From Saccostrea echinata (lineage: Eukaryota), in NCBI RefSeq assembly GCF_033153115.1, contig NW_026889803.1, forward strand, positions 14,632,001-14,696,000: a stretch of DNA of 64,000 bases, written 5' to 3'. Below, one piece after another: positions 1 to 64,000 of this stretch. The notes under the pieces are model-generated. The model was given only the letters and a program-made list of their open reading frames with translations. It was not told the DNA's origin and did not search any database. Made by a program: the position numbers and the translations under genes. Numbering within the stretch: position 1 is the first letter of the stretch; every line of letters starts with the position of its first letter.

Positions 1-115
1 TCTATAGCTAACATTGACCACCTATATGAAATTCCAATCTATTTTTACTTTGATTTTATATGTAAACAGATTACAGAATCTAGATTATTTCATAGATTAG
101 TTAATCTTTTCTTAC

Positions 116-3100
116 CTGGTAATCGATTCATGTTGACTCCTTGTGCAGAGAGACCAATCCCCATATATCTGAATTGAAATAAATATATACATGTATCAAC
201 AAAATTGATCCTGAGCATGCAAAGATGATAGAATGTTTTCATTCACAACTTTAAAAGGAATTACAAGAAATATGATATGGAGTCAATTTTTATTCAAGTA
301 ATAATGGAGAAAATCTATTGCTCTAGAATTTTACAAATCTTACAGATTACAGATAATGCAGCCTGCCTGATACTATGAAAAGGGGCTTTTAGGCCATGTA
401 AATTTAAATTTTAGATTCTCATCCTAATTTGCTTGAAAATTGGGGCGGGTGGTGGATAGGGCTGTGCAGTGCACCGAAAATTTTGGTGCATCACGGTTCA
501 TACTGTTCGATTCGGTGCACCGATCCAAAATTCCGGAATTCGGTTAGGTTTGGTTCAAAATTTACATAACACGTGTAAACAAAATTGGCCGAAGTCAGTG
601 ATTTATTTTTTTTTAATTCCACAAATGTCTTTTCCTTTTACAATAGAGGTTAGTTTACATTGGTATGGGCTAGTAAATAGACCGACGGGCTAGTGAAAAA
701 GTAGCAGGTATTTTCCAAGTTTTGCTTTTAAATCCCAAATCAATAAAAAAAAAAAATCAAAGAAGTGTGGTTCTGACTTGTTCATAAATCTCATCTATCT
801 AATTCTTTTAGCATTTCTACATTACATGTATTTATTTCTAAAGACCATGAAAAGGATCGTCTTTTTTTTTTTTAGTAATCCGAATTTCCTCCATCCCAAT
901 TTTATGGAAAATACATGAAGGTATCACATTAATTGATTAAAATATTTCCAACTACTCAACCGGTTCACTGAAGAGTAAATATTTACAAGGGTTATAAAAA
1001 TAAATTAACATTGCATTTGATAATTTGAATTAAAAAAAATAAATCACTAGCTTTCACTTCATTTTGGAAAAGGATCGAAGTCCAATGAGCAGAAAAAAAT
1101 GTATACTGCTATGTTACAAGGTATCCAAAACATGATTGTTCATTCTATTAAATTCTGCATTAAATAATTTCATTGATTATTTATTTATTAATGATGCAGA
1201 AGAAAATGCAAATAGAGAAATAAGCAGAAGAAAAATGAAAAGAAGAGTAATTCACTATGAAATGTAGATGGAATAAAATAATACAACAAAATTTTCAAAT
1301 TTTATTATGTTTTTGGGCTAGTAGAAATTTTACTTTTGCCAATAAAAATATCAAATCTACTAGCCCCACTTGTTAGTGTCTCCAAAAAGTTTTTGTGAGG
1401 ACTGAAGTAAAGGGGTTTAATCAGTTTATAAAGCAGAGATTATTATTTTTCATTAATGATGAGAAATATTTGGACTGTTTAAGGTTAAATCGAACCGAAT
1501 CGAAAAAAAAACTGAACCGTATCATTCTGAACCGAAACCAAACCGAATTGATTGAACCCTGAATTGTCCCAGCCCTAGTGGTGGATTTTATTTTTTAATT
1601 TTTACTCTGGAACATATCTATGCATAACGTTCTTCTTATACAAAATATTCATAATCATTTTTCTAAATGAATTCAATGTAAATAGCACATCTATTTATTC
1701 AGAGCAAATCATTCTCCTGCAAACCATCTGAGGATGAAACAGAATTGGAGCGAACTATCTCAGGGCTAACCATGCATTGGCGTGAAACATCCTGATACCA
1801 TTCAAATACATTGTACACGGTCAATCACGGTGCACTGTTGCTGTAAGAGCTTTTTTTCTAAAATGTTCCATTCAGTTTGACCAACAACTTCTTATGTTTT
1901 GTCTAAAAATATCGTAGTTTTCCATTATCCTTTATAAAGTCCTATTTTAATTTTCATTCTTGACTTGTACATTCAATAAATTGTCAACATTTTGCAAAAC
2001 AGGATGTCTAATATATTTATTATAATAATCTCTGCTGAACTGTTCTTATACATTTACTGTTTTCTGTAGCACTAATCATTCAGTATGCCAATTTTAAAAT
2101 ATGATTGCTACGAGATGCTGTGATTTTCTTCATCTCAAATGCTATATTTTTACTTTTTTCAGATCTCTTAAAAAATATGTACCTACATGTAGATTTATCA
2201 AAGCTTAATATAGCTATTATTTTGTTTTTTTCTGCCTTCTCTATACAGGTATATTAATTTTTTAAAAAACGTGACAAGGGCATTTTGAGAGGGGCGGGCG
2301 GGGATGAGAACCTAAACTAAAATTTTATTTGGCCTTAATGGTAAATGTTTTCAGTAACTGTCCAAGTGTATTAGCTTATTGAATCAACCCATTTAGTGAA
2401 GCATGCACAATGCTTCGAAATTACAAAGAAAGATGCACTGCTCTAATTTACCTAAACCTCACTAACTGCCTTTCATCATTATTGAATTTCCTGAACCTCC
2501 CAAGAATCATGTGTCAATTATACAATATGGTGCCCCTTTACCATTGATTTTTTAGAGCATGTATGAAAATTGGTGCAGCTAAATGGCAAAATTCAGAGAG
2601 TGGCATTAACAAATCCATTTTCATTCACAATAATCGACTTTGACAAGATACACTCTTGTTGGCTCTTAAGTGATATAAAATTGTATGTTGTCAGGAAAGA
2701 AAAAAACAACTAAAATTGTATAGGATCCATTGTAGCTGACCTTTGGTTAGGAGGTCACTGACCAGATCACATGACCCCTCTACTGTCAGACACTGGCCAA
2801 TCGACCTAGATCTGAGCACAGCCCAGTGTTTACACACTGACCTATCAGTACATTTACACACCACAGTCAATAAACACTAAGCACGATTAACAACACATCA
2901 ATACAAAAGCTTTTGCTTTCCTAGATTTTTTTTCATGTAATTTATAAACAACTCCTTATAGCCTGAGAAGCACCAGACATCTGATTCTAATGTATGAAGT
3001 TTCTATAATTGTGTGGTATAAATACAACCACTCTTAAGAAACAGAAGTATGCCAACAACCTTGCTCTACATTTATAAAACCAAAACAAATATATACACTA

Positions 3101-4885
3101 AATCCTTAACCTTGAAGGAGAGGTGAAAATTCTCGAGACACATGTGACATTCAAAGGTGCACCTCCCATATAATTAGGACTTAAAAGAGTCTTTACATAG
3201 GTTTTATGGTACATGTTCTAGATCATTCACTAGAAGCAATAATCTACTGTATGTAAACATCCCTGGTGCATATCACTGTTATTTCTATCTGCAGTCAGAC
3301 AGAATAACTGTACAACAGACATGTATAAGAGCCTGGAGATATCCCTATGGTGCCAGCTAAGACCTATGATTGAAACTGTCATATCACACACTGAGCTGCT
3401 GGAATGATAACAAATATCATTCCAAACACCATACGAACACACAGACAGATGAAAGTCTGTTTTTACTCCATATTCTTGAACATAGCATTACTTTTTTGGA
3501 AGGTCATGAAATTAAGACTATATCTTTTAACTTCTAGAATTGAGGTAAATGTGTTTAACGATCATATAGGTACACATAAATGTTAGACCAAAGGTGTGTA
3601 TATACAGAGGCTACGTTTTGCTTGTCTCTAACAGGTTTCTGGAAGGTCTAGAACAAGTATGAATAAATCCTTTATTTACTGGTATACTACACCTACAGCC
3701 AGATCATTATCATTAATTAACCTCTTGAGCTAACTTGCATGTCTACAACTGTAAGTACAGAATCTGAATATATGTGCCTTATGTAAGGACTAAACTGATG
3801 CGTGTCATAAAAATGTACAATAAGCCAACAGGCCTTGGTACTGGAATTCTAGATTCTTATGAGATCATTTTAATACCTTGGTATAGAACTCCTTCAAGAT
3901 TCATTATTATCCTTGATAAAGTACCAATTTTACAATATATATGAAAAACTTTACCATAGTCTGGCCAGTTGGGTCTGAACACTGGGGGTCACAAATTTTA
4001 TGATTTTTTGAAGAAGTGTACTGTTAATCAAGCAAACCCTTTGCCTCCTAAATGTCCAGCAGTAATGAAGAGGGCATGAACTTTAAAGGTCCTGACCCCA
4101 TTCCTTAGGTCCCAGGACCCAGGATTTTGCATCGAGATGGGGGTAGGAAGGGGGGGGGGTTAGATGGCTAAGGGTCTGATGACTGCAGAGGGCCCTAGTG
4201 GATTCATGCCAGTGCACAGTGGATGGCTTTTAGGGGCAAAGCCTCCTCAGAATTAGATAACCTCATTTTGACACAGAATGTAATTTCTTGATGCTATTTG
4301 TCCCCACTGAATTGATAAACAGCCAATCTTCTCCTCCTCTACCTTTTTGAGGATGGGGTGGGGGGGGGGGGGGTTCATTTCAGGTGCCCCAGTCTGAACC
4401 TGCATCTGAAACTGATTCAGCAATTTCAGAGATTCAGAGGAGAAAATGAAATGTTCAACAGTTTATAAACAATACATGATTAAGTCAGGAGCAGACCACC
4501 ATAGGACATAACATTGACTTGGGTGACCTAAAAATTGTGACTTCATGGAAAAAATATGATGATGATTTAGTTGAATCAATGCCTTACATGTCTGTAGTAC
4601 TATAAATGCATTCAGCACAAACAGAAAATGAGCTTAGTTTCAGCTTACCCATCTCTCCCTTTGCTGATGATTTTGACTTCAAAATAATAAATTCCACAGG
4701 AAGGGGGGATTGGATGTGTGGCCCTCACACTGGCGGCATCTTTGTGGTTCTTCCCAACACCTGAAATAGTGATAAATGTAATGTATATACTGTATCTATA
4801 CAATGTTGAGGCATTTTAATTTTCTCTAAGCAACCCTTAAGATCAACCCTTAAGGTGCCTTGAAATTTAAATTACAGTGCTTGGC

Positions 4886-4918
<33 letters not shown>

Positions 4919-7900
4919 AAAAAAAAAGCAGAAATTAAAATAGTTCATGTGTACAAGCATCTTCGCTAGCCAAGGGTTTCTGATTCGCAACTCTCCTCAT
5001 AAACCCTTGGCATACGGTGCTGACAAAAGACGGGATTGTTTTTGTCACGTGATCATGATTCTTACCAGGTTCGCACAGATTGCGTCATCGACAGAGCTAA
5101 AAAGCATATTTAAAAAAATTTTGTTTTTAAAGAATAATTAACAAGAAGGTATCGAGTTATGTTGATTTGTTATTTAAACATGTAAAAGTGCAAATTTACA
5201 TCTTCAGTATATATTCTTAATCACATAGTTTGCACGTAGCTTTATATTGGATGACACCATATAGCTATTCATAGAATGGCATGTTATCTTACGGATCATT
5301 GTTTACTTGCGTTTTACATTACCGATATTAAAGAGTCAAGATATATCCCGAACGCATATATCGTCATTTACAAAAAACAATTGCTGATTGGTCGAACGAT
5401 GTCGATCAACTCCAATCACAACTTGAGAAAAAAATCCCAACTTTTTTTAACACCGTATGCCAAGGGCTTATGAGGAGAGTAGTGTATCAGAAACCCTTGG
5501 CTAGCGAAGATGGTGTACAAGATCAATGTATGACAGTGAAATACACTGTAATCAGCAATTGTAACACTATGTTTCACAAAGTCTGACATTAATTTTAAAA
5601 CTTTACACAATAATGTAAACTGATACTTTTTTCCCTTTTACAACTAAATGACATATTTTTAAAAATACATCCTGTTTATTCATCTTTCCTCCAAGATGAA
5701 TAAAACATGCATTAACTTAAAAGTGTTTATAGTGGTGTACAAAACCCATTGACAACCTTCTAGTCAGCTTGTCTTATCTTTTAAAATTAACATAGAAATT
5801 ACAGGTATTAAAGAATTCCTTTAAAAATTGACAGCTTTGCTGAAAAGTCACTAGTCTCAGGCATACAAACAGACAAATTTTGTACACTAGTATATAGATC
5901 TATTCATTTACTTATTAAGTTTCTTTAATTAGTAAAAAGAAAAAAAACATTAACTTTCTGTTTGCAATAACATTCATATAACCAAACAACATTTTTAATA
6001 TTCTATTCTAATAGCAGTCAAAGAAGCAATTTGATGATGTTCTTTAACACCTTTATTTGTATTCAGTGTACATCAAGTCTTAGTTTTATCTTTTAAATTT
6101 TCGTTAAAAACAAAATTCTAAAAGAGTGATTTAATAATTTTGTTTGAATTTCCTGTCATTGTGAAACCATTCAAAAGGAACGCAAAAATCCAGATCTTAG
6201 CTCTAAATGAACTAACTTCATCAATTAGTAATCGACTGAACCCGTTGTTACATCATTTCAATTACGTACTCTGAAGTACCTGCACTTTATTCAAGATCTG
6301 TTTCACTGCAAGTTGAACCCGTCAATTATTTTCAATGATTCAAACTTCCTGCATCGATCTCATTCTACCTCCTTTACTCTCTGAGGAAAATACGTCAGTG
6401 AAATGTCGAATATCTGAGGCTGTGTTCCATTTGTTTTCTTTGTAGATGATGAATGTACTTGTTGCTAATATCTAACTTCACATATAACACCATAATATCC
6501 TGCTCAATGTACACGATTCTCTCATTTCTTTACAAGTGGCTGAGATAGTTATAAGTAACCAAAAAAAAAAAACCCCAAAATAGTGTTAAATCCAGACCCT
6601 AAAAAGGGCATGGTAATCCAATTATCAAAAGGGCACTTTATGCCGCGACAAGTTTTCATGAGGGCACTTTTTTAACGTTTTTGAAATTATTAATATTTTC
6701 TTTATCATGTTTATGTACTTAAATTATTATTTAATACTGAAATCTTTAGTTATACAAGTATCTAAAAGAAAAATTTATAAATCTGTCAGCTTAATTCATT
6801 TAATACACACTGAGAGGGCAATTATTGCCAAAATTTAAATTCAAATTTTTTAATCAGGAAATTAGTATGGTTATCAAGGTTATGCTTAAAAAGTAATAGG
6901 TGTGAATCTTTTTGTCACTTGCTCAAAAATCATTTTAGTTTGGGGTATGAATTTTTTTTCCCTTGCTTTAATATTGTTATTTATGTATGAGGTAAATAAC
7001 AGAACAAAATTGCAAGGGGGGGGGGGGCTACTTGGATAATAAATGTAGAGGGCATTCTCTTTATTTTTAAAATAATCTACCAACAAAATCAACTGAAAAC
7101 TGATCATACCAAAACATTAAACTTGAAATAATATAAAATTTGGTTAAAACTTTTTTTTCTGGCCTAGAAACATTGAGCCTCTGGGTGTCAACTCAAAAAG
7201 TTAGAACACAGAAACTAACTTCATACTTTGTTGTTTCCTAACCCATTTTACACATATAATATTCAGTTTTTTGGTACTGTACATTGTAAGTTGTCTTAAT
7301 TCATCAGCAGTTTTATTTTTCACATTTCTTCATCAACTATGTTTTTTCTACTTTCAATTTAAAAAAAAAACGATCCTGATTTAAAATGTGTAACATTTTA
7401 ATTTACAAATTAATCTATCTGTGACATTGGGCTAATTCTTGCATAATCAATGCAATCAAATGATATTTTCTCGTGTTATCTCTTATACCCTGACAGCCTG
7501 AGGCATGTTACCTGGCCAGGTGGCTGTGTGCGTTCAAGCGAGAAGTGATTTCCTGTCCTGAATTCACACCTTTGCGTGCATTAAATAAACAAAGGGGCTA
7601 ATCAGCATGCACTGAATAAACAAAGCCGCTAGTCCATCTTGCCTCTGCTAGGCATATTTATTTATTTTTGCAAGGAAAAAAGGGCATGGCGCTGGAAAAA
7701 AGGGCATGGCGCCAAGGGAGAAGGGCATGGCGCCGCGCCATGCTAGTTTGCTTTAGATTTAACACTACCCCAAAAACTAACAACACTGCTAGGGCATGAA
7801 ATTAGGAAAATGGGGTTCTTCGTATATTTAAAAAAATATTTTCTCTGAAAACAATGAAACTGCAAAGTGGTTTTCTCATTCAGCTTGTGACTTTTTTCAT

Positions 7901-10900
7901 CACTCCTACACTGATATGAACCCAATATAGCCATAGGGAGGAAAAGGACTGTGACCTTGTAAACAAATATAACCTATCGTTGGGTCAAATTTTTGCTGAC
8001 ATATGTTTCATTCCAAATGTTAGGGCTTTGTTATTGTACTAAATTTGACTATGGAATGTTCTACTTTATCAATACATAGGGCACACGGTGGATGTGACCG
8101 GTCAACAAGGAATGCTTACTACTCCTAGGCACGTGATCCCACCTCTGGAATTTCCAGGGGGTCTGTGTTTTATGCTCTGTCCACAAATTTGTATTGTTTG
8201 TAGATTTTTTGATATCGATCACTGTTTGTCATGTATATATAATCAAACTTTATTTGTTTTAATCATGTTTATAATCATAGGAAAAAGAAAAAGATTTTTT
8301 TTTTTTGGTCTTTTTTCCCTAATGCATCAAAATTTCTACAACTGGAACACACTAAAACATGCAGATCTTTTGTCTAAGAGTACGTATACTTCAGCCTTGA
8401 GAATTAATCCACACTAAACTGGTATTTGTCATCACACTGTGCAAAAAAAATTATTTAGTATTATATATCTCCCTTGATGAAATATTGATTCTATCATTGA
8501 CAACATGAAATGACATAGTAGTGATGTTAGTTACAAAAATCTACAGCTAACATCATAGTTTAATTCCTAGCTTTACCTAGAAAAAATTAACCCTGCATGA
8601 ACTCTTACTGCATACACAATGAGCTAAACCAAATGTTTTCTTTATCATCTTGAATTTGTCTGAAAAATTCCAATTTAAGTGGTTACAAAACAGGTAAATA
8701 CAGAGTCTCAATTAACTTTAGCTGTACATATTAGAGTATGAATTTTAAGACACATTTAAAGTTGCCTTTTATTATTTAGATTTGATATTGTTATACCATA
8801 AAATAATTCTATAGTAATTTTGATTGAGATACTCTGACAGATTCAACACTTACAGGGACAATTTATTTGGTCTTAAAATATCACTGTTGCATTATTTTCA
8901 CTATCTCGAAAAAATGTCAGGTTTAACAAACTTACAAGGAAATTTTATTTACATCAAAATAGCAAATATTTCATTTCCTAAAAGATACTTATATTAGTTA
9001 TTTCAATTTATCAGCATCAAAGGTGAGAAATGAATTCATGAGAATGACAAACTTCCCTGTTGGTTTACTGTGCTTTGATAATGTGTACATTCAACTTTCT
9101 TATCTCAACTTCTTAACATGCTTAAAGTTGAAACACTATGGAAAATTTTGGTAAAGATAAAATCATGATTTCTGCTCATGGACCATAATTAATGTATAGT
9201 GACCAGAATATTTTAAGAATATTTCACAGTATAAATAGAATTATTAGTTCCTTTCACACATTTTATTGATATATATCTTGTTGCATGATTATGTTGTCAA
9301 CACACTGGCAGAATTAGCTATTATAAGGATGCAAGGATTTATAGCTGTAGTCACATTTACATGGAATCTTCATTCTATAGCAATATCCCACTTGTGTACA
9401 TTGATCATCATATTGATTATTCCATTTGTTCTTTTTAGGTTTCTAAATTTAATAAGAATTCTGACAAGAAAAGTCAAATTGGTTGCTATAAGAATAAAGA
9501 GAATATTTTTTCATTAGTTCTTTCACTTAATACTCTGCTTAGGCCAAAAAAAATATGGTTACCCGACCCACCCTATTTTTTTAGCCAAATTCCCGACTCT
9601 AAACTTTTTTCCCCAGAAAATTTAAAGTTTCCGAGACCGCCTCTTTTTTTTATGAAATCGTAATGGCAGTGCACTTGTTGGTTGCACAAAGTCTGTCTGT
9701 TGCTGTTTCATGTTGATATATAATCATAAAATAATCCTTTTCAAATTATTTAGAGAGGAAAATGTAATGAATTGTCCCCCCGTAAAGCTGTTTTCACAGT
9801 AGCAATCCTGAAAATATCAGCTGGAATCAACATTGGATCCTATCAAATTAGTGATCAATGCAACATACATGTGATAAATGATCACCAATGTTTTGAAATT
9901 AATTATCAAATTATTTTCATGCCATTTAAGACATCTAAATGCTATAATAATATTGAAAACAATTACAGATATCATGAAATTGTCAATGAGCTTACTGTTT
10001 ATACATGTATCATGGACATAGATATGGGCCACACTAATATCAGTAAAATGTCATCCAGTCATTTTTTTCAAAATTCTATCAATAACGTAGACTTAGTATT
10101 TATATCAGTCTTTGTTTTATTTAATGTTACTAATCAAAAACATTTAAGAAAATAATTATTTTTTCACAAAAATATGTCTGCCAAACTTTTTTTTTTGGTA
10201 ATAAATCTAAAGAATGTTGAGCTATACAGTTTGCTACATACTGATCTTTCTTTGGGTAGATTTGAATTAGAATTTTTAGAATTACAAAAATTTAAATTCA
10301 TATGGATTAATAATTGATGTTTTTTAATGTTTTAAATTAGGGGGAAGTAAAAGTAGTTAATCATAAGTGTATCAAACCCAACCCCCTTAATTTTTTAAAC
10401 TTCTCCCTGTTTTGCTTTGAGCATGTTGAGGTAGAGGTGAAGACTCCCTAAATTTTAGGCCTAGAATAGACCTTGATTTCTAGACCTAGATTTATTTCTC
10501 ATTCATTACATTCATTAGATATTGAATCTCCAGGGGCTTAAAAAAATGCACCTACGTACCCTATTTTAAAATTCCATGTAATAGGAAACACCCTTTTTTT
10601 GGCCTTACCCAGTTAACTACAGCCAACAATTTTACATTGTTGATTACAACCACTCATGAATGAGATTGCATATTAAACATTATTAGCAGTAGAGGAGTGC
10701 AGAAAAAAGTGTTAAAACATGTATTTAAGCCTAATTTCTCCTTCCTGTTTCTTGTAATGAGCTTAACACGACTTTCAATATCAGGTTGAAAGAGAGCTGA
10801 TCTTGTGTAAACAGTCACACGTAGACTGCCCCTCACTCTAAGCATTCTATCTTTTAATTAATATTTCAAATTATCCAAAATTACTCATCATGATCATATT

Positions 10901-12012
10901 TTGGTCCATTCACATGATCAAGGTGTGTTTCAGATTTTAAAAATTCTATTTTCTGTTGTCTTAGAATTACAGAATTTCATTATTCTCACATGATTTTCGA
11001 TATACAGTAGTTGACAATGTGTACTCCATGATAAAGCAACATTGAAATACAAAAAATATTTGCAAAATTTTTAATGCGTTTAATTAATGAAATTTATAAT
11101 TGAAAATTAGAATCAAGAGAGACATAAAATTGATTTTATAAATTATTAATTTATCAATAATCCACCAATCGATCATGGATGACATTTTAGGATAATCAGA
11201 TGCATGTTCTTAAAACACTGACAAATGTAAAGGAAATCAGCTTGAAACTTCACCATGATGAAAGTTGATATCAATAATATTAGTACAAAGTTACTTGACT
11301 TGAAGAATGTCACCCTAAATGGAACATTAACTAAGTCTCAAACATGACCTCATTTCCACTATTGTTCACAGTAGCTCTAGCTTCTTTAGAATAAAAACAC
11401 TGAATAATTCATGAGATAAGGCTTATATTTAAAAGAATAAATGAAAATGGCCTAATTTGTGCACTTTTTGGAAAACTGACTTCAATGGTAATTTTGTTAA
11501 CCACAATGGCTTATGCACATCAATTAAACCATTGAACTGTCATTCTTTAAGCTAGAAAACGGCATTGCCGTTTGGGGTTTGTATCTAACAAATCAGCTGT
11601 TTAATGGGTCAGCGATTCTACGATTACTGCTGTTCTAAAAATAAACCAAAACAAAGAAGTTCGCCTGACAACTAGATATTTCTAGGATATGAATAGACAA
11701 TCACCAACTCGATCTGATATAATAAATACTTGGGGGTCAGTATGATGTATACCTGAAATCCCATCCCTGGACTTAAATAGAATAAATTGCGTTTGTTTAC
11801 ATATGTCGAAATAAAAATTTACCTTTGTAATGCACACGCAAATTATTTTGGGATAATCCAATAAAATTGTACTTGTCTTTAGAACTCCATGCTCTTGGTA
11901 GTGGAGTTTCTTCTTCATTTACTGCTGGATAGAGCTGCTTCAGAGGGTCAGGAATTTCTTGAATACTGGTATTGAGCGATTCAGTGGAGCTAAATCCACT
12001 TGTCGCTGCCAT
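116..12012 (-). CDS. RANBP9: Ran-binding protein 9/10 (SPRY-domain CTLH/GID complex scaffold), first three coding exons; gene continues left of the window
   Basis: Exons 12012-11823, 4760-4649 and 168-116, all GT-AG with consistent phase. They give MAATSG...[93 protein letters not shown], which matches the RanBP9/RanBP10 PRY-SPRY start. Probably a co-orthologue of both vertebrate paralogues. Confidence 0.93.
392..2334. mobile_element. Non-autonomous PIF/Harbinger (Tourist-like) element with a nested hAT element
   Basis: Termini GGCCATGTAAATTT..TTAGATTCTCATCC and GGATGAGAACCTAAA..TTTGGCC are imperfect inverted repeats. TTA flanks both sides (389-391, 2335-2337), giving a 3-bp TSD. Confidence 0.65.
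457..1577. mobile_element. Non-autonomous hAT-like DNA transposon
   Basis: TIR TAGGGCTG...CAGCCCTA. Exact 8-bp TSD GTGGTGGA (449-456, 1578-1585). Subterminal TTCGGT/ACCGAA repeats. No transposase ORF. Confidence 0.85.
4958..5512. mobile_element. MITE with ~80-bp TIRs and a 9-bp TSD (Mutator/MULE-like)
   Basis: TIR CATCTTCGCTAGCCAAGGGTTTCTGAT...CTCTCCTCATAA.CCCTTGGCATACGGTG at both ends. Exact TSD GTGTACAAG (4949-4957, 5513-5521). Superfamily inferred from TSD length only. Confidence 0.85.
6593..7745. mobile_element. Degenerate non-autonomous DNA transposon remnant with AGGGCA(T/C) subterminal repeats
   Basis: Clusters of AAGGGCATGG/AGGGCAC at 6605-6667 and 7680-7745. The right TIR and TSD are not resolved. 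Confidence 0.35.
7970..8230 (+). repeat. Fragment resembling a high-copy dispersed repeat of bivalve genomes
   Basis: GC-richer core GTGACCGGTCAACAAGGAATGCTTACTACTCCTAGGCACGTGATCCCACCTCTGG, recognised from memory. Class not established from this window. Confidence 0.35.
9542..10604. mobile_element. Non-autonomous PIF/Harbinger (Tourist-like) element
   Basis: Termini GGCCAAAAAAAA...TTTTTTTGGCC with TTA on both flanks (9539-9541, 10605-10607). Same terminal and TSD pattern as 392-2334. Confidence 0.65.
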
Positions 12013-12304
12013 TTTTCTGTTACTTCCACCAATGCCCGTATGTAGATTATGAGGCAGTCAATGTTGCTTGAAACACAATTTTTTATTTGATGATGAAAAT
12101 AATTTCATCCAATTAAATTTCTTGTTACATTATGTGATCATCCATTAGCTAGGTTCCTAGTTGATTCGTTCTTCTTATATGTAGATATTGTTCCAAATAA
12201 ATAAAATAAAAAATAATAATAATAAAAGAATAACAATCTCTCAACTTAACAAGATTTCAAATGCTTCGGGGATATTCTATTGAAATAAAAACAAAACAAA
12301 GTTA

Positions 12305-13600
12305 AAAAGAGGTGTATGTGAAGCACTGATGCCCCCGTATGGCAGCTCAAAACCAAGGTTAAAGTTTTTCAAATGTAGGTTAAGAGTTCACAAATGTTGA
12401 TACCCAAAGAAAGGTCTTGTCATAAGGAAAATACACGTGAAATATAATAACCATAGTACCAAATATTCAGAAAATATATTTCCAAAGTTTAAGTTTTCCA
12501 AAAATGTCATACTCCAATCCAATGTCAATATCAGAAGACAAAAAATAATGGTACAAAAGGAAAGGTTTTATCACAAGAAATGCATATGTAATATGAAAGC
12601 CCTAGCAGCAATTGTTCGAAAGTTATAGGCAAGATTACTGGGTTTTTTTTTTCAAATATAGGTTACTTTTAAGGACATGAGGTCAAAAATGTTGGTACCC
12701 AAAGAAAGGTCTTGTCACAAAGAATACACACGTAATATATGAAAGTCCTAGCCTCACCAATCAAAAGTTAAGTTTTTTCAAAACTCCAAGGTCAAGGTCG
12801 AAAGGTAAAAAATGTTGGTACCCAAGGAAACGTCTGGACACGTGTAATCTGAGCGTTTGTCTGTTTTTCCGAAAAAACTTTATCCTTGCCCATAACTTTT
12901 GAATGATTTGACCTAGGGCTTGTTCTTCTTGTGATAAGACTTTTCATTGGGTAATACTTGACCTTGACCCTGGAGTTTGACCTGCTTAAATTATACAAAA
13001 TTTTACCGAACTTTAACCTTGACCATAACTATTGAACCGTTGGTGCTAGGCTTTTATATTTCACATTTGTATTCCATGTGACCAAACCTTCCTTTGGGTA
13101 CTGAAATTTTTTACCTTTTGAACTCCTCACTCACCTGTCATTAAATCGTGACTATTCTAAGCTTATAATAAATAGCTTTTCAAGGTGTCGATTTTAGATT
13201 TCTGAAGGTATACTAGTATTTAGAAGTGTGTAGTCTGTGGCGTGGATTCAAGGTTGTTCAAATATTATTGCCCTTGTGGGTGGGGGCAAAAGTATGGGAT
13301 TAGAGTTTTACATAATACATAAAAAAACAATCTTAAAGAGTAATTCTCTTTTAAAAGTACAATATCTTCAGTGTCACTATGTTATGAGGATTCAAGTTTG
13401 GTCAAGTAACCCTCCCTCAAAACTTTGAGCGCTGGGAGGGGGGTGGGGGTGTCCCGACCCCCCAACCCCCCTGAATTCGCCACTGAAATGGCCCATGGTT
13501 GGGCTACATTTAGTGGGTTAAAATATTTAGGAATAAGTCATTTTCTAAAGAATGACAAGACTTAGGTGACTGAGCATTCTGTCCCATGGGCCTCTTGTTT
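12305..13600. mobile_element. Cluster of Helentron/HINE-type elements with internal satellite-like repeats, between the RANBP9 and TSNAXIP1 starts
   Basis: Start GTGAAGCACTGATGCCCCC. Diverged ~140-150-bp tandem units (AAGGTCTTGTCA...ATACAC.TGAAATAT). An oppositely oriented segment from ~12850. A terminus TAGGTGA...CCCATGGGCCTCTTGTT at ~13600. Confidence 0.6.
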
Positions 13601-13811
13601 TCAATGCATATGGACCGAAACAGTAAGGGTTCGAAATGAAGTAGTACCTCAACATCAACAATTTACGACATGCTCGTAATGTTAATTTTATCCAGTTGAT
13701 AAATTTATCAAGTTTAAAGTAAAGAAGAGTTTAAAATATGTTTTCCGATTAAAAGGTAACAATATACATTTGTTTATTTTTCTGGTATCAGAAATCGGTA
13801 CTTAGCTTATT

Positions 13812-13836
13812 GTTGCCTTGACTACGGCGCCATTTT
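13812..13836 (+). promoter_or_regulatory. RFX X-box-like motif followed by a YY1-like motif upstream of TSNAXIP1
   Basis: GTTGCCTTGACTAC (13812-13825) resembles GTNRCC-N(0-3)-RGYAAC. CGCCATTTT follows. Both lie 65-90 bp before the ATG at 13902. Confidence 0.4.
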
Positions 13837-13901
13837 TACTGTACAATGGCTGAACTTGGTTAGATATATTTTGCCAGAAGAATACACATCGAACTCCAAA
13901 A

Positions 13902-16900
13902 ATGGAAGGGCGAATGGTAGCCATACTTCCTCCTATTGAAAGGTACGCACAGAATGCGAAATCAATTTAAATACGCCAATCCTTTGTGAGAGTTATTGTC
14001 CTAAATAGGGCTTTACAGCTTTAATTAGTTTAACAATTTAGTTTGGCCCAATGTTTGCAATGAAGACACAGAATGGAATGCTCAGTGTGACCCTCTGATG
14101 AAACTTGCACAAACTGCTGTTGGAAAAATAATATGTTGACGGTGTGACCGTTAGGGCGAGCGTAGTTAGAATAATCTAACTGTGTCTCGGGACAGGCCCT
14201 CACCACAGTTAGAATGCCTCCCATATACCCGTAATGTAGCAGAAAATTGCAGAATCGCTCCGAAACGATTTTGGAGAAAATTAATGAAGTTGCATTGAAA
14301 ATAGCAGTCAAATTAATCATAACAAACCTTTTTGAGACTGTAAATACCTTTCATCTAAAAATTTAATCCATATAATGGAAGAATTCAACCCTTTTTCATC
14401 AACGTTTTTTTCTCGTTTCAAATTTACACACCAAGTTGACATTCGGAACTCTTGGGATTTTTCATAGTAAATGCACTGAGTTAGAGTTATCTCCCGTATT
14501 TTCTTTGCTACATAGACAATACACGGAATGCATTCTATCGTTAAATCGGGTCCGTAGGACATTTATCATTTAATGATAGAACATTCTATCAAGGGCAAGC
14601 GCAGATACTTTTATAAACTGTATTTAGACCCATTTCTTCAAACCGCACGTGACATATTGTACGTATAGACTCTGACATCACAGGACGTCATATGTAAGTT
14701 GCATTACCAAACCAAAGTCTGAACGCTAGCATGTTTTAATTAAGAACTTTTTATATACTATTTATCGACAATATATCCATTAAATCAAGACCAGTTTATT
14801 TTTTGTTGAACTTTTGTTGTCATTCTTGCGAGAACGTACTTAAATAAGCGATGCATTGTGGGTCCAAAGTTACTGCGGAAAAAAATTCTGTTGAATGAAT
14901 GTGCAGTTACGTAGTCTGAATTTTCTCTTCGCCCAGGCGTTGTCGTTAGAGCTGGCAGTGACGAGCTGCGCTTTGCGCCGCTTGCTTTTTTTTATGTTTA
15001 GGAAGATAACCATTCTTAATGAATCAGTAAAGATATATGCAGTAATCTGGTAATCAATGGATGCTTGCAACATGATTTAGGCTAAAACACATTAATATTA
15101 TTGGTATTAATATAGCTTCACTCTCAAATTTGCAGTCCATATTATTCTTTTTGAATTTAAACATACAGGATGTTTAAATAATTGTATGTTTAACATGTCG
15201 ACGGTGCGACCGTTAGGACGAGCACATGTGTGTATTACTGGATATCTATTCAGTTTTAAGTTAGATCCACCTCTTCAAACAGCACGAGACATTTGGTACG
15301 TCTAGACTGTGATGTCAAATGATTTTGGATATTAGTAACATTACCATAACAAAATCTGAAAATGGCAAATTTCAACAAAGAATGTTTAATTTACCATTTA
15401 TCTCTGAAATATTTATTAAAACAAAGTGAGATTATTATTTGTGGACTTTTGTTGCTACCCCAAGAACATGGTAAGCAGCGAGATGCATTTGAGTTGCATT
15501 GTGGGTTTTGATGTTACTGCGGAAAAAATTCATTTGGATCAATGAGCAAAGTCCGAATTTTCTCCTTACCCAGGCATTGTCGTTAGAGTTTGCAGTGCGA
15601 GTGGCACTTTGTGCTGCTTGCTGCGCTCATTATTAGTAGTAATAATAATTAATAACAGTTGCTTGTGATTTCTATATATTCCTGGTGCTTGTGTTAAATA
15701 TAATTATCATAATTAATTAATTAATTTTTTTCAGGAATATTTCTCCAAGAGCTGGTCAGCAATTTGAAGGACTAACAGGACCTTCATACAAGATTGAGGA
15801 TAAATCATATCCCTTACCAAATCCTAAAACTTTAAGGGTGAGATCATTTATTTGATTAGTATGCACATTATAAAATCAGCATATTTCTTACTGTCCTTTC
15901 ATAAGCACCAGTTTTTAAAGTGCTCCTTTTTCGAAAAACTGTTAATGTATTGTATACTGAATTTGAATGTTATACATGTAACTACACCAAAGAGAATGTA
16001 GAAGTAATTTTTTCTGTGTGGCATTAATTTACACTATGGGCGCGGTCACATATTTTCTGCGAAAATTTATCCCAGTGTACTTAAAAGTACATTTAGGGCA
16101 TATAGTGGCTATCTAAGAAATCCGTGTAATTTTCTACCCAGGGATTAAACAGAAATTGTGTTTCCGTGGAATTTTGACCCCGTGAAAAAAAGTGTGTTTA
16201 AATAATCACTAATAGTGACATGATTTTGTTTCCCTTACAGCCTTATGTTGACACAAGATCAGGAGATGTGGACACATGGCCAGCTCACGCCAGTGGCCAA
16301 GCAGGGGGTTCCACAACTTTGATGTTGTCCAAATCTAAAAGTCTCATTCTCTATGATGAAGAGGCTATGGGGAAACCCAAAATGATCCCCAAACCCAGAT
16401 TTCTGGAACAACTGGAGAGTTACTTGAAAAAAGAGTTACGGGCCTTGGGAGTCACAGATGTTAATGCTAATGAACTCAGACTACAGGTGATTTTATCTTG
16501 TAGTTAGGAAATCATATAGTTATAGTATTAGACAGTAACTGTTGTAGTACTGAAATGCAAAGAAATCATGAAAAGGGGTGAATAAAATGTAAAAAAAATT
16601 TAAAAAGAAAATGTACAATTTTTAAATGTAAAAATTAATTCAATGGATTCTTTATTATTTTTACAGGCACACAGAGAGGTTTTTGAATACTTGATTGAGG
16701 ACTTTAAAACTTACAAGCCTCTCTTATCAGCAATAAAAAATGAGTATGAAATGATGCTGGCATATCAGAGACAGGTCATAAGAGAACTGGAACCATTAAA
16801 GGTACACAAACACAGGTTTTATTTATTGATTACAAATGTACCCTCTGAATTTATCCACAGTTTGGAGTACATAGCTGATTTTCAAATGGAGATTATACAG

Positions 16901-19900
16901 ACATGATATTTACTGATATTTGAATTTTGTAGCAAATGTTAGTGACAGTATCAGAACAGTGTGATCAGAAAATAATGGCCATAAGAGAAGAAGAGAAGCA
17001 AGGTAAAGTACAGACTTTATGCTAAATTAGTTAAGTTTAAAAGTGTTAGCCTTATTTTGTGCTGTGTTTAAAATTTCAAATTCTTCATTCAGAGATAAAG
17101 GATTTGAAAGCTGAAAACAAGAGATTGCTAGAGAAAATCCAAAACATGCAGAATGAGCGGTTAGATCTGGTAGCAGAAGTGAAAAAGCTGGAAGATGATT
17201 TAGCGGAAACTTACAAAAATTACAGAGATGAATTAGACTCTAAAAAATTATTATTACAAGAAATGAATGACATGAGAGACCAGAAGGATGATTTAATGGC
17301 TTCTAAAGAGGCAGCTGAAATGGAGGCTCAAGATGACCCAGTTACCCTCAAAATAGCTCTCAGGTAAAATCACTCAATAAACAATCCCAGTCATAAAGAG
17401 ATTTATTCACTGAATACAGCTATCTGTGCCACTATCTGAGTATCAGTCTTGTTAATTGATACATACATGTATTTGGGTATTTCAAACTTGAGGACTCCAG
17501 GGGAGGGGGATTTGTGCACATGTAAAGGGATATAACCTGGGTATTGCACATACTTCCATGGATTAATATAACTTTGTGCACATGTAAAGGGACATAACCT
17601 GGGTACTGCACATACTGCCATGGATCAATATAACTTTGTGCACATGTAAAGGGTCATAACCTGGGTACTGCACATACTTCCACAGATCAATATAACTTCT
17701 TTTTAAGGAGAACATCAGTCTGAATTATTAGGCAGAGGTTTCAAAATTTTGGAATAAGTGAATCACACACATAATGAATCTCCAGAGACAGTCAAAATCA
17801 GTTCCATAAATCAGTAATTCATTTAACATGTATCCAATAAATTATTATTTTCTATCAATGAATAAAACTGTATATACTTGTTATGCGTGTATTTGTTTAT
17901 AGGTTTATTGTTGATATTGTTTATCTGTAGATCACTGATTAATAATTTATGTTTATTTATGAAAGAAATTCTTATGCATATTCCAACTGGTAAACTTTTT
18001 TTTTTCTAAATTTCAGACAAGCCAGAGAAGATGAAAAGAATGCCACAAAACGTCTGAATGACATGATAACAAACTACTATGATGTCATTCCAAGAAGAGA
18101 CTTTGAGAATTTAGAGGCTAAATATAACGTAAGTTGTCAATTTCTGTTGCATGTATGTATTAGTAGAATTTGTAATACTAGTAGTAATAAATATGGTATT
18201 TGCTAAGTATCACAAAAGTTTGTGATAGAAAACAAGTTTTTATCAGTTAATCCAGAACATTTGTCTAATATTTTAAATTTCTTGATTAGAAGGTTTTACT
18301 GACCAGATCATGTTTTTCTTTCAGAAATTGGTTGAATCCAATGACACACTGAAGGATGATTTTGATAAATTGAAAGCAGAACATGAGTAAGTAGTATTTA
18401 AAAAGAGATTCTGTGAAATTTTGATAAGCATGTACATATCGTTTTTTCCCCCTCAGATTTCTAAAAAATCTGTGAATTTTTCGCTTCTTGAAGAATATAC
18501 ATACATGTAAATTAATAACCATTTTCAGCGTTGATTAACTGCAACAAATTTTATTTTGATGAGTTTTACCGTTTATAAAGTCCTACAAGATATGAGCTGC
18601 CGACAACTTTTCCCTCACCGATACCTGTGTAATTTTCTTGTAGTACACTTCTGGATATTCAGAAACAAGTAACAAAACAGAGAGATGAATTCTATGTAGA
18701 ATTAGAACAAATGAAGAGGGCATCCACTCCAAGGTAATTCTATATTGATAAAGTATCAGTTGTAGTTGTGTTTTGTGAAGGTGAGAGGTGAAATTTTATA
18801 AATTGTATCAATGTACATGAACTTTTATCCTACTGTAAATTATTATTTAGTACATATATACCGAAACAATCAAAACTGTTAGTTTGTAAATAACAGGTAT
18901 CTAAAAAGAAATATGTGTTCATCAGATTTAAAAGTACAATCTTTGGTAAATTAGAACTACTGGGTAAATGTAAAAAGCTGTTTATATAGGGGAACTTAAA
19001 CCCATGTTTTATTTCAGTTGTCTACCTTCATCCTCATTTGGCAATATCAGAACAGGGCTAATTTAACAAAATGTTTTCAGACAAATTGCAATAGGGAGAT
19101 GTTTTACCCTAAAGTATTGTAAATCACTTATGTATTGCATTACTTTCATTACTTCAGAAAATACATGTAGCACTTAATTTAACAAAAGTTTTAGAATAAC
19201 AAAGTTATTTCTCCTTAAGAGTGAAATAATGAGGTTTTATGTCTAGAGGATCATACAAAAAATGAAGTTCTCCCAAATTTGTGATTTATAGTACATTTTG
19301 TTGGAAACAACAAAGAACAAAAATTTTACAGATAGTAGCAGTTGCTTGAAATCTTTTATATTCCTCAGACCTGACTGGGAGAAATGTGCTGATTTCATAT
19401 CTGGAGGTGTTGTGCGATGGAAGGAACTCTCTGATGGCAAGTCCTCCAATGAACTTGTGGACGTTTTGTTGGCAGAAGTCCAAGCAGGCGGACCTGTGGA
19501 CTCGGGAGGGGCTGAGTACTTTGATGGACAGGTACTGCACAATTTTTATACAAAAACCTGGAGGAAATGGGTTTGAAAGTTAATCTAGATATGAATAAAA
19601 AATTTTAATTATCTAAATTTTGCTTTAAAAAATATTTTTCAAAAGTTATGAAGTATGATTCTTTAAGTAAGTAATTAGAGGTAATTAAGATTTCATAGAC
19701 ATAACTTGTAGTCAGGAGAAGAAAATTGCTTGAAGGATTTTTACTGATTTTAAAAAAACAATTGAACTTTTTTTTCAATTTGCATTTACTAGAATTTTAC
19801 TGAAATGTTTGTTTTTTAGGGAACTGGGCCATCAGTTCCAAAATACCTAAGATATGATGGTCCTGTGAGGAATCGTCGTCTTGGAAAAAGAGATTGTCTT

Positions 19901-22872
19901 CTCCTCATTCGAGACATCTGGAGGGAGAAAGCTGCCCATGATGCATCTGTATGTACAATAGTACTATTCAGTCATGTTTTACAGGAAAATTCTAGAGTAA
20001 TGTAAACATACTTTCCTATGGGTAAAAACTCCATTGGGCCATGTTTTCCATTCAATCAGCCTCTAGAAAACTATGCAGATTTCTTGGATTGTCTTTGTAT
20101 GTCTTAAATGCTCTTTAAGTATGCTGTGACAAATTTCCTGGAAAATTAGTGACCTTGTACATGTTGTAAATTAGTCCCACATGAAAAAAAGGTGTACAAT
20201 AGAGAGGTTGAGATTTCATACGTGTACGTGTACGGGTACGTCTAGTGGGGGAATTCCCTAAATTTCTTGCGTATTACGTCATCAGATTTGGTGTTGATAA
20301 GTTTTCTTCACGTTCCTACAACTTGTAAAAAGGCATCTACACGTAGGTGTAAACTTGTAGCTTTTTCAATAAAAACTAGTCAATTTATGTTTGAAACTGT
20401 TATTGTTGTTAATTATTTAGGATGTTAAGTTTCATGAACACTTATTTTATCCATGTTTTGTTCACTAACTAAAGTCAAACTAATGTCACAAAACTACTAA
20501 ATAGTTGAAGTTACAGAGACACCGATTACAGTCTAAACGTTCATGTTACACGTCATTAAATCTCAACAGACAAATCATGAAAAACGTGTACGTCAAAATT
20601 TGTGCACACGTACACGTACGCGTACAAGTTTAAAATCTCAACCTCTCTAATATGTCTTTTTTCTAGATTAAAAAACTAAAATTTGGTTTGTTAAAAAACT
20701 GAGGAAGTGATAACCTTTTTTCATCTTCTATAAATTTTTTCAACAGAAAGGTGATGGGGAGAGGAGGGATACCATGGCTGACTTCCTGGATATATACCTC
20801 AGTAGACGATTTGCAATGGAGCAGATGAAGGTAGAATGGGGATATAACCTTCATGATGCCTGTCAAAAATATGCCAGTGATGATCTTGTCGGAATGTTTT
20901 GGGGAATTCTGGAAGACAATGTAAGAAAACAAATGTTTTGTTCTTTGGACCATTATTTATGTCTTTCACTTTTGGGGTTCTGATACATCATTTGCTTCAG
21001 AGCTATTAATTTAACATGTTACTCTGTTATTTTACTGAATTGACATTTCCTGTTTAGAGCCTTCTCACATGGATTCATTAGAAGTCATTCAAAAACAAAC
21101 CAAACACTTTTTTCAGATTGATGAAGAAATTTACCATGATCAGATGGCCAAAATAGAACAGCTTTTAAATCAGCTGACGTCCATTGATGTAGAAAAAGGA
21201 AATCCTGGAAAGATCACAAAGGATGAACTGAGAACTGGAATCCGGACAGTGCTTCCAGCTGTGGATGAGGAGTCCATGGCAGCACTCATCAAGGCTGCTG
21301 AGCTGGAACTGGATGCTCAGAATACAGAAGATATTGACTACAAAGAAATGTTCAAAGAGGTTAATATAACTATTATGATTGTCTGTTAGTTTTGATTTTT
21401 TTTTTTTTAATAGAAAGCAATTATTTACTCTGTTAACTTGATATATTAGATTCTTTAAATGTGGGTTGAATTTTTTTTTTCACTTAACTATAAGACCACT
21501 GAACATTAACTGGGAAGATTGGAAAATGTACCTTTCATCAGTTCCCTCTGTTACAGTCAAAACAATGAATTGGGCGTACAATTCAGGGGGAACCTCCAAG
21601 AAAACTTTCGATTGAAATGATAGTTTTGGAAGTGAATTACAATTCACTCACCTATTCTCAGGTGCATATACAGTAAAACTCATTTAGTGCAAGCATGGAT
21701 ATAGTGAACTTACTGTTATAGCAAATTTTTCAGGGATCCCTGGCAAAATTCTTAACAATTCCTTTAACAATAGTTGAAGATTAACAAAGAATTTATAAAG
21801 ATTAGTTTAAATTGTATTTAATACATGTACTCTGAACGTAATTGTTAGTCACATTTTAAGGAAAATATGTATATTGCGAATTTGCTATATACATGTATAC
21901 ATAAAGATTTTGTTATACATATATAACATTATGGATATATAATGAAGTAAATCCACAGATTCCTAGGACTTCGCTGTAACCAGTTTTACAGAAGAAATGC
22001 AACATCATTTTTTTTTTGAGAAAAAGTATTAAAAAATATATATATTGTTTTTCTGGATTAATCTTTAATAATCTAAGTAGAAGAATCTCAAATGTCCTCT
22101 CTGAGCCATAACCCAACCCCCTTCCTTCCCATTGCATTGTTTATCATCAAACAATTTGACTGATACATGGATGGAAATGAAGTAAACTGGATATTTCCAA
22201 TCTTGCCAGTTAATGCAGTTTAAAATTTCTGATAAGAAATTAATTTTTTTTATGAAATTTTTTATTAAAATGTTTTCAAATTGTTATGAATAAGTTCTGA
22301 TTTCTGATGTGTTTCATACGAGTTTTATCAACCTGTACAATTTTTAATGTCTACTTCAGGATGACGAGGGCAGGTTTGGGCCTTTCCTTGATGAAGTTCT
22401 AAAATGGATAAAACAAGACAGAATAAATTTTGGAGAGGAAGTTAAACAGAAGCTAGGAGAGAGCACGTAAGTTTTCTATTATTTTAGAATTTTTAAAAAT
22501 AATTACTACATAATTTACATTTGGCTTTATGTTCAATAGAATTCCAAGCAAAAATCACATTAATTATAGCATATGTCTCTATTTAGTCATTATAAACTAT
22601 ATCATGAATTTTATATCAATACATGTAATTCAACACTGCAACTCTTCATCACTGATTTTTTAATAATTACAACATTACTTCACAGCAAAGTAGAAGTTGA
22701 TGAAATGAAACAGCTGATCATGGGGGCGGCTCCAAACTTGGACACTCCCCAATTACTGAAGATTTTGGCCTGGGTGTTTGAGACGATCCCAGAAAATGTA
22801 CCTAGTGCTGAAGGCATTGAACTTTCTCGAGCCATTGAGAGGCTACAAAACTGCCATGTTCCACGATCATAG
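13902..22872 (+). CDS. TSNAXIP1: Translin-associated factor X-interacting protein 1 (coiled-coil), complete, ~710 aa
   Basis: 15 GT-AG exons in phase: 13902-13942, 15735-15837, 16241-16486, 16667-16801, 16933-17002, 17093-17363, 18017-18128, 18325-18386, 18644-18733, 19369-19531, 19820-19948, 20747-20920, 21117-21359, 22360-22466, 22686-22872 (2133 nt). Motifs PKPRFLEQLESYL..EL, RLQAHREVFEYLIEDFKTYKPLLSAIKNEYE, STPRPDW, VPKYLRYDGPVRNR. AATAAA at 23180. Confidence 0.9.
14135..15622 (+). repeat. Two diverged direct copies of a dispersed repeat in TSNAXIP1 intron 1 (~14135-14986 and ~15196-15622)
   Basis: Shared blocks GACGGTG.GACCGTTAGG.CGAGC, TTAGA.CC..TCTTCAAAC.GCACG.GACAT and TTACTGCGGAAAAAA...CCCAGGC.TTGTCGTTAGAG. 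The second copy lacks ~400 bp internally. Confidence 0.7.
17511..17698 (+). repeat. Minisatellite, 3 x 62 bp
   Basis: TTTGTGCACATGTAAAGGG...AACCTGGGTA.TGCACATACT starts at 17511, 17573 and 17635. Confidence 0.95.
20201..20648. mobile_element. MITE with a 3-bp AAT TSD (Harbinger-like)
   Basis: TIR AGAGAGGTTGAGATTT / AAATCTCAACCTCTCT. Subterminal CGTGTA repeats. AAT on both flanks (20198-20200, 20649-20651). Confidence 0.8.
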
Positions 22873-23645
22873 AGTCAATTCTTAGTGATCCTGGGTTTAA
22901 ATGAGTGTATCTGGTGATTTGAATGAAAGGGAGAATGAGAGGAGACAATGCAGACTTAAGGGATCATAAGCTATTTCTGTGATAACATTTTAACTGGATA
23001 GTACATATTTATTTTACGTACATATGCTGAGTATATGTACATGTATGCATTGTTAATGTATTTTTAATGTGTGAAGTTGTGACGATAGAACATTTCTGTA
23101 CCCTGGTCTGTGATACCTTATTTTTCAATGAAGTACATTAACATGTACTGTATGTCTAGTATACATCTATATGTATGGAAATAAAACAATTAATAATACT
23201 CTACTAAGTCTTGATATCCAATTTACATGTAAATCTGTACTAAAGAGGATTATTGGTATGTAGTTTGGAATGAAACTTGCTGTACTAAACTATTAGTTCC
23301 TTCATGGAAAAAAAAATGCCCTTGTCCATTTATTCCCAATTTTAATTTTTTTTAAAAATATGAATGGTACACTTGCAAATCAATTGCAACTTCTTGAGCC
23401 TTTTCAACATGTAGAAAAAACAATGTTGAATGTGTTACATAGGTGTCCATGACAACCCCTCTTTTCATAAACATTGAGGTAAATGTTGGGAGATCTTATA
23501 TGGGTAAAGTTTGGAGCAAAACATATATATAACCTAAAATACACTACAGAAGGGAAATCAACTCTGTCTATCCAATATTTTAATGAATAGTAATTGACTC
23601 CATTTTGTATAAACGTTTAACATCCAGTGAAGTAAATACATTCAA

Positions 23646-23865
23646 GGCCCCTTTTACAAAAGAACTTGTACGACAAAGACCAAAATTTGATTCTGCTTAT
23701 TGCTTTCTATTTTACATTTATTTGAAAATGGTTTTAATCTTTCTAAAATGAATTTAACAAGATATTTTTATGCTACATATTTCAAACAGAATCATCAATT
23801 TTGCAAAATTTTACAATCAACTGAAGTTTTTGATCTTAGTCGTAAGTTCTTTTGTAAAACGGGCC
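23646..23865. mobile_element. 220-bp Harbinger/Tourist-like MITE
   Basis: TIR GGCCC(C/G)TTTTACAAAAGAACTT extending imperfectly to ~40 bp. 3-bp TSD CAA (23643-23645, 23866-23868). Confidence 0.85.
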
Positions 23866-24329
23866 CAAGGTGTTTTTCTGGCCTGCCAGAAAGATCTGGC
23901 AGAGAAGAAGCAATCTTGCAATTTTTTTTTTATGGGAAAGGAAAGAATTGAGAGGACTAAGACTCAGGCTCAGGTTCTTTAATGAAACAGATATCCTATA
24001 TGTAAACATCAAATACAAGTATATAATTGAAATTCAGCTACTAAAAATGAAGCATTCTGTTGAGTGGAGCTAAAGAAAAACTTTACATAAGATAATGTTA
24101 CATCACATAACCTCTTAACCATCAAGAAAATACCTGTGATATAGCCAAGGGCTAAAGAGCTAAACTGAATTCACATAGTACATGTACAAACAAGGTATAT
24201 ACTAGCACTAGTTATAGTAAACATCTTGTGTGATCCTGATGATGAGTAATATCTATATTTATGTGCAGTTGAATTAAGAACATGTGAATATATAGATAAA
24301 AGAGAACATGGTATGTAGAAAATATTTAA

Positions 24330-24575
24330 GGGTGTATGCCACACCAAAAATTATTTTTTGGATGTATAAAGTATCTTTTGTGAGATACCATTTCAAATTT
24401 TCAATGTTAAGGGGCCAATATAAGATCTTAATTATTTTATATGAACTTTTTTTTGTATGTTTTCATAGAAAATGGAAAAGCTGTTTTTTAGTTGCAAATA
24501 AGACATTATGGACCTTGAAATTTGCTGTCAATTAATGCATACTATACATAAAATATTTTGTTGTGGCATACCTCT
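24330..24575. mobile_element. MITE with a TTAA TSD (Kolobok-like)
   Basis: Imperfect TIR ..GTATGCCACA.CAAAA. TTAA at 24326-24329 and 24576-24579. Confidence 0.6.
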
Positions 24576-24929
24576 TTAAAAATCTGAAATTTAAATTTTA
24601 AAGTCAACTGCTACCATAGCTATATTCAGTAGACAGATTCATACACGCAATCAAAAATTGGCACAGTTTTTAAGTCTCAACACAATTTCCCCAACATGAA
24701 CTAGCTAGCATAAATTGATTAGATTGTATTATTTTTATACAAACATATATTCAAGTGTAAGGTGAGTACATAAATTAAGATCTATTATCTATTAGCTAAC
24801 AATAAAAGTGCTAAAAATGGTGCAAGTGCACAGTCTTTATATAATTTATAAAGAAGTAAAGGATTAAGATTGAATTGTATTAAAGTGTTTTAATTCTTAC
24901 TGTTTTTTTAGCTACTGTGTCTATTTCTA

Positions 24930-26584
24930 ATGGAAATAGCAACACAAATTCTTGGTCAAGGTGTGTTCATCAATCCAGTCAATATTAATGGCTCAGTGAA
25001 GGTAGAATTTGTCGAGTTTGAACAGCCATTGGATTTTGACATCCATGACGAGTCCATGTTTGCTACCTCAGATCCTAGGTTTGAGTTTCCCCTGACAGAG
25101 GCAGATGTCACATGGCTGAACTCTCTGTTCACGCTGCCAGAGCAAGGCGAGACAAGAGTGAGGAAGGAATATCGTCTTCTGACTGAGGAGGAGAGGAATA
25201 ACTTCCATACTGCCATAAATATGCTGAAGAATGACTCTGTGAGTACCATACAAATTAAACTCTGCCACTTGTCATCACTTGCTGTGTCTGTCTTGTTGGA
25301 ATGAAAATGACCTTAAACTTTCAAAGATGTCAGAGTCAAAATGTTAATTCATTGCTTTTTAAATTTTCTGCAGACGGTGAGCCTGAATAAGTATGACCTG
25401 CTGGCCAATATTCATTCCAGATCCTCCAGTAACACAGCCGCTCATGGAGGACCTGGATTCCTAGGCTGGCACAGGGTCTTCCTATTATTGTAAGCGAATT
25501 TATTTACATGCTTATTACCACATCATTTTTTAACATATAAAAAAATCATTGCTTTATGTCCATAAATGGTGTGAACCTTCATGTTTGCAATTTCCTAAGA
25601 TTTTGTAATTTCAGATTTGAGAATGCCTTGAGACAGAAGATTCGAACAGTAACTTTACCTTACTGGGACTGCACCTTAGATCAGCCCCTCCCCCACCCGT
25701 CACAGTCTGTGATTTGGTCCCACTTATTTCTTGGTAATGGAAATGGACAAGTTAAAACTGGACCCTTCAGAAACTGGGACACTCAGTTTGGTTTTGGCCT
25801 GCTACATCGTCAAGTGTCTTCCCTCAGGCATCTCATGAGTGCTAATGATCTGAAAAACATCCTAGAGGAAGAGTACCTTGGAAATATCAGTTATCCTGAC
25901 ACAAAGTCAAGCAAAAATCTTGAACAGCTACATAATAATGTTCATGTTTGGGTTGGTGGACTGATGAGGAAGATAGAAATAGGTGCATTTGATCCAGTTT
26001 TCTATGTCCTTCATAGCTTTGTTGACAAAGTGTGGGAAGATTTTCGAATACACCAGAGGTCAAAGGGCATTGACCCCACAAAAGATTACCCAGAATTCTA
26101 TGGTAGGAGGAACCATGCCCCATTTGCTCCAATGGGATTAGGAAACATTATGGTGATTGATGGAATTAGCAACATTTGGAATGAAAATATTATGCATCTT
26201 CAACCTTCATGTGGAAATAATTCTACAAATGCATGTGGATCTAAGTTTTTGAAGTGTGGCCTTTCAATTGAGAGATGTGTATCTAAAACAATAGATGAAA
26301 TGCTGGAATATAAAGACATTGATAAAATCAAAGATTCAGTTGAGGCTAAACCAGAAACAAAATTCATCAGCTCTTCTACATTTAAATCAAATAATCTTTA
26401 CAGACAAACCTTTTTACAGAGCAATCATCTCAGCCAAATCTATGATAATTTCTCTCTATACAATGATGGAAATCAAATGGATTTGTATAGTGATACCTTA
26501 TATCTGCATTTATTCCCAGACATAGAACACAGTGCTATTCAAAAAGCCAAAGAAATATACACACAACATTTGAAATCAACTTGA
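24930..26584 (+). CDS. Tyrosinase-like type-3 copper protein (molluscan type), ~464 aa from the ATG at 24930; N-terminus uncertain
   Basis: Exons 24930(acceptor 24912)-25238, 25374-25489 and 25615-26584. Motifs RVRKEYRLLT; CuA IHS...AHGGPGFLGWHR; LPYWD; CuB HNNVHVWVGG...FDPVFYVLHSFVDKVW; Cys cluster PSCG..CGSKFLKC...CVSK. Confidence 0.92.
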
Positions 26585-27131
26585 AGTCCAGTCAATCAGT
26601 GAAATTGTTAAATTTTGACATCTCAAACACCAGTCTATACAAAACCAGGGATTCTACATTCCCAACTCTACTGTGAATTGGAACCTGAATTTCATTTTCT
26701 CTAACCGTCACATATCTCTCAGTTTTCAGTCACCTGTTGGATGAATACATTGAGATATCAATGTTTGCCTGTTTTTACCCAATCTACAAGTACTTTGTAC
26801 CAGTACATGAACATGCTTTTTCTCTAAATTGCAAATATGAAAATTTCATCCCATTATTAAGTCATATTGTCGGGGTTCTAGGAAACCATAAACCACAGAT
26901 CAAGTCTAGCATGATTTATTTTTTGCATTGGCAGGTACATGATTGATCATAAATACATGTAAGTATAATTAGAAATACAAATACATAATCTTATTATGCA
27001 CTCATTTTACTTATGTCTGAAACTTTGGAAAATATGGATGGAAAAGAAAAAAAAAATTACATACCACAAACAACCTAATAAGTAGAAAACTACATATTTC
27101 TGTAACAGGATTAGATTGGATTAAAAAATAA

Positions 27132-27213
27132 TGGACTCTTTTTATATGTAGAATAAAAAAATTCCACAACTGTGGACTCTTTTTATATGTAGAATAAAAA
27201 AATTCCACAACTG
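27132..27213 (+). repeat. Tandem duplication, 2 x 41 bp
   Basis: TGGACTCTTTTTATATGTAGAATAAAAAAATTCCACAACTG at 27132 and 27173. Confidence 0.9.
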
Positions 27214-28308
27214 TGTGTACTTCAACAAGCTACACTCATATAACCGGTTCCTCAGTCAAAATAATATTTATTTTATTTAATACTTTACATATAAATCATC
27301 TTATTGCTTAAATACTTTTTTTTAATCATCAACAGGTTAAAATGTATCATGAACTTTTGATGAGTATGTTAGGATAGCAGACCTTTCAACAAAAAATTAC
27401 TACATATAGTTACTGTCTAGCAGCAATTTGCGTGAAAATTTCAGTACTTTACAAGACCGTTAGTAGTTATATTCAATTTTGTTGTTTTTTTTTTTATCAG
27501 CGCCCTATTGAAATACCCCTTTTTTATAAGGTAGAGGAGCTTTTTATATATGAAATTGATATATCAGAACCTAAGGAGTACAAAATAAAATATATCAATT
27601 ACAGACTTAAAGCCCCAAACCAACCATTATTCATTATTCCTCCGTATTGTCAGTGGAATTTTTTTTTTATTACTTTAATGAAATGTACAGTGAAACCTAA
27701 TTCACATAACATCGATAGGATTTTCATTCAACAAGCAATTTTAAAAGAACAAAAAGATCATGTACAATTGTTAAATACATGTATATGGAATTCAATCATC
27801 TTCACAAGTAAAACTGTTAAAACATACTTCCTTAATGAAATATATGACAATAAAATTAACTTAACAGTTGTTGTAAATTCAAAACAAAATAAAAACATGG
27901 AAAACAATGTAAGACGTAAGTGTGTATACAATGACATTGCTCAATCTGTGGCCTTCCATTAGACTGAATACATATGAACAATAAAAATGTTAGACTTACA
28001 TTGTATGTTTACTGATGGTATCTTAATTTACATGTATATCCATATCTGACATCATTAAATTACATCATCAAACTACCCCAAAGATACATACATGTAATTT
28101 AGTCTACATACAACCCAGTGCAAGTCTGAGGAAGTTAATTTGCACATGTTGTAAAAGTGTTTTAATATAAAACATTTCAGAAAAAGCACTTTTACACATC
28201 AATTTCAAGAAATAATATGGAAAGACTGAAGCCACCTGAAAATAATGCTGAGAAGCACCAAGTTAGCAAGGTGATGACACAAGAGGGGTCAAAGGTGAGG
28301 GAGCATGC

Positions 28309-31300
28309 CTAGTCCTTGTACTCTAGTTCTGGTGCACTGAAAAGCTCTTGAGCCACCTCTGTATTCTGACGTACAAACAGTGTGATGCCTGCCTTGTAGG
28401 CTGCTGGGATTGCGATGTGAGAAGTCAGCTGGGCACGGTAATGGGTGGGCTGTTGGTACATGGCAGTACAGGCCTCTCGCAACACATTCACTACCTGACC
28501 TAGAATAATTATAATTGAATAAGGACACCATTAGTATATTGACAAATTATACTCTTAAAGTGACCATGTCATAATATCATGTTGAAGTTACATTTATACA
28601 TGTATTTACATCCACTGGATATTTTCTCCTTTATTTCTTGTGAAAAGCGATAGCCTTTAAAAATATACTATTCAGGACTGTTTTTCTTTTAAAATCCATC
28701 CAATAGATTTTTAAAGAATTTAACTCTTCCATTATGTTATGTACTTTCACCCATTTTATACAAATAATCTATGCTTATTTAACAAAGATGTTTGTGAAAC
28801 ACTTATGCCCCCCCCCCCCCCCCCCCCCAATAATTGGAATTTTTATAAGTCCAAGGGGCATAGCTCTGTCAAAAATTGCTCGATTGTACCCAAAACAGAA
28901 TATGAACTAAATATTTTTATGATAAATCTGTATACCAAATTTCATATCAATATGTGCAATCTCTGCAAAGAAAATGAGCGGAAACTGCAAATAATTGGAA
29001 TTTTTCTATGTCCAAGGTGCATAACTCTGTCAAAAATTGCTCTATTGTACCCAAAACATAACTTCACCTAGATATACTTCTGATAAATCTGTACACCAAA
29101 TTTCATTTCAATATTTGCAACCTCTGTGAAGAAAATGAACGAAAACTGCAAATAATTGGAATTTTTCTAAGTCCAAGGGGCATAACTCTGTCAAAAATTG
29201 CTCTATTGTACCCAAAACAGAAGTTGATCTAGATATTCTTATGATAAATCTGTATACCAAATTTCATTTTAATATGTGCAACCTCTGCGAAGAAAATGAA
29301 AGGCAACTGTTGGTGGACTGACAGACAGACAAACAGCAGCAAAGCAATATGCCCTCCCTTCGAGGGGGGCATAAATATAATTCTTAGTTTGTTAATGCAG
29401 GGATATTGCTTCCGAGGGCTATATATTTTTTCTGCAATGTTGCAACCGTTATCCCCGCAACCAAGCAGAACATTTTAAATTCAAATCAATAAGTACCTAA
29501 AACATTCATTTCATTCCATCTCTTGTCAATCTTGGTAATAAGATCATTTAGTGGTGACCAGTCACGGAATCTATTGACCACATCTTGCCGTCGAATTAAG
29601 AGGATGGAGTCACTTGTTAGCTGTTCCATAATCGTCTCTTCAGAAACTATTTCTAATGGATTTGTCAAATACACACCTAAAAAAAGAGTAAAAATGCTCT
29701 GAAATCAATTTTTTTTTTAGAAAAGAAATGAATGCTGTTTTCTAAAAATAGTAAAGTGCATTTGCAAAGGAACATGTAAGTAATATTTAAAATGAAAAAT
29801 CTGATATAATACATGTATAAATTTTTATATAACTGGTTTGCTGAGAAACAGCTAAGAGATTCTATCTCTAAACCTTTTGTACCTTTGGAGCTGACACCGT
29901 AAATCATCTGGTGATGCCAGGCATCAGGAATGGTCCAACCAGGTTTCACTCCCCTCTGTAAATTCAATGTTGCTATGGGAACAGCACCTAATAGAAATTA
30001 AGTATGGATATTTATACAGAGATCTTCATGCATGTTCATGTATGATGTGAAGTATGATCAACATTTTTGTAGTTGTTTTTTTTTCAGTTTAGTACTTACA
30101 ATTACACATACAAGCAAATTTCTAATTAAATTGCTTAAAATTGAGTGGCATGATGGCGACAATATAAATTTCACATTACCTTTCTTTATCCAACCTCCCA
30201 GCCACTTGAGGAGTTCCACTTTCCTGGCTGGAAAAAAGTGGAAAAATCGACCCTGTATGGTACCCCTTGTCAGATTGTGAACACCATCAATCAACTGTAG
30301 TGCAGTTGTACCTAAAAATATTACAAATAAAAATAAATAATTCAACTTCTATTTCATTTCTTAAAACATCTCTACTGAAGCAAAATACATGCAACTTTTT
30401 CTCCTTAGTCTGATTTTCTATTCCATTATTTATTTGTTTACTTGAAGATTGCTTAAATCAAACAAGAAGTATAAAAGTGTACACATACTTTAAAGTCAAC
30501 AGATTTTGTTAATAATAATCTCAATGTACTTTCAATTTATATCTTGTTATTGTCAATTAATTACTTTCATAGCAGAATCTTGAAAGACACTTATACATGT
30601 AAATGATTTTACCTGCCACAGATCTAGAAAACAAATAGTAGCTGATAGGAGCTGTTTCCATTCTGGTGTTGGTAACAATCTTTTTACTAACTTCCTCCTT
30701 ATCAACTTGATAATCAAAGGCTTTCTGTAAATGAAAGGTTGAAAAGAACTCTCACCTTAGTAATGAATAACTCAATTTTTTTTACCTCCTTTTGAAGAGT
30801 TCCACTTTATACATTTCTACGTATTTTTGACAAATTTAGGACTTTTTCGAAATTTTCCATAGAATAAAATATTCAATAAAATCTATTTAACAACATGATG
30901 TGCTCAAAGCAATTGATGTTTCAAAAGAATTCAAGAAATTACTAAATGTCTTTTCACAGAAAAGCACGGAAAAGAAATCTCCAGCAAACACTTATAATTT
31001 GCTTGACATGATTCAGTTTGTGTTGTTTTTTTTTATTTTAATATGTTTTGCATATTTCTTCCCATACATGTAGTTCACAGCAATATTTGAAAACAAAAAA
31101 ATTCAAATACGCTTTATCTATCCATCTATCCGTAATATACATCCATTCAAATATACATGTACATACACTTAAGTATCAAGGCAGTGAAGCGATCTCTAGT
31201 TTCCTTTGGTAATCTTCTAGAAGCAAAATTTCTTGCTTACATATATACGTATCCTTAAATCTAGATCATTAAACTAATTTTTTTTTTAATTTTTCTCCAA

Positions 31301-34300
31301 AACAACCCATTTTTTCCATTTTTAAGTTCACATAACATGCTGTATCCTCCTCTTCAGTGTGTAATGTATTGGTACATGTGTACCAGTATTTATGATTTAC
31401 TCACCAGAACCGTTAACACTGCTGTAGGTCCACACGCTGATGTTCCGATCTGTTTCACCTGTAGCAGGTAGGCCTCGTACTCGTGCCATATCATCACCTT
31501 TTCCACATCAACTGGCCGACGTCCACGTCTACGTCGCCTGTCAAACTTACACATCACCTACAACAAACATAAACTAAACCTTAATTCATTTTTGTCAGTC
31601 AACATCTTCTTAACGTTTAACAATAAATTATTTTTGATAATCACTTAACATAGTGCAAATGGACAAAATAAAAATTATCATGAGGAGATTTGGCCCAAGT
31701 GCTCACCTGAGCTGCCTTGATCATTTAAAGAAAAAAAAATCTCTAACCCTATTAATCTCTAAAATATGAGTCCCTAATAAAGATCTAATAGTCTACAGAT
31801 GTTCACAAATCCAATTCTCAATTTGAAAAATTAGAGCTTTCTGTTCATCAAGGGAAAAATACATGTATTTTGATACCTTTCTCTATTCTATTCCTTTAAA
31901 ATATTTGAATCTATACGTATAACAAAAAACAAGGTTTACAATTCAGATTTGTTTTATGTCATCTCCTGTGGTTTTATAAAATGAGGTACTGAGTCATTTC
32001 ACTATATTATCATTATTTCATACCAAGTTGATGCATAGCAAATTGATGCAAAACTCCACTTTTTAAAACATTAAATGCAGACTTCATCTGTCCAATGACT
32101 TTCTAAGTGATTTTTTTCAAATAGATCATTCCAGTAGTTTAAAGGATGCCAAAAAAGTGGAAATTGTGGCTTATTTACATGTACTTTTACCAGATATACT
32201 CTGTTGGGCTATTAAACCCTTCTTTGTTGAAAACTTTATCAAGTTAGATTTTTCACCTTAGAATTATTATCACAGGAGTTTTCTTCTTGTACTGCATGTA
32301 GGTTATCTAAGCATGACAAAGATGTCTCCAGACTGTCTATATCTTCATAGATAGGATCCTCTGAGCTCTCCCTACAATTATAGCAGATAATGAAATATTT
32401 GCATAATAATCAAGATTAAACAAGGAAACATGAATCCATATTACATATTTGTGTAGTGTATATAATTAAATTTTGTGATTATTTTAAATACATTTCATAA
32501 ATACAATGTTATGATCAATGAATATAGTGCATCTGGTAACAGGGATGGGGTAATCGTAATCGAGTAATGGTAATCGATTGTAATGATTACTTTTTTTCAA
32601 GTAATCGACAGTAATCTGTAATCGAAGAGATTTTCAATTACTTGTAATCGTAATTTAATCGATTACAGCTAAAATTTTCAATGTAATTATAATTACTTTT
32701 TCGATTACCTTCAATTATTTTTTAACATAAATAGATGTTATTTTGGAGAACTCTTTCCAGTCAGTCCCACATAAATATCAAATATAAACCACCTAGTGTA
32801 ATGTTTGGATTTCCTAACTTTTATTATCACAAGTTTAATAATTTTCTCAATAAAATTTGCATTATAGACCTTCTGGTCTAGTATTAAATAATTCAGAAGT
32901 GTATTTCAACCATTTATTAATAAAATATACAGATTTTTCATGTGCATTTTACATTTGACCCATTGTCCTCTTCCTGCATGTCCTTTTTCATATTTCAGAT
33001 GTTGAAAAACTTTGTCTTGTAATAGAAAATTATAAATAGCAAAAACAGATTTAAGTGTTGTATTAAATATAAATAATTTGGTGAATAAACTACATTGTAC
33101 TCGAAAAAAAAAGAAGATGGAAATACTTATTCATATCTGAAAATGTTTAAACAACTTCAAACTTGTGTTTTACTAACTTTAAAATTTGCAAAATCATTCT
33201 CATGTTTTCATTCAAAATTGTAAGGTTGCTTTTATATCAGTGAGAGGTTATAAGTGTCTGTAAGAGAGGGAGAGTGTCACTGTGTTTGCTCATCTTAATT
33301 GGCTAATTAATTGACTGAGACACCTTGATTTGCAGATAATGAGGTGTAAACTGTGAACTACCTAGTGTTTAACTTTCATTCCATTGAAGACAAACAGTAT
33401 TATTAAAACAATTAATAGCTCTCAAAACACTTATTTCAATACAGAATGAAATTGTTTGAAAAAGACACGTACAGGAATGTTTCATGTGTACTGTCAACAT
33501 ACGGGCAGCCCAAATACTTCCAATGAAGTAATTCACAATAAAATATTAAATATTTTTTGCAACAAGTCAATAAATATGGAAGTTCAGATCCAAAGTTGAA
33601 AGGAATAATTAATTCCTTGGCATATCATGTCTCCACTTTCCATGGTACAGAATCCCTCAATTGGGCATTTAGTGAAAATGTTAGCCAGAATAAAACCTTA
33701 AAAGAATCTGCTCTGAAACTTCAGGAACACATTCAAACTTCAGTGGATAACATCAACATGTACCATTTAAATATTGCTTTGATATTTGAAGGGATAAAAA
33801 CTTGGAAGTAATCGATTATTAATTGATTACATCTTCGAAAGTAATCGATTACAGGACAAAAATGAGTGTAATTGATTAATAATCGATTACACAAAATTCC
33901 TCAAAGTAATCGATTATTAATCGATTACATTTTTCAGTAATCGTGCTCATCCCTGTCTGGTAATTTGTCTTACCCAGGGCTCGAGCTGTGATTTGCCATT
34001 TGCGCCAATTGCGAATTTTTTCCAAAAGTGGCGAAAAGAAATTCAAAAGTGGCGAAAATGGATATTTTTTTTTAGATATACCATACAAAAGTGTGTGTAC
34101 TCCTGGCTATCTCCTTTGTTTATTCAATGTATACAGATTATCCCCTTTGTTTATTTAATGCAAGCAAACGTGTGAATTCAGGGTGTGAAAACTCCATGAA
34201 ACTTACAAAACAATGTACAGGTAGGAAATCATGTCTCACTTGAATGCACACAGCTGACTAGGTTAATTTAGCCTGGAGCAGTGAGGGGATACAAAATTAC

Positions 34301-37277
34301 TTGAAATAATATAAGATGGATTAAACAAGGAAAGACAAAGTGTTTTTGGGAGATGAAGTCAGTTAATAAAAGATTTTTATCAATAAAATCTGGATCTATA
34401 TAGATTGTTTTTTAAAACAGAAAGTAGGAAAACATGACGAAAATTGCAGAGCATGGCTGCTAATTTTACCTGATTAAAGACTTAAAAGTCAAAATAGTGT
34501 GTTCATTATACCATAAACTGACAAAGAGTGAAAGATACTGGCTTGGAAACAATACAATACTTTTGTCAAATACGCTGAATTATTTTCAGTTATATGAATT
34601 TACATGCATACACCAAGTGTCCAAACTGTTAAAGTAAGCCAAGTTTTAAACCTGATTTTCATTACCTCTTTTCACACTAAATTGTTGATATGATTAAAAT
34701 TTTCAATTACATTATTTTTTTTCAATTTAAAAAAATGTCATATATCTTACTAAGTCTGTAACCCCCCTCCCAGGGCTAAAAAAATGTTATGAACAAGAGG
34801 GCATCTACTTTCAAGAGTTGGCTAATATCAGTATCAAATTAAATGTATAAATAATTCCTAATATATTAGTTTTGTAAGTGGATAAAACGTTAAATTTTAT
34901 AATTTTAAAACAATGCCTGTGATATAAACAAATTGAAATAGTGCTATTAGTGGAGTGTTTAGCATGTATACACTTGTCGAGACGAGATGTAAGAATGCGA
35001 TTCCTTTCATCGCGAAAAGTGGCGAAAAATATTTTCGCTCCAGTGGGAGCTCTGGTCTTACCCTGAGGATTCATCCAGTTTATTTGGTAAAGGCATGATG
35101 ACTGCATTTCTAACAGCATGTGTTGGATTCTCCAAATCTTCAAGTACCATACAATGTCCATTTTCGAGAGGATAATGTCCTAACTGCACATTACCTAGAT
35201 GTTCTCGTCTGAGACGGAAACTTAAGTTTTCCTCCTCATCAGATGAATCACAGTGAGCCGTAGACCTATTTTCTTTTTCCAATGCTTTAAAAAACACCTT
35301 CTCTTGCCTATTGCTCTCAGAATTCTGAAAGTTGGCTTGCAAGACTTTTTCATGCTTATATGTATCCAGGTAGTTAAAATGTTCATTATCATCCACACAG
35401 AGATGAGGATCATAAGACTCCATATTGCACTCTACATCATCAAACTCAAATGAATGTCTTCTCATGCTCAGATCATTTGTCATTCCTCCTTCAGCACCAC
35501 GTAAGTCATTCGAAGCATAATCCAGTGGATCGTACATACAAAACTCCGATGAATTCCTCTCACCATTTCTTTGGTGTAAAATACTAGGACTGTCTAGATC
35601 TTGACTGAAGCGGAACATTGGTTGCAAACTTGTTGCAGATGTTGGCACATCTGATTCAACAGAATCCAAAAAATCAGTTTCCGGTGAGTACATGAAAGAA
35701 GAATCTGAGCCAGGCTTCTCACTGCTGTCTCCACCATTTTTAGCAATATATTTGGGTCTACAGACATGTGCATTATTATATGATTGGTTTTCCATGTCAT
35801 ACATGTATCTTAAATTTGCAGTAATATCAGCAAAGGAGTCTGAGTGAGGTGTTTCTACATCATCACATGGAGGGGCAGGTGAGACAGCAGGGATACTTTG
35901 TTTTCTGAACTCCTGGAGGTTCTGGCAAGATAGTGGACTATGGATGTCATTTTCTTGGTGTACTCCATTTTCTTGGTTATGATGAGATGGACTTGAGGGA
36001 GTCCCTTTTGCTTCTGCATCATGAGAATCTTTTTCTTGATTCACACCATAACCCTCATCTTCCTCACTGGATGTAGAAGAATGTTCTGAACTAGATGCAA
36101 ACATGTGACGACTAGCCCGAGATGGAAAATCTGTTTCTATGTAGTCTCCAATCTCATCTAAACTTTCAGAACTAGATGGTGCTGTTGCCTCCTCTACCAA
36201 TATATCACCTCTGTTTTCCTGGATTTCTGAGGAATTGTCTTCATCTGCAATTTCTTCAAGACTTTCTGAACTAGATAAATGTGTAAAAACTTCTTCTACT
36301 TGTTCCTCTACTTCGAGCATGTCTTCTCCTATTATACCTTGTTCATCATCACTAGTTTTGTTTTCATGCTGACTTTCATTAGCAGTTGTCTGATTTTCTG
36401 TAGTCACTGTCGCAGTTTCTTTATCATTTAAATCACAACCAGAATTTTGGGAAGACCCATCACTGTCTTCTGGCACTGCTAAAGGGGCAGATATTGTTAT
36501 GTCTTCAAACCTAGCAGGCAAATTGATATTTTGAACTTGTTCATGATGTCCATTTGTGAAACAAACTTGTTCATTTGTTGTGCAGGGTACATTTGGCTGA
36601 GAATGAAAGCTCCTATTTCTAGATGAGTATTCCTTGTCATCACCATCAGATTCTGTAGAAGATCCAACATCATGTCTATGGAATTCTAATTTATCTGGAG
36701 AGCTAAAGCAATCACAGGAATCATCTGAACTTGAACCAAGTTCTGGATAAATGTATTTTTCTCTCTTTGAATTTGATCCTGCTTTCTTCTCTTGCTCTCT
36801 TCGATCTCGTCTCTGTTTGACAACACGACTCCATGACATAGACTTGGGTCTGTTTGCCTTAGGTGAATTTTTCCTGTTCTGTAAACCATTTACTAGCAGT
36901 GGTTTGACATATTCACTACAGTGATTACAGTTTACGACTACTTCAGGACGAGCTAGAGCACTGACCTCCCCTTGGCAGCTAATATTAGCAAGAGATGATC
37001 TTGAGTTTTCCGTGTCTTCATGCAAAAATCCATTTATAGGTCCATTTAAATTGGGACTACTACCATTGACTAAATTAATTCGACCCTCTCTGTAAAGACC
37101 TGAGCCATTATTTTTTTCTTTTTGGTTTTCAGATGAATCTGGAGATGACTTTTCATTTTCACTGGAGTGCTGACTCACTGGACTCTGTGCTCCATTCTGG
37201 CATGTATATTCTGAAGATTTCTTATTAGTTGTTGGCATGTTGTTTTCTTTCCGAACATCATGTCTACTTTTACTCAT
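28309..37277 (-). CDS. Uncharacterised ~1067-aa protein: long Ser/Glu/Asp-rich N-terminus plus a C-terminal papain/peptidase-C39-like domain
   Basis: 8 GT-AG exons in phase: 37277-35062, 32371-32257, 31557-31405, 30724-30613, 30311-30180, 29987-29883, 29676-29497, 28499-28309 (3204 nt, TAG stop). Motifs QIGTSACGPTAVLTVL, DAWHHQMIYGV and VYLTNP. The gene structure is well supported; the fold assignment is inference. Confidence 0.8.
28781..29374 (+). mobile_element. Helentron/HINE-type element with a central 3 x 161-bp array
   Basis: Start AACAAAGATGTTTGTGAAACACTTATGCCCCC. Units AATAATTGGAATTTTT at 28829, 28990 and 29151. GACA microsatellite. Terminal palindrome ATGCCCTCCCTTCGAGGGGGGCAT. Confidence 0.8.
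32540..33955. mobile_element. Non-autonomous hAT-like DNA transposon
   Basis: TIR CAGGGATG...CATCCCTG. Exact 8-bp TSD TCTGGTAA (32532-32539, 33956-33963). Dense GTAATCGATTAC subterminal palindromes. Confidence 0.9.
33975..35054. mobile_element. Non-autonomous DNA transposon with an 8-bp TSD (hAT- or P-like)
   Basis: TIR CAGGGCTC...GAGCTCTG. Exact TSD GTCTTACC (33967-33974, 35055-35062). Subterminal AAAGTGGCGAAAA repeats. Confidence 0.88.
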
Positions 37278-37601
37278 ATTTGGGGATACATCCTATCAAT
37301 CCTTTACCTGCTTTTACTATCAGCGCCATCATCCTAAAATACGGAGAAACTAAAATATTACATTTCTAATATGATTATTTAATTGTTAGAACTTCGTTGG
37401 GATACAACGAATATAATACAAAAGAAAACCACAAAAAAACATGACAAAAATAATAAAATGTCAAACTTTGACGTTTTCAGAAAATGGGGTGGGATTTCTT
37501 ATCCAAAGATATGGAATATAGAATGTAATTTTTATAGATCTAATTTCTCTGGTAAATATTCTTAACCTTCCGCTTGAAAAGAAATTCATTATAATCCTTA
37601 C

Positions 37602-38030
37602 CTGTTACTCAGGTGCGAAAAATTTAACTCTTTTCTGTTTGTTTCATCTGGGACAACTTTCTTCCGCCATATTGAATCAAAATACACTTTAAACTCCTCT
37701 AGTTTCGAGTATACAACTAAGTGGAATAACTTGAAGGAGTTCCGAATTCATAATTTTATGGAATCCCAAAAATGGGCCAATCAGCATTCTCGTAACAAAG
37801 GCGATTGACAGATATTATCCACAATGTGATGTGTGAAAGCTGCAATCTCTTCCTAAACTGAAAGAAATCACTTATCATGTTGGGTACTGTAAGTTTAAGA
37901 TCATATTGTTGGATAATTATTCCCAAATCGCTATACATTTTCTTTGAACAGTGCGCTTCCGACTGTTAATTTACAAATAATTACTCCATTTTGATAACAA
38001 TCCCTAGCTTTGTAGCTCTTGGTAAGCTAT
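37602..38030. promoter_or_regulatory. Probable bidirectional promoter and first non-coding exons of the C39-like gene (-) and MBTPS1 (+)
   Basis: Minus-strand donor CAG|GTAAGG at 37602/37601, with a YY1-like AATATGGCGG upstream (~37664-37673). CCAAT box GGCCAATCAG at ~37775. Plus-strand donor TG|GTAAGC at 38021/38022. Acceptors at 37333 (-) and 39516 (+). Confidence 0.5.
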
Positions 38031-39655
38031 ATATAGCTTGATATGGCGAAATGTTTTTATAAAAGGCTATTCAAAAATTGATTGATTAAGCGATTTAAAT
38101 GCAGTTTTCTCACATGTGTACTTTAAAAAACTATAAAGTAGAAACTTAGAATACAGAAGTTGAAAATACTTGAGTATTCACTTGATCAACTTTGTACTTT
38201 GAAGTTGAACTATGCCAAAAGAAAAAAAGGAAAAGAAAATTAAGTCACATATACTTTAATCACAGGGTCAAAAGTTCCTTTACCTAGGTTGTTCCTGGCT
38301 AAGTTTTGATAGAGATCAACTGACTGATAGATTATCAAAGACATAAATATAAACATTTACCGCCATTAATATATATTTACAAAAGTTTATGTGAAAATCC
38401 CAGCATTACATCCTAAAAATTACTCTGTAGTGGTTATGTATTTTGATCTAAAGGTAAATAAATATTATTTTCATTATGTCTTGGGGTATGATTTGTTAAA
38501 TTTTGAAATTAAATATTGATTATTAAAATCAAACTATAGGCAAATTTATGAAGTCAAATGAATGTTCAACTTCGCAAAATCTCTGATGACCATGAAACAC
38601 GTGTTTCTCCTTTGTTGTCATATTAAATAGGGAAACTTATGAAAATCTAACATTCTGAATAGTTTGTTAATATAAATTAAAAGGTTTTATTACCTTGATA
38701 ATATTAAAGATTAATGGGATTTTAATTATGCAAGATTTGAAAAAAATTAAACAATAGGGACCTTGAGGCCTCACAAAATTTTGAACAGTTGTGAATCTCT
38801 GTTACTTATGTTTCTAATATTATAAAGCATCCAAGGCTTTCAATAATTTTGAAATGAAGAGGTGAGTTTATCCATTTGAAGAGGCTGTTATAGAATTATT
38901 TCCAATGAATTATTTATCTTATTTAGTGGCCGTTTTCCTATAAGCATCTCCTGAAACCTTTTTTGGTTCACTTACAATAAGGCCTCCCTTCCAGATTATG
39001 GCTTACCGTATAATTTCAGAGTTCCCAAAATGCACAAGTCTACAGGACTTCCCAGGTTAGCTTTGAAAGGGGCTGGTAAAAATCTGAATTTTATTTGTCA
39101 AAATGTCTGACTGTTTACACAGACTGGATAAAAAATGAGACAGAAAGTCTTAACAGAATTATTTGATTGAATTACAAGAGGTAAATATTTTACTAAAAAC
39201 CAAAACATATGAATAAGATGTTTATGTCCCAAAATATCAATGTGAGCGAGTAAAACTTGTAGAGTTAGGGGCCTACATCATGCACTTGGCCCCTATGGTT
39301 TTAAATGTTATTTGCAACCCTGATGTATCACATGTAAAAAAAAAAAAAATCATCTACAGTATGGCTAAATGTGCCTATCAGATTAATGACTGAACGTAAA
39401 GTATTGGTACTGGTATACATATTTCCCTTGTCATGTAGGTCATGTAGTTGGGACAAGCATTAAACAAATCATAAACTATTAATGCTTTATTTTCAAACAT
39501 ATTTTTATTTTCCAGATTTGGAGAATAGGAAACTTCTTATCCCTAAATGAGAAAATAAGATAACTAGGGATGTCAGAACCAAATGAAATTTCAAAGTATT
39601 GTCATCATGGTCATGTATGCAGAATGTGAAATCTTTGATGTTTAAAGTTTAAACC

Positions 39656-55582
<15,927 letters not shown>

Positions 55583-55808
55583 TAGAAGTGACTCCTAGTT
55601 GCCAAAGATATTCAGAGGAACTCATTGATCATATCAGATGTATATTATTCCTTCCTTTAAAATCCTTAAAAAAAATAAAGGAAGTAAATAAGTAGAAGTA
55701 GCTCTAATTTTGTTCACAATTGAAAGAAGTGTTCTTTTGATTGGTACATTATACATGTATAGCACTAAAGCCTAAAAAAAAAGATGGGCTGTTAATTACA
55801 AATGTTAA

Positions 55809-56333
55809 AGAGGCATTTGCTGTAAAAGTGATGGCAACCAATTTTCTTGCAAAATTTGTCAATTGCTAAGGCATGTATATTAATGAACAATGAAAAAACA
55901 TTTTGTTCATACAAAAACAACAGAAACCTAGTAATACTACATTAAATAACCATTTTTAGTGTAAATAAATACATGAGGAACAAATTTTGGCATGCAAGCC
56001 AATTATTGTTTAAACAAAGATACATATACAGGGTTGTCCCTAAGCCCCGGGGAATTTCCTTGCCTATAATGACGGAATCCCCCGCATTCTCTGGTATTCT
56101 CCCTCATCACCCTGTTAATGGAGAAACCCTAGACCCCTTTCTACATTTTAAATGTCCCACGCTATTTTAATTCTTAGGGACAACTCTGCATATATATATT
56201 CTTTGAAAGTAAAAAAAGTGTTTGAAATCATTAAATGCTGTTTTCATTAAAGAAATACATGTACATGAACATAAAATAAAGCAATTTTCAATGAAGTGAA
56301 TATTTCTGAGAAAAAAACCCAGCTAATGCCTCT
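55809..56333. mobile_element. TTAA-flanked (Kolobok-like) MITE downstream of the MBTPS1 stop, with a nested MITE
   Basis: TTAA|AGAGGCATTTGCTG ... CAGCTAATGCCTCT|TTAA. Confidence 0.7.
56029..56188. mobile_element. 160-bp hAT-like MITE
   Basis: TIR CAG(G/A)GTTGTCCCTAAG. Flanks TACATATA and CATATATA may be a decayed 8-bp TSD. Confidence 0.7.
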
Positions 56334-57200
56334 TTAATTGATTTTAATATAAACCTACGTGTAGTTATTTTCTTCACTGTTACAATAGATTACACACAAT
56401 AATGTTTTTTTAAATGTCAATTTGATGATGAACTGTTTTGATCTTGTGTCAAATATGTAACTCCATTATTATATCTTAGTGTGTATGTGTGTACTTTATG
56501 GTATTTTGTCATTCCATTTTAGACTGTGTGTGTGTGAAAATCATAGTGAGAGAGTCATTCAGGAATGTTTGTTTCATTGATTAATTGTTGAATTATGGTA
56601 TTAATGGATAAACTAGTCAAAAATTTTATATCTGCATACAATGTATATCATTTTCAATTATTTAGTATTCTTAAAAATAGTGCATTTTTATACCAGCTTA
56701 ATTTTTTCTTTTTTTAATCTTTGTGTTGGAGAATAGCTGGATTGTGATTTGCCATCAGACATTTTCATACACTTTCAGTCTTTCATATTTCCATGTATCT
56801 GCTATTGAGTTTTGTACTGAGTTCAGTTATATTATGCACTGGACTTTAATTCTAAAAGGAATGAATTTTTTTTTTGTGGCATTATCGCACAAAGACTTGA
56901 ACTGAGTAAGATAGGGATATAATAGGATGATATTTAGTTTGTTTGATGTAATTTTTTTTTTACACTAGAATTTTGAAGTAGATGATTGAAACCAGTTTGT
57001 ATTGTGTATGTGTGTCTGTGTGTGTGGGTGATAATTATGCATCAGTAGGTTTTAATTTATTAGGTATGTTTTAAGTGTGTTTGTCTAATTTTGAATATCT
57101 TAGATTGCAGTACAATGGCATAATAAAATCAGTGCTGATTCTTTAGTGATCTTTTCTTTATGTCAACATAAACTGAACCATCACTTCTAGTTCTTATTTC

Positions 57201-57539
57201 ACCAGTGGCCAGATAATTCAGTTGATGGAGCACCTGACTAGAGATTCAAGGGTCCTGGGTTCAAATCCCAGTCTAGTCCATCACATTTTTCTCCACTCCT
57301 GGTACATTTTGTGACATGACCTTGCCCTGGAAATGACAGGTGCAAGACCTGCCAGGGAAGAGCCTGGATTGGTGTTTTTGGGGACAAATACCCTTAAGGA
57401 GGGAGGAATATGGTGATCTGTGGGGTTTGATCGCTGGTGCCCAGATAGCTCAATTGGTAGAGCACTTGACTAGAGATTCAGAGGGGCCCACGTTTGAATG
57501 CTGGTCTGGTCCGTCGCATTTTTCTCTTCTCCTGTTACA
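57201..57539 (+). mobile_element. Miniature LTR retroelement (TRIM) with tRNA-derived LTRs
   Basis: Two direct repeats (57201-57306, 5'-truncated; 57409-57539), each with A-box/B-box tRNA-like sequence and ending CCTG(G/T)TACA. Between them lie a PBS-like TTTGTGACATGACC and a PPT AAGGAGGGAGGAA (57396-57408). Confidence 0.7.
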
Positions 57540-57602
57540 TATGTATTCTGTGGTGGGTGACAGAGTGATTACTCCTAGAAATTCACCCCACAGGTGCTGG
57601 CA

Positions 57603-57799
57603 CTCCAAAAGAGATGATGTCTCACTCTTTGGAGGGGGACAATGTGGTAGTGTAAGTTACTCAATGGCATCCTACTAGCTTGGACCATTGGGCTAACCCT
57701 TTAGCTCACTGTAGAGCACTGGAGTCAGGACTGGCATGCCAAAGATCCCAGAGTTCAAATGCATGCAGTGGCTCAATACTGTCTCTGCTGAGTGTGTCA
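57603..57799 (+). mobile_element. Second, different tRNA-containing LTR-like unit preceded by a hairpin and PPT
   Basis: Hairpin CTCCAAAAGAG...CTCTTTGGAG, purine tract GGAGGGGGACAA, then TG(57643)...TAGCTCACTGTAGAGCAC...GAGTTCAAAT...CA(57799). Confidence 0.45.
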
Positions 57800-58949
57800 T
57801 AATTTCCTGTACATGTATGAGTGACCAGTTTGAAGGTTTTGGAGCAAGTTAATTTAGAGAGGATTAAGTAAAACATATTTTGACATATACAAAGTACATA
57901 ACTTACACTTTCTAGATGAGTTCTTTGTCCTACAACATTTTCTTATATTTTTCACTGTTTTGGTTAGTTTTAACAAGTTTTTTTGTGTTGTCATTTAAAG
58001 ACATTAAGTTGAAAATTTGATCAAGATATGATTCATTACATAGCAGCATAAACAAAGTAAATTAATTGATCTCTTTGTGTTAATCTCTCTTTCAATATTG
58101 AAGATGTTTAATGAAATGTAAGTAAAACTTTCTTAAATTGAAATGTCAACATTCATTTCTCTTCTTAGTTAAACATTGTCTTACTCAGTACACTTCAACA
58201 TATTGATATACTATTACAGCCTAGCTATATTTGCCAAATTCTTGTATTGATCGATTGCAATTAATGGTTTCTTTCCTTAACATTGATTGATAAATTGTTT
58301 ACTTGAATGCATCAATACCAAAGGTCAAATATGTTCTAACAGAGATGAATCTACAGTAATTGTGGACCTGATTACTAGCAGAAGGCTGGTATATCTACCA
58401 TCATCCAGTTAGACCTTAACTGAGTATTCTGGAGCGATGCAGTATATGTTTATTGATTTTAGCATGTTTCCCTAGTGCACAAATGGAATTAGTCATCAAT
58501 GTCTATAGTTTATTATATATAAAACGAGAGAGAGAGGGAGAAAAAGAACACATTTTGTTTTAAACAGAAGCATGCATGCAACCTTGAGGTATATCTGAAA
58601 TTTGTATATTTACATGTCATAGTTTTACAGTTGATTGTATGATGATGTGGTGTATGGAAACAAGTTGGTCATATTCAAAACCAAACAATTGATGATTTTA
58701 ATGAATGAAAAAAAAAAAAGTGAAATACTTTCCAATAATATTACAGTTTCAAATTAATTAAATTCTACTTGTGCCTGAAAGATATGGATGATTAAAAATA
58801 TTTAATAACATAGGATGAAAAAAAACCCTATGAGCTGGTCATGTTCCACTAAATATGTAATATAGTATTTAATTAGATTTTTGTGTATTTTGGGCCTTGT
58901 TTAAACATAAGAGGGAAAAGAACATTTTACAAAATGTTCACATTAACTT

Positions 58950-59035
58950 AGATCCGCCCAATATTTCTTGTATATGAGTTATCCCCCTTTTCCGGAAATG
59001 TGACCAAGCGCATGTTCAACAAGCAAAGATGGCAG
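58950..59035 (+). promoter_or_regulatory. Probable TRAPPC8 core promoter
   Basis: CCGCCCAAT, ETS-like TTCCGGAAAT and YY1-like AAGATGGC within 170 bp of the ATG. Confidence 0.4.
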
Positions 59036-59114
59036 CTGAGGAGAATCCTTGGTTCATAAATTACGAAATTGATTGATGCATTATCTCTAAATCTTTATTC
59101 TTTTTAAAAGAGCC

Positions 59115-62100
59115 ATGGCTCAGTGTAAACAGACAGCCCAAGAGTTTATCCAGAACACATTCAGCCCAGCTGTAGCTGTCCTGTGCAGTCCAGATGCCGA
59201 GGTTTTGTGTCAAAAGAACAACCTGACATTCGTGGAGTTAGTCCAACCATTCTGTCGTTTGACAACAGAAGGTATTGTTCTATTGTCGAGATTTACCGAG
59301 AAATAGAATATCTGTGCAGGATTTAAGAAAGGAGTTAGTGTATTCTAATAATCTAATCCAATAGCAGTACATCTGGTAGCCTCGCAAAGTGGGCGGACCC
59401 CGTAAATGACCCCCTCAGACTTGTGTTGTTTTAACCCTCCATCTGATGATCAGATCATAACATCCTGTAATCCCATACTATTACTCTGATAGATTTATTA
59501 AACATTAGTTACAAATTTGACTTTGTCATCAGAGACAATAACACAAAATCTTAAATGAATTTCATCATTAAATTAGCATCCCAGTTTGTTTTGATGCAGA
59601 TTATTCTTGTTTCAGTGTCACACAGGATTTTGCTACTAGGTTTGGTTTGAATCCAGACAAGTTCATTGCATTTCTCTTTTAAATTGTAGATGTGCATAGT
59701 ATTATGTAGGGTATATGGGAAAAAGCTGGTCATAAATACTAAAAGTAATCTGGAAACTTTCCTACTTAGTGAGAATTATATTCAAATTTGATTATTCTGA
59801 TGAATATACTTTAAGATTATTGAAATCATAGACCTTAAATTAATGGCCACAGTTAGCATGATTAGGTGTTTGTTTGTTCATCTGGAAGAGAAATGTGTTT
59901 CAAGTGAGCTAAGTTTTATGAATCTCTTTTACATTAGAGAAGACTTATCATAATGAAGGACACATAGCTTAAAAATATTCTTTTTAGACTCAAGGTCCTT
60001 AAATCCATAAATTCTGATACACCTGTATTGGTATATAATTATGTGAATACTATACAACTATAAACCAGAAATTGATTGGACTTTTTTACACCAAAACACC
60101 ATCAGTTTTCAATCTTCCACCGAGACCAAGCAGAGTTTCATTTCTGTTTTATTCCGATTGAATGTACTGACATCTCATTGTACAGGGTGTCCCAAAATAT
60201 ATACCATTTGAAGTACCTACCACAATCACATCCCTTGACCAATTTCTTTGATAAATATCTCTAAAAATATCTAAATAAGTACAATTTTATAGCAACAAAA
60301 TATTCCCAAAAAATTCTCACACTTATGAAATTGCAACATAACAAATTTACATCAAACTTTTGCAAAAAAACTGTAATTTCAATCAAAATAGATTATCAAA
60401 AGTATGAAAAGAGCTAGCTACCCTCATTTTGTAACTTAATTATCAATCCTAGTCTTAAGTTACTGCTGCTAAACCCAGACCAAAATCCTTAACAAAATGT
60501 AACGATCGCTCCCCCCTTTTTTTCATGTGTTATAATGTGTTGAATGTCAAGCATCGTTATGTTATATAATTACACGTTTGTTGATGGTTTACTTGTACAT
60601 ACATAGTTGTAAAGTTGTACAGTAATTTATGATTACCTCCTGATTACCTTAATTGTCGTGTGATCGATGTTTTTAGTGTTCTCGAGCACACATGTGCATG
60701 TTTTACTGAAAGTTCTGCCGCCGCCATACTTTATTTACTTGTGTATTTTCCCATGATGCTTCACGGTGTATTGATCTATTTTTACCGTAGTTATTTTGGC
60801 GGAAGATTTGATTGTAGATTCTGTTTAATTAAATGTTAAATGTGCTTTTAAAGTGTAAACTTATATTTTATTAATTTATTTACGTACTGTAATAATTTTA
60901 CATACGATGTACGAGAGTGAGATTTCGTTACGGGATGATAATTATGTATGATTGGCTAATTATTTATTACGGGATGGAATTATTAATTATGATTGGTTAT
61001 TAATTATTGCGGGTTTTGGAAGTTCTATAAATACACAGACGCTGAGTATCGGGTGCTCTCTCGTTTCCTTTGTGTCCTAAAGAAAGGTCGCCAGTTTTTA
61101 TTCAGATTAAGGTGTGTACTATTTCAGTATATATGTGACTGAAGTACATATGTTGTGCTAGGCTAAATTAATATTACTAGTCATTGTGCTAGTTTCATTT
61201 ATTATTACTAGTTAAGAACTAGTTATTTCTATTTTCTGTAAGAGTTAGGAAATATTTCTGCTGCGTGCTAGTAGTTGAACTAGTAGCGGGAATATTTATT
61301 TGTAAATTTAGTCATTTATAGAGAGCCTTTAAGTTTTAGTTTGGTCGGGGGAATTTATACATAAATGTTATACTGGAAATAGTGCCAGTTTATATCCGTC
61401 CGTATCAGTAGTTGTGCTGATTTTTGTCTTTTGTCCCAAGGGTTGAGACTTGTCAATTTTACACACTGTTACTCATTTTCGCTGTTGAACTACCTCAATA
61501 AATTATAAACTTTATTTAGCGACTTGGTTTTTATTCCTAGCATTTGCGGGAGTGTTTGACATCCGAAGCGTTACAATATATAAAAGGTTTACCTCTGATG
61601 AAAATCAAGAAGTTACTACCGAGACAGGTGCTGTTGTCTCAAGTTAAGGAATGTTGTGCAATGTCTAGACATTATCATTCCACTGATAGAACGTCACTTA
61701 GAGGTCATCATTTAAAAACCATAGCATTTTTCAAAGTGAACTCATTTTGTTGTTTTCTTTTTAATGACTGTCAAATCATGTGAATAAAATTGGACAGTAT
61801 ATGCAATGTTTATAATGCATTTGTTATCATTCAGTATTCATTTCATTAGGTTTTACAGAATCTTGAAATGGTATCATATATTCTGGGACACCCTGTACTT
61901 ACTAGTTACTAGAAATTGTTGTTTATTAAATTTCAGTTCATATTCGAGATCCAAACAATGTTCCTCACACAATCAAAAATCTGAAGATTACAATGCGGGA
62001 CATGAACATGCAGCTTCCTCAAGCAGTGATGGCTCGGAAGATGTTGAATGATGTGGTGGCCAGTACCCAGCCGCAACTGGGGGAGGGAAGCAGGGGGAAT

Positions 62101-63920
62101 GTGGTTACCTTTGGGAGTTATGATTTACAGCTGTCAGGTATGGACAATACTACATGGAATCATTTTAATTCATAGGGGGTCAATGTTAGTGGGCAACAAA
62201 TAAAATTCTGGTTCAGAGGGACATCATTTCGTGGGTAGTGCTTAAATACAGAAGATTCATTAATTCAATATTTTGACAGTTTGCTCATGGGGATATAAAT
62301 TCATTGGTAAGTGTGACCCACAAAATCAACAAACATTGTTTCCTCACGAACAGTGATGATTTCAAAGTTCCTTTGAAGTATCAAATTCCCATTTATTGAG
62401 CTGCACATATTAACTGATATTCAGTGTATCTGATGGGAAGGCTTATGTGCACATTTATGCACCTGTGATATAACATAAAGAAGCATGTTATGACTAGCTA
62501 TCAAGTTGATGCCACCATTTATCTTTGAAGTAAAATCTCAATTGAAAGTGTGAATGAATGTAATCCCAGTGTAGAACTTGTCATGACTTCAATAATAATA
62601 TGTGTATTCATTTTTCAGCATCAACACCATGGTTTGAAGCATACAGAGACATGTTCTTAAAAGTTTTGCCACCAAGTGATCATGAATTTCTTAGCCATTG
62701 TTTGTGTTGTATCCTTTGGCTCAAATTATTACACACTCTGGAGTACATCGTTTGCAGAAACATTAATTTTGATAAGTGATGGTTTCATGACTGAAATCAA
62801 AGGTAGTATTGGAGGATATAATGTGGTTATATACAGAATTTTTTTTTGGAGAAATGTTTAAATTTGAAGTATAAAAGAGAAAAACATATTTTATTCAAAC
62901 AGAAAATATTCCCCAAAATTTAATGTTAAGCTGCTCTGATAGACAAATTATTTTCATTTTAATAACTTTTTGATTTAAACATGTGCAAATGAATGTAAGA
63001 GTTAGTTTTACAATTTTACAGTTAAACTCCTTATCTAAAACCCAGGTATATTTGTGGTATCCTCAGGTCACTCAGACCCAATAAATGCCTTTAACACTCT
63101 GTCCTCCAACCAATATCAGCAACAGACACAGTACCCCACGAAGATGCCAAGGTGGTTCTGCCCAGGGATCCTCAAGTACTATGTGTTGCTTCATGACGTC
63201 GTAGAGGGGGAAGACGCTAAGTACGATATTGCACAGTATCAGAACCTTACCCTCAGGTCTGCCTACAGATTTGTCTGTTCCCACTGAGTGTTGTGTCTCG
63301 TCATGGTCATCATGCAACACCCGTACCCCCTGTCTTAAGTGTTTTGTTGCTATGCATTTCATCACTAGAAAATCAGTTGTTGTTGTAGCGATTCAATTTC
63401 CTGTTGTCCATCCTCAGCACAATTTGAGTATATCCTCAGATAAAGATTTGGTACTTATGATAGTTAGTAAGGTTTGGCAGATTTTGGGTTAGTTTGTATG
63501 TGTTGAATTGAAAGTGTGGACAGGTAAATAAAATGATATATTACCTACATTTTTAAGGTTTTGAATATGCTTAAAAAAATTAAGATTCATCCAAGTTTTT
63601 CAGCAGAGTTGGTGTTGGAATCACTAGGTCATGAAAAATATTGTATTCCATCCATTATTAACATCTTTCTGCTTCAATATTTGCTTTATTTATAATTAAA
63701 ATTAAAAATATGAAGTTAAGAGTCACAAATCACAGTCAGTTTTACGTGTAAATTTAGGGCAGATGCCGTCTACCAGAGTATGAAGTCCTCGTTTGGTGGC
63801 CAGAACTGTCACCTCTTACACATCAATTCCCGGAGTCTCCACACGGCAGAAACAATGCATACAGATCTGCCTGACCCCTGGAGCCAGTTCCTAAACAAGA
63901 ACAATTCAGAGGCCAATAGT
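59115..63920 (+). CDS. TRAPPC8: Trafficking protein particle complex subunit 8 (Trs85), first five coding exons; gene continues right of the window
   Basis: Exons 59115-59271, 61937-62137, 62619-62708, 63046-63220 and 63758-63920. MAQCKQTAQEFIQNTFSPAVAVLCS...KNNLTFVELVQPFCRLT, HIRDPNN, STPWFEAYR..SDHEFL, KYYVLLHDV, CHLLHINS. Confidence 0.93.
60183..61895. mobile_element. Non-autonomous Tc1/mariner-like element with a nested solo LTR
   Basis: TA|CAGGGTGTCCCAAAATATATACCATTT ... AAATGGTATCATATATTCTGGGACACCCTG|TA. Confidence 0.85.
60498..61575 (+). mobile_element. Solo LTR (~1.08 kb, Gypsy- or BEL/Pao-like)
   Basis: TGTAACG...CGTTACA termini. TATAAATA at ~61026 followed by CTCTCTC. AATAAA at 61497. 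No matching TSD visible. Confidence 0.6.
62709..63045 (+). other. U12-type (minor spliceosome) GT-AG intron in TRAPPC8
   Basis: Donor GTATCCTTT. Branch-point-like TCCTTATC at 63028-63035, 10 nt before the 3' end. No polypyrimidine tract. Frame preserved. Confidence 0.85.
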
Positions 63921-64000
63921 GTAAGTACAGGCCAATCCAAAACTTGTTATCAGGAGTGGGCAGTACAGGGGAGTGTGTGATGTGTTTGTTACTCTTTTGA

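Follow-up and report, generated by a model that had tools for sequence, protein, structure and literature searches.

What is encoded by the small minus-strand exons that a preliminary description had spliced into a candidate papain/C39-like cysteine hydrolase, and what might such a protein do in an oyster? In the window, by which we mean the whole 64,000-nucleotide stretch of Saccostrea echinata DNA analysed here, six minus-strand exons with GT-AG ends were spliced from the sequence and join in-frame to give 290 aa before a stop, in agreement with the domain of ~290 aa that had been proposed. The exons themselves stand, and the start placed at 31557 does not, since this position is an exon edge preceded by exons at 32371-32257 and 37333-35062; the full gene has eight coding exons, begins at an ATG at 37277 and encodes 1067 aa, and the six exons form its 3' end. 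The gene had also been described as hidden, which holds for the open reading frame track and not otherwise: its product is identical, letter for letter, to the Saccostrea echinata RefSeq entry XP_061198047.1, but that entry is an 'uncharacterized protein LOC133206133' and not a characterised gene. The proposed junctions are borne out by contigs from four runs (at most three samples, three studies; one run recorded as RNA, three guessed to be RNA), in which all seven coding introns are joined by transcript-type contigs, six of them in 4/4 runs and the intron 30724/31405 in 3/4, the fourth run having the same joint with 7 other letters between. The 3' untranslated part extends to 27400 or further, and the gene is single-copy in the oyster, where the exon bearing Asn950 has one match genome-wide. 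The parts of the gene are as follows.

37602..37692, minus strand: 5' untranslated first exon, given at its minimum length (joint 37332/37601 in 3/3 runs; one contig extends to 37692)
35062..37333, minus strand: large exon with the ATG at 37277, encoding residues 1-738 of an acidic, Ser-rich disordered tail (splicing, RefSeq identity, transcript contigs)
32257..32371, minus strand: small 115-bp coding exon, residues 739-777 (splicing, transcript contigs)
31405..31557, minus strand: exon with a basic stretch, the oxyanion Gln813 (31452-31450) and the predicted catalytic Cys819 (31434-31432), which opens the central helix (splicing, model)
30613..30724, minus strand: exon with a family-specific insert preceding the G-T-T helix, including Arg849 (30664-30662), Tyr858 and Arg862 (30625-30623) (conservation; model helix 77-86)
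30180..30311, minus strand: exon with the G-T-T helix, the first core strand and a W-L-x-x-W helix (splicing, model)
29883..29987, minus strand: exon with the end of the N-x-Q strand and the D-x-W-H-H-Q-M strand, including the predicted catalytic His934 (29916-29914) and His935 (29913-29911) (conservation)
29497..29676, minus strand: exon with the predicted third triad residue Asn950 (29662-29660), where the second family-specific insert begins (conservation)
28309..28499, minus strand: last coding exon, with an I-P-A-x-Y-x-x-G segment, the last core strand and the stop codon (splicing, model, transcript contigs)

The Q-x5-C-G motif, the His of DAWHHQMIYGV (His-His at 29916-29911) and the Asn of VYLTNP thus lie where they had been placed. 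On its own the Q-x5-CG motif is a weak and not a rare signal, with 5 matches across the six frames of the window, and we consider the call of a papain-type domain to be real because of fold and conservation. An AlphaFold2 model of the last ~280 aa (pLDDT 93.7, pTM 0.90) has a papain core in which the Cys, residue 41 in the numbering of the domain model, opens a helix at 41-52. Fifty-one solved chains were matched at Z >= 8, the rows listed being of papain fold, and among the best are C39 peptidase domains (Z 14.8-15.6, rmsd 2.1-2.4, 130-134 residues aligned; Z 13.5-15.6 over the wider C39/C39_2 range), the phytochelatin synthase (PCS) Alr0975 and the endoisopeptidase PeiR. Foldseek returned 7 matches at E <= 0.001, and of its first seven rows five are C39 and two are CdiA-CT; a viral fold library gave generic C39-like endolysin-type and unnamed rows only. 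Solved structures of ACTMAP, GUCD1 or BIVM were not among the results of the fold search, which says nothing on their likeness, and a profile search of PDB sequences gave no match at E <= 10. The model thus supports the assignment of the domain to the papain fold and, within it, to the C39/PCS group.

Conservation was counted in 349 relatives, with the members covering each position as denominators. The Cys is kept in 300/308, the oxyanion Gln in 291/305, His934 in 339/347 and His935 in 341/347, and the third triad position is Asn in 336/344 and Asp in 4/344. As the preliminary description had anticipated, Gln, Cys, His and Asn are conserved in relatives: all four are intact in 284 of the 302 covering members, the other 18 missing at least one, and Cys, His and Asn are intact in all 119 fish members. 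Their order is the canonical one of papain clan CA, with spacings of 6 from Gln to Cys, 6 from His to Gly and 16 from His to Asn, and with 47 residues from Cys to GxT. Of the two adjacent His, it is most likely the first, His934, that is catalytic; at His935, 4 members have Phe or Tyr instead, much as PCS has an aromatic residue after its catalytic His. Further near-invariant positions are Asn918 (346/347), Gln920 (344/347), Trp933 (346/347), Arg849 (326/341), Tyr858 (336/343), Arg862 (332/343) and Pro1036 (316/316). Taken with the model, the conserved triad makes it very probable that the oyster protein is an active Cys-His-Asn enzyme. A narrow specificity is suggested by 24 distant members, 29-48% identical to the first row, among which 20 positions other than the start Met do not vary (24/24).

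The family is unnamed, single-copy and eukaryote-wide, and is not peculiar to the oyster: it ranges from protists through sponge, coral, molluscs and arthropods to lamprey, sharks, coelacanth, lungfish and teleosts, with insects, aphids, shrimp and plankton among its carriers, and no credible tetrapod sequence occurs in the best 120 of 326 matches. GTDB genomes scanned with one or two short exact patterns, a scan that leaves room for distant prokaryotic kin, yielded no relative, nor did viral contigs scanned in the same way. The absence of any recognised family name also held up. No Pfam family exceeded its cut-off on the peptidase domain, the six domain exons taken singly gave nothing save a chance-level match (E 0.14), and 14 proteins compared with NCBIfam showed no match on the peptidase domain; separate PCS, ACTMAP and GUCD1 genes are present in the oyster. 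Literature searches by locus names, WHHQM motif and family descriptions found no paper on the family, and a search for 'CD lyase' gave no match. At 21 metagenome loci (34 ORFs scanned) the neighbours were unrelated eukaryote-type genes with no recurring partner. Because a hydrophobic N-terminus is absent from 119/119 fish members and from the oyster protein, the protein likely works inside the cell, as had been judged before.

The closest known counterparts of the domain include C39 (PF03412: ComA, PCAT1, LahT-type) and C39_2 (PF13529, PDB 3erv), which have the same papain core order, Q-x5-C-G, a G-T-T helix, and a His with Gly at +6 and a third residue at +16 followed by Pro. C39 peptidases are joined to an ABC transporter in bacteria and cleave double-glycine leaders. 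Unlike C39, the oyster family is eukaryotic and free-standing, without an ABC transporter, has Asn in place of Asp and a W-H-H-Q strand, and carries two family-specific inserts that roughly double the length of the domain, to ~280 aa as against 135-150 aa. Peptidase_C39_2 (PF13529) is the best Pfam match, at 19.6 bits against a gathering threshold of 24 and over the Cys region only, with others at 14-17 bits; PF03412 matched none of 85 members at E <= 0.1 and none of a further 40 at E <= 0.5, and no ABC or membrane domain was found in 76 long or distant members. GUCD1 (PF09778) and DUF3335 (PF11814) belong to the same papain-like group as C39 and PCS, and neither model matched any of 85 members at E <= 0.1; GUCD1 loci are separate in the oyster. 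BIVM (PF28452) ranked 13 in a search by language-model features.

In front of the domain lies a tail that the full-length model leaves largely unstructured, with pLDDT <50 at 754/1067 residues. Such long disordered tails occur in molluscs and arthropods; the members from fish, coral and sponge, and many from protists, consist of the bare domain, of 260-330 residues in fish. The tail contains one widely conserved motif.

36126..36146, minus strand: D-[FY]-[IL]-[ED]-x-D-[FL] motif, residues 378-384 (pattern counts, alignment)

This pattern was found in 87 of 121 long N-terminal tails as against 0.08 in shuffles, both Asp and both hydrophobic positions are retained in 43/43 other rows of alignment A3, and the form D-[FY]-[IL]-E-x-D-[FL] is conserved in protostome tails. 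The motif is likely a docking site for a partner protein. FFAT, LIR and clathrin-box readings were dropped because none accounts for the pair of invariant Asp or for the final hydrophobic position, and folding of the motif back onto the active site was unsupported (mean pLDDT 39-42 for residues 371-390 in the full-length model).

What, then, would the enzyme act on? The reading we favour, at a probability of roughly 0.4, is that the C-terminal domain trims the end of a single conserved protein by one N-acylated residue or a group of similar size, as ACTMAP does for actin. ACTMAP (C19orf54) is likewise an intracellular C39-like cysteine peptidase, and its acetyltransferase route is echoed by acetyltransferase fusions in the present family. 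Passages in PMC13367750 and PMC13557074 describe ACTMAP as stripping the N-acetylated first residue, after which a dedicated acetyltransferase re-acetylates the end, and DUF3335 is described in a passage of PMC10318531 as often joined to GNAT domains. Here, among 30 non-animal-type rows of the tree, 4 have a RimI-like GNAT domain fused to the peptidase, across three sub-branches (N-terminal in three, C-terminal in one), and the two forms represent one GNAT type, being 32% identical over 190 aa (E 2e-17). All four are protist-type members, no animal-type member among those scanned has the fusion, and one 110-aa query of the fused-form GNAT found no counterpart in the oyster genome. Other protist-type fusions, to TTL, PhyH, LRR, HDAC, M42 and phosphatase domains, were seen once each among 76 scanned; because these partners are unrelated and single, some of the fusions could reflect noise or wrongly joined gene models. 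By language-model features, ACTMAP-like_C (PF21646) is the nearest named family (0.94 and 0.95 in two queries; 158 and 174 of 256 features shared), a small lead over the PCS cluster (0.92-0.94; 154-168). The PF21646 model matched 0 of 85 aligned members at E <= 0.1, and an ACTMAP-type locus over the cut-off lies on another oyster contig.

As separate observations, the sequence around the Cys is closer to PCS than to ACTMAP, which speaks against an ACTMAP-like job, as do the PF21646 null, the small feature lead, the failure to find the GNAT in the oyster search and the unrelated fusions.

Should the protein work as an editor of protein ends, the steps would follow established papain chemistry: Cys819, activated by a His934 held by Asn950, would attack the amide bond, Gln813 would steady the oxyanion, and water would free the acyl-enzyme. 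From the anatomy of the model, the cleft would be closed by the extra helix before G-T-T (Arg849, Tyr858, Arg862) together with the second insert of ~75 residues, and a narrow pocket suited to a single kind of substrate would be shaped by the D-x-W-H-H-Q and N-x-Q strands. The RimI-like acetyltransferase, to judge by the fusions, would share a route with the peptidase, acting either ahead of the cut or following it, and in molluscs and arthropods the tail with its D-[FY]-[IL]-E-x-D-[FL] motif would likely bring the enzyme to its partner. A fuller version, in which the editor takes an N-acylated residue or a short peptide tag off one ancient target, has its own RimI-like acetyltransferase, has been single-copy since early eukaryotes and was dropped as vertebrates reached land, we regard as unlikely.

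An alternative that we hold to be possible, if doubtful, is a small-peptide enzyme akin to PCS (PF05023, C83), whose substrate would be glutathione, one of its conjugates or some other gamma-glutamyl peptide, part of which would be cut off or transferred; the pair of conserved Arg would bind a carboxylate, and the fused acetyltransferase would cap the freed amine. Alr0975 was aligned over 162 residues (Z 15.6, rmsd 2.8), more than the C39 domains at equal Z, and PCS has a similar Cys helix, with a long Cys-to-GxT spacing and Gly at His+6 in the oyster PCS. Several members have weak Phytochelatin matches (E 6e-4 to 0.16; PF05023 at best 19.5 bits against a cut-off of 24.9) at the Cys helix, Arg849 and Arg862 hardly vary in the family, and a Polarella member bears a UniRef label, of unstated basis, that names a PCS. 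However, the GHFSP motif is absent, as had been noted, and the family has WHHQM and Asn at +16 where the oyster PCS has GHFSP and Asp at +18; unlike PCS, the family is kept in fish. The true PCS gene lies on another oyster contig, and in a local profile comparison with it the Q-x5-CG helix could be aligned (probability 10.5%, E 0.003), but the comparison failed past this first helix and did not set the His register. Long disordered tails with conserved motifs are more usual in regulated protein-modifying enzymes, and the oyster tail fits these better.

It is improbable that the protein is instead an isopeptidase or tag remover that cuts side-chain amides, such as tubulin glycine or glutamate chains or a ubiquitin-like tag. 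This idea draws on PeiR, a pseudomurein endoisopeptidase and the second structural row (Z 16.3, rmsd 2.1, 143 aligned), on UfSP1/2, ATG4A and ZUP1 at Z 9.6-11.7, and on one protist-type member fused to a TTL/RimK-like ligase (Pfam E 1.4e-4; NCBIfam E 0.018), but the fusion was seen in one record only, from a contig of 2.3 kb, and the animal-type long tails among the 76 scanned have no ubiquitin-binding or other Pfam domain. Moreover, the Asp-Pro-His box on the third strand that section 6 of PMC10318531 describes for the ATG4/UfSP deconjugases is missing here, Asn-Pro-Leu standing at that place and the His lying on the second strand.

Non-proteolytic Cys-His chemistry, be it acyl transfer on a small molecule or elimination, is very unlikely: the top structural row is 22oc, 'P210 CD lyase' (Z 16.5), CtaG (Z 10.3), AziU3 and CcbD (Z 8.3) share the fold, and some members are fused to a metabolic domain, PhyH for example, but most of the close structural neighbours are peptidases. 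The similarity to PeiR and 22oc, at 15% identity and with no common context, shows only that the fold group does several chemistries. That the protein is mainly a binding scaffold with a vestigial triad is highly improbable. In its favour, Cys or His is lost and the tail motif retained in some arthropod-type members (P0309, P0315, P0326, P0330, P0106), but the triad and oxyanion Gln are together in the 284 members counted above, which range from protists to fish, and none of the four is missing from the oyster protein. Two observations go against a hydrolase in general, namely the lyase title of 22oc and the 18 of 302 members that miss a residue.

The locus thus leads to an apparently active, conserved family for which there is neither a name nor a Pfam model and on which literature searches found no paper; the probable reason is that it seems to be missing from humans and from the usual model lists. 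The human members of the fold group were themselves obscure until screens assigned them jobs, as with ACTMAP on actin. Because the bare fish version lends itself to expression and, in zebrafish or medaka, to knock-out, the question of the substrate is directly testable. If the loss in tetrapods holds, a biochemical route was given up at the step from water to land, and if the fuller version of the protein-end editor is true, a cycle of protein modification would be missing from mammals.

Finally, a second motif occurs near the end of the tail.

32338..32355, minus strand: P-I-Y-E-[ED]-I motif, residues 745-750 (pattern counts)

It was found in 19 of 121 long tails as against 0.02 in shuffles, its named carriers are all bivalves, and we take it to be similar to a Src-type phosphotyrosine site. 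Selection on the peptidase domain is indicated by its identity of 72-99% among five bivalves, as compared with 24-90% for the tail.

The minus-strand gene LOC133206133 encodes a larger protein than first described, and its last ~280 residues form a predicted papain-fold domain. The six exons named in the preliminary description are all present with GT-AG ends and splice in frame into 290 residues, with the Cys codon at 31434-31432, where it had been placed, and the stop at 28311-28309. The gene itself extends further, with two more coding exons upstream (115-bp and 2.3-kb), a first in-frame ATG at 37277 and a full product of 1067 residues identical to XP_061198047.1 ('uncharacterized protein LOC133206133', Saccostrea echinata). 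Six of the seven coding joints appear in the contigs of all four runs and the seventh in three of four, and a 5' untranslated exon is joined in 3/3 runs re-aligned; three of the four runs are RNA by guess only, a guess argued for by joints falling at GT-AG ends.

A structure model of the domain, built from an 85-row alignment, reached a mean pLDDT of 93.7 and a pTM of 0.90, and agrees with the papain/C39-like fold proposed earlier: Foldseek returned seven matches at E <= 0.001, to C39 peptidase domains and a CdiA toxin domain, followed by phytochelatin synthase (PCS). A wide structural aligner listed 'P210 CD lyase' in its top row (Z 16.5, rmsd 2.9, 165 aligned), tied within ~1 Z with PeiR (Z 16.3, rmsd 2.1, 143 aligned), the PCS Alr0975 (Z 15.6, rmsd 2.8, 162 aligned) and C39 domains (Z 14.8-15.6, rmsd 2.1-2.4, 130-134 aligned), and ranked staphopain, UfSP, SpeB and cathepsins below this group. 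In contrast to C39 domains, the oyster-family core carries two additions absent there, judged by length. In the secondary structure of the model these are:

Model residues 68-88: loop and helix, first addition to the core
Between the post-Asn helix and the last core strand: ~75 residues, second addition to the core

From the model we infer both the placement of these additions relative to the papain core and the geometry of the Cys-His-Asn triad.

No Pfam or NCBIfam model scored over its cut-off on the domain, the best Pfam score being that of Peptidase_C39_2 (19.6 bits over the Cys helix, against a cut-off of 24); PCS, ACTMAP-like and GUCD1 matches pass theirs at separate oyster loci. In the ESM Atlas, two queries, which are one kind of evidence, gave the top three ranks to unnamed eukaryotic clusters, followed by ACTMAP-like_C, DUF6885, BIVM, PCS and C39. 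A 2023 survey of papain-like families, built from Pfam, MEROPS, COG/KOG, PDB and human proteins, unites C39, C39_2, PCS, GUCD1, DUF3335, C47, C70, BtrH_N and DUF6005 in its group 11, and we saw no entry that could be tied to the oyster family in its abstract, sections 4, 6 and 13, or supplement term matches including the first few of 47 KOG mentions (PMC10318531). The fold and chemistry are already known; for the family, its inserts, range, acetyltransferase link and tail motif, no published description was found in literature searches whose reach excluded most subscription papers.

The catalytic residues suggested by the preliminary description are conserved among 349 non-identical domains of at least 200 residues, left from 377 search matches once 28 shorter or duplicate entries had been removed. 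Cys819 is retained in 300/308 aligned domains, His934 in 339/347, Asn950 in 336/344 (with Asp in 4/344) and Gln813 in 291/305; Gln, Cys, His934 and Asn/Asp are all intact in 284/302. The adjacent His935 is kept in 341/347, and we consider His934 the likely catalytic residue because it is followed by Gly at +6, a spacing shared with the His of oyster PCS, and by Asn at +16. Replacement of His935 by Phe or Tyr in four members fits the aromatic position following a catalytic His, whereas Cys loss is accompanied by loss of either His equally often (3/6 each) and so does not decide between them. Many positions without a catalytic role (Arg849, Tyr858, Arg862, Asn918, Gln920, Asp931, Trp933, Gln936, Asp976 and Pro1036) vary as little as the triad does, a pattern that points toward a single conserved substrate.

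A cysteine of this kind acts by forming an acyl-enzyme, and here the acyl-enzyme would form on Cys819. As to the bond cut, we tentatively favor trimming of an N-acylated protein end, at a probability of roughly 40%; this reading leads because of the fixed pocket, two inserts that would close the active-site cleft, the standing of ACTMAP as closest named family in language-model features, and a repeated N-acetyltransferase partner. ACTMAP uses Cys132 to remove the acetylated first residue of actin before NAA80 re-acetylates it (PMC13367750, PMC13557074). The main rival, a PCS-like glutathione-type reaction, appears rather unlikely, and removal of a tag more so; other acyl chemistry would be improbable, and a scaffold role more improbable still.

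The candidate partner of the proposed end-trimming enzyme is a RimI-like acetyltransferase (GNAT) domain. Among 76 members, long or distant ones, that were scanned for fusions, Pfam detected it in three and NCBIfam in a fourth. All four GNATs are nearest RimI at sub-cut-off scores; their carriers fall in three sub-branches. Three carry the GNAT at the N-terminus and one at the C-terminus, the two arrangements sharing 32% identity across 190 residues. This repeated fusion is the sole functional clue from context, and its source is metagenome gene calls. Single fusions in the same scan involved TTL, PhyH, LRR, HDAC, M42 and phosphatase domains. The fused domains of P0137, P0328 (locus L009), P0348 and P0310 form an unnamed RimI-like subfamily, found here only fused to the peptidase, with a Y-D-W-H-G-G motif in its three complete copies. 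Separately, a single record, P0351, joins a protist-type member to a tubulin-tyrosine-ligase/RimK-like ATP-grasp domain.

The first ~780 residues of the oyster protein are acidic and Ser-rich, and the full-length model (pLDDT <50 for 754/1067 residues) predicts a disordered tail with one helix at 149-165. Among 121 members with tails of at least 130 residues, D-[FY]-[ILMV]-E-x-D-[FLY] occurs in 87 (shuffles 0.08) and is common to molluscs and arthropods, both Asp being invariant across 44 long protostome-type forms selected by hand and aligned; P-I-Y-E-[ED]-I occurs in 19, the named carriers all bivalves. Fish members have 262-332 residues and no tail, and 0/119 have a hydrophobic N-terminus. 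The tail is thus a protostome addition, with a likely role in targeting or control. Cys or the first His is lost in members P0309, P0315, P0326, P0330, P0336, P0337 and P0106, the last from a burying beetle, the sole named organism among them; since P0309, P0315, P0326, P0330 and P0106 nevertheless keep the tail motif, these five are likely dead-enzyme forms. Another tail motif, C-I-Y-T-Y-[KR]-G, loosely matches 47/121 long tails (shuffles 0.32), including P0028, P0051, P0074, P0106 and other arthropod-type members, and is absent from the oyster protein.

Named matches place the family in bivalves, a gastropod, an annelid, crustaceans, hemipterans, a beetle, a cockroach, a hemichordate, amphioxus, echinoderms and a coral, and in sharks, rays, coelacanth, lungfish, bichir, sturgeon, gar and teleosts, with further carriers in lamprey, Acropora, a copepod, a perch-like fish, a sponge (Em0001g200a) and the dinoflagellate Polarella. 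A profile search gave 833 representatives at 50% clustering (E <= 0.001), and a FastTree of 150 domains loosely tracks the species tree, grouping molluscs, insects, echinoderms and vertebrates with weak deep support. Pattern scans found no prokaryotic or viral relatives, and annotated neighbors at 38 metagenome loci with members are eukaryote-type genes. Among the best 120 of 326 matches to a shark query, every named one is a fish; coelacanth and lungfish rank directly after sharks, where tetrapods would be expected, and no unnamed representative nests beside these two in the 150-domain tree. We believe that the family was probably lost in tetrapods. Two points count against this loss: the 206 lower-ranked matches to the shark query, which lie outside the listing, and one tilapia cluster with a second label, 'Mustela putorius', although we take such records to be mislabelled.

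Within and around the gene we located the following:

24912-26584, plus strand: tyrosinase gene (PF00264, E 7e-24), converging with the peptidase gene at its 3' end
28820-29360 and 32540-34260: interspersed repeats lying, respectively, in the final and the second intron of the peptidase gene; many other contigs align at 28844-29565
31526-31545, minus strand: basic stretch (five Arg, Gly, two Arg) directly before the domain
37692-37888 onward to ~55580, plus strand: site-1 protease (MBTPS1) gene, head to head with the peptidase gene
45337-46502, minus strand: PIF/Harbinger-type transposase pieces (DDE_Tnp_4, E 5e-24 and 1e-6)

The basic stretch could serve as a nuclear import signal; the other four bivalves compared are basic there too. 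The first intron of MBTPS1 begins after 37888 and its first exon extends back ~50 bases or more; as the first exons of the two head-to-head genes lie within ~150 bases, they likely share a two-way promoter. The transposase pieces, flanked by MBTPS1 coding exons, likely lie inside an intron of that gene. Two exons of the peptidase gene have one match each in a search of the 923-Mb genome.
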